Shown here piece by piece: positions 1 through 64,000 of a DNA stretch of 64,000 nt. Each line of letters starts with the position of its first letter. Within the stretch, counting starts at the first letter, position 1. The notes under the pieces were generated by a model that did not search any database, had not been told where the DNA came from, and was given only the letters and a program-made list of their open reading frames with translations. The stretch lies in IMG/VR virus record IMGVR_UViG_3300021378_000004. The stretch is one strand, 5' to 3'. Source of the stretch: a virus. Position numbers and translations under genes: made by a program.

Positions 1-3000
1 GGTGGTATTGATTCTGCTGCAACAACTGCTTTAATTGATTCATCTTATGTACAAGCAAGACAAATAAAATACACTAATGCAGACTTTACGGATTCAGCAT
101 ATGTTACTTCACAAATCAATAGCGTAATAGACGCTGCACCTGGAGCTCTAGATACTTTAAACGAATTAGCGGCTGCACTAGGTGATGACGCAAACTTTAG
201 TACAACAATAACAAATCAAATTGCGGGTAAATTAGATTCTGCTCAAACTATTGCTTTAGTTGATTCAGCTTATGTTCAAGCAAGACAGACTTCTGCCGGT
301 GGTAATGATTCAGCAACAACAATTGCTTTAATCGATTCAGATTATGTTCAATCAAGACAAGTTACTCCTGTTCCAGCGTTTACTAAAGTATCAATTGCTG
401 GTCAAGGCGATGTCGTGGCAGATGCAGATGCTGCAATTCCAAACTGGGCAAGTGGCACACAACAAGCTAAGTTATTAGCAGCAGATGCAGCTACTGGAGA
501 CGCGCTTGGTCAAGGCGCATCTATATCACAAGATGGAAATTATGCAATAGCTGGAGCATATAACGAAGATATTAATGGAAGCAATTCTGGATCAGCGTAT
601 ATCTATATAAGATCAGGTACAACATGGACACAACAAGCTAAAATAGATCCAAGTGATGGACAATCAGATGATTATTTTGGTCACTCTGTTGATATCGATG
701 CTGATGGCGATACTGTAGTAGTAGGTGCAAGAAAAAGTGATAGTAATAAAGGTAACGTATACATCTTTACTAGATCAGGAACTAGTTGGTCTCAACAAGC
801 AAAATTAAGTAGACAAGGAACATCACCTAACGCTTTTGGTAACTCTGTTGGAATATCTGATAATGGTAATACTGTAGTTGTAGGTAGTAGTGGAGGTAGT
901 CCTTCATCATCTGGTTATTTGGTAACTTATACTAGATCAGGAACTACTTGGTCTCATCAACAAACATTAGTAACTTCGGATGCAACTTCAAACGCTTACG
1001 TAGGAAAAGACGTAAGTATATCTGGTAATGGATTATATATTGCAGCAGGAACTGTAGAAATTAATGGTAGTGGAGGCTCAGGCCTTAACGGTTCAGGTAT
1101 TGCATATGTATGGTTTTATGGTGGAAGTTCATGGGCTCAACAACAAAACATATACCCTTCAGATGCAGCTGCATATGACAAATTTGGCGGCTCAATGGCA
1201 CTTGATAATGATGGTGATACACTCATAGTTGGAGCTGAAGCTGAAGATCCAAGTGGTCTTAATAGTGCTGGATCTGTTTATGCGTTTACAAGATCAGGTA
1301 CGACATGGACACAACAAGCTAAACTTCCTGGCCAAGTTGCAAGCGGCGAATTTGGTGGCTCAGTTTCAATTTCAGATGATGGAAATGTTGCAGTAGGTAG
1401 TGCTCGTAGAGAAGTAAATTCAGGAGCTGGAGTTGGTTCTGCTTACATTTACACAAGAACAGGATCTACTTGGTCACTAGCGAAAAAAATATTTGCCTCT
1501 GATACTGTTGGTGGTTATCTAGGTTTTGAACCTGGTGCACTAGAAATATCAGGTGATGGCCAAACATTAATTGCTGGTAATCACGGGGCTTCTTCTACTA
1601 CCGGTGCTGCATATATATTTACAGCTCCGTTAGGATTAATGATACAAGATACTCTTACACTTGAAGCTGGTACAGGAATAACTCTTACAACTGCTGCAGG
1701 TACTGATACAGTTACAATTACTGGATCTGCTGCAGGTTTAGATTCTTCAGCAGCAATTGCTATTGTCGATTCAGCTTATATTCAAGCAAGGCAAACAACT
1801 TATGACTTCTTAGATTCTGCCGAAGCAATATCTCTTATTGATTCTGATTACGTTCAAGCTAGAGCAACAGCTTCAGCTGCAGTTACTCAATCTGACACAC
1901 CTCCTTCTAGTCCTACAGCTGGCGATTTATGGTTTGATACAACTGATGCAACTTTATTTGTTTATTATAACGACAGTGACGGAGCGCAATGGGTAACTGT
2001 TTCAGGTCCTACTGGTGCTACTGGTGCTACTGGTGCTACTGGTGCTGGTGCTATAACTTGGCAATCATCAATACAAACTGATTCATCTCTTACAGCTGAA
2101 GTAAATAAAGCTTATTGGGTAGATACAACGAGTAATTCAGTTAAAGCAACTTTACCTACATCTGCTAGTGTTGGTGATGAAATTATATTTGCTGATTATG
2201 CTAGAACATGGAATACTAATAATTTTTTAATAGATAATAAAGATTCTACTGCTGATTTAAAATTTCAAGGTGTACACGATTCTGATACAACATTTAGCAC
2301 TGATGGTACGGCTTTACACATAGTTTATTCTGGTGCAACTCAAGGTTGGATTCCAATAACCGATGATGCTGTTGCTCAGCACGCTGTATCACAAGCGTAC
2401 ACTGAAGCTTCAATTGAAATGTTAATTGAAGCTGGTGGTGGCGGTGGTGGTGGTCACGTCGGAGGTGGCGGAGGCGCTGGAGGCTACAGAACATCTACGC
2501 AAACAATAAGTAAAGATAGTGTGATCGTTGTTGCTGTAGGAGGAGGCGGCGCTGGAGGCCTAGGATCTGGAAACAAATATGGAATAGATGGAAGCAGTTC
2601 TTCCGTTACTAGTACTGGAAATATGACATCTATCACATCAACCGGCGGTGGTGGTGGTGGTGGCCATGAAGGTTCCAGGACACAAGGTGCAGATGGTGGT
2701 TCTGGAGGAGGTGGCGGATCTGGTGGTAGTAATGGAGCCAAAGCAGGAGGATCTGGTAACACGCCTTCAACATTTCCTTCTCAAGGAAATGACGGTGGAT
2801 CCTCAAGTGCAGCTTCAAGCTTATATAATTGCGGAGGTGGTGGAGGTGCTGGAAATGCCGGTGCTAACGGAAATACTTATTCTTCTGGCGGTGAAGGCGG
2901 AGATGGAGTTGCAAATTCTATTACAGGAAGTTCTGTCACGTATGGCGGAGGAGGAAGTGGAACTATAACTGCAAACAGAAGTGGTACTGGTTATAATCCA

Positions 3001-3261
3001 GGAGGTTCTGGAGGCGGTGGAAACGGAACGTCTTATAATAGTGCTGGATCCCCAGTGATCGGATCTGCTGGTACAGCTAATACTGGAGGCGGCGGCGGTG
3101 GACAAAGAGGCGGTAACGGTTATGCTGGAGGATCTGGCGTAGTTATTTTAAAAGTTCCGACTGCGGTGTATAGCACAACTAGTACAGGAAGCCCAGTTGT
3201 TACCACATCTGGAGATTATACAATATTAAAATATACAGGGGCAGGGAGTTATACAGTATAA
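1..3261 (+). CDS. Large tail fibre/adhesin protein (5'-truncated by window): DSSYVQAR repeats, FG-GAP-like beta-propeller, short collagen-like stretch, Gly-rich C-terminal domain
   Basis: Frame is open from base 1 (GGIDSAATTALIDSSYVQAR...) into the ORF called at 415; fibre motif APGALDTLNELAAALGDDANF; repeated FG.sV.i.gd..vvGA...G.aYif.RSGTTW.QQ blades; Gly-rich tail ending GGSGVVIL. Confidence 0.8.
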   Translation, partial: GGIDSAATTALIDSSYVQARQIKYTNADFTDSAYVTSQINSVIDAAPGALDTLNELAAALGDDANFSTTITNQIAGKLDSAQTIALVDSAYVQARQTSAGGNDSATTIALIDSDYVQSRQVTPVPAFTKVSIAGQGDVVADADAAIPNWASGTQQAKLLAADAATGDALGQGASISQDGNYAIAGAYNEDINGSNSGSAYIYIRSGTTWTQQAKIDPSDGQSDDYFGHSVDIDADGDTVVVGARKSDSNKGNVYIFTRSGTSWSQQAKLSRQGTSPNAFGNSVGISDNGNTVVVGSSGGSPSSSGYLVTYTRSGTTWSHQQTLVTSDATSNAYVGKDVSISGNGLYIAAGTVEINGSGGSGLNGSGIAYVWFYGGSSWAQQQNIYPSDAAAYDKFGGSMALDNDGDTLIVGAEAEDPSGLNSAGSVYAFTRSGTTWTQQAKLPGQVASGEFGGSVSISDDGNVAVGSARREVNSGAGVGSAYIYTRTGSTWSLAKKIFASDTVGGYLGFEPGALEISGDGQTLIAGNHGASSTTGAAYIFTAPLGLMIQDTLTLEAGTGITLTTAAGTDTVTITGSAAGLDSSAAIAIVDSAYIQARQTTYDFLDSAEAISLIDSDYVQARATASAAVTQSDTPPSSPTAGDLWFDTTDATLFVYYNDSDGAQWVTVSGPTGATGATGATGAGAITWQSSIQTDSSLTAEVNKAYWVDTTSNSVKATLPTSASVGDEIIFADYARTWNTNNFLIDNKDSTADLKFQGVHDSDTTFSTDGTALHIVYSGATQGWIPITDDAVAQHAVSQAYTEASIEMLIEAGGGGGGGHVGGGGGAGGYRTSTQTISKDSVIVVAVGGGGAGGLGSGNKYGIDGSSSSVTSTGNMTSITSTGGGGGGGHEGSRTQGADGGSGGGGGSGGSNGAKAGGSGNTPSTFPSQGNDGGSSSAASSLYNCGGGGGAGNAGANGNTYSSGGEGGDGVANSITGSSVTYGGGGSGTITANRSGTGYNPGGSGGGGNGTSYNSAGSPVIGSAGTANTGGGGGGQRGGNGYAGGSGVVILKVPTAVYSTTSTGSPVVTTSGDYTILKYTGAGSYTV
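1647..1735 (+). repeat. 89-bp exact direct repeat, copy 1 (copy 2 at 13565-13653)
   Basis: AGATACTCTTACACTTGAAGCTGG...GGATCTGCTGCAG identical in both fibre genes. Confidence 0.9.
2011..2046 (+). repeat. Perfect 9-bp tandem repeat (ACTGGTGCT x4) encoding collagen-like TGA repeats
   Basis: Read directly from sequence. Confidence 0.9.
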
Positions 3262-3656
3262 TGGCACATTTTGCAAAAATTGGAATTAATGGAAAAGTAA
3301 TGGAAATAGTTACAGTAAATAACAATGAATTACTAGATGCTAATGGAAATGAAAATGAAATTAATGGAATTCATTTTTTAACTCAGTTAACTGGTTGGGC
3401 TATTTGGAAACAAACATCCTTTAATACATATGGTAATGTGCATAGTGGTGGTGGTACGCCTTTACGTAAAAATTATGCAGGTATTGGCTATATTTACGAT
3501 GAAGATAGAGATGCTTTTTATGCGCCTCGACCATATCTATCTTGGGTACTGAATGAAACTACATGTTTATGGGAACCACCAGTCGCTTATCCAGATGCTG
3601 ATAGTGATGAAATTTATTCATGGAATGAAGAAACGAATTCTTGGGATCTAAGTTAA
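3261..3656 (+). CDS. Hypothetical protein, probable fibre-associated/assembly protein
   Basis: TAATG coupling to the Gly-rich fibre gene; MAHFAK start and YAGIGY.YD..RDAF..P.PY.SW motif seen in small proteins that follow Gly-rich fibres. Confidence 0.6.
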   Translation: MAHFAKIGINGKVMEIVTVNNNELLDANGNENEINGIHFLTQLTGWAIWKQTSFNTYGNVHSGGGTPLRKNYAGIGYIYDEDRDAFYAPRPYLSWVLNETTCLWEPPVAYPDADSDEIYSWNEETNSWDLS

Positions 3657-3700
3657 TGGCAGCTCTCATAATAAAACTAAAGTAATCAAAGGATAGATAG

Positions 3701-6700
3701 ATGGCAATAAATTTTCCAAATAGCCCCACAAACAATCAGTCGTTTACCAGTGGCGGAAAAACATATACTTATAATTCCACAAAAACAGCTTGGACAGTAA
3801 ACCAAACGCTTGGTTATGATTCTGCTACGGTTATTAATTTAATTGACTCAGACTATGTACAAGCAAGAACGGCTGCTGGTACAGATTCTGCTGCAACAAT
3901 ATCATTAATAGGAACTACTGCTGACTCGGCTTATGTTCAAACAAGACAAATTAAATATACTAATAATGATTTTGCTGATTCAGCCTTTGTCACAACTCAG
4001 ATTAATAGTGTAATCGATGCTGCACCTGGAGCTCTAGATACTTTAAACGAATTAGCGGCTGCACTTGGAGATGATGCTAACTTTAGTACAACAATCACAA
4101 ATCAAATTGCAGGTAAATTAGATTCAGCCACTACCATTGCTTTAATTGATTCATCTTATGTTCAAGCAAGAGTGACAGCAAGTGGTATTGATTCTGCTGC
4201 AACAATTGCTTTAATTGATTCATCTTATGTTCAAGCAAGAGAAACAGCTCAAGTTATTCAAATTGATTCTTCTCTTACAACTGGTGATTCTTCACAGATA
4301 ATAGATCAGTTTCCTATAGGAACTCATAGGACAACAAAGTATATAGCACAACTTAGCTCTTCTGAAGTCATAGGTTATACTAATTGGCCTGGTATGACTC
4401 AACAACAAATTATACTAGGAAATGAAACAGGCATAACTGATAATATGGGTAGTGGTGATGAGTTTGGTAGAGGAATGGCTATAGGAACAAATCAATTACT
4501 TGTAGGTTCTACTAGAAATGATTATAGTACTGATAATTCTGGAGTTGTTGTGTATTATACAAGAGATAGCGCTAATGGCACTTGGTCTTATACTGACTTT
4601 GTTCAACCTAGTTCTCCTGCATCGAGTGACTTTTTCGGTCAATCTATTGCGCCAGATTCAAACTTTGATACTATTGCAGTTACCGGCCATACTGAAGGTC
4701 TGTATATCATGGATAGAGCACCAAATGACTGGCGCGGTGGTGTTCAGAAAGGATTTTTTAAAGCTAATTCTTCTGCTTTAAACGATGATGAATTTGGAAA
4801 AGCTGTTAGTATTTCAGCCAATGGTAATTATCTTGCATCAGGCGCACAATCAAGAGACACTGGCGGAAGTAATAGAGGAGAAGTATTCATTCATTATAAA
4901 GATAGCTCTACATGGAGTTTTCAAGCAGCAATACAATCAGATGATATTGCAAATGGCGACAAATTTGGAAATTGTGTTGCACTAAACGATGCTGGTGATA
5001 CATTAGTTGTTGGTGCTTGGTTTAAAGGAGGAGGATCTAGTGGTATTGGAGCTCCTGGTGCTGCTTATATTTTTACAAGAAGTGCAACAACGTCAGTAGG
5101 TTCAATTTCTAACGCAAGTTATGTACATAAATCACCACAGACTTGGCAAGCTGGAATGTCAGGTGATGCAAATGCTAATCAGCCACATACATTAGCATTT
5201 AAACCAGATGGCACAAAAGCATACATTGCAGATGCTAACACAGATCTTATATATCAATATAGTTTGTCAACACCATATGAAGTGACAGATGCTTCAATGT
5301 CGTATGATAGCATATCGTTTAATATACGAACCTCTATGGGTAGTACACCGTTACCAGCTTCAATGAAATTTAAACCTGATGGAACAAAATTATTTGTTCT
5401 GAATGAAAGCAATGATACAGTATACGAATATAACTTGTCAACTGCATATGATTTAAGTACTATTTCGTATAATAATGTAAATATTGCCATAGGTTCAGTT
5501 GAAGGTTTCCCAGAAGGAATATTTTTCAAGCCTGATGGAACTATAATGTATGTGGTTGGAGTCCAAAATGATTCTGTGCGTATGATGGATTTATCAACTG
5601 CTTGGGACATCTCAACTGCTACATATAATAGTTCTAATAATTTTTATGTGGGCAATCAAGACGGCGAACCCATGGAAGTAATATTTGATAGTAGTGGTAC
5701 TAAAATGTATATGGTAGGTCAGGTGAATAAGGCAATTTATACATACACCTTATCAACTGCTTGGGACGTTACATCTGCAAGTTATGATAATATGTATTAC
5801 AGTATGGCCACTGGCACAGATGTTGGAGGAGCGCAAAAATCGATTGCTTTGAGTGAAGATGCTGATGAGAATAAGTTATTTGTTGTTGGAATTTTTCGTG
5901 ATGAAGTATTTAGAATTGATTTACCACTTGTATTCACTTGGTCGCAACAAGCAAAATTAACTCCTTCTGATCATCCTGGAAACAATGATGTTTGGTATTT
6001 CGGTAATGGGTGTGATATATCTAATGATGGTAACTCTGTTATAATAGGAGCTCCTTACGCTAAAGTTGGTAGTAATCAAACTCAAGGCGCTGCTTATATT
6101 TTTAATAGATCAGGTACAACTTGGTCTCAATATGCAAAATTAGTAGCCAATGACGGCGCCGCCAATGACGCTTTTAGTGGTGACGTCAATGGAACTGGAA
6201 CCTCACACGCTGTAGCAATTTCAGGCGACGGAGGTTATGCTATTGTGGGCGCGCCTTATGACGATGATACCGCAAGTGATGCTGGTACTGCTTATATTTT
6301 TGCTAAGACTGGTAGCAATTACAATCTAGTTAACCCAACATATACTGGAAACGAAAATATCAGTAATCCTTTTACTAATTCTACAGACTTAGCGTTTAAT
6401 GCAGATGGAACAAAAGTGTATGTGTGTGATTATATTCTCAATATAGTAGGCCAATATAGTTTATCCACTCCGTATCTTATATCAAGTGCAACATACGATA
6501 GTGTTTCTCTTAATGTAAATAGTTATGAAGAAGATATTAAAGCACTAGCGTTTAGTACAGATGGAACAAAATTATTTGTTGCTGGTGCTGCTAGCAATAA
6601 AATTATTAGGTATAATTTATCAACAGCTTTTGATTTAAGTACTGCATCATATCACTCTCAAATAAGTGTAAGTAGTCAAAATACTGGTATTGGTTCTATT

Positions 6701-9580
6701 AGACTTAAGCCTGATGGCACTAAAATATTTGTATTGGATACTGGCACTGATGCCGTTTATTCATATAGTATGTCAAGCGCTTATGATTTATCAACATTAG
6801 TATATGACAACCAATCTCTAAATGTAAATTCACAAGAGACAGTACCGAATGGTATGGCAGTTTCAACTGATGGATCAAAATTATTTATTGTTGGTCAAAC
6901 GGCTGATAAGGTTTTTCAGTATACTTTACGTGCTGGATGGAATTTATCTACTGCATCATATTTAGGCACAAGTTACAGTGTTAGCAGTTACGAAATAGTT
7001 CCGCATGGCATAGAATTTCACCCCGATGGAACTAAAATGTATGTATGTGGAAGAGGCAGCGATAAAATACACGAATGGGATGTTACAAGTCCAGTGTGGG
7101 GTCAACAACAAAAAATACAAGCGTCCGGACTCTCCAGTAGTAATAATTATGGTTGGTCTGTAACTATGGATCAAGATGGTAATACAGCCGCAGTAGGTGC
7201 TAGAAGAGTTCAGACTAATAGTACATCGTATGGACGTGCTTATATATATACAAGATCTGGAAGTTCATGGTTAGAAGAACAATCTGTTATTCATTCAGAT
7301 TATAGCACTGCCGGTACAAATGCTTATTTTGGCTATGATCTAGATATTGATCATACTGGAAACCTTCTAGTTGTTGGAGCTCCAGCTGCTAAAGCAGGTA
7401 GTACAGCTACGGCAGGAGCAACATATCTTTTTGAAAGAAAAGGAACGCAGTGGAAAGAATTGAAAAAATATATTGCATCTAATCCAACTGGTGGAGATGA
7501 TTTTGGAGAAGCAGTAGCTATGGGCAACGACGGACTGGCTTTTATAGCTGGTGCTAATCATGAAGATACTAATTTAAATAACTCTGGTGCTTCATACTTA
7601 TTTGTGCATCCAAGCCAAGCTTTAGAATTAGCGGAGTGGTCACAAAGTTACAAAGTTATTCCTTCATCTACTAGTTATTCAAATGCTTTTACTCAATGTG
7701 ATATAAATGCAGCTGGTAATATAGCTATTACTGGATCTCACTATGATGCTCCAGGCGGCACGACTGAAGCAGGTACTGCTTATATTTACTCAATGGATAG
7801 CGCTGACGGTATTTGGAAAAACTCTCTAGAAATAAATGCATTAGATAAACAAGCAAATGATCATTTTGGACATGCTACAGTAATTAGTGGTTCAGGCGAT
7901 GTTGCGGCTGTTGCGGCTTCTCAAGAAGATAGCGGTGGTTCTAATGCTGGAGCGGTGTATGTATATAATGCCGATAATAATTATGTAATGCATACTGGAG
8001 TATCTAGTGAATACACTAATTATTCTAGCACTGGAAATGGAAGATATCAAGGGATTAAGAGTTTGTCTGCAGCTCCATTGTATGCAACTACACCTAATGG
8101 TCTGGATTTACATCCAGACGGGTATAAATTTTTTGTAACTACAACATCCGGTCAATCTAGAGTACACATGTGGACAATGTCTAAGGCATGGGATATGCAA
8201 ACTGCATCATGGAATAATTCTTTCGATGATGTAGACAATCAGGCAAGTGCGATAACAGGCGTAAAATTTAGTCCTGATGGAACAAAAATGTTTATAACAA
8301 ATAATACTGCATCTGCTGGAGGGTCTGAAGCTGCAGTTTTTCAATACGCATTAGCAATAGCATACGATTTAACTACTGCATCATATACTGGTAAGTCTCT
8401 TACAATTGGAAGCTCATCTAAAGCAGAAGATGTACAATTTAATAATGATGGAACTAAAATGTTTGTTTTAGATGACGATAATAGTGATCCAACACCAAAT
8501 AATGCAGTAAGAGAATATACGTTATCAACAGCATACGATATAAGCACAGCAACATTTGTAGACCTTTTTGAAGTAAACACTCAAGATAATATTCCTGGAG
8601 GATTAACTTTTCATCCAGACGGAAAAAGAATGTATGTTTCTGGCAGTAATACTCATAAAGTATTTCAATATAACTTAACTACTGCATTTGATGTATCAAC
8701 AGCTTCTTATGCTAATGCGTCGTTCAATACTGCATACTCAATAAATACATCAAACAACAACAAAATTCGTGGTCATAGATGGAGACCCGATGGATCTCAA
8801 CTATTTGTAACAAACGACGTTAACACTAATATTCTTACTTATTACACAGGTGGTTTAGCATACACTGAAGTTAAAAAGTTAGTTCAAACTGGAAGCGCTA
8901 CGATGGGTAAAGACGCGGCATTGGCTATATCTAATGATGGCGGTTCTATATTTGCTGGCTCCTATCAAGAAACAATAAACGGTGTAAGTGGAAAAGGCGC
9001 TGTTTATGTATTTACAGGTTCTGGGTCAAGTTGGACTATGACACAAAAATTAGAAGCAAGCGATGGTGTAGAAAACACAAATTTTGGAACTTCAATTGCA
9101 ATAGATGGAGATAATCTAATAATAGGCGCGCATGGAGATGACAAAATTGGTGATAGCAGTATTAATTGTGGATCTGCGTATCTCTTTACAAAAGGCGCTG
9201 ATGGCGTATGGACTGAAAGAAAGAAAATACAGCATTCAGATGCTGATGGTACTAATCGATTTGGTAGCACTAACGGTGTAGCCATTAAAGGAACTGATGT
9301 TGGAGTAGGAGCATCGAATATGGCAAGTTCAAAAGGAAGAGCATATGTCTTTACCACTTCAGGTATAGCTGGTGCTTTTGATGCTAGTCACCATTCTGAA
9401 GAAATTTTACTTATGCACGATGGTACAAACGTTGGTTTAACAAGTTATGGTAAGCTATTATTAAACGACAATCTTGGAACGTTTAATGGAGATATTGTTG
9501 GAAATAACGCACAACTTAAATTGTCTCCTACTAGAGCAACAACTACAGTAAAATTAAGTGCAATAAGAAATAAGATATAA
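3701..9580 (+). CDS. Giant tail fibre/adhesin (1959 aa) with FG-GAP-like propellers and three inserted LSTAWDISTASY-type propellers
   Basis: ORF track; SD AAGGA; repeat content; fibre motif DTLNELAAALGDD. Confidence 0.8.
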   Translation: MAINFPNSPTNNQSFTSGGKTYTYNSTKTAWTVNQTLGYDSATVINLIDSDYVQARTAAGTDSAATISLIGTTADSAYVQTRQIKYTNNDFADSAFVTTQINSVIDAAPGALDTLNELAAALGDDANFSTTITNQIAGKLDSATTIALIDSSYVQARVTASGIDSAATIALIDSSYVQARETAQVIQIDSSLTTGDSSQIIDQFPIGTHRTTKYIAQLSSSEVIGYTNWPGMTQQQIILGNETGITDNMGSGDEFGRGMAIGTNQLLVGSTRNDYSTDNSGVVVYYTRDSANGTWSYTDFVQPSSPASSDFFGQSIAPDSNFDTIAVTGHTEGLYIMDRAPNDWRGGVQKGFFKANSSALNDDEFGKAVSISANGNYLASGAQSRDTGGSNRGEVFIHYKDSSTWSFQAAIQSDDIANGDKFGNCVALNDAGDTLVVGAWFKGGGSSGIGAPGAAYIFTRSATTSVGSISNASYVHKSPQTWQAGMSGDANANQPHTLAFKPDGTKAYIADANTDLIYQYSLSTPYEVTDASMSYDSISFNIRTSMGSTPLPASMKFKPDGTKLFVLNESNDTVYEYNLSTAYDLSTISYNNVNIAIGSVEGFPEGIFFKPDGTIMYVVGVQNDSVRMMDLSTAWDISTATYNSSNNFYVGNQDGEPMEVIFDSSGTKMYMVGQVNKAIYTYTLSTAWDVTSASYDNMYYSMATGTDVGGAQKSIALSEDADENKLFVVGIFRDEVFRIDLPLVFTWSQQAKLTPSDHPGNNDVWYFGNGCDISNDGNSVIIGAPYAKVGSNQTQGAAYIFNRSGTTWSQYAKLVANDGAANDAFSGDVNGTGTSHAVAISGDGGYAIVGAPYDDDTASDAGTAYIFAKTGSNYNLVNPTYTGNENISNPFTNSTDLAFNADGTKVYVCDYILNIVGQYSLSTPYLISSATYDSVSLNVNSYEEDIKALAFSTDGTKLFVAGAASNKIIRYNLSTAFDLSTASYHSQISVSSQNTGIGSIRLKPDGTKIFVLDTGTDAVYSYSMSSAYDLSTLVYDNQSLNVNSQETVPNGMAVSTDGSKLFIVGQTADKVFQYTLRAGWNLSTASYLGTSYSVSSYEIVPHGIEFHPDGTKMYVCGRGSDKIHEWDVTSPVWGQQQKIQASGLSSSNNYGWSVTMDQDGNTAAVGARRVQTNSTSYGRAYIYTRSGSSWLEEQSVIHSDYSTAGTNAYFGYDLDIDHTGNLLVVGAPAAKAGSTATAGATYLFERKGTQWKELKKYIASNPTGGDDFGEAVAMGNDGLAFIAGANHEDTNLNNSGASYLFVHPSQALELAEWSQSYKVIPSSTSYSNAFTQCDINAAGNIAITGSHYDAPGGTTEAGTAYIYSMDSADGIWKNSLEINALDKQANDHFGHATVISGSGDVAAVAASQEDSGGSNAGAVYVYNADNNYVMHTGVSSEYTNYSSTGNGRYQGIKSLSAAPLYATTPNGLDLHPDGYKFFVTTTSGQSRVHMWTMSKAWDMQTASWNNSFDDVDNQASAITGVKFSPDGTKMFITNNTASAGGSEAAVFQYALAIAYDLTTASYTGKSLTIGSSSKAEDVQFNNDGTKMFVLDDDNSDPTPNNAVREYTLSTAYDISTATFVDLFEVNTQDNIPGGLTFHPDGKRMYVSGSNTHKVFQYNLTTAFDVSTASYANASFNTAYSINTSNNNKIRGHRWRPDGSQLFVTNDVNTNILTYYTGGLAYTEVKKLVQTGSATMGKDAALAISNDGGSIFAGSYQETINGVSGKGAVYVFTGSGSSWTMTQKLEASDGVENTNFGTSIAIDGDNLIIGAHGDDKIGDSSINCGSAYLFTKGADGVWTERKKIQHSDADGTNRFGSTNGVAIKGTDVGVGASNMASSKGRAYVFTTSGIAGAFDASHHSEEILLMHDGTNVGLTSYGKLLLNDNLGTFNGDIVGNNAQLKLSPTRATTTVKLSAIRNKI

Positions 9581-9583
9581 ATA
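9576..9583 (+). promoter_or_regulatory. T4-type late promoter
   Basis: TATAAATA just upstream of the ORF at 9618. Confidence 0.75.
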
Positions 9584-9617
9584 AGAATGAGAATCTTTTT
9601 AAGGAAAGCTAACACCA

Positions 9618-12600
9618 ATGGATAATTTAAAAAACTTTGTAGTAAATAAGGGCCTTGAAGTTGCCGATTCTATTAACACTGGGTTCATTACACTCAATGG
9701 TAAATCAGTTTCAGGTTTAGTAGATTCTTCTAATGTATTAGGTTTAATTGACTCAGCTTATGTACAAGCAAGATCGCCGGCAAGTGGAAATGATTCAGCC
9801 ACTACCATTGCTTTAATTGACTCAGCTTATGTACAAGCAAGACAAACTAAATATACAAATGCAGACTTTACTGATTCAGCCTTTGTCACAACTCAGATTA
9901 ATAGTGTAATCGATGCTGCACCAGGAGCTCTAGATACATTAAATGAATTAGCAGCTGCACTTGGAGATGATGCAAACTTTAGCACAACTATTACTAATCA
10001 AATTGCAGCTAAACTAGATTCTGCTCAAGCTATTGCTATTGTCGATTCATCTTATGTTCAAGCAAGAGTGACAGCAAGTAGTGGTAACGATTCAGCAACA
10101 ACAATTGCCTTAGTTGATTCGTCTTATGTACAAGCAAGACAAATTACTCCTGTCTCGGCGTTTAACACTATAACAGTTGCTACTCAAAATGATGTTGTAT
10201 CTGATACAACAGCTATAAGTTATGAAAATACAGCACAGCAAGCTATACTTCAAGCAAGTAACAGAGGCCAAGATTATTTTGGACAGAGAGTAGCTATTGA
10301 CAATGGATACGCAATAGTAAATGCAGACAATGAAGATACTGGAGGAAGTAATGCTGGAAGTGTTTACGTTTATGTGAGATCTGGCACAACTTGGTCTCAG
10401 CAACAGCAAATAACATCGCCAATATCTCCACCAGACAACCATTATTTTGGAACTGATCTTGATATAGAAGGATCAAGAATTGTAATAGGAACTAAATACG
10501 ATGATACAGATTATAACCACGGTGGAGGCGTGCATGTTTATACTAGATCAGGTACAACTTGGTCTTTAGAACAAAGATTAGCTAGTTCTGATATTGCTGC
10601 CAACGATTGGTTTGGTGATAGAGTGGCTATAAGTGGAAATTATATAGTTGCATCAGCCCATAAGAAAAATTCATCTGAAGGTGCAGTTTACGTATTTAAA
10701 GGTGCTACTTCAACGACATTACAAGGGGCATCGTACGACAGTGTTCAATCTGTATCTTTAAATGCTATTGAAACACAACCAAGAAGTATGTTATTTAATT
10801 CTGATGGAACAAAAGTATATATTGTAGGAATGTCTTCAGATGCAATTAAACAATATAGTTTAGCAACTCCATATGATATTTCAACTAATTTCTTATCAAA
10901 TGCAAGTTCAAGTTACTCATTAACAATTTCTGGTCAAAATAATATGGGTATTTATGCAATGAGATGGAATAATGATGGTACAAAAGTATATGTTCTTTGT
11001 AATAATAACATGAAAATATACCAGCATGATTTAACTACTGCATATGATATAAGTACTGCTTCTTATAGTAACAAAAATTTTAGTACTACAACACAAGAAA
11101 ACAATTACGCAGGTTTTACTTTTAATAATGATGGTACATCAATGTATTTGTGTGGAGCTCAAAACAATAAAGTTTTTCAATATACTTTATCAACTGCATA
11201 TGATATAAGTACTGCTTCATATGCTAGTAAATCATTTACCCCTTCAGGATCGCATGGTGGCACAACAGCTATTCAATTTGATGAAAGTGGAAAAAAATTA
11301 TTCATTTTAGGTAACTCATTACGACAACACGATTTGACTACTGCATTTGACGTAAGTTCTAGTATTTCAGTTTCGTATGCAATAAACATACTTACTAATG
11401 CTACTCAAGCTGGCGATTTTACATTCAATGCAGACATGAGTAAACTGTATGCTGTAGAACCAGGTGCTGACAAAATATTTCAATTTTCAACTAGTGGTGC
11501 TTCGACTGTTTGGGTTCAACAAGCTAAACTATTAGCAAGCGATAACACTACTGGCGATAAGTTTGGCTTTGACGTTGCAATAGATGGCGATACTATTGCT
11601 ATAGGCGCTGCAGTTGCGGATACTGGAGGAAAAGTCTATGCATTTACAAGATCCGGAACAACTTGGTCGCAACAGGCAGCATTTACATCGTCTGATATTA
11701 GTAGTGAAGATGAGTTTGGTGGTAGTGTATCTATAAGCGGTGATACAATATTAGTAGGAGCTTATTCAGCAGGCGGTACTTCAAGTGCACCCCACGGAGC
11801 TGCTTATGTATTCACAAGATCTGGATCAACTTGGTCTCAACAAGCTAAAATACAGCCAAGTGATACTCCAAATCCTTCTAGTGCTACGATAGCGTTTGCT
11901 TATAGACAACTAGCAATTGAAAATGACATTGCAATAATAGGCCATAGTACTGCAACTCTTGATGGTACTGCTAATGTTGGTGCAGCGTATCTTTTTAAAA
12001 GATCAGGAACAACTTGGACACAGGTAAATAAATTTGGTGCATCTGATGCCACAGCTTCTGATGGATTTGGTCATGGAGTTGATATAGACGGAAGAGATAT
12101 TATTGTAGGTGCTCCAAGTGAAAATAGTGGTAAAGGACAAGCTTATACGTTTGTAGTACCAGATGCAGCAATATACTCAGATACTCTTACACTAGCAGGC
12201 GGTTCTGGAATAACTCTTACGAGTAATGCTACAACTGATACAGTTACAATTGCTGCAGCAGCAGCAGGTAATGATTCAGCAACAACAATTGCTCTTATTG
12301 ACTCATCTTATGTACAAGCAAGACAAATTACGCCAATTTCATCTTTTAATACTATATCAGTTTCTAGTCAAACAAATGTTGTAGCAGACCCAACAGTTAC
12401 AAATTTTGCCACCACTACACAAGCTCAAAAATTAACAGCATCAGATGCTGCCAGTAGTGATTTTTTTGGTAACGTAGTTGATATAGACGGTGATTATGCA
12501 GTAGCAGGAGCCAGAGGCAACAAAGCAGTTTATGTATATTACTATAACGGAACAACATGGTCAGAACAACAAAAAATACAACAAACAGCATTTGGATCTA

Positions 12601-13973
12601 ATTTTGGTCATGCAGTATCAGTAGTTGGTGATACATTATTAGTAGGTTCAAATAATACTGATGGATCAAATGCGGATGGAACAAAAGCATATGTGTATAC
12701 ACGATCAGGTACAACGTGGTCTTTACAACAAAAAGTAGATCCATCTCAAGCACTTGAAAATGATTATTTTGGTTATCAAAAAACATTGAAGTTAGATAAT
12801 ACTGATAATAACCAATTTATTGCAGGATCTTACGGTGAAGATGAAACAAATAGTAATGAAGGTGCTGTTTACATTTTTAACAGATCAGGCACTACTTGGT
12901 CAGAAACACAAAGAATAGTTCCTTCAGATAAGGCATCGAACTCTAATTTTGGTGTAAGTGTTGATATAGCAGGCGACTATGCTATTTTTGGCGGGAATAA
13001 CGCCGTTTATGTTTACTACAAATCAGGTGGCACTTGGTCTCAGCAACAAAAAATTGCAAATCCTTATGAAGCCGGAAATGGACATTCAGGTCCTACCAAT
13101 GCTGTTAATTTTGGAACAGATGGTGAAATAAGTATAAACGCAGCAGGAGACACTATAGCTGTAGGTGCAAGAGGACAATCCAATCTACCTGGATACGTAT
13201 TTGTTTTTACAAGATCTGGCACTACATGGACGCTTCAACAAGCATTAAGATCTTCTAATACTGCTAATGAAGACTTTTTTGGATGGAGTGTGAGCTTAGA
13301 TGGTACAGGTAATTCTTTAACAGTAGGAGCGAAAACAACAAGCACTGGCGGTAAAGCATATATTTTCACAAGAACCGGGACAACGTGGACAGAAGTAAAA
13401 GACTTTACAGCTTCAGACGTAGCAGCCAATTGGGAATTCGGTGAAGGTATAGGAATAAGTAGAAGCAATGATAAAATAATAGTAGGTGCAAGGCAAAACA
13501 GTTCAAGCACCAGTGGTACAGGCGCAGTTTATATATTTAATCCAGGAAGTACAGCAACATACTCAGATACTCTTACACTTGAAGCTGGTACAGGAATAAC
13601 TCTTACAACTGCTGCAGGTACTGATACAGTTACAATTACTGGATCTGCTGCAGACGAGCTTATTTCAATTGACTCTGATTTAACTTCAACTGATTCTGAT
13701 CAAGTTATACATAGCTTTAGTAAAACTAGTTTTAGAACAATGAAATATATAGCACAGCTTAAACACGCAGGTGATAATGCATATCATTCAGAAGAAATAT
13801 TGTTAACGCATAACGGAACAAATGTAGTAATAACAAGCTATGCGAAATTACTTTTAGATTCTGACCTTGGAGAATTTGATGCAGCAATAAACGGAAGTAA
13901 TGTAGAACTTAGATTAACTCCAACAAAAACAAATACAAATGTAAAGCTAAAAGCAATTAGTACTACAGTATAA
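9618..13973 (+). CDS. Giant tail fibre/adhesin (1451 aa)
   Basis: Same repeat families as neighbouring genes; N-terminus NLKNFVV.KGLEVA shared with ORF 14276. Confidence 0.8.
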   Translation: MDNLKNFVVNKGLEVADSINTGFITLNGKSVSGLVDSSNVLGLIDSAYVQARSPASGNDSATTIALIDSAYVQARQTKYTNADFTDSAFVTTQINSVIDAAPGALDTLNELAAALGDDANFSTTITNQIAAKLDSAQAIAIVDSSYVQARVTASSGNDSATTIALVDSSYVQARQITPVSAFNTITVATQNDVVSDTTAISYENTAQQAILQASNRGQDYFGQRVAIDNGYAIVNADNEDTGGSNAGSVYVYVRSGTTWSQQQQITSPISPPDNHYFGTDLDIEGSRIVIGTKYDDTDYNHGGGVHVYTRSGTTWSLEQRLASSDIAANDWFGDRVAISGNYIVASAHKKNSSEGAVYVFKGATSTTLQGASYDSVQSVSLNAIETQPRSMLFNSDGTKVYIVGMSSDAIKQYSLATPYDISTNFLSNASSSYSLTISGQNNMGIYAMRWNNDGTKVYVLCNNNMKIYQHDLTTAYDISTASYSNKNFSTTTQENNYAGFTFNNDGTSMYLCGAQNNKVFQYTLSTAYDISTASYASKSFTPSGSHGGTTAIQFDESGKKLFILGNSLRQHDLTTAFDVSSSISVSYAINILTNATQAGDFTFNADMSKLYAVEPGADKIFQFSTSGASTVWVQQAKLLASDNTTGDKFGFDVAIDGDTIAIGAAVADTGGKVYAFTRSGTTWSQQAAFTSSDISSEDEFGGSVSISGDTILVGAYSAGGTSSAPHGAAYVFTRSGSTWSQQAKIQPSDTPNPSSATIAFAYRQLAIENDIAIIGHSTATLDGTANVGAAYLFKRSGTTWTQVNKFGASDATASDGFGHGVDIDGRDIIVGAPSENSGKGQAYTFVVPDAAIYSDTLTLAGGSGITLTSNATTDTVTIAAAAAGNDSATTIALIDSSYVQARQITPISSFNTISVSSQTNVVADPTVTNFATTTQAQKLTASDAASSDFFGNVVDIDGDYAVAGARGNKAVYVYYYNGTTWSEQQKIQQTAFGSNFGHAVSVVGDTLLVGSNNTDGSNADGTKAYVYTRSGTTWSLQQKVDPSQALENDYFGYQKTLKLDNTDNNQFIAGSYGEDETNSNEGAVYIFNRSGTTWSETQRIVPSDKASNSNFGVSVDIAGDYAIFGGNNAVYVYYKSGGTWSQQQKIANPYEAGNGHSGPTNAVNFGTDGEISINAAGDTIAVGARGQSNLPGYVFVFTRSGTTWTLQQALRSSNTANEDFFGWSVSLDGTGNSLTVGAKTTSTGGKAYIFTRTGTTWTEVKDFTASDVAANWEFGEGIGISRSNDKIIVGARQNSSSTSGTGAVYIFNPGSTATYSDTLTLEAGTGITLTTAAGTDTVTITGSAADELISIDSDLTSTDSDQVIHSFSKTSFRTMKYIAQLKHAGDNAYHSEEILLTHNGTNVVITSYAKLLLDSDLGEFDAAINGSNVELRLTPTKTNTNVKLKAISTTV
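13565..13653 (+). repeat. 89-bp exact direct repeat, copy 2
   Basis: Identical to 1647-1735. Confidence 0.9.
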
Positions 13974-13976
13974 ATA
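13969..13976 (+). promoter_or_regulatory. T4-type late promoter
   Basis: TATAAATA upstream of ORF 14013. Confidence 0.7.
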
Positions 13977-14012
13977 ATAAAATAAATAAAATTAAAACAG
14001 GAGCCGTTTATA

Positions 14013-14237
14013 ATGGAAAAAGAAGACAACTCAAATGCAGTAATAATCGACGATAAAGAATATAAAATTGAAGATTTCACTGAGGAGCAAACCTATCAAG
14101 TAAGGCAGATTAGAGATTTACAAACTAAATCTAATAATCTTCGTTTTCAAATTGATCAATTGCAAACAGCTGAAAAAGCATTTTCAAGTGCACTTGTATC
14201 ATCTTTAACAAATGAAGAAATTAAAAAAGATAAATAA
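14013..14237 (+). CDS. Small coiled-coil hypothetical protein
   Basis: ORF with SD AGGAG and late promoter. Confidence 0.65.
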   Translation: MEKEDNSNAVIIDDKEYKIEDFTEEQTYQVRQIRDLQTKSNNLRFQIDQLQTAEKAFSSALVSSLTNEEIKKDK

Positions 14238-14240
14238 AAC

Positions 14241-14248
14241 TATAAATA
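14241..14248 (+). promoter_or_regulatory. T4-type late promoter
   Basis: TATAAATA upstream of ORF 14276. Confidence 0.75.
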
Positions 14249-14275
14249 GTATAAACTCTTGGGGAAAGTGAACCA

Positions 14276-17200
14276 ATGTCAAATTTAAAAAATTTTGTAG
14301 TAAGAAAAGGTCTTGAAGTTGCTGAATCTATTAAACTTAATAACAAAACAGTTACAACTTTACTTGATTCTGCTAATACATTAAGTCTAGTTACGGCAAA
14401 CAGTACTACAGCATCAGCAGTTCAATCTTTAATTGACTCAAGTTATGTTTCTGCACGTTCTCCATCACCAACAACTGTTGTAGCTACTATGGCAGCCTTA
14501 GGCGCAGTTACAGGAATGGTAGCTGGTGATCAAGCATTAGTTACTGGTGTTAATAAAATATTTATGTATAATGGAACTGGGTGGTATCTTGTTGCAACAA
14601 TTACAAATGCAGCGCCATCTGCGATAACTGGTGTTGATAGTGCTTATACATTAGCTCAAAATGGAACAGCAACTGTTATCAATGCAATTGCAACTGACCC
14701 AGAAGGTTTACCTCTTTCGTGGAGTTCATCGACTAGTGGTCTTGGCGATATTGCTACAATCACTCAAGGAACTGGAGATTCATCTAATTACTTTACTGTA
14801 ACACCTGCTACTTCTGGTAGCAGTAGCGGTGGTACATTTACTCTTACAATAGCAGCAACAGACAATGTCAATGGCGCTGTAAATTTTCCTGCTTCTTTTA
14901 CATTGACATTTATTGCTGATTGGACGACAACTGCTCAACAATCAATGTTAACTGCAACTGATGCGGGGTCGAATGATTTTAATGGTATTTCTGTAGATAT
15001 CAAAGGTGATCGGGCAATTACAGGTGCCAGAGGAGAAAAAGCAGCTTATGTCTGGAAAAGAAGTGCAACAGCATTATTAAGTTCTATCGCGCTCACCACT
15101 TATAGTAATGTTCAATCTGATGCTTTGTATTCGGATTTGGGTTCCCATGTATATCCGGAGTTAACTGGATTTATATTTAATGCTGATGGAACAAAAATTA
15201 TTACAATTAATAAATATTATGACAAATTAGATCAATGGAGTTGTTCTACAGCATATGATATCACTTCTTCTTCTTTATCACATGATAGTGTTTCATTCAG
15301 TGTAGCAAGTCAAGCAAGTCATGCAGAGTGTTTAAGAACAAATAATGACGGAACTAAATTATTTGTTGTATGTAGTGTTACTGATAAAATTTATGAATAT
15401 GATTTAAGCACTGCATATGATATAAGTACAGCTTCGTACAATAACGTTAATTTTGCAGTTACTCAAGATAATAATCCAAGAGGAATATTTTTTAAACCAG
15501 ATGGACAAACTATGTATCTTGCTGCTGGTAGCACTCATGACAAGATTTGGCAATTCTCATTAAGTACTGCGTGGGATCTTTCAACTATATCATATGCTAA
15601 TAAAGTATCTCCTACTGTATATGCTCAAACTGGTAGTTGGCCTCAAGATGTTGTTTTTCTCAATGATGGCGCAACAATGGTTATTATAGGACAAAGTAAT
15701 GATGCGTTATATCAATATAACTTAACAACTGCGTGGGATGTAAGTACTGCATCATACGCTAATGCTTCCTTTAGTGTTTCAAGTCAAGATGGTACACCAA
15801 ATGGATTAACGCTGCATCCTGCTGATTCTACTAAACTATTTCTTATTGGTCATAATAATGGTAAAATAACCCAATATAATCTAGATGCTTCTGTTTGGGC
15901 TCAAGAAGCTAAAATAGATGGATCTTCCGGTGGTAATAATGCAGGCATTTCAGTCGCAATGAGCACTGATAATAACTATGTTATACTAGGATCTCCATCC
16001 TATGGTGGATCGAGCAAAGGTGCGGGAATTGTGTATGTAAGATCTGGCACATCATGGACATATCAGGCTGCATTAGTTCCTTCAGATGTAGCTGCTAATG
16101 ATGAAGCTGGATTGTCTGTAAGTATAAGTAGTGATGGTACATATGCAACTGTTGGTGCTCAAGCTGAGGATTCTTATAAAGGTGCAGCATATGTTTTTAT
16201 AAGATCTGGTACGTCATGGTCACAACAACAAAAAATTACAGAACCAACTAGAGAAGCTAGCGCTTCATTTGGAGCTGCAGCTAAATTAAACGATGCTGGC
16301 GACGTTTTATTGTGTAGTAGTCCGTTGAGCGATGAAGCAGTGGGAAATGCTGGAGCTGCATTTATTTTTACAAGATCTGGAACAACATGGTCGTATTCGA
16401 CATATGCGGCAGCATCAGATGCAGGTGGAAGTGATTATGCCGGAGGTACCGGTTCAGGCGCTAATCAGCAAAATGCTTCAGACATTAACGAAGATGGAGA
16501 TTTAATAGTAGTTGGAGCATATGGTCACAATACTGGAGGTGTTGGTAATTCAGGAGCCGCTTACATTTTTAAAAAAGGTTCAACTCATTATGATATAGCT
16601 GGAGCTACATTTACTGCAGCTGAGTATGTACACGCTAACTTCACTAATTGTACTGCAATAACATTTAATGGAGATGGAACAAAAATATTTGCGGCTGGTG
16701 GTGGTTATGATAGAATAGCCAGTTATACCTTAACTACTGCATATGATATATCAACTGCATCATACGACAGTAATCCGTTAGTTACTAGTAGTTATGAAGG
16801 TAATCCAAATGGGTTGCAATTTAACGCAGATGGAACAAAATTATTTTTCTGTGGATCTGCTGCAAATAGAATTTTTGTATATAATTTAACTACTGGATAT
16901 GATTTATCTACTGCATCAATAGGTAATAGTGGTAATGGTGTTTCATTCGCGTCACAAGATAATAATACTAGAGATATGAAATTTAAACCTGATGGAACAG
17001 TATTGTACGTGGTGGGTCAGCAATACGATAAAGTTTATCAATATTCTTTATCTACTGCATTTGATATAACAACTATATCATATGCTAGTAAATCTTTTTC
17101 TGTTACTTCACAAGAGAGTACCCCAGAAGGAATTGACTTTACACCCGATGGAACGAAAATGTTTATTATTGGTGAGCAATATAATGATGTTTTTCAATAT

Positions 17201-17704
17201 AACTTATCTACAGCATGGGATGTAAGCACAGCATCATACGCTAATACAAGTTTTGATTTAGGTTCTAGACAAGCACTGTCTTCTGCTGTTATATTTAATC
17301 CTAATGGCACTAAAATGTTTACAGCTGGAAGAAGTGCAGATAATATAAACGAATTCGACACTAGTGCTAAGAGTTACTCTCAGGTTACTAAATTAACTCC
17401 CCCTTCGAATGTATTAAATCAAAATTTTGGAGAAACTGTTGCTATATCTGGAAACACAGTTGCAATAGGAGTTCAATCAGCTGGTGGCGGCGGCGCTAAT
17501 GCAGTATCTTATGTCTATGATACAAGCGATGAAAGCACTTGGACTTTAAGAAAAACATTTGCTGGATCAGATATTGCAGCTAGTTATAAATATGGTTTTT
17601 CAATTGCCATAGATGAAACCAATAAGTCAATAATAGTAGGTTCGCCGGGCGTAGCTAATCAGACTCCATCACCTGGTCGTGCATATGTATTTACAGCATC
17701 ATAA
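14276..17704 (+). CDS. Tail fibre/adhesin (1142 aa): Ig/cadherin-like segment, FG-GAP-like propeller with two inserted propellers
   Basis: ATDPEG motif (Ig/cadherin-like); FG-GAP blades; LSTAWD repeats. Confidence 0.78.
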   Translation: MSNLKNFVVRKGLEVAESIKLNNKTVTTLLDSANTLSLVTANSTTASAVQSLIDSSYVSARSPSPTTVVATMAALGAVTGMVAGDQALVTGVNKIFMYNGTGWYLVATITNAAPSAITGVDSAYTLAQNGTATVINAIATDPEGLPLSWSSSTSGLGDIATITQGTGDSSNYFTVTPATSGSSSGGTFTLTIAATDNVNGAVNFPASFTLTFIADWTTTAQQSMLTATDAGSNDFNGISVDIKGDRAITGARGEKAAYVWKRSATALLSSIALTTYSNVQSDALYSDLGSHVYPELTGFIFNADGTKIITINKYYDKLDQWSCSTAYDITSSSLSHDSVSFSVASQASHAECLRTNNDGTKLFVVCSVTDKIYEYDLSTAYDISTASYNNVNFAVTQDNNPRGIFFKPDGQTMYLAAGSTHDKIWQFSLSTAWDLSTISYANKVSPTVYAQTGSWPQDVVFLNDGATMVIIGQSNDALYQYNLTTAWDVSTASYANASFSVSSQDGTPNGLTLHPADSTKLFLIGHNNGKITQYNLDASVWAQEAKIDGSSGGNNAGISVAMSTDNNYVILGSPSYGGSSKGAGIVYVRSGTSWTYQAALVPSDVAANDEAGLSVSISSDGTYATVGAQAEDSYKGAAYVFIRSGTSWSQQQKITEPTREASASFGAAAKLNDAGDVLLCSSPLSDEAVGNAGAAFIFTRSGTTWSYSTYAAASDAGGSDYAGGTGSGANQQNASDINEDGDLIVVGAYGHNTGGVGNSGAAYIFKKGSTHYDIAGATFTAAEYVHANFTNCTAITFNGDGTKIFAAGGGYDRIASYTLTTAYDISTASYDSNPLVTSSYEGNPNGLQFNADGTKLFFCGSAANRIFVYNLTTGYDLSTASIGNSGNGVSFASQDNNTRDMKFKPDGTVLYVVGQQYDKVYQYSLSTAFDITTISYASKSFSVTSQESTPEGIDFTPDGTKMFIIGEQYNDVFQYNLSTAWDVSTASYANTSFDLGSRQALSSAVIFNPNGTKMFTAGRSADNINEFDTSAKSYSQVTKLTPPSNVLNQNFGETVAISGNTVAIGVQSAGGGGANAVSYVYDTSDESTWTLRKTFAGSDIAASYKYGFSIAIDETNKSIIVGSPGVANQTPSPGRAYVFTAS

Positions 17705-17720
17705 TAAAAAGGATAGATAA

Positions 17721-18476
17721 ATGGCGGCTCCTAATTCACGCGCAACTCTTATAGATTATTGTAAAAGGCGTCTAGGTGAACCAGTAATCGAAGTAAACGT
17801 TGATGAAGATCAACTAGAAGATCGAGTTGACGAATCGCTACAGTATTATCGTGAGTTTCATTCTGATGCAACTGTAAGAACTTACCTTAAACACTTAGTT
17901 ACTGAAACTGATGTCACCAATGAATATATCACATTAGCTAGTAATATTATTTTTGTTTCTAAGATGTTTCCTTTATCGAGTTCATTTGCTGGATCTAGAA
18001 ATTTTTTCGATATTAAATACCAAATGATGTTAAACGATATACACGATTTAATGAATTTTGCTGGTGATCTAGCGTATTATGAGCAAATGCAGCAGTATCT
18101 TTCTATGCTAGATATGAAATTAAATGGCACACCGCAAGTACAATTTTCACGTAGACAAAATAGACTATATATCTTTGGTGATTTTGCTGATGGCGATATT
18201 AAAGCAGGTGATTATATTGTAGCTGAAGTTTACACTGAAGTAAGTGACGTTGATCATACTTCTATATTTAATGATATGTTCGTAAAGGAATATACAACTG
18301 CACTAATAAAACAGCAATGGGGGCAAAACTTAATTAAATTTGAAGGGATGCAATTACCTGGAGGAGTTATTTTAAATGGAAGACAAATTTATGATGATGC
18401 TACTGCAGAAATAGCAACTCTTAGAGAAAACATAAGATTAGAACACGAATTTCCACCTGATTTCTTTGTAGGATAA
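17721..18476 (+). CDS. gp13: Neck protein gp13
   Basis: YC.RRLG.PVIE.NV, ALIKQQWGQNL.KF.G.QLPGGV.LNG motifs; position. Confidence 0.92.
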   Translation: MAAPNSRATLIDYCKRRLGEPVIEVNVDEDQLEDRVDESLQYYREFHSDATVRTYLKHLVTETDVTNEYITLASNIIFVSKMFPLSSSFAGSRNFFDIKYQMMLNDIHDLMNFAGDLAYYEQMQQYLSMLDMKLNGTPQVQFSRRQNRLYIFGDFADGDIKAGDYIVAEVYTEVSDVDHTSIFNDMFVKEYTTALIKQQWGQNLIKFEGMQLPGGVILNGRQIYDDATAEIATLRENIRLEHEFPPDFFVG

Positions 18477-18477
18477 T

Positions 18478-19359
18478 ATGGCAACCAATTTATACTTTAA
18501 TCAAAAAGTAAGATCAGAGCAGAACCTCTATGAAGATATAGTTATTGAGGCATTAAAAGCTTACGGGCAAGACGTATTTTATTTACCTCGTGATATAGTA
18601 AATGAAGATGAGATATTTGGTGATGATCCAGTATCGAGTTTTAATTCTTCTCATATACTTGAAATGTATATTGAGAACACAGAAGGATTTGAAGGCGAAG
18701 GAGATCTTTTTACAAGATTTGGCGTTGAAATACGTGATGAAGCTACATTCGTAGTGTCAAGAAGAAGATGGGCTGCTACTGTACAAAGGTACGATAACGA
18801 AATTAAAACACAAAGACCTGCTGAAGGAGATTTAATATATCTCCCTTTAAGTAAATCTTTTTTTCAAATATCACATGTAGAACATGAACAGCCATTTTAT
18901 CAATTAAGTAACTTACCAGTATATAAAATGAGATGTCAGTTATTTGAATATACTGGTGAAGATATGGATACGGGCGTAGATGCTTTAGATAGTCTTGAAA
19001 TTAAATACGCATATAAGTATATCTTATCACTAACTGATAAAACAGGTGATCCTTTTAAAGTTGGCGAAACAATTACTTCAACAAGCGGTGGTACTACGAT
19101 AAGAGGCGAAGTTGCTCAGTATTCAGATTCAGATAGTAAACTTCATATTATTCATGCAGGCGCTGATGACGGCAAATATCATACCTTTGCTACAGCTGCG
19201 ACTGTAGCTGGTTTAACAACAGGTGCAGGTGGTGTAATATCGTTAGTAGTAGAAGATAATCAATTATCAGAGAACGAGCAAAATGCAGATTTTTCAACAG
19301 GTGCAGACTTCATTGACTTCAGTGAATCCAATCCATTCGGCGATGTGAGTAATAACTAA
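18478..19359 (+). CDS. gp14: Neck protein gp14
   Basis: YGQDVFYLPR, RPAEGDLIY.P, FSESNPFG; follows gp13. Confidence 0.92.
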   Translation: MATNLYFNQKVRSEQNLYEDIVIEALKAYGQDVFYLPRDIVNEDEIFGDDPVSSFNSSHILEMYIENTEGFEGEGDLFTRFGVEIRDEATFVVSRRRWAATVQRYDNEIKTQRPAEGDLIYLPLSKSFFQISHVEHEQPFYQLSNLPVYKMRCQLFEYTGEDMDTGVDALDSLEIKYAYKYILSLTDKTGDPFKVGETITSTSGGTTIRGEVAQYSDSDSKLHIIHAGADDGKYHTFATAATVAGLTTGAGGVISLVVEDNQLSENEQNADFSTGADFIDFSESNPFGDVSNN

Positions 19360-20150
19360 TGTTTGGCGGACACTTCTATCATGCAAAAACTAAAAAGGCT
19401 GTGGCGCTGTTCGGCAGACTTTTTAATAATATATACGTTATCAGGCAAAATTCATCTGGTGCTGTAATTAGTCAACTTAGAGTTCCGTTATCTTATGCAC
19501 CAAAACAAAAGTATCTTGAAAGAATAAGAGAAAATCCTAATTTGACAGAAGACACTCAAGTTGCTATAAAGTTACCAAGACTGTCTTTTGAGATTACATC
19601 TATTTCATATGATGCGCAAAGACAATTAGCTAAAGTTGGAAATTTTACTACAAATTCATCTACTGGCGAAAATACTAAAAGACAACGTTTTTTTAATCCA
19701 GTTCCTTATTCAATAAATTTTCAATTAAATGCATATGCTAAATCACAAGATGATGCATTGCAGATTGTAGAACAAATACTTCCTACATTTAATCCACAAT
19801 ACGCAATGACAATAAAACCGTTCTCAACAGAATATCCTGATTTTAAAGAAGACATACAAGTTATTATTCAAGGTGTTTCTTTTTCAGATGATTTTGAAGG
19901 AGCAATGGAACAAAGAAGAACAATAATTTATACGTTGGATTTCGAAATGAAATTAAGTTTTCATGGTCCAATAACAGATACTAGTATTATAAGAGATGCT
20001 AGAGCAAAGGTATTTGATATCGGAGCTGGTTTAAATGATTCAGATATAGGATTAGAAACTATAGTAGTAACACCTAATCCTTCAAATATTATTGGCCTCG
20101 AAGATAGTGACTTTGGATTTTCAACAACAATTTTAGATAGTGCGAGTTAA
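19359..20150 (+). CDS. gp15: Tail sheath stabiliser/terminator gp15
   Basis: FG..FN.I, VPL.YAPK.K, LPR.SFE, QIVEQILP.F.P. Confidence 0.92.
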   Translation: MFGGHFYHAKTKKAVALFGRLFNNIYVIRQNSSGAVISQLRVPLSYAPKQKYLERIRENPNLTEDTQVAIKLPRLSFEITSISYDAQRQLAKVGNFTTNSSTGENTKRQRFFNPVPYSINFQLNAYAKSQDDALQIVEQILPTFNPQYAMTIKPFSTEYPDFKEDIQVIIQGVSFSDDFEGAMEQRRTIIYTLDFEMKLSFHGPITDTSIIRDARAKVFDIGAGLNDSDIGLETIVVTPNPSNIIGLEDSDFGFSTTILDSAS

Positions 20151-20152
20151 AT

Positions 20153-20569
20153 ATGTATGAATACAGATGTAAAGTAGTAAAGATAATCGATGGCGATACT
20201 GTCGATGTTGATATCGATTTAGGTTTTGGCGTATGGTTAAAAAAAGAACGAATAAGATTATATGCTATAGATACTCCAGAATCAAGAACAAGAGATCTTG
20301 AAGAAAAAAAATATGGATTAGCTGCTAAGAAATTTTTAACAGGAATGTTAGATGACGAAGGCGGCATAACACTTAAGACACAAAAAGATGCTGAAGGTAA
20401 ATTTGGCAGAATCTTAGGTGAATTGTGGAGAACAACAAATTATGCAGATCAATCTATTAATGATTATATGGTAGAAAAACACCATGCAGTAAGATACTAT
20501 GGTCAATCTAAAGATGACATTGAACATGAACACATTAAAAACCGTGAGTTAGTTACATTAAATGAGTGA
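20153..20569 (+). CDS. Thermonuclease (SNase-like)
   Basis: IIDGDT, RIRL..IDTPE, GKFGRIL motifs. Confidence 0.85.
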   Translation: MYEYRCKVVKIIDGDTVDVDIDLGFGVWLKKERIRLYAIDTPESRTRDLEEKKYGLAAKKFLTGMLDDEGGITLKTQKDAEGKFGRILGELWRTTNYADQSINDYMVEKHHAVRYYGQSKDDIEHEHIKNRELVTLNE

Positions 20570-20939
20570 TAAAAAAGATATGGAAAAATTCTTTCCTCCA
20601 GAAGAAAAGAATATCGATAATGATTACAAATATTCAAGAGACACATATTATGAGCTCGTGGAAAAAGGTAAACAGAGTTTAGAGTTAATGATTGAGGTTG
20701 CACGAGAAAGTGAACATCCTCGAGCATTTGAAGTATTATCTGGAATGATTAAAAATATTTCAGATGTAAACGATAGACTTATGGATCTTAATAAGAAAAA
20801 GAAAGAAATAGATAAAAAAGATGATATTAAAAAGGTTGCAAATACAACTAATAATCTTTTTGTTGGTTCCACCACTGAGCTTCAAAAGCTACTAAAGAAT
20901 GAATCGGAAATAGTGAATGTCACTCCAAAACCGGAATGA
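20562..20939 (+). CDS. gp16: Terminase small subunit gp16
   Basis: DY..SR, SEHPRAFEV, NNLFVGST.EL motifs; precedes gp17. Confidence 0.88.
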   Translation: MSDKKDMEKFFPPEEKNIDNDYKYSRDTYYELVEKGKQSLELMIEVARESEHPRAFEVLSGMIKNISDVNDRLMDLNKKKKEIDKKDDIKKVANTTNNLFVGSTTELQKLLKNESEIVNVTPKPE

Positions 20940-22521
20940 AAACTATCTAGGCAATCCTAATATAAAAAAAGACGGTATTACTTCTAATTTTACACAAGAA
21001 GAAGTACTTGAATATGCGAAGTGTATGAAAGATCCAGTGTATTTTGTAGAAAAATATGCAAAGATTATTTCATTAGATAAAGGTTTAGTTCCGTTTGAAT
21101 TATATCCTTATCAAAAGAAAATGTTTCAACAATTTGAAAGCGAAAGATTTAATATTGTATTAGCATGCCGACAATCTGGAAAATCTATATCAGCGTGCGG
21201 TTATTTATTATGGTTTGCATTATTTCAATCAGAAAAATCAATAGCGGTTTTAGCTAACAAAGGCGCAACTGCAAGAGAAATGTTAGCAAGAATAACAATT
21301 ATGCTTGAAAACATTCCATTCTTTTTACAACCAGGATGTAAGGCTCTTAATAAATCAAATATAGACTTTAGTAATAATAGTAGAATTATTGCTGCAGCTA
21401 CTACAGGATCTTCTATTCGTGGTCTTTCTATAAACTTATTATACTTAGATGAGTTTGCCTTTGTTGAACGTGCTGCAGAGTTTTATACATCAACGTATCC
21501 AGTTGTATCTTCTGGTGGTGATACAAAAATTATAGTAACATCTACAGCCAATGGTATTGGTAATACCTTTCATAAGATATGGGAAGGATCAATACAAGGC
21601 GTTAATGAATATAAAAACTTTAGAGTAGATTGGCACGATGTTCCAGGACGTGATGATAAGTGGAAAGAAGAAACTATAAACAACACATCACAAATACAAT
21701 TTGATCAAGAGTTTGGGAATACATTTTTTGGAACTGGTAACACATTAGTGAATGCTCAAACATTATTAAATTTAAGAGCTAAGCCGGCACAAAGGTATTT
21801 AGAAGGTGGAGACTGTTTAGTTTATAAAGAACCTATTAAAGGTCATGAGTATCTTTTAGTTGCTGATGTATCAAAGGGAAGAGGACAGGACTATTCTTCT
21901 TTTAGTTTGATCGATATTAACGTTCGCCCCTTTGAGCAAGTGGTTGTGTATCGCAATAATACTATCTCGCCATTACTCTTCCCTAATATTATATATAAGT
22001 ATGCGAATGTCTACAACCAAGCTTATTGCATTATTGAATCAAATGATCAAGGATCTGTTGTTTGTAATGGTTTATATTATGATTTAGAATATGAAAATGT
22101 TCATGTTGAATCTGCAGTTAAAGCCAATGCTGTTGGCGTAGATATAAATAGAAAGTCTAAAAGGCTTGGATGTAGTGCTTTAAAAGACTTACTGGAAAAT
22201 AATAAGTTAACAGTTGTAGATGAACAAACAATATTAGAAATATCAACGTTTGAAGCAAAAGGACAAACCTACCAAGCTGCAGTTGGTAATCATGACGATT
22301 TAGTTATGAATTTAGTAATGTTTGGTTATTTTGTATCTTCATCTTACTTTTCTAATTTAACTGATATTAATATTAAAGATATGATATTTAAACAAAAATT
22401 AAAAGAAATTGAAGACGATATAGTACCTTTTGGATTTATTAATGATGGTAATGAACAGGTTAAAAGAATTGAACCAGACGAAGAACATCCATGGGCTATT
22501 GAATACGATAGAAACCTGTAA
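20917..22521 (+). CDS. gp17: Terminase large subunit gp17
   Basis: Walker A RQSGKS, Walker B LYLDEFAF, TSTANG, nuclease D.SKGRGQDYS and HDDLVM. Confidence 0.96.
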   Translation: MSLQNRNENYLGNPNIKKDGITSNFTQEEVLEYAKCMKDPVYFVEKYAKIISLDKGLVPFELYPYQKKMFQQFESERFNIVLACRQSGKSISACGYLLWFALFQSEKSIAVLANKGATAREMLARITIMLENIPFFLQPGCKALNKSNIDFSNNSRIIAAATTGSSIRGLSINLLYLDEFAFVERAAEFYTSTYPVVSSGGDTKIIVTSTANGIGNTFHKIWEGSIQGVNEYKNFRVDWHDVPGRDDKWKEETINNTSQIQFDQEFGNTFFGTGNTLVNAQTLLNLRAKPAQRYLEGGDCLVYKEPIKGHEYLLVADVSKGRGQDYSSFSLIDINVRPFEQVVVYRNNTISPLLFPNIIYKYANVYNQAYCIIESNDQGSVVCNGLYYDLEYENVHVESAVKANAVGVDINRKSKRLGCSALKDLLENNKLTVVDEQTILEISTFEAKGQTYQAAVGNHDDLVMNLVMFGYFVSSSYFSNLTDINIKDMIFKQKLKEIEDDIVPFGFINDGNEQVKRIEPDEEHPWAIEYDRNL

Positions 22522-22524
22522 TAT

Positions 22525-22532
22525 TATAAATA
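22525..22532 (+). promoter_or_regulatory. T4-type late promoter
   Basis: TATAAATA upstream of gp18. Confidence 0.8.
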
Positions 22533-22590
22533 ATGGTAATAACTATTGAATATTCGTATAATGGTAATCGCATAAAAAAAGGAAAATAAG

Positions 22591-24360
22591 ATGGCACTAT
22601 CTACACCCTCCGAATCACCTGCGGTTGTTGTCAAAGAAATAGATCTGACTGGTGGCGTGCCTAATGTCCAGTCAACTACAGGCGCAATCGTAATAAATTC
22701 TAGGTGGGGACCTGTTGAAGAAAGAGTTAAAATTAGTTCAGAAGCAGAACTTGTTGATGTCTTTGGTTCACCAGATTCAGCCACCACTATCTCATTTCAT
22801 CAAGCTAATTTCTTTTTGAAATACTCTAATGCTCTTCAAACCGTAAGAGTTATAGACGGAGCTACAAAAAACGCAGTATCAACTACTGGCCAAACAGCTG
22901 CATCTACAGCTGCTGGATTGCCTACAGAAACTGTGAAAAACGAAACAGATTTTAACTCTCAAAAATCTGCACTGGATTCAGATTTGCATACGTTTGTAGC
23001 AAAATATCCAGGAGTACTTGGAAACAGTTTACAAGTTTCTTTATGTCCACATTCTGTAAGCGATTCAGCTTTTAACAATTGGTCATATAAAAATGAGTTT
23101 GATGCTGCTCCAGGAACATCAGACTTTGCTACTAAAAATAATGCAACTAATGATGAAGTTCATGTTGCAATTATTGACAAAACTGGTAAATTTACAGGCA
23201 CACAAGGAACATTGCTTGAGAGATATGCATTTAAGTCTTTAGGATCTAATGCTAAAAACACTAATGGAACCACTAACTACGTAAAAGATATTATCAATGA
23301 GAACTCAAAATATGTTTGGTTAGTTGATTTCGACTCAGACTTAAGATTATCAGGCGCTGGCACATCAATTGATAGCGGTGACAATTTCACTAAGACTACT
23401 GGCACTATAGGCGCTGACATTGATTATAATTTTAGTAAAGGCGCTGATCCTTCTTCTATAACTACTGCAAACACTTTAGTGGGTTATGATCTGTTTGAAG
23501 ATAAAGATCAAGTTGAAATTGATTTTTTAATTCCTTCTAGGCAAGGAAGTAGATCAGCTTCAACTACAGTTGTAAATGATTTAGTTGCAACTGCACAAAA
23601 TCTTAGAAAAGATTGCATAGTTGTAGCATCTCCGGCTGATGCCGATATTATCAACGTAACATCAGCTTCAGATATTGTTGCAAATGTTGTTGGAACAGCT
23701 GATACATATACTAAATCTTCTTATTTAGTTATGGACGGAAACTATTTAAAAGTTTACGATAAATACAATGATCAATATATACAAATACCTGCTAATTCTT
23801 CAACAGCTGGAATTATGGCTGCCACTGATCTAAATAGAGCTCCGTGGTTTTCACCAGCAGGTTCACGAAGAGGTCAATATCTTGGAATTACTTCAATTGC
23901 ATTTTCACCTACTAAACCACAAAGAGATACTTTGTATAAAGCTGGCGTAAACCCAATTGCAAATATACCAGGAGCAGGCGTCATACTATTTGGTGATAAA
24001 ACAAAACTTGCAAGACCTTCTGCATTTGATAGAATCAATGTTAGAAGATTGTTCTTAGTATTAGAAAGAGCAATTGGAAGAGCTGCAGAGCAAGTACTCT
24101 TTGAATTCAACGACGAATTTACAAGAGCTGAGTTTGTTAATATCGTCGAACCAGTATTACGTGAAGTAAAAGGTAGACGTGGTATTACGGATTTCAAAGT
24201 AGTTGCAGATGCTACAAATAATACACCTGCAGTTATCGATAGAAATGAGTTTATCGCAAGTATCTTCATCAAACCGGCTAGGTCCATTAACTATGTCACA
24301 CTTAACTTTGTGGCTGTAAGAACCGGCGTCGACTTTGAAGAAGTCGTTGGTACAGTTTAG
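22591..24360 (+). CDS. gp18: Tail sheath protein gp18
   Basis: SP.V.V.EIDLT, WGP, PWFSPAG..RG, FDRINVRRLF, IKPARSINY. Confidence 0.96.
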   Translation: MALSTPSESPAVVVKEIDLTGGVPNVQSTTGAIVINSRWGPVEERVKISSEAELVDVFGSPDSATTISFHQANFFLKYSNALQTVRVIDGATKNAVSTTGQTAASTAAGLPTETVKNETDFNSQKSALDSDLHTFVAKYPGVLGNSLQVSLCPHSVSDSAFNNWSYKNEFDAAPGTSDFATKNNATNDEVHVAIIDKTGKFTGTQGTLLERYAFKSLGSNAKNTNGTTNYVKDIINENSKYVWLVDFDSDLRLSGAGTSIDSGDNFTKTTGTIGADIDYNFSKGADPSSITTANTLVGYDLFEDKDQVEIDFLIPSRQGSRSASTTVVNDLVATAQNLRKDCIVVASPADADIINVTSASDIVANVVGTADTYTKSSYLVMDGNYLKVYDKYNDQYIQIPANSSTAGIMAATDLNRAPWFSPAGSRRGQYLGITSIAFSPTKPQRDTLYKAGVNPIANIPGAGVILFGDKTKLARPSAFDRINVRRLFLVLERAIGRAAEQVLFEFNDEFTRAEFVNIVEPVLREVKGRRGITDFKVVADATNNTPAVIDRNEFIASIFIKPARSINYVTLNFVAVRTGVDFEEVVGTV

Positions 24361-24370
24361 GAGGTAGAAA

Positions 24371-24898
24371 ATGGCAGTATTAGGCGTAGATGATTTTAAA
24401 TCAAAGCTTAGAGGTGGTGGGGCACGTCCTAACCTCTTCAAGGCTACAATAAACTTTCCAGGATATGCAAACGGAGATGCTGAACTGACTTCTTTCTTAT
24501 GTGAAACAGCTCAGTTACCAGGATCAACACTTGGCCAAATAGTTGTACCATTTCGTGGTAGACAATTAAAAATGGCTGGTGATAGAACATTTGATGTTTG
24601 GACAGTTACAATAATAAACGACACAGACTTTGCTATTAAAAATGCAATGGAAAGATGGATGAACGGTATGAATGCGCACTCTGCAAATACTGGTCTTACA
24701 ACTCCTGTTGCATACGAAGCAGATCTTTTTGTCGAACAACTTGATAGATCAGGTGATACTTTGAAAAAGTATACATTTAGAGGTTCGTATCCTCAAGATA
24801 TGTCACCGATTGATTTAAGTTATGCAAGTAATGATGAAATCGAAAGATTCACTGTAACTTTTGCATACCAGTATTACGACACTGACACTACAAGTTAA
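24371..24898 (+). CDS. gp19: Tail tube protein gp19
   Basis: GGARPNLF, FRGR.LK.AGDR.F..W.VT..ND. Confidence 0.95.
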   Translation: MAVLGVDDFKSKLRGGGARPNLFKATINFPGYANGDAELTSFLCETAQLPGSTLGQIVVPFRGRQLKMAGDRTFDVWTVTIINDTDFAIKNAMERWMNGMNAHSANTGLTTPVAYEADLFVEQLDRSGDTLKKYTFRGSYPQDMSPIDLSYASNDEIERFTVTFAYQYYDTDTTS

Positions 24899-24900
24899 GA

Positions 24901-24908
24901 TATAAATA
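24901..24908 (+). promoter_or_regulatory. T4-type late promoter
   Basis: TATAAATA upstream of gp20. Confidence 0.8.
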
Positions 24909-24910
24909 GT

Positions 24911-24932
24911 AGGAGAGCAGTGTTGCTCTCCT
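24911..24932 (+). other. Perfect 9-bp stem-loop in the gp19-gp20 spacer (no U-tract)
   Basis: AGGAGAGCA-GTGT-TGCTCTCCT. Confidence 0.6.
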
Positions 24933-24951
24933 CACTATAAAGGAATTCTAA

Positions 24952-26451
24952 ATGGCAGAAAATACAATTAAATTATTCGGTTTTGAGATAACAAGAGCTA
25001 AAGATAAAAAGACTCTTGCTTCACCTGTTCCGCCAAGAGACGATGACGGCTCTGGATACGTTACAGCAACATCTGCTGGAGCGCATTACGGTCATTACAT
25101 TAATATGGATGGAGATGATTCAAAAGATAATGCACAACTTATATTGAAATATAGAGGTAGTGCTATGCATCCAGAAACTGATGCAGCAATTGAAGACATT
25201 ATAAGCGAATCTATTACAGTAAACGGAGTAAATCCAGCTGTTTCAATTAATTTAGATAATGTACCAGTAAGCACATCTATCAAAAAGCAAATCACTGAAG
25301 AATTTGAAAACATATATAACATGTTAAATTTTAAAGAGCTTGGTCATGATATCTTTAGAAGGTGGTATATTGACGGAAGACTATATCATCACTTAGTAGT
25401 TGATGAATCTAATTTGGCTGCCGGCATTCAAGAAATAAGATACATGGATGCTGCGAAAATGAGAAAAGTAAAACAAGTTAAAAGTAAAAAAGATCCACTT
25501 ACTGGCGCAAAACTTATAGAAAAAGTAGATGAGTTTTATATTTTCCAAGAAAAACCTGGTTCTCAGAATGCAGGCGTAAAAATGACACTTGATTCAGTAA
25601 GTTATATTACTTCTGGATTGTTAGATGAAACACGTAAAAAAGTAGTTTCATTTTTACATAAAGCTCTTAAGCCTATAACACAATTAAGAATGATGGAAGA
25701 CTCATTAGTAATCTACAGATTAGCTCGAGCACCTGAAAGAAGAATGTTTTATATTGATGTAGGTAATTTACCTCGTGGTAAAGCCGAACAATATATGAAA
25801 GATATAATGTCTAAGTATCGTAATAAATTAGTATACGATGCAAAAACTGGTGAAATACGAGATGATCGTAAACACATGTCAATGCTTGAAGATTTTTGGT
25901 TACCTAGGAGAGAAGGTGGCAGAGGTACTGAAATATCAACTTTGCCTGGTGGAGAAAACTTAGGACAAATTGAAGATATTATATATTTTCAAAAAAGATT
26001 ATATAGATCACTTAATGTGCCAATGAATAGATTAGAGCAAGAACAACAGTTTTCATTAGGCAGAGCTACTGAAATAAGTAGAGACGAACTTAAGTTTCAA
26101 AAATTTATAGACAGATTAAGAAATAGATTTGCAAATATGTTCTATGATATTTTAAAGAAACAATTGATAATAAAAAATATTATTACCGAAGATGACTGGA
26201 ACACTTGGAAAAATAAGTTAACTGTTGATTACTCTAGAGACAATCACTTTACTGAATTAAAAGAAGCAGAGTTATTAAGAGAAAAAATACAAAGTTTAGA
26301 TCAAGTATCTCAGTATGTTGGAGAATATTTCTCTAAACAGTGGGTACAAAAGAATATTCTTCTAATGGATGATGACACTATTGAGAATATGGATAAAGAA
26401 ATTGCTGCCGCACAGGCGCAAGAACCAGACAATGACCAAGGAGAAATATAA
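24952..26451 (+). CDS. gp20: Portal protein gp20
   Basis: YRLARAPERR.FYIDVGNLP, EDFWLPRREGGRGTEI.TLPGG. Confidence 0.97.
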   Translation: MAENTIKLFGFEITRAKDKKTLASPVPPRDDDGSGYVTATSAGAHYGHYINMDGDDSKDNAQLILKYRGSAMHPETDAAIEDIISESITVNGVNPAVSINLDNVPVSTSIKKQITEEFENIYNMLNFKELGHDIFRRWYIDGRLYHHLVVDESNLAAGIQEIRYMDAAKMRKVKQVKSKKDPLTGAKLIEKVDEFYIFQEKPGSQNAGVKMTLDSVSYITSGLLDETRKKVVSFLHKALKPITQLRMMEDSLVIYRLARAPERRMFYIDVGNLPRGKAEQYMKDIMSKYRNKLVYDAKTGEIRDDRKHMSMLEDFWLPRREGGRGTEISTLPGGENLGQIEDIIYFQKRLYRSLNVPMNRLEQEQQFSLGRATEISRDELKFQKFIDRLRNRFANMFYDILKKQLIIKNIITEDDWNTWKNKLTVDYSRDNHFTELKEAELLREKIQSLDQVSQYVGEYFSKQWVQKNILLMDDDTIENMDKEIAAAQAQEPDNDQGEI

Positions 26452-26759
26452 TGGATAATGTCGAAAACGTTGAAAACGCAGAATTAGATGATAATAGAAA
26501 TCATATTCAAGATTTGATAAAAGCTGCTTTGGATAAAGATTACAATAACGCTAATAAAACATTTGGTGAAGTTATGACTATTAAAATGTCTGACTTATTA
26601 GATCAAGAAAAAATTAAGATGGCTGATCAAGTTTATAATGGAGCTGAAGAGGAAGAAGAAGAGATTGATACAGAAGAGCTTGAAGAGCTTGAAATGGAAG
26701 ATGGTGTAGAAGAATTAGAAGACGAAGAAGCCGAAGAAGAAGATGAAAATTCGGTCTAA
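26451..26759 (+). CDS. Acidic prohead core protein (gp67-like by position)
   Basis: Very acidic C-terminus; immediately after portal. Confidence 0.6.
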   Translation: MDNVENVENAELDDNRNHIQDLIKAALDKDYNNANKTFGEVMTIKMSDLLDQEKIKMADQVYNGAEEEEEEIDTEELEELEMEDGVEELEDEEAEEEDENSV

Positions 26760-26770
26760 AACTAAAAACG

Positions 26771-26778
26771 TATAAATA
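26771..26778 (+). promoter_or_regulatory. T4-type late promoter
   Basis: TATAAATA. Confidence 0.75.
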
Positions 26779-26786
26779 TAATTAAC

Positions 26787-27005
26787 ATGAAAACTTTTTT
26801 ACAATTAAGAGAATTAGCAGGAAGAAAGCCTATAGGCAAAGTAGTCTTTGATAAAAAGATTAATCGCATTCCCGTTAAAGTTAATAATGAAAAAAATAAA
26901 TTTGTTGTTTATATTGATGGCGATAGATTAGATGCTTATAATTCTCAGCGTGAAGCTGAGAAAGCTGCATTAGAATTTATGAAACAATACAAAGGAATGA
27001 AGTAA
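26787..27005 (+). CDS. Small head-region protein (possible prohead core/internal protein)
   Basis: Between gp20 and gp21; N-terminus MKTFLQLRE resembles T4 capsid-targeting leaders. Confidence 0.55.
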   Translation: MKTFLQLRELAGRKPIGKVVFDKKINRIPVKVNNEKNKFVVYIDGDRLDAYNSQREAEKAALEFMKQYKGMK

Positions 27006-27250
27006 TGGAAATAAGACCTTTAGCCGCCAAAGTCACTGCAAACGGTAATTCTAATAAAACTACTGTAGGTAATGCTCAAATAGTTTACGTTTGCGCAACT
27101 GCAGATGATTTAATTACTAATGTTACAACTAGCGCTACAATGCAAGTACATGAAAATCAAGCTTTTGTATTGCATAAAGCTGCAGGTGATGAAATACATG
27201 CAGGTACTACAACAACGCATTTTACTAAAATAGCATACCCAAGAGGTTAA
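27005..27250 (+). CDS. Hypothetical head-region protein
   Basis: Coupled ORF (TAATG). Confidence 0.6.
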   Translation: MEIRPLAAKVTANGNSNKTTVGNAQIVYVCATADDLITNVTTSATMQVHENQAFVLHKAAGDEIHAGTTTTHFTKIAYPRG

Positions 27251-27251
27251 T

Positions 27252-27911
27252 ATGAAATTAATATCAGAATATGCAGAAAATAAAATAGAATTTTTAATTA
27301 CTGAAGATAAGAAAACTGGTAAAAAAAATTATGCTATTGAAGGTGTATTTGCGCAAGCAGAAACAAAGAATCGTAACGGACGTATATATCCAATGCCAGT
27401 GATGGAAAAAGCACTTGGTAAATATAATAACGATCAGGTTACTAAAGGCAGAGCAGTTGGAGAGTTAAATCATCCGGAAGGACCAACTGTTAACTTAGAT
27501 AAGGTTTCCCACAAAATCACTGAATTAAAATTTCAGGGTAATGATATTGTGGGCAAAGCATCGATACTGAACACCCCTATGGGAGAAGTTGTTAAAGGCT
27601 TACTCGATGGCGAAGTTCAATTTGGTGTATCGACTCGTGGTATGGGAAGTTTGAGCCAGCGTAATGGCGTCGCAGTCGTCAACGACGATTATATTCTAAA
27701 CGCGGTAGATATCGTGCAAGATCCATCCGCTCCTAGCGCTTTTGTTAATGGGATAATGGAAGGGGTTGAATGGGTTTGGAATAACGGCATTATAGAAGCA
27801 CAAACAATTGAAAGAATGGAGACTGAAATTAAAAAGGCTCCACGCGCTGATCTCTATGAGACACAAGTTCGTGAGTTTAAGAATTTCCTCTCGTTATTAA
27901 AATCAAAATAA
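27252..27911 (+). CDS. gp21: Prohead protease gp21
   Basis: NRNGR.Y, GELNHP, GVSTRG.GS, D.V.DPSAP.A. Confidence 0.95.
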   Translation: MKLISEYAENKIEFLITEDKKTGKKNYAIEGVFAQAETKNRNGRIYPMPVMEKALGKYNNDQVTKGRAVGELNHPEGPTVNLDKVSHKITELKFQGNDIVGKASILNTPMGEVVKGLLDGEVQFGVSTRGMGSLSQRNGVAVVNDDYILNAVDIVQDPSAPSAFVNGIMEGVEWVWNNGIIEAQTIERMETEIKKAPRADLYETQVREFKNFLSLLKSK

Positions 27912-27921
27912 GGAGTCAAAA

Positions 27922-28980
27922 ATGGCTGATAAAGAAATAATAGATGATCAGGATATTGAACTCCATGAAGACGAGAACGAAATCATGGAAGCTCAAGCTC
28001 ACGATCCTAAAAATGCTGAGGCACAGTCAATAGCTGCTGTCGACAAGGCAGGTGAAGCTACTGGTAGCGCCCCAAAGCGTAAAGGTGACAACACTAAACA
28101 AGATCCAATGCCAAAAACTAAAGCAGCTTTAATAGCTGGTATGGTTGGCAAAATGCAAGGTATGAATAAAGCAGATTTATCTGCTATGTTTAAAGGCGAA
28201 AATTACGTAAGTAACGATGCTGAACTTGCAGAAGAAGAAATTAAACCTACTGCAAATGTAGAAGTAGATTTCAAAGACGATCTTAAAGCACTTGTTAACG
28301 AAGAAGCTACACTGTCTGATGCATTTAAGCAAAAAGCAGAGACTATTTTCGAAGCTGCAATTAATACAAAAATAAATGTAGAGATTGATAGATTAGAAGA
28401 GAAGTACAATGAAGAACTTTCAGAAGAGATTGAAAGTACTAAAAGTGAACTTGTGGAAAAAGTAGACAGTTACCTTAACTACGTAGTTGAAGGCTGGATG
28501 GAAGACAACAAGTTAGCAATCCAAAATGGTTTAAGAACTGAAATTGCTGAAGACTTTATGAATAAGTTAAAAGACTTATTTACTGAATCTCACATTCAGG
28601 TGCCAGAGGATAAAGTTGACATTGTTGACGAACTCGCAGACAACGTTGATGAGCTTGAGGCAAAACTCAATGAATCAACTGAAAAGTCTATTCACATGGC
28701 TGAAGAGTTAGAGCTATATAAAAGGGAGTCTATCATTAGAGAGGCAACTAAAGATTTAGCAGAAACTCAAGTTGAAAAGCTAAAAGATTTAGCAGAAAAC
28801 GTTGATTTTGACGACGAAGAAACTTTTGCACAAAAGGTATCTCAGTTAAAAGAATCATATTTTGCTAAGACAACTAAAACCCAAGATGAGATTGTTGAAG
28901 ATGATGATGCTCCACTAGTGGAATCAACAGGTTCAATGGATCAATATCTTAAAGCAATAAAGAAAACTGCAACAAAATAA
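27922..28980 (+). CDS. gp22: Prohead scaffold protein gp22
   Basis: F..KA.TIFEAA, VDSYL.YVVE.W; acidic; between gp21 and gp23. Confidence 0.9.
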   Translation: MADKEIIDDQDIELHEDENEIMEAQAHDPKNAEAQSIAAVDKAGEATGSAPKRKGDNTKQDPMPKTKAALIAGMVGKMQGMNKADLSAMFKGENYVSNDAELAEEEIKPTANVEVDFKDDLKALVNEEATLSDAFKQKAETIFEAAINTKINVEIDRLEEKYNEELSEEIESTKSELVEKVDSYLNYVVEGWMEDNKLAIQNGLRTEIAEDFMNKLKDLFTESHIQVPEDKVDIVDELADNVDELEAKLNESTEKSIHMAEELELYKRESIIREATKDLAETQVEKLKDLAENVDFDDEETFAQKVSQLKESYFAKTTKTQDEIVEDDDAPLVESTGSMDQYLKAIKKTATK

Positions 28981-28994
28981 ATAGGGAGTCTTAA

Positions 28995-30314
28995 ATGACA
29001 CAATCATACGATAGATTGATCGAAAAATGGGCACCAGTGCTGAACGAAGAGTCAGCTGGTACTATTGCGGATCATCATAAAAAAGCTGTAACAGCTGCAG
29101 TACTTGAGAATCAGGAAATCGCACTTAGAGAAGAAGGAATGATTACAGAAGCAGCTCCAGGAAATGCTACAGGTTCAGTAGCAAATTGGAATCCAGTATT
29201 AATTGCACTAGTAAGACGTGCTATGCCTAACTTAATGGCATATGACATCTGTGGTGTACAACCAATGTCTGGCCCAACTGGTCTTATCTTCGCAATGAAG
29301 TCAAGATACGGTGGTGGTTCAACATCAAATAGAGAAGCATTATTCAACGAAGCTGAGACTCAGTTTTCTGGTGACAGTGGTGGCACTCACGATTCTGATA
29401 ACGTATCAGGTTTAAGAGACTCACAAGGTGGCGGAACTGTTGGAACAGTCGATGACGACAGACTTACAGCTCTTGCTGCAGGTGGTATGACAACCAATGA
29501 AGCTGAGAAATTAGGTTCAACTGGAGAATCATCATTCAGAGAGATGGGATTCACTATTGAGAAAGCAACTGTGACTGCTAAGTCAAGAGCATTAAAAGCT
29601 GAATACAGCTTAGAATTAGCTCAAGACCTTAAAGCTATTCATGGTCTAGACGCTGAGACAGAATTGGCAAACATCTTGTCAACAGAAATCTTAGCTGAAA
29701 TCAATAGAGAAGTTATTAGAACTATTAACTCTCAAGCTAAAACTGGTGCTTTACAATCTAACACAGCTATTAACGGTATCTTTAATATTCAAACAGATGC
29801 TGATGGTAGATGGTCAGTTGAAAAGTTTAAAGGACTTGTATTACAAATCGAAAGAGAATGTAATAGAATTGCAATCGAGACACGTAGAGGTAAAGGAAAC
29901 TTTATCATATGTTCATCTGATGTAGCATCTGCACTTTCTGCAGCTGGTATGTTAGACTACACACCTGCAATGTCAACAAACTTAAATGTTGATGACACAG
30001 GTAACACTTTTGCTGGTGTCTTAAACGGTAGAACAAGAGTTTACATCGATCCGTATGCTGCACAAAACTATGTGACAGTTGGATATAAGGGAACTAACCC
30101 ATACGATGCTGGTCTATTCTATTGCCCATACGTTCCATTAACAATGGTACGTGCAGTTGGTGAAGATACATTCCAACCAAAAATTGGTTTTAAAACCAGA
30201 TATGGAATGGCATCTAACCCATACGTAGGTGCAACACCTGCTGATGGTCTAGCCGCAGTTAAGACTAACCAATACTACAGAATATTCAGAGTTGACAATA
30301 TTCTAGGTGCTTAG
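28995..30314 (+). CDS. gp23: Major capsid protein gp23
   Basis: GVQPM.GPTGLIFA, SRALKAEYS.ELAQDLKAIHGLDAE, FYCPYVPL, FQPKIGFKTRYG. Confidence 0.98.
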   Translation: MTQSYDRLIEKWAPVLNEESAGTIADHHKKAVTAAVLENQEIALREEGMITEAAPGNATGSVANWNPVLIALVRRAMPNLMAYDICGVQPMSGPTGLIFAMKSRYGGGSTSNREALFNEAETQFSGDSGGTHDSDNVSGLRDSQGGGTVGTVDDDRLTALAAGGMTTNEAEKLGSTGESSFREMGFTIEKATVTAKSRALKAEYSLELAQDLKAIHGLDAETELANILSTEILAEINREVIRTINSQAKTGALQSNTAINGIFNIQTDADGRWSVEKFKGLVLQIERECNRIAIETRRGKGNFIICSSDVASALSAAGMLDYTPAMSTNLNVDDTGNTFAGVLNGRTRVYIDPYAAQNYVTVGYKGTNPYDAGLFYCPYVPLTMVRAVGEDTFQPKIGFKTRYGMASNPYVGATPADGLAAVKTNQYYRIFRVDNILGA

Positions 30315-30340
30315 TCTTAGTACTTTAAATTAATATTAGA

Positions 30341-30366
30341 AGAGGGACGAAAGTCCCTCTTTTTTT
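30341..30366 (+). terminator. Rho-independent terminator after gp23
   Basis: AGAGGGAC-GAAA-GTCCCTCT followed by a T-run. Confidence 0.9.
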
Positions 30367-30368
30367 CG

Positions 30369-30376
30369 TATAAATA
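30369..30376 (+). promoter_or_regulatory. T4-type late promoter
   Basis: TATAAATA directly upstream of gp3. Confidence 0.75.
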
Positions 30377-30381
30377 CAATT

Positions 30382-30948
30382 ATGGCATTAACTACAAACT
30401 TTAACTATCTACAACCAACTGGATTTAAGTTAGTAATAGATAGAAAAAATTATCCGAACTTAGAGTTCTTCTGTCAAGATTTCACCCACGCTGGTGTAAT
30501 TATGAATACAGCAGATCTTGGCTATAAGAAAATAGCAGCAATTCCATTTATAGGTGACAAACTTACTTATAATGAAATGCTAGCAAATATAATCATTGAT
30601 GAAGATATGAAGACTTATACAGAGATGCACAACTGGATGAGAAGAAATCTTGATCAAGATAACGTAACAGCACTTGATAGATTTAATAACGCAAATGCAA
30701 TACCTGCAATGTCTGATATAACGTTATCAATACTTAATAGTTCAAATAACACTATAGCACAAATTATCTATAGAGATAGTATACCAACAGCATTAACTGA
30801 TATTCAGTTTCAAGCTACAACTGGTGCTGAATCTTTTCTAACATTTGGTGCTTCATTTAGATTTACTTATTTTGATATTAAGACAATTAATCCAACAACT
30901 GGTGCAATAACAGATTCATTTGATGTAACTGGTTCTGTAACTGGTTAA
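30382..30948 (+). CDS. gp3: Tail tube terminator gp3-like
   Basis: N.L.PTGF, P..GDKL.Y, DE.M..Y.E...W; position after gp23. Confidence 0.8.
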   Translation: MALTTNFNYLQPTGFKLVIDRKNYPNLEFFCQDFTHAGVIMNTADLGYKKIAAIPFIGDKLTYNEMLANIIIDEDMKTYTEMHNWMRRNLDQDNVTALDRFNNANAIPAMSDITLSILNSSNNTIAQIIYRDSIPTALTDIQFQATTGAESFLTFGASFRFTYFDIKTINPTTGAITDSFDVTGSVTG

Positions 30949-30972
30949 TATATATTATTAATTGGAGAGATT

Positions 30973-31419
30973 ATGATAGACTTGAAAAAAGTCCACGATA
31001 TGTGGCAAAACGATAGCATTATTAACAATGCAAAATTAGACGAAACTTCAAAAAACACACCGCAGTTACATTCAAAATATTTACAAATATGGTCAACCGC
31101 AAAGTTAGAACTAAAACGCTGTGAGTTTGAACAAAAGAAATTACTTAAAGACAAATGGTTATATTATAATGGTAAGATGGATCATGAAACAATAAAAGAA
31201 AAAGGTTGGGTGCCAGATCCATTTGATGGTTTAAAAGTACTCAAAGGCGAAATGGATTATTACTATGATAGTGATCCGGAAATTCAAAAGTCAGAAGAAA
31301 GAATACAATATTGGAAAACTGTAGTTGAAACTTTATCTGAAATTATTGATAATTTAAAGTGGAGACACCAGACAATAGGTAATATTATTAAATGGAAACA
31401 ATTCGAATCAGGAAATTAA
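30973..31419 (+). CDS. uvsY: Recombination mediator UvsY
   Basis: W..D..I, LHSKY, YY.GK, I.W..F..G; precedes uvsW. Confidence 0.85.
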   Translation: MIDLKKVHDMWQNDSIINNAKLDETSKNTPQLHSKYLQIWSTAKLELKRCEFEQKKLLKDKWLYYNGKMDHETIKEKGWVPDPFDGLKVLKGEMDYYYDSDPEIQKSEERIQYWKTVVETLSEIIDNLKWRHQTIGNIIKWKQFESGN

Positions 31420-32864
31420 ATCATTCTATAATACATGTAGAATGCGAAAGAGGCGTAGGTGCAGAACTACGAGAGTTTTTTTCATTCTATGTTCCTGGTT
31501 ATAAATTTATGCCAGCATTTCGTAATCGATTGTGGGATGGAAAAATAAGATTATTTAATCAAATTAATGGACAAATATCTGCAGGACTATTTCCTCAAAT
31601 AGTAACGTTTGCAGAAAAACGTGAATATGAAATTGAAATACTAGAATCAGATTATGGTAATCCTAATGAAGGAAATAAAATAAATCCCGAATTTATGATG
31701 AAGTTTGTAGATGCTTTAAAGTTACCATTTAAAATAAGAGATTATCAGTTTGATGCAGTATGCACTGGAATACAAAGAAAAAATGCTATATTGCTATCAC
31801 CAACTGGTTCTGGTAAATCACTTATAATATATGTTCTAATGCGTTATCTTATATCGTCATTCGAACAAGACGTTCTTGTGATAGTGCCGACTACATCATT
31901 AGTTGAGCAAATGTATAATGATTTTAAAACTTATGGTTATGACGTTGAAAAATATTGTCATAGAATATATTCAGGTAAAGATAAAAATACAACTAAGAGA
32001 ATCATAATAAGCACATGGCAATCAATATATAGATTTCAACCAGATTGGTTTAGTAGATTTGGAACAGTATTTGGAGATGAGTGTCATGGATTTAAATCTA
32101 AATCGCTTACTACTATAATGAATAAATGCGTAGAAGCTGAATATAGATTTGGAACAACCGGTACCTTAGACGGAGCGCTAACGCATGAATTAGTATTGCA
32201 AGGATTATTTGGTAAAGTATATAGAGTTACTAGTACACGCGAATTACAAGATAATGACACACTTGCAAAGCTTTCTATAAGAAGAATAGTATTAGATCAT
32301 AGTGAAGAAATTAAAAAGAATTTTGGCAAAAAAACATATCAAGAAGAAATTGAATTTATAGTTACTAATATTAAACGAAATACTTTTATAAAAAACTTAA
32401 CTTTAGATTTAAAAGGCAATACATTAGTTTTATATAACTATGTAGAAAAACATGGGAAGCCTCTTTACAATATGATTAAAGATGAAGCCGCAGAAAATCG
32501 CAAGATTTTTTTTGTATCCGGAGAAACTGCAGCTACAGATCGAGAAGCTATAAGAGGAATAGTAGAAAAACAAAAAAATTCTATTACAGTTGCATCACTT
32601 GGTACATTTAGTACGGGTATAAATATTAGGAACCTACATAATATCGTCTTTGCATCTCCATCTAAATCACAAATAAGAGTTTTACAAAGTATAGGAAGAG
32701 GTTTAAGAAAAACAGATGATGGAAGAAGTACCACACTTTACGACATCATTGATGACATAGTTTGGAAGTCTCGAAAAAACTTTGGCATATTACATGCTGA
32801 CGAAAGACTTAGAATTTACGGAAGAGAAAAATTTAACCACAAGACTTATAGAGTGAATTTATGA
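31392..32864 (+). CDS. uvsW: SF2 helicase UvsW
   Basis: SPTGSGKS, DECH, GTTGT, QSIGR.LR. Confidence 0.95.
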   Translation: METIRIRKLNHSIIHVECERGVGAELREFFSFYVPGYKFMPAFRNRLWDGKIRLFNQINGQISAGLFPQIVTFAEKREYEIEILESDYGNPNEGNKINPEFMMKFVDALKLPFKIRDYQFDAVCTGIQRKNAILLSPTGSGKSLIIYVLMRYLISSFEQDVLVIVPTTSLVEQMYNDFKTYGYDVEKYCHRIYSGKDKNTTKRIIISTWQSIYRFQPDWFSRFGTVFGDECHGFKSKSLTTIMNKCVEAEYRFGTTGTLDGALTHELVLQGLFGKVYRVTSTRELQDNDTLAKLSIRRIVLDHSEEIKKNFGKKTYQEEIEFIVTNIKRNTFIKNLTLDLKGNTLVLYNYVEKHGKPLYNMIKDEAAENRKIFFVSGETAATDREAIRGIVEKQKNSITVASLGTFSTGINIRNLHNIVFASPSKSQIRVLQSIGRGLRKTDDGRSTTLYDIIDDIVWKSRKNFGILHADERLRIYGREKFNHKTYRVNL

Positions 32865-33352
32865 ATATAAAACAATTTAAGTTAACAAATAATGAAGAGA
32901 TAATATGTGAAGTTGTGGAATGGAATACTGGCGATGACACTGGTGATGTTCTAGTAAAAAAAGCTTTTAGAGTTATAACTGTTGAAGATTACCAAAGAGG
33001 TTGGAGGTTCTTTGCTTTTAGACCTTGGATGTCTTTTCAAGATGATCCATCTTCAATGCAAACAATTAATTCATCACATATAATAGTTACTACCAATCCA
33101 TCAAAAAATATATTAAAACATTATAAAACATGTTTAACTAGTGTAGCTAAAGATTTAAAATCAAATAAATCAAGTGGAAAGAAAATATACGCTAACTTTG
33201 ATGAAATACAAAATGAAATAAGAGATTTAACTGATGAAGAGATGGATGACTTTTTAGAAAATAAGTACGGTGCGGCTGAAGAAGATAGCCAAGTTCCAGA
33301 TTCAAGTGATGGCAAGATTATTAAATTCAAACCCCGTGATACTTTTCATTAA
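32861..33352 (+). CDS. Conserved hypothetical protein (possible Sm-like fold)
   Basis: KLTNNEEIIC and F.PW motifs; ATGA overlap with uvsW. Confidence 0.65.
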   Translation: MNIKQFKLTNNEEIICEVVEWNTGDDTGDVLVKKAFRVITVEDYQRGWRFFAFRPWMSFQDDPSSMQTINSSHIIVTTNPSKNILKHYKTCLTSVAKDLKSNKSSGKKIYANFDEIQNEIRDLTDEEMDDFLENKYGAAEEDSQVPDSSDGKIIKFKPRDTFH

Positions 33353-33383
33353 AGTATATCCCCTTCTCCCCGTATACTCTTTT

Positions 33384-33413
33384 ATTATACCATACTTTTT
33401 AACAAATGTACAC
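33384..33413 (-). promoter_or_regulatory. Early-type promoter on the minus strand (antisense to late/uvsW region)
   Basis: Minus strand reads GTGTAC-N18-TATAAT with TGG before -10, same as the + strand copies. Confidence 0.7.
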
Positions 33414-33446
33414 CATTATATTTTCAGCTAAGAGAGAAATTTAACA

Positions 33447-33476
33447 GTGTACTTTTAATAAAAACTGGTGTATAAT
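33447..33476 (+). promoter_or_regulatory. Early/sigma70-type promoter for gp55
   Basis: GTGTAC-N18-TATAAT (cf. T4 early -35 GTTTAC). Confidence 0.8.
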
Positions 33477-33502
33477 AATACTATAAAATAAAGGTTTAAA
33501 CA

Positions 33503-34087
33503 ATGGCACGTAAAAAAAGTATACATTATGTCAACAACTCTGATTTTAGTACAGCTGTAGTTGAATATGTTAAAACAGTAGATCATGCTAGAAAAACAGA
33601 TATCAACATTCCAACAGTACCAGATTATGTAGCTCAATGCTTTCTTAAAATAGCAGAAGGACTGTCTCATAAAGGAAACTTTATAAGGTATACATACAGA
33701 GAAGAAATGGTAATGGACGCAGTTGAAAATTGTTTAAAGGCAATAAGTAATTACAATTTAGAAGCAGCTACTAGAACTGGTAAACCAAATGCATTTGCAT
33801 ATTTTACACAGATAACATGGTATGCTTTTTTAAGAAGAATAGCAAAAGAAAAAAAACAACAAGAAATTAAAATGAAATATTTAACTAAATCTGGTTTAGA
33901 TAGTTTTGTTGATGTTGGTACCGAAGAAGTAGCAGCTTCGACTGCATTACATTTTGTAGATACATTAAAAGATAGAATTGCAAGAGTACGTAATACAGAC
34001 AGCGAAGTAAAAGAAATAGTTAAAAAAGAAAAAAAGAAACGTAAATCAAAATTAGCAGATTCTGATTTAAGTGAATTTATGCAATGA
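33503..34087 (+). CDS. gp55: Late sigma factor gp55
   Basis: HYVNN, F..YTYREEMV.DA.EN, NAFAYFTQI...AFLRRI.KEKKQ. Confidence 0.95.
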   Translation: MARKKSIHYVNNSDFSTAVVEYVKTVDHARKTDINIPTVPDYVAQCFLKIAEGLSHKGNFIRYTYREEMVMDAVENCLKAISNYNLEAATRTGKPNAFAYFTQITWYAFLRRIAKEKKQQEIKMKYLTKSGLDSFVDVGTEEVAASTALHFVDTLKDRIARVRNTDSEVKEIVKKEKKKRKSKLADSDLSEFMQ

Positions 34088-34506
34088 AGGTAGGCATTAC
34101 AGCATCTACATTTGATTTATTACACGCAGGTCATGTTGAAATGCTAAGAGAAGCAAAAGAACAATGTGATTATTTAATTTGTGCTTTACAGATTGATCCT
34201 TCAATCGACAGAGCAGAAAAAAATAAACCTGTTCAAAGTATAGTTGAAAGATATACACAACTAGCAGCTGTTAAGTTTGTAAATGAAGTTATTCCATATA
34301 TGTATGAATGCGATCTTGTTGATATTTTATCAATGAGAAGTATTGATGTACGTATATTAGGTGAAGAATATAGAGAAAAAGACTTTACTGGTAGAGATAT
34401 TTGTAAAGCACGTGATATAGAATTGTACTTTAATAAACGAGAACATAGATTTAGTACAAGTGATTTAAGAAAGAGAATAACAAATGAAAATAGCAATATT
34501 ATGTGA
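34084..34506 (+). CDS. Cytidylyltransferase (TagD/glycerol-3-phosphate cytidylyltransferase-like)
   Basis: TFDLLHAGH (HxGH), R...FSTS motif. Confidence 0.85.
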   Translation: MKVGITASTFDLLHAGHVEMLREAKEQCDYLICALQIDPSIDRAEKNKPVQSIVERYTQLAAVKFVNEVIPYMYECDLVDILSMRSIDVRILGEEYREKDFTGRDICKARDIELYFNKREHRFSTSDLRKRITNENSNIM

Positions 34507-35542
34507 CACCCATTGCGGTATTAGAAACTCTTCAGAAGTTTTTTTAGATAACGCAGAAGATTTTTACACAAATATATTTTTTCCGGAATGCCAAAAGCAA
34601 GGAATAACTCAAATATTACACCTAGGTGATTATTACGATCATCGTAAGTTTGTAAATTTTAAAGCGCTTAATCAAAATCGTAGAGTATTCTTAGACCAAT
34701 TAAGAAAAAATAATATGACGATGGATATTATACCTGGCAACCATGACACATATTACAAAAATACAAATGAACTTAATTCATTAAAAGAATGTTTAGGACA
34801 TTACATGAATGAAATTCATATTGTTATGGAACCAACAGTTATGCAATACGGTTCTTTAAGTATGGGTTTACTGCCGTGGATATGCGCAGATAATTACGAT
34901 CAATCTATGAACTTTATAAGAGACTGTAAAGCTGATTGGCTAGGCTCACATCTTGAATTATCTAACTTTGAAATTGGCAGAGGAATAATGGCGCACAGTG
35001 GTATGGACCCTAAGCTATTTCAAAAGTTTGAACAAGTTTTATCAGGTCATTATCATACAGCATCCAGAAGAGATAATATTTGGTACTTAGGTAATCCTAT
35101 GGAGTTCTTTTGGTCAGATGCACATGATCCTAAGTATTTTCATATACTTGATACTGAAACAAGGCAAATAGAAAAAATAAAAAATACTTACACTTTATTT
35201 GAAAAAATTGTGTACAATGACAAAGAAATGGATTATAATAACTATAATAAAAACTTATCTAAAAAGTTTGTTAAAGTTGTTGTGGCTGAAAAGACAGATC
35301 CATTTACGTTTGATAGGTTTATTGATAATATTCAAAACCAAGATATTTATGAATTAAAGATAGCTGAAAACTTTAATGAATTTATGGGTGATAATGTTGA
35401 AGATGACAATATAAGTTTTGAAGATACTACTGAAGTTGTTGACACTTACATTGAAGCAGTGGATACGGATTTAGATAAAAATAAAATTAAGGTCCAAATG
35501 AGAGAATTAATGACAGAAGCACAGGCACTTGAAATAGCATGA
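34484..35542 (+). CDS. gp47: Recombination endonuclease gp47 (Mre11-like)
   Basis: DTH.G, HLGD.YD, PGNHD, SGHYH. Confidence 0.95.
   Translation: MKIAILCDTHCGIRNSSEVFLDNAEDFYTNIFFPECQKQGITQILHLGDYYDHRKFVNFKALNQNRRVFLDQLRKNNMTMDIIPGNHDTYYKNTNELNSLKECLGHYMNEIHIVMEPTVMQYGSLSMGLLPWICADNYDQSMNFIRDCKADWLGSHLELSNFEIGRGIMAHSGMDPKLFQKFEQVLSGHYHTASRRDNIWYLGNPMEFFWSDAHDPKYFHILDTETRQIEKIKNTYTLFEKIVYNDKEMDYNNYNKNLSKKFVKVVVAEKTDPFTFDRFIDNIQNQDIYELKIAENFNEFMGDNVEDDNISFEDTTEVVDTYIEAVDTDLDKNKIKVQMRELMTEAQALEIA
35210..35239 (+). promoter_or_regulatory. Early-type promoter internal to gp47 (could drive gp46)
   Basis: GTGTAC-N18-TATAAT. Confidence 0.55.
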
Positions 35543-37239
35543 TAATTTTTAAATCTATTAAGTATAAAAACTTTTTATCTTCTGGTAATTACTTTACAGA
35601 AATACCTTTAGATAAAAACAAATCTACTCTTGTAGTTGGCCAAAATGGTGCAGGTAAATCTACAATGCTTGATGCCATATCATTTGCATTATTTGGTAAA
35701 CCACATCGTAGAATAAGTAAAAGCCAACTTGTTAATTCTATTAATCAAAAACAAGCAATGGTAGAAATAGAATTTACAGTAGGGAAAGCACAATTTAAAA
35801 TTGTAAGAGGCATAAAGCCAAATACATTTGAAATATGGAAAGATGGTAATATGATTAACCAATCTTCCCATTCATTAGAATACCAAAAGATCCTCGAACA
35901 AAACATTCTGAAACTTAATCATAAAAGTTTTCACCAAGTAGTTGTACTGGGTTCCTCCTCTTTTATCCCTTTTATGCAACTTAATGCTGGTAATCGTAGG
36001 AATGTTATAGAGGATCTTTTGGATATTAATATTTTTTCTAAGATGAATATAATATTACGAGAAAGAAATTCTGTATTAAAAGAAAATATTAATCAAATAA
36101 ACAATGATACGAATATAATTAAAAGTAAAATAGAACAACAATCAAAATATATTCGTGACATTGCTGCTTTAACTCAAGAAAATAAAAACAAATATGAAAA
36201 ACAAATTAAAATATCTCGAGCAAGAATTAATGAACTTCAAAATGAAAATAATCAATTAAGTCAAGAACTAGAAGCAAGCACTGCTAATGATGAATTAAAA
36301 GAATTACAAACTAGAAAAAATAAAATCATTAGTGAAATAGCAACTATAAAACAAGAAATGAAAGCAATTGCAAAGCGTGGTATGTTTTTAGAAAAAAATG
36401 ATGAATGTCCAACGTGTGATCAACCAATAGCAAATAAGGATAAACTTTTACTTGACACTAAAACAGAAGCAAAGCAAGTACAATCTTCTTTAACTACAGT
36501 AGAAACTAATAGCACTTCTGTTGATACTGAAATTTCTTTATTAGAAGCAATAATTACAAAGATAAGAGAAAAAACTAATAATATTAACGCTAATAATAGA
36601 GAAATAGTTTCATTAAACCAAAGTAACGACGAATTACAAAAGTATTTAGAAAGTGAAGTATCTGCTGATTTAACTGGTGCTAGAGAAGATTTACAACAAA
36701 TGACTAATGATAAAGAAAGTTTATTTGAAGAAAAACTCAAGCTCAACGAACAATTTGGTTATAATGGCATTATCGCTGAAATGTTAAGAGATACTGGTAT
36801 TAAAACAAAAATTATAAAACAGTATCTTCCAACAATTAATAAACTTGTTAATCAATATCTCCAAACTCTGGACTTCTTTGTATCTTTTAACTTAGATGAA
36901 AATTTTAATGAAACAATAAGATCAAGACATAGAGATGATTTTACTTATGATTCATTCAGTGAAGGTGAAAAGCAAAGAATAGATTTATCATTATTATTTA
37001 CGTGGAGACAAATTGCTAAAATGAAAAACTCAGTAGCAACTAACCTATTAGTTCTTGACGAAACATTTGATTCTTCGCTAGATCATGACGGTATTGAAAA
37101 CTTACTTAAAATATTACATACATTAGATGCTGATAGTAATACTTTTATTATATCGCACAAAGGAGATATACTTGATGGTAAGTTTGAATCCAAAATTGAG
37201 TTTATAAAAGATCGAAATTTTTCTAAGATAAAAAATTAA
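35539..37239 (+). CDS. gp46: Recombination ATPase gp46 (Rad50-like)
   Basis: GQNGAGKS, CPTC hook, FSEGEK, LDETFDSSLD. Confidence 0.95.
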   Translation: MIIFKSIKYKNFLSSGNYFTEIPLDKNKSTLVVGQNGAGKSTMLDAISFALFGKPHRRISKSQLVNSINQKQAMVEIEFTVGKAQFKIVRGIKPNTFEIWKDGNMINQSSHSLEYQKILEQNILKLNHKSFHQVVVLGSSSFIPFMQLNAGNRRNVIEDLLDINIFSKMNIILRERNSVLKENINQINNDTNIIKSKIEQQSKYIRDIAALTQENKNKYEKQIKISRARINELQNENNQLSQELEASTANDELKELQTRKNKIISEIATIKQEMKAIAKRGMFLEKNDECPTCDQPIANKDKLLLDTKTEAKQVQSSLTTVETNSTSVDTEISLLEAIITKIREKTNNINANNREIVSLNQSNDELQKYLESEVSADLTGAREDLQQMTNDKESLFEEKLKLNEQFGYNGIIAEMLRDTGIKTKIIKQYLPTINKLVNQYLQTLDFFVSFNLDENFNETIRSRHRDDFTYDSFSEGEKQRIDLSLLFTWRQIAKMKNSVATNLLVLDETFDSSLDHDGIENLLKILHTLDADSNTFIISHKGDILDGKFESKIEFIKDRNFSKIKN

Positions 37240-37251
37240 ATGAAATTAACT

Positions 37252-37281
37252 GTGTACATTTACATAAAACTATGGTATAAT
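37252..37281 (+). promoter_or_regulatory. Early-type promoter for gp45
   Basis: GTGTAC-N18-TATAAT. Confidence 0.8.
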
Positions 37282-37315
37282 ACTATTATAAAATCAAAAA
37301 GGAAGGTTATTAATT

Positions 37316-37993
37316 ATGGAATTAAGTGAAAGCACTTTACAAGTTTTAAGAAACTTTTCAGGTATTAATCAAAATTTATTGATTAAATCTGGATCGAATA
37401 TTAAAACAATAAGTGAAGCAAGGAACGTGGTGGCAACTGCCGATGTCACTGAAAGTTTTGAAAAAGATTTCGGCATATACGATTTAAATGAATTTATTGG
37501 AGTAATGGGTTTAGTCGATGCTCCATCATTAAAATTTGATGAAGACTTTGTTACTGTTTCAGATTCATCGGGTAGATCTAAAGTAAAATATTTCTATGCT
37601 GCTGAAGAAACATTAACAACACCCACTAAAGACGTTACTATGCCTGAGGCTGATGTTAAGTTTGTACTAGATAATGATACACTTAACAAACTAAAAAAAG
37701 CTGCATCAACATTAGGTCATAGTGAAGTATCAATAAAAGCAAAAGATGGCATATTAAGTTTGTCAGTTGTTGAAAACCAAAATGCAACATCAAATGCTTT
37801 TTCTATTGATATAGACGGCGAGTTTAAACAGGACGCTGTTTTTAACTTTATTATAAGTATTTCTAATCTTAAAATCCTACCAGGTGATTATGAAGTAGAA
37901 ATATCTTCTAAACTAATAACGCAATTCAAAAATAAAGAAGTACCTCTAAGGTATTGGATTGCACTTGAAAAAACATCAACTTACGGAGTGTGA
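37316..37993 (+). CDS. gp45: Sliding clamp gp45
   Basis: M.LS..T...L.NFS.IN, FGIYDLNEF, Y.IALE. Confidence 0.93.
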   Translation: MELSESTLQVLRNFSGINQNLLIKSGSNIKTISEARNVVATADVTESFEKDFGIYDLNEFIGVMGLVDAPSLKFDEDFVTVSDSSGRSKVKYFYAAEETLTTPTKDVTMPEADVKFVLDNDTLNKLKKAASTLGHSEVSIKAKDGILSLSVVENQNATSNAFSIDIDGEFKQDAVFNFIISISNLKILPGDYEVEISSKLITQFKNKEVPLRYWIALEKTSTYGV

Positions 37994-37994
37994 C

Positions 37995-38234
37995 ATGTCA
38001 GAAAACTTAACTCAACTAAAAGACCTTGCTAATAAAGCAAGTAGAAGTACTGTAGCAGTAATAGATGCTGTTACTCAAAGAGGCGGATTCAAAGGTGAAG
38101 AGCTTTCTACTATTGGTAGCTTAAGAGACCAATGTATTCAAATCATTCAAATTAGTGAAGCTCTTCAGCAAGAAGACGCTATGAGTGATAGCAGCCCTGC
38201 ACCGGAACCTGCAAATGATAAGCCAAAGAAATAA
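37995..38234 (+). CDS. Hypothetical protein
   Basis: ATG at 37995 after GGAG; IDA.TQRGGFKGEEL motif. Confidence 0.65.
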   Translation: MSENLTQLKDLANKASRSTVAVIDAVTQRGGFKGEELSTIGSLRDQCIQIIQISEALQQEDAMSDSSPAPEPANDKPKK

Positions 38235-39172
38235 TGAGTAATGAATTTCTATGGGTTGAAAAGTATAGGCCTAAGATTGTATCAGAAACTATCTTACCTG
38301 AATCTTTAAAACTAACCTTCCAAAAGATAGTCGACGGTGGTGAACTTCCTAATATGTTGTTCACTGGTACTGCCGGCTTAGGTAAGACCACAGTCGCCCG
38401 AGCTCTATGTAACGAGCTCGGTTGCGATTTTATTCTTATCAACGGTTCTGAAGAAGGTAATATTGATACGTTAAGAACTAAGATAAAACAATTTGCATCA
38501 TCTGTTTCATTACAAGGTGGTTATAAAGTTGTTATATTAGATGAAGCTGACTATCTCAATCCACAATCTACACAACCAGCGTTACGCGGTTTTATAGAAG
38601 AGTTTTCCAATAACTGCAGATTTATTCTTACTTGTAATTTTAAAAACAGAATTATCGAGCCACTACATTCACGATGCGGTGTATATGAATTTAATACATC
38701 CAAAAAATCTATGATTGAATTATGTGAATCCTTTATGGCTAGATGTAAAACTATTTTAGATAATGAAAAAATTGAATATGACGATAAGCCTTTGGCTGAA
38801 CTTATAATTAAATTTGCACCAGATTGGCGTAGAGTATTAAATGAACTTCAAAGATATTCTATTAATGGCCGTATTGATTCAGGCATTGTTGCTAATTTAC
38901 AAGATAAAAACTTCGATGATCTATTCTCTCATTTAAAAAATAAAAATTTCAAAAGTATGCGATCTTGGGTAGTAAACAATATAGATACAGATGCAAGCGC
39001 TATTTTTAGAGCTATTTACGACAGAATGTCAGATAAAGTTGCGCCACAATCAATACCACAGCTCGTGCTTTTGCTTGCAGACTATCAATATAAAAATGCA
39101 TTTGTTGCTGACCACGAACTCAATGTGGTAGCATGTTTAACGGAGGTAATGTCAGATGTACAATTCACTTAA
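38234..39172 (+). CDS. gp44: Clamp loader large subunit gp44
   Basis: LWVEKYRP, G.GKTT, LDEAD, SRC. Confidence 0.95.
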   Translation: MSNEFLWVEKYRPKIVSETILPESLKLTFQKIVDGGELPNMLFTGTAGLGKTTVARALCNELGCDFILINGSEEGNIDTLRTKIKQFASSVSLQGGYKVVILDEADYLNPQSTQPALRGFIEEFSNNCRFILTCNFKNRIIEPLHSRCGVYEFNTSKKSMIELCESFMARCKTILDNEKIEYDDKPLAELIIKFAPDWRRVLNELQRYSINGRIDSGIVANLQDKNFDDLFSHLKNKNFKSMRSWVVNNIDTDASAIFRAIYDRMSDKVAPQSIPQLVLLLADYQYKNAFVADHELNVVACLTEVMSDVQFT

Positions 39173-39458
39173 CTTAACGCTATATACTCAAGATGATTGC
39201 AACTATTGTCATGTTTTAAAAAAGAAACTTGCTGAATGGGATTTTAAATGGAGAGAAGTAAATGTAAGTCATGACATGTTTGCTAAAGAATTTTTAAAAG
39301 AACATGGTCATAGAACAGTACCTCAACTTTATTTAGACAACACTCATTTAAATAAATTTCCAACTTTAGAACTTACCAAAAAACATATAGAACAAGAAAT
39401 TGATTATGATAATTATGTTGGTGGCGTAGAAAGCTGGGCTCCTCTTAAAAGTGCATAG
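39156..39458 (+). CDS. Glutaredoxin
   Basis: CNYC active site and RTVPQ cis-Pro motif. Confidence 0.85.
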   Translation: MYNSLNLTLYTQDDCNYCHVLKKKLAEWDFKWREVNVSHDMFAKEFLKEHGHRTVPQLYLDNTHLNKFPTLELTKKHIEQEIDYDNYVGGVESWAPLKSA

Positions 39459-39466
39459 GACATATA

Positions 39467-39844
39467 ATGAATCCTTTTGAATATTCGAATGCTATAAATT
39501 ACACAAAAAAAGATATCATGGTTGACGATGTTGCTGAAAAAGCATATTCGTCATACATGATTAACAGACAGCTATCTTACTTTCCAGATACAGTATTAGC
39601 TGCAAACGAGATGAATCGTAATCATCACATAGATAACCGCCTTCAATTTGATTTTTTTATAAATATAATAAGAAAACGTAAAAGGTTTTCTAAATGGTTC
39701 AAACCTGAACAAATTAGTGACTTGGATGTGGTTAAAAAATATTATGGCTATAGTAACGAAAAAGCCCGACAGATTTTAACTCTCCTCACCACTGACAATA
39801 TAAACGAATTGAAAAATAAGGTGGCAAAAGGTGGAAGAAAATAA
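39467..39844 (+). CDS. gp62: Clamp loader small subunit gp62
   Basis: INR.LS.F.DT...ANEMN, RKRFSKW, YYGYS..KA. Confidence 0.9.
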   Translation: MNPFEYSNAINYTKKDIMVDDVAEKAYSSYMINRQLSYFPDTVLAANEMNRNHHIDNRLQFDFFINIIRKRKRFSKWFKPEQISDLDVVKKYYGYSNEKARQILTLLTTDNINELKNKVAKGGRK

Positions 39845-40247
39845 CATTGTAGAATGGAACCCAGCAAATATGCTCGAGGTTACATTAAACGAACCAGACG
39901 ATTTTCTTAAAATAAGAGAGACACTTACTCGAATAGGCGTGGCATCACGTAAAGATAATAAGCTTTATCAGTCTTGTCATATACTACATAAACAAGGACG
40001 ATATTTTATCGTGCATTTTAAAGAGCTCTTTTTATTAGACGGAAAAAAATCTAATCTTGAAGAAAATGATGTTGGACGTAGAAATACTATAGTAACACTG
40101 ATGAGCGATTGGGGATTATTAACTGTAGAAAATAAAGAACAGTTACAACCCATTACTCCATTAAGACAAATCAAAATAATTTCATTTAAAGATAAAGATA
40201 AATGGGAATTATGTCCAAAATATAATATTGGTAATGGAACAAAATAA
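39831..40247 (+). CDS. regA: Translational repressor RegA
   Basis: DDFLKIRETLTRIG, LYQSCHILHKQG.Y.IVHFKELF. Confidence 0.96.
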   Translation: MEENNIVEWNPANMLEVTLNEPDDFLKIRETLTRIGVASRKDNKLYQSCHILHKQGRYFIVHFKELFLLDGKKSNLEENDVGRRNTIVTLMSDWGLLTVENKEQLQPITPLRQIKIISFKDKDKWELCPKYNIGNGTK

Positions 40248-40431
40248 AATCAAAGAAGCATATAGAATATTCTTTTTAGTAAAAGGTCATTTAGACGTCA
40301 CTGAAGAAACTGCTTTGGCTTGTTACAATAATTACTTTAAGAGAATATGGTACAATCAAGAAGCTTGGGTGAGAGAAGAAAAATTTCATGCTGCTTATGA
40401 AAAAAAATTTGGATCTACTGGTTTAAATTGA
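40234..40431 (+). CDS. Hypothetical protein
   Basis: ORF overlapping the regA end. Confidence 0.55.
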   Translation: MEQNKIKEAYRIFFLVKGHLDVTEETALACYNNYFKRIWYNQEAWVREEKFHAAYEKKFGSTGLN

Positions 40432-40456
40432 GAAAGTAGATACTATATATATTATA

Positions 40457-40512
40457 GAGGCGCCGATAATCGGGTCTCGTTTAACCTTGCTAGTCAATAG
40501 GAGGCAATTATG
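40457..40512 (+). promoter_or_regulatory. ROSE-like RNA thermometer in the hsp20 5' UTR
   Basis: Hairpin 1 GAGGC-g-CCGA/UAA/UCGG-GUCUC; hairpin 2 CCUUGCUA/GUCAA/UAGGAGG with the UUGCU anti-SD and a bulged G. Confidence 0.75.
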
Positions 40513-40920
40513 ACTAAGAACTTTATTTACCCGAGAAATGCTTTCTTGGGTTTCGATCACATTTTTGATCAACTGGAAAATATTCATTCACACGCGAAGG
40601 ATACTTATCCACCGTATAACGTAGTCAAACACGACAATTTAACATATGAAATCGAGATGGCGGTAGCCGGCTTTAAAAAAGATCATATTGATATTGAAGT
40701 TAAAGATCACGTTATGACTATTATAGGCGATAGGCCAAAGCGAAGAGAAGCAGAATCCTACGTGCATAAAGGTATCAGTGCTCGAAAGTTTAATAGATCA
40801 TTTAGACTGTCTGAATATACAGAAGTAGACGGTGCAGACATTCAGGATGGAATCCTTACTGTTAATTTAAAAGTAGTTCTACCAGAAGAGAAGCGACCTC
40901 GTAAAATTTCAATTAAATAA
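40510..40920 (+). CDS. hsp20: Small heat-shock protein (Hsp20/IbpA family)
   Basis: YPPYN, E.AVAGF, H.GI..R.F.R.F.L, DGIL, I.I tail. Confidence 0.95.
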   Translation: MTKNFIYPRNAFLGFDHIFDQLENIHSHAKDTYPPYNVVKHDNLTYEIEMAVAGFKKDHIDIEVKDHVMTIIGDRPKRREAESYVHKGISARKFNRSFRLSEYTEVDGADIQDGILTVNLKVVLPEEKRPRKISIK

Positions 40921-40938
40921 ATTAACGAGGAAAATTAA

Positions 40939-41166
40939 ATGACAACTTTAACTACAACTTACAATATTACGTGTCAAGTATGTGAATACATTGCCGACGC
41001 ATTTAAAAAGACATTAAGAGCTATCATAGTAGGTAGACAAATGGCTGCAAATGCTGAAGTGGCAAGACAACTTCAACAGCTTGGATTTTATGGCAGAGAC
41101 CAAGATTTAAAGCATATCATTATGCAATTAAATAAGAAAACTGCTAAAGAATACGAAAGATACTAG
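40939..41166 (+). CDS. Hypothetical protein co-transcribed with hsp20
   Basis: SD GAGG; followed by terminator. Confidence 0.65.
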   Translation: MTTLTTTYNITCQVCEYIADAFKKTLRAIIVGRQMAANAEVARQLQQLGFYGRDQDLKHIIMQLNKKTAKEYERY

Positions 41167-41192
41167 TATTGTAAAAAATCAAATGAAAAATT

Positions 41193-41216
41193 AGGCGGGC
41201 AGTGCTCGCCTTTTTT
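41193..41216 (+). terminator. Rho-independent terminator
   Basis: AGGCGGGC-AGT-GCTCGCCT then a T-run. Confidence 0.85.
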
Positions 41217-41218
41217 AT

Positions 41219-41226
41219 TATAAATA
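41219..41226 (+). promoter_or_regulatory. T4-type late promoter for lysozyme
   Basis: TATAAATA. Confidence 0.8.
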
Positions 41227-41248
41227 GTATTTTACAAGGAGATATAGC

Positions 41249-41692
41249 ATGAATATAGATGTATTAAGAAAAGAACTTGAATTGGATGAAGGAGTTAAAT
41301 ATGAAATTTACAACGATCACTTGGGTTATGCCACTTTTGGGATTGGGCATTTGGTTATTGATTCTGATCCAGAACACGGACAAGAAATTGGAACTGCTGT
41401 CTCAGAAGATCGAGTTATTGAAGCCTTCAACAAAGACGTCCAAATCGTGCTCGCAGATTGTGAGCAATTATATTACGGATTTAATGTCTTGCCAGAAGAA
41501 GTCCAACTAATCATTGCTAATATGATGTTTAATATGGGAAGACCTAGACTTTCAAAGTTTAAAGGTATGAAAGCTGGTATTGATGCACAAGATTGGAATA
41601 AGGCAGCAGACGAAATGATAGACTCTGCGTGGTATAGACAAGTTCCTAATAGAGCTGGAAGATTAGTTAAAAGAATGAGAGCATTAGCTTAA
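41249..41692 (+). CDS. Lysozyme (GH24, T4 e-like endolysin)
   Basis: DEG...Y.D.LG..T.GIGH, NM.FNMG, S.WY.Q.PNRA.R. Confidence 0.92.
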   Translation: MNIDVLRKELELDEGVKYEIYNDHLGYATFGIGHLVIDSDPEHGQEIGTAVSEDRVIEAFNKDVQIVLADCEQLYYGFNVLPEEVQLIIANMMFNMGRPRLSKFKGMKAGIDAQDWNKAADEMIDSAWYRQVPNRAGRLVKRMRALA

Positions 41693-41964
41693 TGTCTGAC
41701 TTAGACTTTGATTTTGGTTTTACTGCTGTAACTGAAGAAGAGTTAGATGTAGTAAAGAAAACACAAGAAGACGTTAATGATAAACAACACTTATTAACGT
41801 CTAAGCAAGATGCACTTGATAATCTTTATAATGCAATAATACCTTTGTTATCAAATTTAAAGAAAAATCCAGAAAAAGAATATATTCTCTGGCCTAATAG
41901 ACTACAAAAAGTTGAAGAATTCGAAGATCATATTAATAAGATATATACAAATAATAATGAATAA
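41692..41964 (+). CDS. Conserved hypothetical protein
   Basis: FDFGFTAV, PLL.NL..NP.K.YI.WP.R. Confidence 0.65.
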   Translation: MSDLDFDFGFTAVTEEELDVVKKTQEDVNDKQHLLTSKQDALDNLYNAIIPLLSNLKKNPEKEYILWPNRLQKVEEFEDHINKIYTNNNE

Positions 41965-41977
41965 AAGTAAAATAATC

Positions 41978-42007
41978 CTTTACTTTTGTAAAAAACTATG
42001 GTATAAT
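41978..42007 (+). promoter_or_regulatory. Early-type promoter
   Basis: CTTTAC-N18-TATAAT. Confidence 0.7.
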
Positions 42008-42014
42008 AACTATA

Positions 42015-42620
42015 ATGATTAATTTTAAAACATATTTAGAAGAGGCTGCCGGAAAAGGTTTAACTATATTTGACATAGATGAAACTATGTTTATAACTAA
42101 AGCAAAGGTACATGTGGTAAAAAATGGTAAAGTTATTAAAAAACTGGATAATCAAGAATTTAACACATATAAGAAAAAAGCTGGCGAAGATTACGACTTC
42201 GGCGAATTTAAAAACGCCGAGGTATTTAAGCGGACGTCCACGCCAATCGCAAGAATGATTAACAAAGTTAGAGCAATATTAAAAAATGCTACAAGAGCAG
42301 GATCTAAAGTTATTATTGTAACTGCAAGACCAAACTTTGACAACAAGAAAACATTTCTAGATACATTTAGAAAACAAGGAATCGACATAGACAAGATCTA
42401 TGTTGAACGTGCTGGTAACCTCGGAGGAGGCCCGGCCGCTGATAATAAGAAAGTAATCTTTAAGAAATACCTGGATCAAAAAATATATAAAAGAATAAGA
42501 TTATTTGATGATGCCATGTCTAACTTAAAGATGTTCTTATCATTACAAAAAGACTACCCCGATGTCTCATTCGAGGCATTCTTAGCAAAAGAAAATGGCT
42601 CTGTTTCAAGAGTAAGATAA
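42015..42620 (+). CDS. HAD-superfamily phosphatase
   Basis: Motif I FDIDET, motif II VTAR, Lys motif, motif IV FDD. Confidence 0.75.
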   Translation: MINFKTYLEEAAGKGLTIFDIDETMFITKAKVHVVKNGKVIKKLDNQEFNTYKKKAGEDYDFGEFKNAEVFKRTSTPIARMINKVRAILKNATRAGSKVIIVTARPNFDNKKTFLDTFRKQGIDIDKIYVERAGNLGGGPAADNKKVIFKKYLDQKIYKRIRLFDDAMSNLKMFLSLQKDYPDVSFEAFLAKENGSVSRVR

Positions 42621-42633
42621 TATAGGAGAAACT

Positions 42634-43653
42634 ATGAAATTCTTTAAGCACGCGGCAGTGCTAATGCTGTCGTTTCTATTCTGCTTTTCAGCTTTCGCAG
42701 ATAAATTGAAAGTTGGGTTCGTGTATATTGGACCTGTGGGTGACCACGGCTGGACATATATGCATGATCAAGGGCGCCAGGCTATTGAAAAAGCTTATGG
42801 CGATAAAGTTGAAGTTACATATATGGAAAGTGTTAAATATGGTCCAGATGCTGAAAGAGCTATAAGAGGTTTAGCTAACGAAGGTATGGACATTATATTT
42901 GCTACTTCATTTGGTTACATGGAGCCAATGTTGAAAGTTGCTAAAGAGTTTCCAAACATTAAATTTGAACACGCTACCGGCTACAAGACTAATGATAACA
43001 TGTCAGTTTATTCTGGAATGTTTTATCAAGGTAGATATGTTCAAGGTGTAATTGCAGGTCATATGAGTAAAAATGGTAAAGCTGGCTACATTGCTTCTTT
43101 TCCAATACCTGAAGTTGTAAGAGGCATTAACGCTTTTTACCTAGGTGCAACAAGTGTTAATCCGGATTTCGACATCGACGTAGTATGGGTTAATAGTTGG
43201 TATGATCCGGTTAAAGAAGGTAATGCTGCAAAAGTATTAATCAGTGAAGGAGCTGACATTATTACGCAACATACCGATAGTCCTGCCGCATTGCAGGTTG
43301 CTGAAAAGCAAGGTGTCTTTGCATTTGGACAAGCAAGTAACATGTATCAGTTTGCGCCTAAAGCACAGCTTACCGCTATACTTGATGACTGGGCTCCTTA
43401 CTATATTGAGAGAGTAGGTCAAGTAATGAATGGTACTTGGAAGAAATCAGATACTTGGGGTGATATGAAGAGTGGAATGGTTAAGATGGCACCATATACT
43501 AATATGCCAGATAATATTGCACTAATTGCTAAGGATATCGAAAATAAAGTTATGAACGGTGATATTAAACCATTTAATGGTAAATATTCTGTTGGAGAAC
43601 TATTAGGCATGAATAAATATGTTAAAGGGATAGATGCGTCATTACCAAAATGA
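42634..43653 (+). CDS. BMP-family ABC-transporter substrate-binding protein (purine nucleoside-binding type)
   Basis: Signal peptide ending AFA; VGFVY.GP.GD.GW...H..GR, FATSFGY, PEV.RGINAF.LG, W.DP..E, QHTDS. Confidence 0.9.
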   Translation: MKFFKHAAVLMLSFLFCFSAFADKLKVGFVYIGPVGDHGWTYMHDQGRQAIEKAYGDKVEVTYMESVKYGPDAERAIRGLANEGMDIIFATSFGYMEPMLKVAKEFPNIKFEHATGYKTNDNMSVYSGMFYQGRYVQGVIAGHMSKNGKAGYIASFPIPEVVRGINAFYLGATSVNPDFDIDVVWVNSWYDPVKEGNAAKVLISEGADIITQHTDSPAALQVAEKQGVFAFGQASNMYQFAPKAQLTAILDDWAPYYIERVGQVMNGTWKKSDTWGDMKSGMVKMAPYTNMPDNIALIAKDIENKVMNGDIKPFNGKYSVGELLGMNKYVKGIDASLPK

Positions 43654-43955
43654 TAACTTTAACAGAAAATGCTAAAAACTATTTAAGCACCACCACCAAA
43701 GCACATGATAAGAAATATGCTTATCTTGCAGTCAATGGTGGTGGCTGCTCAGGTTTTCAATACGAGTGGAACATGACCAATGATTTGGAAAAAGGTACAC
43801 TCGTTGAAAACATATTAGTGTTAGATAAGACGGCAGAAATGTTCGTTATAGGCTGCACAGTAGACTACGTAAAAGAGTTCGGCGGCTCTTATCTTAAAGT
43901 CATAAATCCTAACGCAACTGCGCAATGTGGCTGCGGAGAATCATTCGCCATTTAA
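43650..43955 (+). CDS. iscA: A-type Fe-S cluster carrier (IscA/HesB family)
   Basis: GGGCSG.QY and NPNA...CGCGESF. Confidence 0.93.
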   Translation: MITLTENAKNYLSTTTKAHDKKYAYLAVNGGGCSGFQYEWNMTNDLEKGTLVENILVLDKTAEMFVIGCTVDYVKEFGGSYLKVINPNATAQCGCGESFAI

Positions 43956-44007
43956 TTAACATGTTAATAACAAAAAGGTGTACATTTACTCAAAACTAGT
44001 GTATAAT
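43956..44007 (+). promoter_or_regulatory. Early-type promoter with upstream palindrome TTAACATGTTAA
   Basis: Palindrome 43956-43967; GTGTAC 43978; TATAAT 44002. Confidence 0.75.
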
Positions 44008-44034
44008 AATACTATAAAAATGAGGAGAATCACT

Positions 44035-44226
44035 TTGACAACATCAAAACTATCAGTTATCTATTCACACTTTCAATCCCTTCCGGATTTCAACGAAAAA
44101 ATTAAATATCTTCAGGATCAAAAATCTGACCTTGAAAAATATAACATCAATGTTGATAAATTAATCAACTATTATTTAACCCACGGTGACAAACCTTGGA
44201 CTCCACCTAAACGAGAAGCTTATTAA
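44035..44226 (+). CDS. Hypothetical protein (TTG start)
   Basis: SD GAGGAG at 44022; the GTG at 43978 lies in the promoter. Confidence 0.6.
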   Translation: MTTSKLSVIYSHFQSLPDFNEKIKYLQDQKSDLEKYNINVDKLINYYLTHGDKPWTPPKREAY

Positions 44227-46955
44227 TGGCATTTTATACCAACCTTTATCGATTCAAAAGTAACATATACTATCGCGGTTATTCATCTAACGGCGATAGA
44301 GTTACTAAAAAAGATCATTATGAACCAAAGTTCTATGTTACTACACCAGACGAAACTGGTTACAAAAGTATTGATGGTCATAATGTTGGATCAATAAATT
44401 TTAAAAGTATGTATGAAGCTGGACAATGGTTACGTGATAACCTCGAAGTTTCAGGTAGAAAAATTTATGGTAATAAAAGATATATTTCTCAGTATGTAAT
44501 GGATAAATTTCCAAATGATATTGAATTTGATCGTAGAGCAATTAACGTTGGTACATTTGATATTGAAACAGATTATGATGATGGCTTTCCACATCCTGAT
44601 CAAGCTGCTCATAAAATATTATCGATATCATATAAGTCTAGTAAATTTTCAACATATCATGTGTGGGGTTATGGTGACTTTGATACTGAAACAGCACTTA
44701 TAAGTGATGTTAAATATACTAAATGTAATAGCGAAGAAGAACTACTTGAAAAGTTTATAGAATTCTGGTCACATCCAGAAATTACACCTGACGTCATTAC
44801 AGGTTGGAATACAAGATTCTTCGATATACCTTACGTAATCAAACGTACATCAGATGTACTAGGTATAGAATACTTACACAAGTTTTCACCATATGGTTTA
44901 CAAATACCAGAACCTAGAAAGGTTATGTATCGCGGCAGAGAAAATCTAGTTTATGAAATTCCTGGTATTCAAACTTTAGACTACATGGAATTATTTCAAA
45001 AGTTTGGTTACACTTATGGTCCACAAGAATCATATGCATTGAATCATATTGCTTATGTTGTACTCGGTGAAAAGAAACTTTCATATGAAGAATCAGGTTC
45101 ACTTAAAAATCTTTATAAAGATGATTATCAAAAGTACATCGATTATAATATGAAAGACGTACAACTTGTTGATAGGCTCGAAGAAAAACTTGGACTTATT
45201 ACGTTGGCTATAACTATGGCCTACAAAGGTGGTGTTAATTTTCAAGACACATTTGGTGTAACTGCTATATGGGAATCAATTATTTTCAGAAAGCTTTATC
45301 AAAACAAAGTAATTACTCCTCTTACTCAAAAATATGATGATTATCAAATCATAGGTGCTACCGAAACATCAAAGAAAAATCCATCGCCTGCTTTTCGTGC
45401 AGAAGGTAAATCGCATAATATTGCTGGTGGTTATGTTAAAGATCCTGTCCCAGGTAAATACGAATGGGTAGTATCATTTGATTTAAATTCACTATATCCT
45501 AATATCATTGTGCAAAATAATATGTCACCAGAAACAATAGTCGAATATCCAAAACAACCTGAAGAACTTGCAAGAGCTGCAAATGAAACATATTATCGTA
45601 AAGACTTTCAAGGTGTACTTCCAAAAATTATTGAAGAATATTATGATGAACGTGTGTCTGTTAAAAATATGATGTTAGCTGCTAAATCTGAAATGCAAAA
45701 AGGTTATACATTTGAATTAGATAAAGAAATAAACAATCTAGAAAACAGACAAATGGCTATTAAAATTCTACTTAATAGTTTATATGGTGCTCTTGCTAAT
45801 AAACACTTTCTATATTTCAGACCATCACTTGCTGAAGGTGTAACACTTACTGGTCAAAAAGCAATTAAACATGCTCAAACAACAATGAATATTCAATTAA
45901 ATGATGTACTTAATATAAATTGGCGTAAAACTTCACTACCAGCTGTTTTAGATGAAAATTTTCATAAAAAAGGTATAGAATGGATAACTAATGAAAAACG
46001 TCACATAGAAATTCTTAACGATCCTGAACACAATTTACATTATGATAAAGAAAAAGAAATGTATTATACTAAACATTTTGAAAAAAAACCAGGATTTCAG
46101 ATTTATATGCCACTTGAAATATATATGACAGACTATGTTATCGCAATTGATACCGATTCTTTATACGTCAACTTTGGACCATTGGTAGAGAAATTTGCAC
46201 CAAATAATCCAGTTTTATTCTTAGACCAAATTTGTAAAGATCACTTCGAACCAGCAATTGCTAAAGCTTATAATGAATTCTTTAAAATGCACAATGCATA
46301 TAAAAACAGAATGGTTATGGCAAGAGAAGCAATATCAGATGTTGGTATATGGACTGCAAAGAAAAGATATATACTTAATGTACACAATAATGAAGGTGTA
46401 CAATATGCTGAACCTAAACTTAAGATTATGGGTATTGAAGCTATCAAGTCTTCTACACCAGAAATTGTACGTAATAAATTTAAAGAAGCATTTAAGCTTA
46501 TAATATCTGGTACTGAAAAAGAAACACAAGCTTTCATTGCAAAATTTAAAGCTGAATTTAAAAGTTTAAATCCAGAAGCTGTAGCTTTTCCACGTGGTGT
46601 TAGTAATATAACAGATTGGCATGATAGAAAAACTATATTTAAGAAAAGCTGTCCAATACATGTGCGTGGTTCATTACTACACAATTATTATCTTAAACAA
46701 AATAAACTTAATAACAAATATGAACTTATTCAAAATGGCGATAGAATTAAATTTGTATATTTAAAACTACCAAACTCTATAAAACAAAATATAGTATCAT
46801 TTAAAGATGTATTGCCTAAAGAATTAAAACTACATAATTATATTAACTATGATTTACAATTCGAGAAAACATTTATCGAACCACTAAATCTAATACTTAA
46901 CCCAATCGGCTGGTCAGCCGAAGAACAAGCAACACTGGAGGATTTTTTCGTATGA
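44226..46955 (+). CDS. gp43: Family B DNA polymerase gp43
   Basis: Exo DIET, GWN..FFD, YN..D; pol SFDLNSLYP, K...NSLYG, DTDS, KKRY. Confidence 0.97.
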   Translation: MAFYTNLYRFKSNIYYRGYSSNGDRVTKKDHYEPKFYVTTPDETGYKSIDGHNVGSINFKSMYEAGQWLRDNLEVSGRKIYGNKRYISQYVMDKFPNDIEFDRRAINVGTFDIETDYDDGFPHPDQAAHKILSISYKSSKFSTYHVWGYGDFDTETALISDVKYTKCNSEEELLEKFIEFWSHPEITPDVITGWNTRFFDIPYVIKRTSDVLGIEYLHKFSPYGLQIPEPRKVMYRGRENLVYEIPGIQTLDYMELFQKFGYTYGPQESYALNHIAYVVLGEKKLSYEESGSLKNLYKDDYQKYIDYNMKDVQLVDRLEEKLGLITLAITMAYKGGVNFQDTFGVTAIWESIIFRKLYQNKVITPLTQKYDDYQIIGATETSKKNPSPAFRAEGKSHNIAGGYVKDPVPGKYEWVVSFDLNSLYPNIIVQNNMSPETIVEYPKQPEELARAANETYYRKDFQGVLPKIIEEYYDERVSVKNMMLAAKSEMQKGYTFELDKEINNLENRQMAIKILLNSLYGALANKHFLYFRPSLAEGVTLTGQKAIKHAQTTMNIQLNDVLNINWRKTSLPAVLDENFHKKGIEWITNEKRHIEILNDPEHNLHYDKEKEMYYTKHFEKKPGFQIYMPLEIYMTDYVIAIDTDSLYVNFGPLVEKFAPNNPVLFLDQICKDHFEPAIAKAYNEFFKMHNAYKNRMVMAREAISDVGIWTAKKRYILNVHNNEGVQYAEPKLKIMGIEAIKSSTPEIVRNKFKEAFKLIISGTEKETQAFIAKFKAEFKSLNPEAVAFPRGVSNITDWHDRKTIFKKSCPIHVRGSLLHNYYLKQNKLNNKYELIQNGDRIKFVYLKLPNSIKQNIVSFKDVLPKELKLHNYINYDLQFEKTFIEPLNLILNPIGWSAEEQATLEDFFV

Positions 46956-47368
46956 GTACGAACTGGTTTAAAGACATGCAAGCCATGCATAAGAAATATG
47001 GCGTAGATGAATGGATGAAAAAAGAAAAAGTATCTGATTGGTCTAGACTTAATAAGTTTATGGATTTTAGAATTAAGATGATGCAAGAAGAACTTGATGA
47101 AACTAAAACAGCATTTAAAAAAGGAGATGCTGAAGAAGTTGTAGATGGCATTATAGACATGTGTGTCTTTGCTATCGGTACATTAGAAGTATTTGGCGTT
47201 GATGCTAATAAAGCTTGGGACCAAGTATTAAAAGCGAATATGTCAAAAGAAGTTGGCATTAAAGAAGGCAGACCTAATCCTCTTGGTTTACCAGATTTGG
47301 TAAAGCCTGAAGGTTGGGAAGGTCCTACACATAAGGGAAATCATGGAAATATCACTGACTCTTTTTAA
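46952..47368 (+). CDS. All-alpha (MazG-like) NTP pyrophosphohydrolase, candidate dCTPase/dUTPase
   Basis: EE..E, E..D...D, ANMSK motifs. Confidence 0.75.
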   Translation: MSTNWFKDMQAMHKKYGVDEWMKKEKVSDWSRLNKFMDFRIKMMQEELDETKTAFKKGDAEEVVDGIIDMCVFAIGTLEVFGVDANKAWDQVLKANMSKEVGIKEGRPNPLGLPDLVKPEGWEGPTHKGNHGNITDSF

Positions 47369-48272
47369 GAGCATATTTGATAATAAAACTAAAGAAAAGC
47401 TAACATTCAAAGATTTCGATTCTTTTGAAGAAGCTTTGTATAGACTATCTGAAAGAAGGATTGCTTCTAAGAAAGATGCTCCATTAATGTCACCTGCGCA
47501 ATTTAAGCCTGACACTACTCGTGCAAATCATAATGTTACTATATGGTCAGGTTGGTGCGCAGTTGATGTTGATGATTTTATATTTGAAGGAGATCTACAT
47601 GTCGCATTACATACTAAGTTTGGTAATTATAAGTATGTCTGCTATTCTACTGCTAGCAGTACACAATCTTTACCAAAGTTTCGTATTGTCTTTCCACTTA
47701 CAAAAAATGTTCAAGCTGAAAAGATTAGACACTTTTGGTTTGCTCTCCAAACGCTACTCGGCGAAGTTGGAGATAAACAAACCAAAGATCTATCTCGTAT
47801 GTATTATATTCCAGCAAAATATGATAATGCTTTTAATTTTATCTTTAGTAATGATGGGGATGCTATCGATCCTGATGTAGTAATGACTAAAGTTCCGTAT
47901 AGAGAAAAAAGTAACAGTAGTAGTTTCTTTGATAGATTACCAGAAGATATGCAAAAAGAAATTATTGAGCATCGTAAATCTCAATTGGATAATACTAATA
48001 TAAATTGGTCATCATATAAAAACTGTCCGTTCTTTCCAAGACAATTAGAAAAAGAATATAGAATGATAAGTAGCACAGGTTGGTATCATAAAATGTATCA
48101 AATTATGGTTGCTACTGCTGGTAATGCTATTAAAAACAAATACCCAATCTCTGCACATGAAATTACTTCTTTATGTAGAGAACTTGATAATGAAACTGGT
48201 AATTGGTATAAATCCAGACCACTTGAAAAGGAAGCCGATCGTGCACTCGAATACGTCTACAAAAATATTTAA
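47343..48272 (+). CDS. Primase-polymerase (AEP)-like protein
   Basis: AVDVDD, YSTASS, PKFRIV.PL, D.QTKD.SR.YY.P. Confidence 0.6.
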   Translation: MEISLTLFKSIFDNKTKEKLTFKDFDSFEEALYRLSERRIASKKDAPLMSPAQFKPDTTRANHNVTIWSGWCAVDVDDFIFEGDLHVALHTKFGNYKYVCYSTASSTQSLPKFRIVFPLTKNVQAEKIRHFWFALQTLLGEVGDKQTKDLSRMYYIPAKYDNAFNFIFSNDGDAIDPDVVMTKVPYREKSNSSSFFDRLPEDMQKEIIEHRKSQLDNTNINWSSYKNCPFFPRQLEKEYRMISSTGWYHKMYQIMVATAGNAIKNKYPISAHEITSLCRELDNETGNWYKSRPLEKEADRALEYVYKNI

Positions 48273-48273
48273 T

Positions 48274-48702
48274 ATGAATATGTCATTTAATATTGATGAT
48301 ATTAAAGACAAAAACGAATGGTACGAGCGAGCTGTAAACGAAGCTAAACAAATACATAGAAACCCATCAACAGCTCGTGGTAGAACACTTAATGAAATTA
48401 TTGAGGTATGTTTATATGGCCATGCTCCGGAGCAGTACCTACTTGAAACTGGTTGGGGTGACGATAATAGGCCATATAAAGATTTATTAGATCCAACATT
48501 AGATCCAGTAGAAATTAAAACTACAAAACATGCTGGTAATATTCCATATGTGCTTGACAGATGCAGAATAGCCAAACTTGAAAAATGGAGAAATTATCCA
48601 GACATTGTTTACATATTTACAAATGATAAAAAATCTAAAGAATATGTGCACGAAGGCATATATGTATGGAACGGTAATAAGTTTAAAAAATATAAAGTTT
48701 AG
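48274..48702 (+). CDS. Putative PD-(D/E)xK nuclease
   Basis: G...E...D...EIK pattern; in-frame ATG just after the previous stop. Confidence 0.5.
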   Translation: MNMSFNIDDIKDKNEWYERAVNEAKQIHRNPSTARGRTLNEIIEVCLYGHAPEQYLLETGWGDDNRPYKDLLDPTLDPVEIKTTKHAGNIPYVLDRCRIAKLEKWRNYPDIVYIFTNDKKSKEYVHEGIYVWNGNKFKKYKV

Positions 48703-48774
48703 TTAACATGTTAATAACAAAAATGAAAAAAAGTGAAAATAACTGTGTACATTTGCAAAAAAGTATGGTATAAT
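48703..48774 (+). promoter_or_regulatory. Early-type promoter with upstream palindrome
   Basis: TTAACATGTTAA 48703; GTGTAC 48745; TATAAT 48769. Confidence 0.78.
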
Positions 48775-48806
48775 ATAGCTATAAGATTAAAAAAGAGGAG
48801 TTTCTT

Positions 48807-49163
48807 ATGGACAAACAATTAGAATTATTTACAAATGACTGGGGAATTAACTCAGGTTTCAAGAATTTAGCTGATCAGCTAAACGATCTCTTACCTTTTC
48901 AAGGTAAAGTCCAATTTTCAAGATCAAAGAATAAACAATTAGAAAAGTTTAGAAAAGCTCAAAACTTATTGTATGATCTTTTTAATAACGCTCTTATGAA
49001 TAGAAGATCCGAATTTAAATCTTTCTTCGGTTTTGTACCAATTAACACTTCAAGATATTCTTATCCTGTTACTGCTGAAAGATGGACACAAGTAGAAAAC
49101 GAAATGGCTGTGTACATGAATAAAATTATTTGTGATGCTGCAGCAGAACAAGGAGTTAAATAA
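48807..49163 (+). CDS. Hypothetical early protein
   Basis: SD GAGGAG; YDLFNN.L.N motif. Confidence 0.7.
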   Translation: MDKQLELFTNDWGINSGFKNLADQLNDLLPFQGKVQFSRSKNKQLEKFRKAQNLLYDLFNNALMNRRSEFKSFFGFVPINTSRYSYPVTAERWTQVENEMAVYMNKIICDAAAEQGVK

Positions 49164-49405
49164 TGGCTAAAGAGATGATTGAAGATGTTGTAAGATTTGA
49201 TAACATTATATATGTTGGCGACTTAGTAGAAACCAAGTATGGCGCTTGTAGAATTAAAAAGATAGAGTTAATGCCTGAAAAAAGACATTTCTCTAAGTGT
49301 GGAATAAATGTAAATAAAATGTTTACATCCATGATAGATCAGTGTATAATAGATCTAGATAACAGACATTTTGTATATGGAGATGAAATTGAAAGAATCG
49401 GTTAG
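49163..49405 (+). CDS. Hypothetical protein
   Basis: SD AGGAG; TAATG coupling. Confidence 0.65.
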   Translation: MAKEMIEDVVRFDNIIYVGDLVETKYGACRIKKIELMPEKRHFSKCGINVNKMFTSMIDQCIIDLDNRHFVYGDEIERIG

Positions 49406-49712
49406 AGTATTAAATGAATGTGTTGCATTACAGAATAAAAAGTCTGATGACTATCAGAATAAAGATTCGAATGTAACTCAAGCAATGCATTATCGTCGTG
49501 GTGTTGATAGCATACACGATATAATTCAAGGTAAATGCTATCGTGCACAATCTATATTAGAAAGTCAAGGTGATCCAAACTTTGAATCACTCGAAGATAC
49601 TTACAAAGATATAATTAATTATTGTTCATTTGCAGTATCTTATATGCGTGGTAAGATGGACGGCCAAAAAATGGATAGAGATATGTACAATAAGTTAAAA
49701 GGTAAAATATAA
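49383..49712 (+). CDS. Nucleotide-modification-associated helical protein (DUF1599/Nmad1-like)
   Basis: K..DY near N-terminus and EDTY.D.INY near C-terminus; adjacent to gp42-like gene. Confidence 0.6.
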   Translation: MKLKESVRVLNECVALQNKKSDDYQNKDSNVTQAMHYRRGVDSIHDIIQGKCYRAQSILESQGDPNFESLEDTYKDIINYCSFAVSYMRGKMDGQKMDRDMYNKLKGKI

Positions 49713-50401
49713 TGATTAGTTATGATATGATAAAAACTGATGATATACGATCTTACTTCTATACTGAACTAAGACAAGAAAATTTTATTACTGATAAAAA
49801 TGGCGGTAAACTAATTGAAATGCTTGGTGCATGTTTTATTGCAGATAAACCATCTATATTTGGTACACCTAAAGAAGATTATATTAAAAGAGAAATTGCT
49901 TGGTATAGCAGTCAAATTGGTAATGTGAATGCAATAGAAGGTGATACACCTGAAGCATGGAAATTAGCTGCTAATGATTATGGTCAAGTCAATTCAAACT
50001 ATGGTCAACTTATTTGGTCTGATAAATACTTCAACCAATACGGTAGAACATTAGATGAATTGCTACAAACCCCAGATGGCCGTAGAGCCACTATGGTTTA
50101 TAACAGACCAAGCATATGGGAGGAATACAATGAAGAAGGTAAAAGTGATTTCATATGCACTAATGCCGTTACTTATTATATACGTAATGATAAGTTATTC
50201 GCCGTTGTTCAAATGCGCTCAAACGATGTCGTGTTCGGATACAAGAATGACTATGCTTGGCAGCTTTATGTTCTAGAATTATTGGTTGAAGACTACAATC
50301 AATGTAAGAACGAAAGTATAGAACCAATTTCATGTGGTGATATTATATGGCAAGTTCAAAATATGCATGTTTACGAAAGGCATTTTCATCTTGTCAAATA
50401 A
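49712..50401 (+). CDS. gp42: dCMP hydroxymethylase-like (T4 gp42 family, thymidylate synthase fold)
   Basis: NSNYG, RRA...Y.RPS, SDFICTN (catalytic Cys), MRSNDVVFGYKNDYAWQ, HVY.RHF, closely matching T4 gp42 as recalled; Asp in ND is the dCMP specificity residue. Confidence 0.85.
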   Translation: MISYDMIKTDDIRSYFYTELRQENFITDKNGGKLIEMLGACFIADKPSIFGTPKEDYIKREIAWYSSQIGNVNAIEGDTPEAWKLAANDYGQVNSNYGQLIWSDKYFNQYGRTLDELLQTPDGRRATMVYNRPSIWEEYNEEGKSDFICTNAVTYYIRNDKLFAVVQMRSNDVVFGYKNDYAWQLYVLELLVEDYNQCKNESIEPISCGDIIWQVQNMHVYERHFHLVK

Positions 50402-50828
50402 GTGGGATAAAAGATTTTTAGAAATGGCAAAGCTTGTAGCTTCGTGGTCAAAAGATCCATCAACACAAGTTGGTTCAGTTGCTGTAAGAAATAGAACTGT
50501 TATAGCTCAAGGTTATAATGGTTTTCCTCGAGGCGTAGATGATCATGAATTATATTATTTAAACAGAGCAATAAAATACAAACGTATAGTTCATGCAGAA
50601 ATGAATGCAATTTATAATGCAGCAGAAAATGGTGTATCATTAAAAGATTCTACAATATATGTGATAGGATTGCCAATATGCCATGATTGTGCAAAAGGCC
50701 TAATACAAGCTGGCATAAGTAGAGTTGTTACGCCAGAACAAGAAATACCAGAAAATTGGCAAGATTCAATAACAACTTCAATATCAATGTTTAAAGAAGC
50801 TGGTGTAATATGGGATTGGATAAAATGA
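50391..50828 (+). CDS. cd: dCMP deaminase
   Basis: SKDPSTQVG, GYNG.PRG, HAE.NA, C..C; likely TTG start at 50391. Confidence 0.9.
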   Translation: MSNKWDKRFLEMAKLVASWSKDPSTQVGSVAVRNRTVIAQGYNGFPRGVDDHELYYLNRAIKYKRIVHAEMNAIYNAAENGVSLKDSTIYVIGLPICHDCAKGLIQAGISRVVTPEQEIPENWQDSITTSISMFKEAGVIWDWIK

Positions 50829-50841
50829 AAAGGATAACATT

Positions 50842-51954
50842 ATGAAAATACTTGTAACAGGAATGAATAAAAATCAAGTCACAGAGAATTTTTATTTAAA
50901 ACAACAATTAAGAGTAGTGCCTTCACATTATTCTTTACTACGATGTTTAAGAGATATGGGTCATACTGTTGAACAAAGATTAGTGAAAATTGGAGAAGAC
51001 TTATCTTCATATGATAGAGTTATTTGTTTCTTAGCTTCACCAAGACAAGCGTTACAACTTACATTTTATAATGGTTTATGGGCAATACACGATACTCCAA
51101 AAGATAAATTAATATTGGCATTTGATGATTGGCAAACAGATGGAATATTCAAAGGCATTCTTTCATGTACTGATAAAGAATCGCTTTTAAAAGAATTTAC
51201 TATAAATCAAAGCACAACAGATCCAGATATTAGTAGAGAGTTATTAGAACCTCATACTGATGTTTTATTAGATGCAATAAAATACATTGGTGAAAAGAAA
51301 TCACGTATTTTACTTTCTGTATTTGCTGGTGGTGATATGACTAAACTTATTGAATACGATCCAAGTTTGTTATTTGGTTATAATCCAAATCCTTATCATA
51401 GAAATAGAGTACCAGGTAATAGAAGTGATATTCAAAAAAGCGAAATGAATTTCATGGAAGCACAACTTATACCAACTAAAGAAGAAGATGAAGTATCTTG
51501 GTTTAACAAAGAAAAATGTTTTAACTTTGCTTCTTTAGTTCAAGGTAGAACTGCTAAATGGTTAAAGAAACAAAATATTAGTAAATGGAAAATAGAATAT
51601 TTTGGTTCAAGAAAAGAAAAACAAAGACGCTTGTCTGAAGAAGACATGTGTAAAGTTTATGGAGAACAATGGGGTTGCTTAATGCCAGGGTATGAACATG
51701 CCGGATCTGGTTGGTGGAGAGCAAGACCTTTACAAGTTACTGATGCTGGTTCAATCTTGATTGGCGATTACAACGAACTTATAGTATTATTTGATAATGA
51801 AGAAGCAGCATCAGTAAAAGCTTCTGATCTTGAAGAATTATCAGACTACCAACTAATACAGCTAGCCGCACTACAAAAAAGCTCGATATATACTAAACAT
51901 CCTTTAAATAAAGAAACACAACAGAATGAATTAAAGAAAGCTTTAAACATATGA
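50842..51954 (+). CDS. Putative DNA glycosyltransferase, distant T4 beta-glucosyltransferase-like (GT-B)
   Basis: Collinear motifs with recalled T4 BGT: MKI, VPS, (D/E)MG, YDR(V/L)I, IE(Y/F)FG...EKQ, R......ILI.D, C-terminal Q...KKA; similar length. Confidence 0.6.
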   Translation: MKILVTGMNKNQVTENFYLKQQLRVVPSHYSLLRCLRDMGHTVEQRLVKIGEDLSSYDRVICFLASPRQALQLTFYNGLWAIHDTPKDKLILAFDDWQTDGIFKGILSCTDKESLLKEFTINQSTTDPDISRELLEPHTDVLLDAIKYIGEKKSRILLSVFAGGDMTKLIEYDPSLLFGYNPNPYHRNRVPGNRSDIQKSEMNFMEAQLIPTKEEDEVSWFNKEKCFNFASLVQGRTAKWLKKQNISKWKIEYFGSRKEKQRRLSEEDMCKVYGEQWGCLMPGYEHAGSGWWRARPLQVTDAGSILIGDYNELIVLFDNEEAASVKASDLEELSDYQLIQLAALQKSSIYTKHPLNKETQQNELKKALNI

Positions 51955-52961
51955 AAATATTAGTAGTAGGTGCAGGTTTCTCTGGTGCAGTAGTTGCACA
52001 CAAATTAGCAAACGCTGGCCATGATATACACGTCATAGATGAAAGAAACCACATTGGTGGTAATGCTTATGACTATACAAATAAAAGAGGAATACGAATT
52101 CATAAGTATGGTCCTCATTTATTTCATACAAACAACGAAAAAGTTTATAACTGGGTTACACAATTTGGCGAATGGGAACCATACAAACATAAAGTCAAAG
52201 CACAGCTTGACGATGGTAGGTATGTAACATTACCAGTTAACAAAGAAACACAAGATATAGTAGGTAAAGAAAATATTGTAAGTACTTTCTTTGCACCATA
52301 CACATATAAAATGTGGGGTAAAACTATAGAAGAATTAGATCCATCTATTCTTAAAAGAGTACCAGTACGTGATGACGATAACGAATATTACTTTCCTAAT
52401 GACGAATATCAAGTATTGCCAAAAAATGGTTACACCGCGGTATTTGAAGAAATACTAGATCATAAAAATATTAAAGTAGATTTATCAGTAAGATTTAGTA
52501 GAAGTATGGAAAAAGATTTTGATCATATTTTTAATGCTATGCCAATAGATGATTACTTTAATTATTCTTATGGTGCCTTGCCATATCGCTCAATTAAGTT
52601 TCATCATGTTGACATACCTATGACAAAAGTATTACCGACTGGTACAGTTAATTTTACACATGATGGTCCTTATACTCGAGTCACTGAATGGAAGAATCTA
52701 CCGTGTCATGGTATAAATAATCAATACACAACACTCACATACGAAGAACCTTGTGATTACCTAGTCAACAATCAAGAAAGATATTATCCAGTAAAAGATG
52801 TTGATGGTAACAACCGAATTAAATACGAACAATATAAAAAACTAATTCGTTCAAATATGACGTTTATAGGTCGTTGTGGAATGTATGTCTACGTAGATAT
52901 GCATCAAGCAATTAATTCAGCACTAGCTATATCTGATAAATTTATGGAGAAAAATACATGA
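51951..52961 (+). CDS. glf: UDP-galactopyranose mutase
   Basis: GAGFSG FAD motif, HIGGNAYD, HKYGPH.FHT, YTR..E.K, YYP, GR...Y.Y.DM. Confidence 0.92.
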   Translation: MKILVVGAGFSGAVVAHKLANAGHDIHVIDERNHIGGNAYDYTNKRGIRIHKYGPHLFHTNNEKVYNWVTQFGEWEPYKHKVKAQLDDGRYVTLPVNKETQDIVGKENIVSTFFAPYTYKMWGKTIEELDPSILKRVPVRDDDNEYYFPNDEYQVLPKNGYTAVFEEILDHKNIKVDLSVRFSRSMEKDFDHIFNAMPIDDYFNYSYGALPYRSIKFHHVDIPMTKVLPTGTVNFTHDGPYTRVTEWKNLPCHGINNQYTTLTYEEPCDYLVNNQERYYPVKDVDGNNRIKYEQYKKLIRSNMTFIGRCGMYVYVDMHQAINSALAISDKFMEKNT

Positions 52962-53707
52962 AAGTAGCAATCACAGGATCAAGAGGTTTCATTGGAAGTC
53001 ACCTTAAAACAAGACTTGAATCAGAAGGACATGAAGTTGTTGAATGGGATTTAAAACAAAATCCAGCTAAATGCATAAAAGATTTTACTCCTGATGAAAT
53101 TAACTATTGTATACACCTTGCAGCATACGCTGATGTGAGAGCAAGTATAGAAGATCCTCAAAAATATTGGAGAAATAATGTAGAGAATACTACAAGAATA
53201 CAATTAATTTGTCATCATAATAATATACCATTACTATATGCATCTTCATCATGTATTCATAATTGGTGGTTATCACCATATGGCGTAAGTAAAAAAGTAA
53301 ATGAAGAAACAGCTTATGAAAAACAAGTTGGATTAAGATTTACTACAGTTTATGGTGATGGCGCTAGAGAGTCAATGCTTATCGGTAAACTCATTGATGG
53401 TACAGTTCAGTATCTCACGAGACACGTAAGAGACTTTGTACATGTTAGTGATGTTGTAGATGCAATACTTATTCTTATGAGTAAAGATATCGGTATGTTA
53501 AAACCTGCTTATGATATCGGTACTGGTGAAGGAAACGTTGTAGAAGAACTTGGTATCATTGCTGGTTGGGAAGGTATCGAAGTACGAGATGGCGATGCTT
53601 GTGAAGCACAAGATAATACTGCAGATATAACAGAGATGAAAGCATTAGGGTGGAATCCTAAAGTTAAAGTAGATGAATATCTTATTACTAATACAGTACC
53701 TCACTAA
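52958..53707 (+). CDS. NAD-dependent NDP-sugar epimerase/dehydratase (extended SDR)
   Basis: TGSRGFIG, HLAA, ASSS, YGVSK, RF..VYG, RDFVHV.D. Confidence 0.9.
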   Translation: MKVAITGSRGFIGSHLKTRLESEGHEVVEWDLKQNPAKCIKDFTPDEINYCIHLAAYADVRASIEDPQKYWRNNVENTTRIQLICHHNNIPLLYASSSCIHNWWLSPYGVSKKVNEETAYEKQVGLRFTTVYGDGARESMLIGKLIDGTVQYLTRHVRDFVHVSDVVDAILILMSKDIGMLKPAYDIGTGEGNVVEELGIIAGWEGIEVRDGDACEAQDNTADITEMKALGWNPKVKVDEYLITNTVPH

Positions 53708-54906
53708 TGAGATTCGCCAGTATAATACCACTTATAGGTGGAGCAACACTTGCAATGCAAAATGTTTTGCAAAGAAAGCCAGAGTATTTATTAAGTTATG
53801 ATGTTTTTAAAGAAAATGATAATCACTTGGTACAATATTATAAAGGAGCAGTTCCCTATCATCTTTATGGAGACAATGGGGTTCCTAACTTACCTAATGT
53901 TGAGGTTATTAATACTGTATGCCCATGTGCTGGTCTTAGCAGTCTTAGTCCTTCAGCTAGTAGCGATGCTGCTGCTAACGATTGGATGCTTACCTCTGCT
54001 AATCTTGTCTTGGGTACACTCAAACCTCACGTATTCTGGGGAGAAAACGCACCAGGACTTGCTTCGAACATCGGAAAACCAGTTGTTGCAAAACTTAGAA
54101 AAGTTGCAGAAAAGTTTGGGTACACTTTCTCAATATATAAAACGAAGTCTATCCTTCATGGATTAGGTCAAGTAAGAAACAGAACTTTCTATTTCTTTTG
54201 GAAAGGTGATAAGGTACCTAAGTTTGAATTTATAAAAAGAGAACATGAGAAAATTGATGAGACTATTAGATCAATAAAAAGAAGATCTGACGATCCAATG
54301 AATATTCTTACTAATAAAACAACGCCTTCAGACAATCCATTTTATAAGTACGTTCTAGAAGAAATGTGTGGTGGAATTGGTCATAAAGAATTTGTTGAAA
54401 AGAAAATAACAAGATCTCAAAACGCAATGGATTACATCGAATGGAACGGTGGAAACTATAAAAGCGTATCAAAATGGATGGATGCTCAAGGATTTGATAA
54501 ACTTGCTGAAAGATGTAGAAAAATACATAGTAAGTTAGCTCAAGGCGGAAACATTATGAGAAAGCTTGTGCATTTTCCAAAAGAAACTATTGGTGCATTT
54601 GTTGGCCATATGCCAAATCAACTTACACATCCAGATGAAGATAGATTTCTGACTGTAAGAGAATGTATGTCAATAATGAAATTACCTGAAGACTTTACGT
54701 TACAAGGTGGACTAAAGAATTTAAATCATATATGCCAAAACGTGCCTGTTACTACAGCCGAAGATATGGCTGAGCATGTACAAAAGTTTGTAGACGGTAG
54801 ATTAGGAAATCAAATGCTAGATACAAATTTTTTAATTCAAGATAACACAAATAAAAAGTTAAATTTTGAAAAAAACAGTGTACAATTAGATGCTTTTATG
54901 GTATAA
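53707..54906 (+). CDS. C5-cytosine DNA methyltransferase-like protein with atypical motif I
   Basis: PCAGLS, ENA, Q.R.R, R.LTVRE...M..PEDF, QNVP; motif I reads IPLIGG rather than FxGxGG. Confidence 0.75.
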   Translation: MRFASIIPLIGGATLAMQNVLQRKPEYLLSYDVFKENDNHLVQYYKGAVPYHLYGDNGVPNLPNVEVINTVCPCAGLSSLSPSASSDAAANDWMLTSANLVLGTLKPHVFWGENAPGLASNIGKPVVAKLRKVAEKFGYTFSIYKTKSILHGLGQVRNRTFYFFWKGDKVPKFEFIKREHEKIDETIRSIKRRSDDPMNILTNKTTPSDNPFYKYVLEEMCGGIGHKEFVEKKITRSQNAMDYIEWNGGNYKSVSKWMDAQGFDKLAERCRKIHSKLAQGGNIMRKLVHFPKETIGAFVGHMPNQLTHPDEDRFLTVRECMSIMKLPEDFTLQGGLKNLNHICQNVPVTTAEDMAEHVQKFVDGRLGNQMLDTNFLIQDNTNKKLNFEKNSVQLDAFMV

Positions 54907-54909
54907 TAT
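54878..54909 (+). promoter_or_regulatory. Possible early-type promoter for uvsX
   Basis: GTGTAC then TATGGTATATAAT; -10 imperfect at consensus spacing. Confidence 0.45.
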
Positions 54910-54933
54910 AACTATTATTTGTAGGAGAAATGA

Positions 54934-55974
54934 ATGTCGATAATGGATAAACTTAAGAAGAATAGTAAAGTTGATTTTACTTCAATACTTGCTGATTCTA
55001 AATTTTTTAATGATAAAGACATGGTGCCAACTGACGTACCAATGATTAACGTAGCTTTGTCTGGCTCAGTAGATGGTGGTTTAGCACCAGGACTTACAGT
55101 ACTTGCAGGTCCATCTAAACATTTTAAAACTTCATTTGCACTTATTATGGCTGCAGCATATTTAAAAAAATATGATGATGCTGTATTATTGTTTTATGAT
55201 TCAGAGTTTGGTTCACCTCAAGCATACTTTGAAAATTATGGTATTGATACAACAAGAGTATTGCATACACCTATTACTAATGTTGAGGAACTTAAATTTG
55301 ATATTATAGCACAACTTGAAGGTTTAGATAGAAACGATAAAGTTGTAATAGTTATTGATTCAGTTGGTAACCTAGCATCTAAAAAAGAATTAGATGATGC
55401 TATTAACGAAAAATCAGTTGCAGATATGTCAAGAGCAAAAGCACTTAAAGGTTTATTTAGAATGACTACACCATATCTAAATATGAAAAACATACCATTA
55501 ATTGCAGTTAACCACACTTATCAAGAGATAGGATTATTTCCAAAAGCTGTAGTTTCTGGTGGTACTGGTATTTACTATAGTGCCGATAATATATGGATCC
55601 TTGGCCGTCAACAAGACAAACAAGGTACTGAAATTAAAGGTTACCATTTTGTAATCAATGTGGAGAAATCAAGATATGTTAAAGAAAAGTCTAAAATACC
55701 TATTTCTGTTAGTTGGGACGGTGGTGTCCAGCATTGGAGTGGCTTGCTTGACGCTGCTTTGTCTGGTAATTATGTTTCTAAGCCCAGTGTTGGTTGGTAC
55801 TGTAGGGTTGATAAAACTACTGGAGAATTGGTGGATCCAAAGGTTCGAGAAAAAGACACACTAAGTGCAGACTTTTGGAAACCTATTATGGAAGATACTG
55901 ATTTTAAACAATACTTAACAAATAAGTATTCAATTGTAAATAAATCTGCAATGATAGACAAAGAAGTTGAATAA
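54934..55974 (+). CDS. uvsX: RecA-like recombinase UvsX
   Basis: AGPSKHFKT, YDSEFG, IDS.GNLAS, GGTG..YSAD. Confidence 0.95.
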   Translation: MSIMDKLKKNSKVDFTSILADSKFFNDKDMVPTDVPMINVALSGSVDGGLAPGLTVLAGPSKHFKTSFALIMAAAYLKKYDDAVLLFYDSEFGSPQAYFENYGIDTTRVLHTPITNVEELKFDIIAQLEGLDRNDKVVIVIDSVGNLASKKELDDAINEKSVADMSRAKALKGLFRMTTPYLNMKNIPLIAVNHTYQEIGLFPKAVVSGGTGIYYSADNIWILGRQQDKQGTEIKGYHFVINVEKSRYVKEKSKIPISVSWDGGVQHWSGLLDAALSGNYVSKPSVGWYCRVDKTTGELVDPKVREKDTLSADFWKPIMEDTDFKQYLTNKYSIVNKSAMIDKEVE

Positions 55975-55975
55975 A

Positions 55976-56308
55976 ATGAAACTAAATATTAATGATATTG
56001 GCGGTGAAATCGTAAAAGACAATGATACGTATCTTCTTAAAGATAACACAACTTTAAAAAATCTAGTACTAAGTAGTACTAGATTACATCCATTAAAATC
56101 CACAACTGGTCATAAGCATGATGGCCAAGAAGAAGTATACTTTTTTGTTGATGGCATTGGTAAGATGTATCTAAATGATGTACCGCAAGATATTGCTGCA
56201 GGCGACATCGTGTTAATTGAAGATGGCATACATCATAGAGTATTAAATACTCACCGAAAAAAACCATTAATCTTTAATTGTATATTTCAAGGAAAAAGGA
56301 ATCACTAA
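55976..56308 (+). CDS. Cupin domain protein
   Basis: GH.H..QEEVY.F..G.G and GD...I..G..H.V.N. Confidence 0.85.
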   Translation: MKLNINDIGGEIVKDNDTYLLKDNTTLKNLVLSSTRLHPLKSTTGHKHDGQEEVYFFVDGIGKMYLNDVPQDIAAGDIVLIEDGIHHRVLNTHRKKPLIFNCIFQGKRNH

Positions 56309-56610
56309 TGCAAGAAGGCGTAGATTATGAAATTATTCCAGATAAAGCTGATGAGCAATCTTGGAACGTGAGAATTCTTAAAGGATTATTTACCGAAACA
56401 GTTCTTAAATACGGAACTGTACGGTTTAATGAAATACCAAAAAATATGTCATTTAATTTTGATATAATATATTCGCCTGACAGCGAGTTAACCGTAAACG
56501 ATGTTAATTTACAAGACTTTGCTGGAGCTTTACTTGAAAAAGTTATGGCTAGAGGTATTGAAGAAGGAAGTATTGTTACAAAGGAGATAGAAAATGGCCG
56601 AAGTGAGTAA
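56308..56610 (+). CDS. Conserved hypothetical protein
   Basis: ATG at 56308 coupled to the cupin stop. Confidence 0.6.
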   Translation: MQEGVDYEIIPDKADEQSWNVRILKGLFTETVLKYGTVRFNEIPKNMSFNFDIIYSPDSELTVNDVNLQDFAGALLEKVMARGIEEGSIVTKEIENGRSE

Positions 56611-56779
56611 AACCGCAAGACTATTATTATTAATGGATGAAATTTCCATTGCAAAAAGTAAATTACAACCGCATGATACTGGACATATTCACACATCAAT
56701 TAGCTACTTACAAAGCAGAGTTGATGAAGTGAAAAGTGAAATTGATCAAGAGTTAAAGAAAGTTGCATATGCCCACTAA
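56594..56779 (+). CDS. Hypothetical protein
   Basis: SD AGGAG; PHDTGHIHT motif. Confidence 0.6.
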   Translation: MAEVSKTARLLLLMDEISIAKSKLQPHDTGHIHTSISYLQSRVDEVKSEIDQELKKVAYAH

Positions 56780-58136
56780 TTTAGAACAAACTATATTACG
56801 TAATCTTTTAACAGATGAAGATTACATGCGTAAGGTGTTACCGTTTATAAAGCCTGATTATTTTGTTGGAATATACAGAGTATTGTTTAATGAAGCTGGT
56901 AAGTTTGTTGCTAAATATAATAAGTTGCCAACTGGCGAATCATTTAAGATTGAATTAGATCAATCAGAAAAATTAAGTGAAGAGCAATATAGCATGGCAA
57001 TTGATATTGTACCACAACTTTTTAATAAAAATGATGTTGATGAAAATTGGTTACTTGATACTACTGAAAAGTGGTGTCAAGATCGAGCAATATACAACGC
57101 TATTATGGAATCAATATCAATTATTGATGGTAAACACGAACAATTAACAAAAGGTGCTTTACCTGATTTATTAAGTAAAGCACTTGGTGTAGGATTTGAT
57201 CTTAAAGTTGGTCACGACTATACAGAAAATGTGGAAGAAAGATATGACTTCTATCATACAGAAGAAGATAGACTACCATTTGATTTAGAATACTTTAATA
57301 CTATCACTAAAGGTGGTGTTCCACGTAAAACTCTTAATATTGCTTTGGCTGGTACTGGTGTTGGTAAATCTCTTTTTATGTGTCACGTTGCCGCTTCATC
57401 TTTAGTTCAAGGCCATAACGTATTATACATTACAATGGAAATGGCTGAAGAAAGAATAGCAGAAAGAATCGATGCTAACTTACTTAATGTACCTATTGAT
57501 CAATTAGATAAATTATCAAAAGATATGTTTACTACAAAAGTAAATGACATTGCGCGTAAAACAACTGGTAAATTAATCATAAAAGAATATCCTACTGGTT
57601 CTGCACATTCAGGTCATTTCAGAGCATTACTTAATGAACTTAAATTAAAAAGACAATTTGAACCAGATCTTATCTTTATTGATTATCTTAATATATGTTC
57701 AAGTTCTAGAATGAAAGCAATGGGAGGATCAATCAATTCATACACTTACATTAAAGCAATTGCTGAAGAATTACGTGGCCTTGCGGTCGAATTTAACGTA
57801 CCGATCTTTTCTGCAACGCAAACGACTCGTTCTGGTTTTAGTAACTCGGATGTTGGGCTTGAAGATACAAGTGAGTCTTTTGGATTACCCGCAACAGCCG
57901 ATCTAATGTTTGCATTGATATCTACCGAAGAACTAGAAAAACAAGGCCAGTTTATGGTTAAACAATTAAAGAACAGATATAATGATCCAACAGCTCATAA
58001 AAGATTTGTGGTTGGTGTAGATCGTAGTAAAATGCGACTATACGATGTAGAAGAAACAGAACAAACATTAACAGACGATTCGCCAGTATTCGATAAAACT
58101 CCAACTGGCGAAAGATTTAAGGATTTTAAGTTATGA
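56769..58136 (+). CDS. gp41: Replicative helicase gp41
   Basis: AGTGVGKS, EMAEE.IAERIDAN, DYLNI, SESFGLPATAD, KNRY. Confidence 0.96.
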   Translation: MPTNLEQTILRNLLTDEDYMRKVLPFIKPDYFVGIYRVLFNEAGKFVAKYNKLPTGESFKIELDQSEKLSEEQYSMAIDIVPQLFNKNDVDENWLLDTTEKWCQDRAIYNAIMESISIIDGKHEQLTKGALPDLLSKALGVGFDLKVGHDYTENVEERYDFYHTEEDRLPFDLEYFNTITKGGVPRKTLNIALAGTGVGKSLFMCHVAASSLVQGHNVLYITMEMAEERIAERIDANLLNVPIDQLDKLSKDMFTTKVNDIARKTTGKLIIKEYPTGSAHSGHFRALLNELKLKRQFEPDLIFIDYLNICSSSRMKAMGGSINSYTYIKAIAEELRGLAVEFNVPIFSATQTTRSGFSNSDVGLEDTSESFGLPATADLMFALISTEELEKQGQFMVKQLKNRYNDPTAHKRFVVGVDRSKMRLYDVEETEQTLTDDSPVFDKTPTGERFKDFKL

Positions 58137-58804
58137 TAGCAAAATTAATTTCATATAGTAAACCATCTGAGTTTGAAGCGTATCAAGATGAATGGAATAT
58201 AAAATCTTGTCAAGATCTTATAGCATATTGTGCTAGAGTTTCTAATCCATCTGGTCAAGAAAACACAGCAACAAATGAAAAACTTTTAAAATATTTGATT
58301 AAACATCAGCATTGGTCACCGTTTGAAATGGCGAGTGCTTGTATTGAAATCAATACAACTAGAGATATAGCAAGGCAGATATTAAGACACCGCAGTTTTA
58401 GTTTCCAAGAGTTTAGTCAAAGATATGCAAATCCAGTAAAGGAGTTAGAATTTGTCACACGAGAAGCGAGAATGCAAGATAATAAGAATAGACAAAGTAG
58501 TATCGAAGTTGATGACGAAGCTTTCCAACTCGATTGGGAAAGAGAACAGCAAAGAGTTATCTGGATGTGTAGGCAAGTTTACAATACAGCCATCAAAAAA
58601 GGAATTGCAAAAGAAGTTGCTAGAGCAGTTTTACCAGAAGGATTAACTACATCTAGATTATATATGAATGGTACTATAAGAAGTTGGATTCATTTTATTG
58701 AATTAAGATCTTCTAATGGTACTCAAAAAGAATGTAGTGAAGTTGCTATGGCATGTGCACAAGCGATATCAAAAATATTTTCAATGGAAGAATTTATAAA
58801 ATGA
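58133..58804 (+). CDS. thyX: Flavin-dependent thymidylate synthase
   Basis: HWSPFE, RQILRHRSFSFQEFSQRY signature. Confidence 0.95.
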   Translation: MIAKLISYSKPSEFEAYQDEWNIKSCQDLIAYCARVSNPSGQENTATNEKLLKYLIKHQHWSPFEMASACIEINTTRDIARQILRHRSFSFQEFSQRYANPVKELEFVTREARMQDNKNRQSSIEVDDEAFQLDWEREQQRVIWMCRQVYNTAIKKGIAKEVARAVLPEGLTTSRLYMNGTIRSWIHFIELRSSNGTQKECSEVAMACAQAISKIFSMEEFIK

Positions 58805-58983
58805 AAAAACTATGGCATGTGTGGTGCAAAGCAATGGGAAGTAAAGCTTATGACAATAATAAAAAAGATGATCATATTCATAATACCCTTAGAACGTTTT
58901 GGGTACTATTGCATATATTAACATGCCTAGCTATTATTCTTAATGCAATACAAAATCATGGAAAAGAATTAATATTTTTATAA
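58801..58983 (+). CDS. Small membrane protein
   Basis: W..WCKA.G.KA motif plus one hydrophobic helix; ATGA-type coupling with thyX end. Confidence 0.6.
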   Translation: MKKLWHVWCKAMGSKAYDNNKKDDHIHNTLRTFWVLLHILTCLAIILNAIQNHGKELIFL

Positions 58984-58997
58984 AGAAGGATTTAACA

Positions 58998-59135
58998 ATG
59001 GGTAATAAGTATACACAAGATATGACTGGAACTGGTGATCACATTGAAATGGATGACGAAAAAGAACCGGAAAGATATTATGATTGGATGCTTTGGAAAT
59101 TAAAGCAAGAAGAAAATAAAGGTGATAGTAGTTAA
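58998..59135 (+). CDS. Small hypothetical protein (45 aa, not in ORF track)
   Basis: SD AAGGA; MGNKYTQDMTGTG...ERYYDWMLWK. Confidence 0.55.
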   Translation: MGNKYTQDMTGTGDHIEMDDEKEPERYYDWMLWKLKQEENKGDSS

Positions 59136-59183
59136 CATGTTATGTTTGTTTTCCTTTACTTTTAGAGAAAAGTATGGTATAAT
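59132..59183 (+). promoter_or_regulatory. Early-type promoter with upstream palindrome
   Basis: TTAACATGTTA 59132; CTTTAC 59154; TATAAT 59178. Confidence 0.7.
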
Positions 59184-59194
59184 ATACTTATAAA

Positions 59195-59419
59195 ATGAAA
59201 AAAGGACTTTATATGACTCAATCAATCACCAAAATAAACTATAACTTTGACATACCACACGATATTTCTATCACAGATTTCTTAACTGTTTTAAACGATT
59301 TTCAACTTACTCTAATCTCATCCATACCAATAGGACCTGCTGGGGGAAATCCAAATATTACTATTTCTGCCACTCCAACATCCATTACGGCTTTTAAACA
59401 CTTCTTATCTAAAACATAA
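59195..59419 (+). CDS. Hypothetical early protein
   Basis: GPAGGNP motif; start may be the downstream ATG after AAGGA. Confidence 0.6.
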   Translation: MKKGLYMTQSITKINYNFDIPHDISITDFLTVLNDFQLTLISSIPIGPAGGNPNITISATPTSITAFKHFLSKT

Positions 59420-59426
59420 GATTTAT

Positions 59427-59498
59427 TTAACATGTTCATAACAAACTTTAAAATAAGTGAAAAAAAAGGTGTACATTTACTTAAAAATGGTGTATAAT
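59427..59498 (+). promoter_or_regulatory. Early-type promoter with upstream palindrome variant
   Basis: TTAACATGTTCATAAC 59427; GTGTAC 59469; TATAAT 59493. Confidence 0.75.
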
Positions 59499-59509
59499 AA
59501 TACTATAAA

Positions 59510-59815
59510 ATGAAAAAAGCGGAGAATACTAAAATGGGAATACACATTGGAAAGCACAAAAGATCAACATCATGGATTGGTAGGTTCGATCCTAAAGATC
59601 CAAGAGATATGGCTGAATTTGCAATGGTTAAACAAATCGTTAAAGCTTGTAATTCGCCTAATATGAAATTTAGAGTAGAGAAAAAAGGTAGGAAACCAAC
59701 CAATGGTTTTACTTACTTTGGTGATTGTGTAGGTGGTATTAAGAATGCTACACTATGGGATGTGTATGTTTATAAACGTACGTACGATTATTATAATCAA
59801 AGGAGAATTGGATAA
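59510..59815 (+). CDS. Hypothetical early protein
   Basis: ORF downstream of promoter; GGAG precedes an internal ATG. Confidence 0.6.
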   Translation: MKKAENTKMGIHIGKHKRSTSWIGRFDPKDPRDMAEFAMVKQIVKACNSPNMKFRVEKKGRKPTNGFTYFGDCVGGIKNATLWDVYVYKRTYDYYNQRRIG

Positions 59816-60669
59816 TGATTATTGTTGATTACAGTGGTATTGCACTAGCTAGTATTATTATTAATAAAACTAATGACGAAGATATGATTCGTCATATGAT
59901 ACTAAATTCGCTACGAATGTATCATAAAAGATACAAAAATGAATATGGTGAAATGGTTCTTGCTGTAGATGCTGCAAATAACTGGCGTAGATCAGTGTTT
60001 CCGCAATACAAAGCCAGTCGTAAGAAAAACAGAAAAGAATCTACATTTGATTGGAATGAAGCATTTCGTTTACTTAATCTAGTAAGAGAAGAAATTGCAG
60101 AAAACTTTCCATATAAAGTTATCAGAGTTGATAAATGTGAAGCCGATGATGTTATTGGTACTATTGTTGCTGATAAATCTACGGTACAATTTAATGTAGA
60201 AAAAATTATGATTGTTTCTTCAGATAGAGATTTCTTACAATTACAAAGATTTCCTAATGTAAAGCAGTTCTCGCCTCTTCTTAAGAAAGAACTTAAAGAA
60301 GATAATGCTAGATATTATTTATTTAATCATATTATACGTGGTGATAAAAGCGATGGTGTACCAAACATTTTATCTAATGACGATACATTTGTAGAAGGTT
60401 TCAGACAAACGCCTATGTCTCAAAAGAAAGTAGATGGTATCATAGAAGATCTAGAGCAAGGTGAATTACTATATGCTGCTTCTTGGTATCGTAACTATTT
60501 AAGAAATGAAAGATTAATTGCCCTTAGCGAAACGCCACAAGAGCTAAAAAATGAAATTATAAATACATATGAAAAACAAGATCCTTGGTCTAACAAAAGT
60601 AAAGTATTACCTTACTTAATTGCCAAGCGTTGTAATAATTTGATTGAAAGTGTACAGGAGTTTATTTAA
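59815..60669 (+). CDS. rnh: T4 RNase H / 5'-3' exonuclease
   Basis: WR...FP.YKA.R, EADD.IG, SSD.DF.QL, GD.SDG.PN. Confidence 0.93.
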   Translation: MIIVDYSGIALASIIINKTNDEDMIRHMILNSLRMYHKRYKNEYGEMVLAVDAANNWRRSVFPQYKASRKKNRKESTFDWNEAFRLLNLVREEIAENFPYKVIRVDKCEADDVIGTIVADKSTVQFNVEKIMIVSSDRDFLQLQRFPNVKQFSPLLKKELKEDNARYYLFNHIIRGDKSDGVPNILSNDDTFVEGFRQTPMSQKKVDGIIEDLEQGELLYAASWYRNYLRNERLIALSETPQELKNEIINTYEKQDPWSNKSKVLPYLIAKRCNNLIESVQEFI

Positions 60670-61085
60670 TGAAACAATATGTTTTTGAAGTCTTAGAAGA
60701 AATGGCTAAGCAAAGAAGTCGTGATGATAAAGTTCGTGTTTTAAAAGAAAACGATACATGGGCTTTGAAAGATATCATAAGAGGATCGATGGATACTAAA
60801 ATTGTATGGAATTTGCCTGAAGGCGAACCACCTTATACTGCTGCAGCAGCGCATAGTCATCCAACTAATTTAACAAGACGAAATGGAGATTTTAAATATT
60901 TTGTTAAAGGTGGCCAAGGCGACGCGTTGCCAAAATTTAAAAGAGAGCAAATATTCATAGGAATACTTGAAGGTATTCATCCAGAAGACGCTAAGCTTGT
61001 TATTAATATGATTAATAAAAAGAAAATCCCTGGAATTTCTAGACCAGTTGTAGATGAAGCTTTTCCAAAATTACTTACAGATTAA
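60669..61085 (+). CDS. Conserved hypothetical protein of T4-like phages
   Basis: LPEG.PPY, KRE..FI..LE..HP.DA. Confidence 0.7.
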   Translation: MKQYVFEVLEEMAKQRSRDDKVRVLKENDTWALKDIIRGSMDTKIVWNLPEGEPPYTAAAAHSHPTNLTRRNGDFKYFVKGGQGDALPKFKREQIFIGILEGIHPEDAKLVINMINKKKIPGISRPVVDEAFPKLLTD

Positions 61086-61112
61086 AATTTTAAATCAATT
61101 CAAAAAACAACT

Positions 61113-61142
61113 GTGTACAAACTGCAAAAAACATGGTATAAT
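61113..61142 (+). promoter_or_regulatory. Early-type promoter
   Basis: GTGTAC-N18-TATAAT. Confidence 0.78.
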
Positions 61143-61169
61143 TAATATATTATTTAAGAAGGTGAAAGT

Positions 61170-61730
61170 ATGAATATTTTTGTGTTAGACAACGACCCAA
61201 CAACAGCTGCAACTATGATGTGTGACAAACACATACCTAAAATGATTATCGAAGCAGCACAAATGCTATGTACATCTCACAGGTTACTTGACGGTACACC
61301 TGAAAGACGTAGGTCAAAGTCTGGCAAAACTATGCAACAGTATTATACATTTGGTGATCAACGTGATGATATATATTATGCAGCAGTGCATAAGTATCAT
61401 CCGTGCACAGTATGGACTATGGAAAGTCTACAAAACTACAATTGGCATTACACGCACTTTGTAGGTCTAGCCACCGAGTTTGAATTTCGTAGAAAGAAAA
61501 AACATGCAACTTTCGAAAAGCTTGGTGAAGTTCTTGTTAAACCCCCTATAAATATACCGGATGTTGGTCTTACAGAATTTGCGCAAGCAATGTCTCAATA
61601 CCCAGATTGTATAGTTCCTGGCAATGCTGTTCAAGCATACAGAAATTACTATCACACAGCTAAAGAATTTGCTAAATGGGATTGGGGTCGACCAGCGCCT
61701 GATTGGTGGAAAGGATATCAAGGTGCCTAA
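61170..61730 (+). CDS. Pyrimidine-dimer DNA glycosylase-like protein
   Basis: MNIF.LD, DKH..KM..E.AQML, HPC..W, AYR.YY. Confidence 0.65.
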   Translation: MNIFVLDNDPTTAATMMCDKHIPKMIIEAAQMLCTSHRLLDGTPERRRSKSGKTMQQYYTFGDQRDDIYYAAVHKYHPCTVWTMESLQNYNWHYTHFVGLATEFEFRRKKKHATFEKLGEVLVKPPINIPDVGLTEFAQAMSQYPDCIVPGNAVQAYRNYYHTAKEFAKWDWGRPAPDWWKGYQGA

Positions 61731-61953
61731 GTATACAGTAAAACCTCTAGAAGAGGGTGATGAATACGAAATAGATATTAAGTCAGATGAATTACAGGCT
61801 TATCTTAAAGAAAATAATTGTATTAAAGTTCTTACGTTTCCAAATATTGTTTCTGGTCAAGGAAGTTTATTGTCAAAGACTGACAATGGCTGGAAAGATA
61901 ATCTCGCTAGAATTAAAGAAAATTCTGGTAGAGGTAACACAATAAAGACATAG
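61723..61953 (+). CDS. Hypothetical protein (GTG start)
   Basis: MPKY start; D.GW.D.L.RIK motif. Confidence 0.55.
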   Translation: MPKYTVKPLEEGDEYEIDIKSDELQAYLKENNCIKVLTFPNIVSGQGSLLSKTDNGWKDNLARIKENSGRGNTIKT

Positions 61954-61962
61954 GAATAATTA

Positions 61963-62229
61963 ATGAATACATTTTTTATAGTAGTAACATTTGTAATGGC
62001 ATCAGCTACTCAGCTTGATAGACCACTATATGTATTTGCTAAACCTAATTTTGATGAGTATATGCAATGTTGGAATTACGTACAAGCAAATAACATGAAT
62101 ATATATAGAGCTGCAGCTAATGAATATAACTTTAAACATAAGCCTGAAGCTATATTTTGCGTTAACCAAGAAGCAATAAAGGAAATATTTAATTATAATG
62201 CACCAACAATTGAAAAGAAAAATATTTAG
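61963..62229 (+). CDS. Hypothetical protein with hydrophobic N-terminus
   Basis: SD AGGA. Confidence 0.6.
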   Translation: MNTFFIVVTFVMASATQLDRPLYVFAKPNFDEYMQCWNYVQANNMNIYRAAANEYNFKHKPEAIFCVNQEAIKEIFNYNAPTIEKKNI

Positions 62230-62890
62230 CCATGACACGATTGATATCGGTTATCAAGACTTGGACGCTACAACTACAAAATCAGGCAGAACTTATAATA
62301 CTCCTGATGGTAAGTCTTATCCTAGTATCACAACAGTTCTAAGCATACTCAGTGAAGATGCTATAAGAGCTTGGCGTGAACGCGTAGGTGTAGAACAAGC
62401 TGATATGATTAGTGGCAAAGCATCTAGACGCGGGACAAAGGTTCATAGCATATTAGAAAAGTATTTAAATAATGAAGATACATCAAAAGAATTACCGCAC
62501 ATCAGACAAAGCCTTGCAAATCTCAAACCTATACTTGATGAAAGTATTGGAACGATATTCGGTCTCGAGGTGCCTTTATTTAGTCATCATTTACAATTAG
62601 CTGGAAGATGCGATTGCATCGCACAGTTTAATGGCGTACCCTCAATAATTGATTTTAAAACTTCTAAATATATTAAGAAGAAAGAAAGAATCACAAACTA
62701 TTTCGCGCAAGGTGCAGCATATGCTATCATGTACGAAGAAAGAACGGGAATGAAAATACCCAATATAGTAATTATAATGGATGTTGATCATGAAAAACCG
62801 TGTGTGTTCGTAGAACATAGAGATAACTGGACTAAACTATTAGAGGATACGATTGATGAATATAGAAAACGAAAGATGTTTGGACACTAA
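62198..62890 (+). CDS. PD-(D/E)xK exonuclease (RecB/Cas4-like, T4-like marine phage type)
   Basis: YPSITTVL, RGT.VH, AGRCD, IIDFKTS, Q..AY. Confidence 0.85.
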   Translation: MHQQLKRKIFSHDTIDIGYQDLDATTTKSGRTYNTPDGKSYPSITTVLSILSEDAIRAWRERVGVEQADMISGKASRRGTKVHSILEKYLNNEDTSKELPHIRQSLANLKPILDESIGTIFGLEVPLFSHHLQLAGRCDCIAQFNGVPSIIDFKTSKYIKKKERITNYFAQGAAYAIMYEERTGMKIPNIVIIMDVDHEKPCVFVEHRDNWTKLLEDTIDEYRKRKMFGH

Positions 62891-62891
62891 T

Positions 62892-63137
62892 ATGCCAATA
62901 GGTTTAACAATGATTGTTCAACTAAGATTTGAGTTTGAAGAACTCACTAAAAGCTATAATATGAAAGTATCTGGTTCGGATATAAATACAATAGAATGGT
63001 TTATTGAAAATGGCCACAGGTCAAATTCACTTCGTAATGGATTTAATGATGCATTAACAATAGCGAAGGTAATAAAGGAGTTCTACGATGGCCGAAGAAG
63101 AAATGAAACAACCGGGCTTTCATCCCGCAGATACTAA
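62892..63137 (+). CDS. Hypothetical protein
   Basis: ORF between exonuclease and EF-hand gene. Confidence 0.5.
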   Translation: MPIGLTMIVQLRFEFEELTKSYNMKVSGSDINTIEWFIENGHRSNSLRNGFNDALTIAKVIKEFYDGRRRNETTGLSSRRY

Positions 63138-63435
63138 TGGTGATGGCATTGTAACTGACGAAGAGCAGGCAATGTATTTGGAGTTTAAAAGAAAAGAAAT
63201 GGAAGACGCAGACGCACAAAGAGATGCTATTAGAAAAATGGCATGGTTTGCTTTATTTGGATTATTATTATATCCAATTGCAATATTTCTGACTTCATTA
63301 CTTGGATTATCTGAGGCTGCAGGATTAATTGCCGATATTGCACCAACATATTTTGCATCTATTGCTGTTTTAGTTTCAGCATTCTTTGGCGCTGATGCAT
63401 TAAAAGGTAAGGCAAGTAAACCGACTAAAAAGTAA
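63088..63435 (+). CDS. Two-TM membrane protein with an EF-hand-like loop
   Basis: DTNGDGIVTDEE followed by two hydrophobic helices; SD AAGGAG. Confidence 0.7.
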   Translation: MAEEEMKQPGFHPADTNGDGIVTDEEQAMYLEFKRKEMEDADAQRDAIRKMAWFALFGLLLYPIAIFLTSLLGLSEAAGLIADIAPTYFASIAVLVSAFFGADALKGKASKPTKK

Positions 63436-63452
63436 AATAAGAGGATTTTGTT

Positions 63453-64000
63453 ATGAAAAGATTGATATATCAAGTTTATACTGGTAAAAAATCGAGGCTA
63501 TATGATCACTGTACAGCCTCGGTTAAAGCCTATTGCAATGAACTTAATACTAAAGAAAAACCTCAAAATCGCGTTGACTATATAGTTCAAACAATTCCAA
63601 AAATGATGATTAAACCAGACGTATTTGCCACAAATCGTAGTAAAGAGTCATATGAAAAATATGGTGGATTTTTACCAATATATGAAAAAGAAAATGCATT
63701 TGATTATTGGGATAAGTACGATCAAATAGCGATTATAGATGCTGATATATGGATAAGACCAGGTTCTCCTAATATATTTGATGAACTAAAACCTGAAACT
63801 GATTTTGCTGGAATGGTCGAAAGGTCAGCACCAATTTTACCTTGGTATCAACAAAAATTAACTGGTTATACTAGAATGCAATATAGTAGTTTAAATGATG
63901 TTGATTGGAAATGGAATAACTCTGGTGGTCATTTTTATAATATGGGTTTAATGGTATTAGATAGAAATATTGTAAAATATTTAAAAGGACAAACAGGAAA
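63453..64000 (+). CDS. GT-A fold glycosyltransferase (3'-truncated by window)
   Basis: Own translation: MKRLIYQV...IAIIDADIWI (DxD)...FYNMGLMVL; SD GAGG. Confidence 0.7.
   Translation, partial: MKRLIYQVYTGKKSRLYDHCTASVKAYCNELNTKEKPQNRVDYIVQTIPKMMIKPDVFATNRSKESYEKYGGFLPIYEKENAFDYWDKYDQIAIIDADIWIRPGSPNIFDELKPETDFAGMVERSAPILPWYQQKLTGYTRMQYSSLNDVDWKWNNSGGHFYNMGLMVLDRNIVKYLKGQTG

Follow-up and report, generated by a model that had tools for sequence, protein, structure and literature searches.

In phage T4, the hydroxymethylcytosine (hmC) pathway comprises the gp56 dCTPase, gp42, Cd and the alpha- and beta-glucosyltransferases, and T-even coliphages do not carry a C5-methyltransferase-like gene. 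A gene of the C5-methyltransferase family does occur in other phage cytosine glycosylation clusters, where it is accompanied by a TET (5mYOX) gene and glycosyltransferases; there the methylase makes 5mC, which TET then oxidises to 5hmC after replication (PMC8256090; bioRxiv 10.1101/2023.12.21.572611). CmoX (PDB 8YF3; PMC12783734), a phage DNA cytosine C5-carboxymethyltransferase, is a further C5-methyltransferase-like enzyme specific to phages, and its product enters a hypermodification pathway. Here, we have analysed a 64,000-nucleotide stretch of viral DNA (IMG/VR record IMGVR_UViG_3300021378_000004, hereafter the window) that belongs to a marine T4-like phage and in which a methylase-like gene is the last member of an hmC-type operon. 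The pairing is a puzzling one: no cytosine should be left with a free C5 once the operon has acted, and canonical chemistry then offers the methylase-like enzyme no obvious substrate.

The operon, which lies on the plus strand throughout, shares with the T4 pathway a gp42 orthologue, a dCMP deaminase, a MazG-like pyrophosphatase and a glycosyltransferase of BGT-like or AGT-like type. Its first gene (49371..49712) encodes a 113-residue MazG/PRA-PH-like NTP pyrophosphatase (PHROG phrog_1485 and phrog_18404, 'hydrolase') that is a candidate dCTPase; the homologue in one related locus (L003) is a PF01503 PRA-PH protein, and a MazG-like gene upstream of the ThyA-like gene is kept in most related loci. 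Upstream of it, at 49322-49350, is a promoter-like sequence (TTTACA-17-TATAAT, 11/12 matches), although the promoter scan overall found such sites to be no more numerous than chance. The second gene (49712..50401) encodes a 229-residue ThyA homologue (PF00303) of gp42 type which is 50% identical over its full length to a Tequatrovirus 'dCMP hydroxymethylase'. In its motif RSNDVVFGYKND the D169 equivalent is retained and the N177 equivalent is Asp, and under the residue rules for these positions in ThyA homologues (PMC13326640) the protein is predicted to be of the dCMP-specific hydroxymethylase type rather than the 5hoC type. There follow a dCMP deaminase (50334..50828; PF00383, E 3.7e-22), whose true start is probably 3' of the listed GTG, and a 370-residue protein (50842..51954) that we predict to be a DNA hmC glycosyltransferase of GT-B fold (AF2 pLDDT 91.7). 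The latter has no Pfam match; its top PDB match is the T4 beta-glucosyltransferase 1nzd (E 1e-6, TMq 0.54), T4 AGT also matches, and its homologues in Erwinia phage FBB1 and Morganella phage Rgz1 adjoin a Glf or arabinose-5-P isomerase gene. A UDP-galactopyranose mutase (Glf; 51951..52961; PF03275, E 5.9e-52) and a short SDR nucleotide-sugar epimerase of 249 residues (52958..53707; PF01370, E 4.3e-26), for which the top NCBIfam match is GalE at a score below the GalE cut-off, complete the set upstream of the methylase-like gene. Given the presence of the mutase, the sugar is predicted to be a furanose, which sets the window apart from T4. Within the window, the only candidate for an hm-dCMP kinase (gp1) is a weak P-loop kinase match at 42015-42620. 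The sequence-only reading had placed the methylase-like gene inside an hmC pathway, and the gp42-like protein with its Asp, the BGT-like glycosyltransferase, Glf and the epimerase bear this out. Two other origins for the modified base were considered and set aside: a 5-hydroxy-dCMP (5hoC) pathway, for which the diagnostic D169N is absent from all 49 ThyA-like genes found, and a TET-dependent route, for which the annotated clusters show no dioxygenase. Unlike in the 5mYOX clusters, hmC should here arise before replication, through the gp42-type enzyme.

The methylase-like gene itself (53707..54906, plus strand) encodes a protein of 399 residues. Its ATG overlaps the stop codon of the upstream epimerase gene by one base (TAATG), and the gene is translationally coupled to the operon end. 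Residues 1-359 match PF00145 with an E-value of 9.7e-19 (68.4 bits against a cut-off of 22), the cut-off of the NCBIfam model TIGR00675 (dcm) is not reached (34.6 bits against a cut-off of 100.65), and a family profile aligned by hhalign with E. coli Dcm covers motifs IV-VIII only, at 39% probability. The AF2 model has a pLDDT of 95.8, and VIA comparison of model residues 1-368 returned Z-scores of 25.9 for M.HaeIII (1dct; rmsd 3.0 over 278 aligned residues), 25.2 for M.HhaI and DNMT1, and 23.4 for CmoX. The two-domain fold of M.HhaI and M.HaeIII is thus shared, target-recognition domain included (Z 25-26, about 280-300 residues aligned), as are their motifs IV (PC), VI (EN), VIII (QxRxR) and IX (RE). 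In the window protein these are the catalytic Pro73-Cys74 in CPCAGLS (53923..53928), E113-N114-A115-P116 (54043..54054), Q155-V-R157-N-R159 (54169..54183) and R318-E319. The catalytic PC, EN and Q.R.R residues are therefore intact, as first proposed, and they are 99-100% conserved.

The cofactor-binding motifs are where the family departs from M.HhaI and M.HaeIII, and we mapped motifs I-III from the extent of the Pfam match, DSSP and the residue offset given by VIA rather than from coordinates. Motif I, canonically FxGxGG, is I-P-L-I-G-G (residues 7-12; 53725..53742) in the window protein and (I/V)PL(I/V)GG in the family; with model residue 1 equivalent to HhaI residue 12, I7 falls on F18, P8 on A19 and L9 on G20, so that HhaI F18 becomes Ile and G20 becomes Leu. 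In the profile alignment the motif V Leu is replaced by W93. Motif X reads C343-Q344-N345-V346-P347 (54733..54747), and profile alignments to M.HhaI, M.HaeIII and CmoX put Q344 at the canonical Asn (HhaI N304, CmoX R350), with N345 falling one residue beyond it. The IPLIGG and QNVP sequences reported from the letters alone are hence borne out by the translation, and for motif X the alignments refine the picture: the change is GN to CQ with the Asn shifted one place on, which is more than a replacement of Gly by Gln. Alignment and secondary structure mapping indicate that the window protein nevertheless retains, in D32 and G55-D56, the probable counterparts of the acids through which SAM adenosine is normally bound. 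The family also has additional conserved residues, N37-D/E38-x-H40, and is extended at the C-terminus, where Q378 and N380 are conserved; M.HhaI and M.HaeIII share neither feature. CmoX is the top single-sequence PDB match to the window protein; the target-recognition domains are partly alignable, both proteins lack the Gln of PCQ and both have replaced the cofactor-determining motif X Asn. CmoX differs, however, in its canonical F25, E47/F48 and D69, its SPPC motif, R350 and its CmoA neighbour, where the window family has Q344, CPCA and gp42-like neighbours; no CmoA-like gene was found among the window's annotated neighbours.

The variant motifs had been described as a degenerate SAM site, a description that does not survive comparison with homologues, since few positions are better conserved than these in a large subfamily that is confined to phages and forms 797 clusters at 50% identity. 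P-L-(I/V)-G-G and Q-N-V-P are kept at 95-98% across this subfamily, despite only 30-50% identity among member sequences; in 124 diverse members the individual values are 98% for P8, 97% for L9, 98% for G11, 96% for G12, 98% for Q344 and 95% for N345, with C74 at 99% and E113, R157 and R159 invariant. The changes at three cofactor-contact positions (F18 to I/V, G20 to L and N304 to Q) are accordingly family-wide. The apparent retention of the adenosine-binding acids is more local: position 32, the equivalent of HhaI E40, is Glu or Asp in 101 of 118 sequences (86%) of the window's own lineage, in which G55-D56 corresponds to the motif III 'GD', compared with only about 26% in the wider family. 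The Cys/Glu/Arg machinery for attack on C6 of a flipped cytosine is complete, next to a cofactor pocket that is remodelled and yet strongly conserved.

Related loci, gathered with a 14-sequence alignment, show that the family is tied to gp42-like genes. Among those with enough flank, 33 of 34 have a gp42-like gene, and Asp occupies the dCMP-specificity position in every one of the 49 gp42-like genes found; the linkage is seen in about ten divergent phage backbones. As a control, we looked for a ThyA/gp42-like gene in the fetched flanks of 80 CmoX-type methylase loci and found none. The linkage is therefore specific, and the possibility raised at the outset, that homologues might be common in phages lacking gp42, is at odds with the finding that they almost always adjoin a gp42-like gene. 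The MazG-like, gp42-like and deaminase genes are the only constant partners of the methylase-like gene, and this module and the methylase-like gene recur together across at least six tailoring cassettes, the methylase-like family being the module's only constant partner there. Within the variable cassette the methylase-like gene is always last, directly preceded by an AGT-like or other putative glycosyltransferase (L113, L115, L112, L114) or by the kinase cassette INOS-HMUDK-U345. Its tree tracks cassette type with 8 changes, compared with 17 for UvsX, and the gene is inherited with cassette type rather than with phage backbone. The pairing of methylase-like gene and hmC operon thus recurs in many unrelated phages, and the gene is best explained as an integral operon member and not as a decayed methylase.

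What such a member might do in an hmC operon is a matter on which the evidence pulls in several directions. Our preferred reading, which we advance tentatively, is that the protein is a catalytically active DNA cytosine-C5 enzyme that belongs to gp42-based hypermodification operons and uses an adenosyl cofactor on unsubstituted cytosines. SAM or a close analogue would be bound in the remodelled pocket, and C5 would be alkylated on those cytosines that had not received a hydroxymethyl group from the nucleotide pool; early-replicated DNA, repair or recombination tracts and host-derived DNA are candidate substrates, and the product could act as a second protective layer over the (galacto)furanosyl-hmC made by the other operon genes. 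Consistent with this are the intact fold and catalytic residues, the acids apparently kept at the E40 equivalent and in the adenine-binding motif III of the window's lineage, and the fact that the same residues serve cofactor ribose and adenine in CmoX and HhaI; W93 may, judging from the alignment, replace the lost Phe in adenine stacking. Every solved relative alkylates C5 of unmodified cytosine, CmoX, a GC-specific phage enzyme (PMC12783734), aligns with a C-terminal stretch of the target-recognition domain, and the constant MazG-like, gp42-like and deaminase partners fit a general function that does not depend on which sugar or kinase cassette is present. Against it, a gp42-type enzyme together with a MazG-like pyrophosphatase should leave very little unmodified cytosine, so that selection for a patching enzyme would be weak; enteric T-even phages do without such an enzyme, and homologues occur in only 8 of 50,697 phage records. 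The three altered cofactor contacts, the scarcity of the E40-equivalent acid in the wider family and the inheritance of the gene with the cassette also sit awkwardly with residual cytosine as the substrate. If residual cytosine is indeed patched, then marine phages would substitute hmC from the nucleotide pool incompletely and make good the shortfall on the DNA itself. The main rival, which we regard as somewhat unlikely, is that the enzyme has been repurposed for hmC or an activated derivative in DNA, as a central tailoring reaction in cytosine hypermodification. Cys74 would add to C6 and the 5-CH2-OX group (OH, phosphate or sugar) would leave to give an exocyclic methylene, after which a nucleophile could be added, or the group exchanged or removed. 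The near-obligate gp42-like linkage across divergent backbones, the position of the gene behind the glycosyltransferase or kinase cassette, its co-inheritance with cassette type and the altered SAM-contacting positions of motifs I, II and X all point this way, as does the in vitro destabilisation of C5 substituents by C5-methyltransferases, which includes loss of hydroxymethyl (PMC11347137). However, the adenosine-binding acids appear to be kept in the window's lineage and the pocket is strongly conserved and not filled in, whilst physical linkage alone could explain co-inheritance with the cassette. Moreover, glycosylation of hmC by GT-B enzymes such as T4 AGT and BGT requires no activation of C6. 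To our knowledge, Cys-C6 chemistry on hmC occurs only as an in vitro side activity of methyltransferases, and it is doubtful that the subfamily represents a natural DNA enzyme which uses it on hmC or its phosphorylated or glycosylated forms. Were this to be the case, it would constitute a new class of DNA-modifying enzyme and a possible tool for hmC-directed derivatisation or sequencing.

Three further readings deserve consideration. An enzyme specific for unsubstituted cytosine might be expected to select host DNA over hmC-containing phage DNA, and so could serve in host shut-off or in provoking methyl-dependent nucleases of the host, or the substrate could be RNA, as with Dnmt2, structures of whose type are also among the VIA matches to the 399-residue protein (Z 19-20). 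We consider this improbable, given that DNA methyltransferases outscore Dnmt2 in fold matching and that co-inheritance with cassette type would be left unexplained. Use of a SAM analogue to place a non-methyl group on cytosine C5, as CmoX does with carboxy-SAM, is suggested by the near-universal Gln at the motif X Asn, the position at which the Arg of CmoX contacts the transferred carboxymethyl, and by the rank of CmoX among single-sequence matches; the operons, however, hold no conserved cofactor-synthesis gene such as CmoA, and the CmoX-defining SPPC motif and R350 are absent, which makes this reading quite improbable. Finally, the non-canonical motifs I and X might denote a relic, either catalytically dead or a purely structural DNA binder, but the near-invariance of the catalytic residues and variant motifs at such low overall identity renders this very unlikely indeed. 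Prediction of a complex between the methylase-like protein and the 370-residue glycosyltransferase gave 'no answer' (score 0.00), which is evidence neither for nor against a direct partnership. Whether residual cytosine, as we prefer, or hmC proves to be the substrate, the F to I/V, G to L and Asn to Gln changes show rebuilding of a C5-methyltransferase cofactor pocket, alongside the recent precedent of CmoX.

Our literature searches found no paper on the PL(I/V)GG methylase-like subfamily. The operon had no megablast match in the 50,697 phage records, and the window is therefore not a known cultured phage. Cultured phages that do carry the gene include Pseudoalteromonas phage vB_Psh_XG4 and cyanophage S-TIM5/S-TIM54. 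A search of 185,579 species genomes gave 17 loci, each on a MAG contig that also bears phage genes such as UvsX and gp42-like; in that search homologues were confined to phage-like contigs and a restriction-enzyme neighbour was never found. Some homologues are longer, fused proteins, but the added part was uninformative as to function: it is either unrecognisable or only a zinc finger of CXXC or C2H2 type. In ocean viromes the family is very abundant, with thousands of sequences, including some from Tara samples, on contigs of up to 150 kb.

The ORF at 53707-54906 (+) encodes a protein of 399 aa and closes a run of seven tightly packed genes (49371-54906), its ATG overlapping the preceding gene's stop codon by one base (TAATG). 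By profile, fold and catalytic motifs, this protein is a member of the C5-methyltransferase superfamily. Residues 1-359 match PF00145 (C-5 cytosine DNA methylase) and score 68.4 bits, where 22 is the cut-off. In VIA comparisons, supplemented by Foldseek, an AlphaFold2 model built with 109 homologues (mean pLDDT 95.8) superposes over residues 1-368 on known structures, with Z scores of 25.9 for M.HaeIII, about 25 for M.HhaI and DNMT1, and 23.4 for the phage carboxymethyltransferase CmoX. The motifs named in a sequence-only reading of this DNA were all found in the translation, in which IPLIGG occupies residues 7-12, PC 73-74, ENAP 113-116, QVRNR 155-159, RE 318-319 and CQNVP 343-347; the nucleophile and acid machinery is intact within the fold. 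The protein nevertheless differs from canonical SAM-dependent C5-methyltransferases in motif I, lacks their motif-X Asn and falls below the TIGR00675 cut-off, and the features of CmoX (SPPC, R350 and a CmoA neighbour) are all missing. The TET-coupled methylase of PMC8256090 was also considered as its identity and rejected, no dioxygenase having been seen in the annotated clusters. No paper describing this PL(I/V)GG subfamily was found in the literature searched; a pelagimyophage survey (PMC7029224) reports two thymidylate synthases and a deaminase in one group and does not mention a methylase.

The window is a fragment of a marine T4-like myovirus with about 33% GC and every gene on the + strand, its recognised genes including tail sheath, gp43 polymerase, clamp, clamp loader, gp55, RegA, UvsX, a DnaB-like helicase and ThyX. 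The seven-gene run opens with a MazG/PRA-PH-like pyrophosphatase (49371-49712, +), followed by a ThyA homologue (49712-50401, +) whose full length shows 50% identity to the Tequatrovirus dCMP hydroxymethylase. Its residue at the E. coli N177 position is Asp and D169 is retained, which by the residue rules of PMC13326640 makes it dCMP-specific rather than a 5-hydroxy-dCMP synthase. Then come a dCMP deaminase (+), a 370-aa protein (50842-51954, +) without a Pfam match, whose model (pLDDT 91.7) adopts a GT-B fold whose nearest match is T4 beta-glucosyltransferase (E 1e-6) with T4 alpha-glucosyltransferase (AGT) also matching, UDP-galactopyranose mutase (Glf, +) and a short SDR epimerase (+). Given that the trio of MazG, Asp-type ThyA and deaminase marks contigs with modified cytosine (bioRxiv 10.1101/2024.12.05.627091), it is very probable that the phage produces hmC carrying a furanose sugar. 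The hmC pathway proposed earlier around the methylase-like gene is borne out by the gp42-type enzyme, deaminase, BGT-like glycosyltransferase, Glf and epimerase, and we share the point that, if decorated hmC is made, no C5-H is left for a methylase. The glycosyltransferase, mutase and epimerase (50842-53707) predict furanosyl, probably galactofuranosyl, hmC; use of UDP-Galf has been proposed for Rhizobium phage RL38J1, there on 5-hydroxycytosine (PMC13326640). A flavin-dependent ThyX (58133-58804) lies 4.4 kb downstream, which separates dTMP synthesis from the ThyA-like enzyme and agrees with a hydroxymethylase role for that enzyme. The window has two MazG-like genes less than 3 kb apart (46952-47368 and 49371-49712), only the second of which is conserved before the gp42-like gene, and a small cytidylyl/adenylyl-transferase-like gene adjoining gp55 (34084-34506; heptose-1-P adenylyltransferase PHROG) may encode one more sugar-nucleotide enzyme, separate from the operon.

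A word-indexed search returned 2449 clusters of the methylase-like family (90% identity), with Tara and other marine metagenomes as frequent sources and contigs reaching 150 kb. An exhaustive HMMER search returned 797 clusters when grouped at 50% identity; for 242 of these, E was below 1e-30. The family is essentially phage-restricted: it occurs in 8 of 50,697 phage records and at 17 loci in 185,579 prokaryotic species genomes, all on MAG contigs with phage genes. In some members (P0214, 598 aa; P0192, 1462 aa) the protein is joined to a CXXC zinc finger or to a very long C-terminal region without annotation. Among 124 full-length members, 30-53% identical to the window protein, E113, R157 and R159 are invariant, and conservation is 99% for C74, 98% for P8, 97% for L9, 98% for G11, 96% for G12, 98% for Q344 and 95% for N345. 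The SAM motif that had been read as degenerate is thus not decayed, the motif I and X variants being a subfamily signature. Also conserved and specific to the family are N37-D/E38-x-H40, N91, W93 (where motif V has Leu) and, in an extension at the C-terminus, Q378 and N380.

The VIA alignment sets model residue 1 on HhaI residue 12, so that I7, P8 and L9 correspond to F18, A19 and G20. In profile alignments Q344 lines up with R350 of CmoX and with the motif-X Asn of both HhaI and HaeIII; since R350 touches the carboxymethyl moiety of carboxy-SAM in CmoX (PMC12783734), this position tunes the cofactor. An acid at position 32 (equivalent to HhaI E40 and CmoX E47) is present in 86% of the window's own lineage (118 sequences, at least 62% identity) but in only about 26% of the wider family, and the lineage keeps G55-D56, matching the 'GD' of motif III. 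The adenosine-binding part of the pocket therefore looks retained in the window phage, and the overall pattern is one of a catalytic half left untouched and a cofactor half rebuilt but strongly selected. Beside the active site, the window clade has A13, G117 and N158 where all other clades have E, R and D.

Over 100 related loci were retrieved and searched by tblastn with reference proteins. The check for homologues being common in phages lacking gp42 did not bear this out: where the flank before the methylase-like gene is longer than 7 kb, 33 of 34 loci carry a ThyA-like gene. Both diagnostic positions are Asp in each of the 49 ThyA-like genes detected. The few exceptions include L089 and L112, where none was found in the fetched flank. 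None was found either within the fetched flanks of 80 control loci around a CmoX-type C5-methylase (canonical FAGGGG and NEF) of marine T4-like phages, 20 of them at least 11 kb, a phylogenetically narrow control. The usual layout is MazG, gp42-like gene, deaminase, a variable cassette and the methylase-like gene. The cassette may be the 370-aa glycosyltransferase with Glf and epimerase, as in the window; AGT with epimerase; AGT-like, epimerase-like and UDP-glucose dehydrogenase genes; a 414-aa putative glycosyltransferase with or without a nucleotidyltransferase/kinase; or an inositol-1-P-synthase-like gene, a small ORF, an HMUDK-like DNA kinase and a 345-aa protein. This last type, seen at L006:4199-8004 (with a 135-aa ORF, a protein of the 5-hmdU DNA kinase family HMUDK_hel and a 345-aa unknown) and in L007, L008, L033, L037, L069, L089, L097-L099 and L103, stands between an Asp-type, dCMP-specific ThyA homologue and the methylase-like gene, which suggests kinase-based hypermodification of 5hmC rather than 5hmU; no description of such a system was found.

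The linkage is more than T4-like synteny before uvsX, as it recurs on other backbones. In L091, a Pol III alpha phage (methylase-like protein 39% identical to the window's), the order is ThyA, then further on SIS and ribulose-P epimerase, and further on again the methylase-like gene and an epimerase; L113 (31%) has AGT, methylase-like gene, ThyA and deaminase; L114 (33%) ThyA, deaminase, NTP-transferase and, further on, the methylase-like gene; and L115 (35%) Topo I, AGT, methylase-like gene and ThyA, and in L089 (53%) a tail fibre gene follows the methylase-like gene. In cyanophage S-TIM54 (about 30%) the annotated ThyA (L001:5105-5947), 2 kb from the methylase-like gene, likewise has Asp at the N177 position (RSNDMATGVPLD) and is predicted to act on dCMP, so S-TIM5-group cyanophages may carry modified cytosine. 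In Pseudoalteromonas phage vB_Psh_XG4 (about 31%), the first 6.6 kb of an unannotated record (L002:100-6580) run from an Asp-type ThyA through a HAD protein, an NTP-transferase/kinase fusion and two putative glycosyltransferases to the methylase-like gene; being in culture, this phage would lend itself to work on the family.

Cassette type changes 8 times (minimum 4; shuffled mean about 30) on the tree built from 59 methylase-like proteins, compared with 17 times on the UvsX tree of the same loci. Between L042 and the window, for instance, UvsX identity is 99%, yet the methylase-like proteins share only 67% and L042 has a cassette of the AGT type. The gene thus moves with the modification island and not the replication core, which fits functional coupling and also simple linkage.

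Our best guess, held tentatively, is that the window enzyme would use an adenosyl cofactor to alkylate cytosines left without hmC substitution. We favour this because the adenosine-binding acids persist in the window lineage, because all solved relatives alkylate unmodified C, and because a cassette-independent role would account for MazG, gp42 and deaminase being the sole constant partners. Against it, little C should be left by a system of gp42 and dCTPase, and T-even coliphages manage without such an enzyme. The main rival, which we regard as somewhat less likely, is a Cys-C6-assisted reaction of hmC or of its activated forms: the methylase-like gene is the terminal gene of every cassette, kinase types included, and is co-inherited with it, the SAM contacts are altered, and C5-methyltransferases labilise C5 substituents, hydroxymethyl among them, in vitro (PMC11347137). 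The adenosine-binding acids kept in the window lineage count against this rival. Lesser alternatives are an alkyl donor other than the SAM methyl, to which the motif-X Gln lends some weight, and a target in host DNA or RNA; an inactive protein is very unlikely given the conservation of the family.

In Synechococcus phage RN05-S, the genes labelled 'methyltransferase' and 'DNA methylase' (L116:1839-3678) look like a CmoA/CmoX pair (SPPC, GRMVPP), and 5-carboxymethylcytosine is predicted in that phage.
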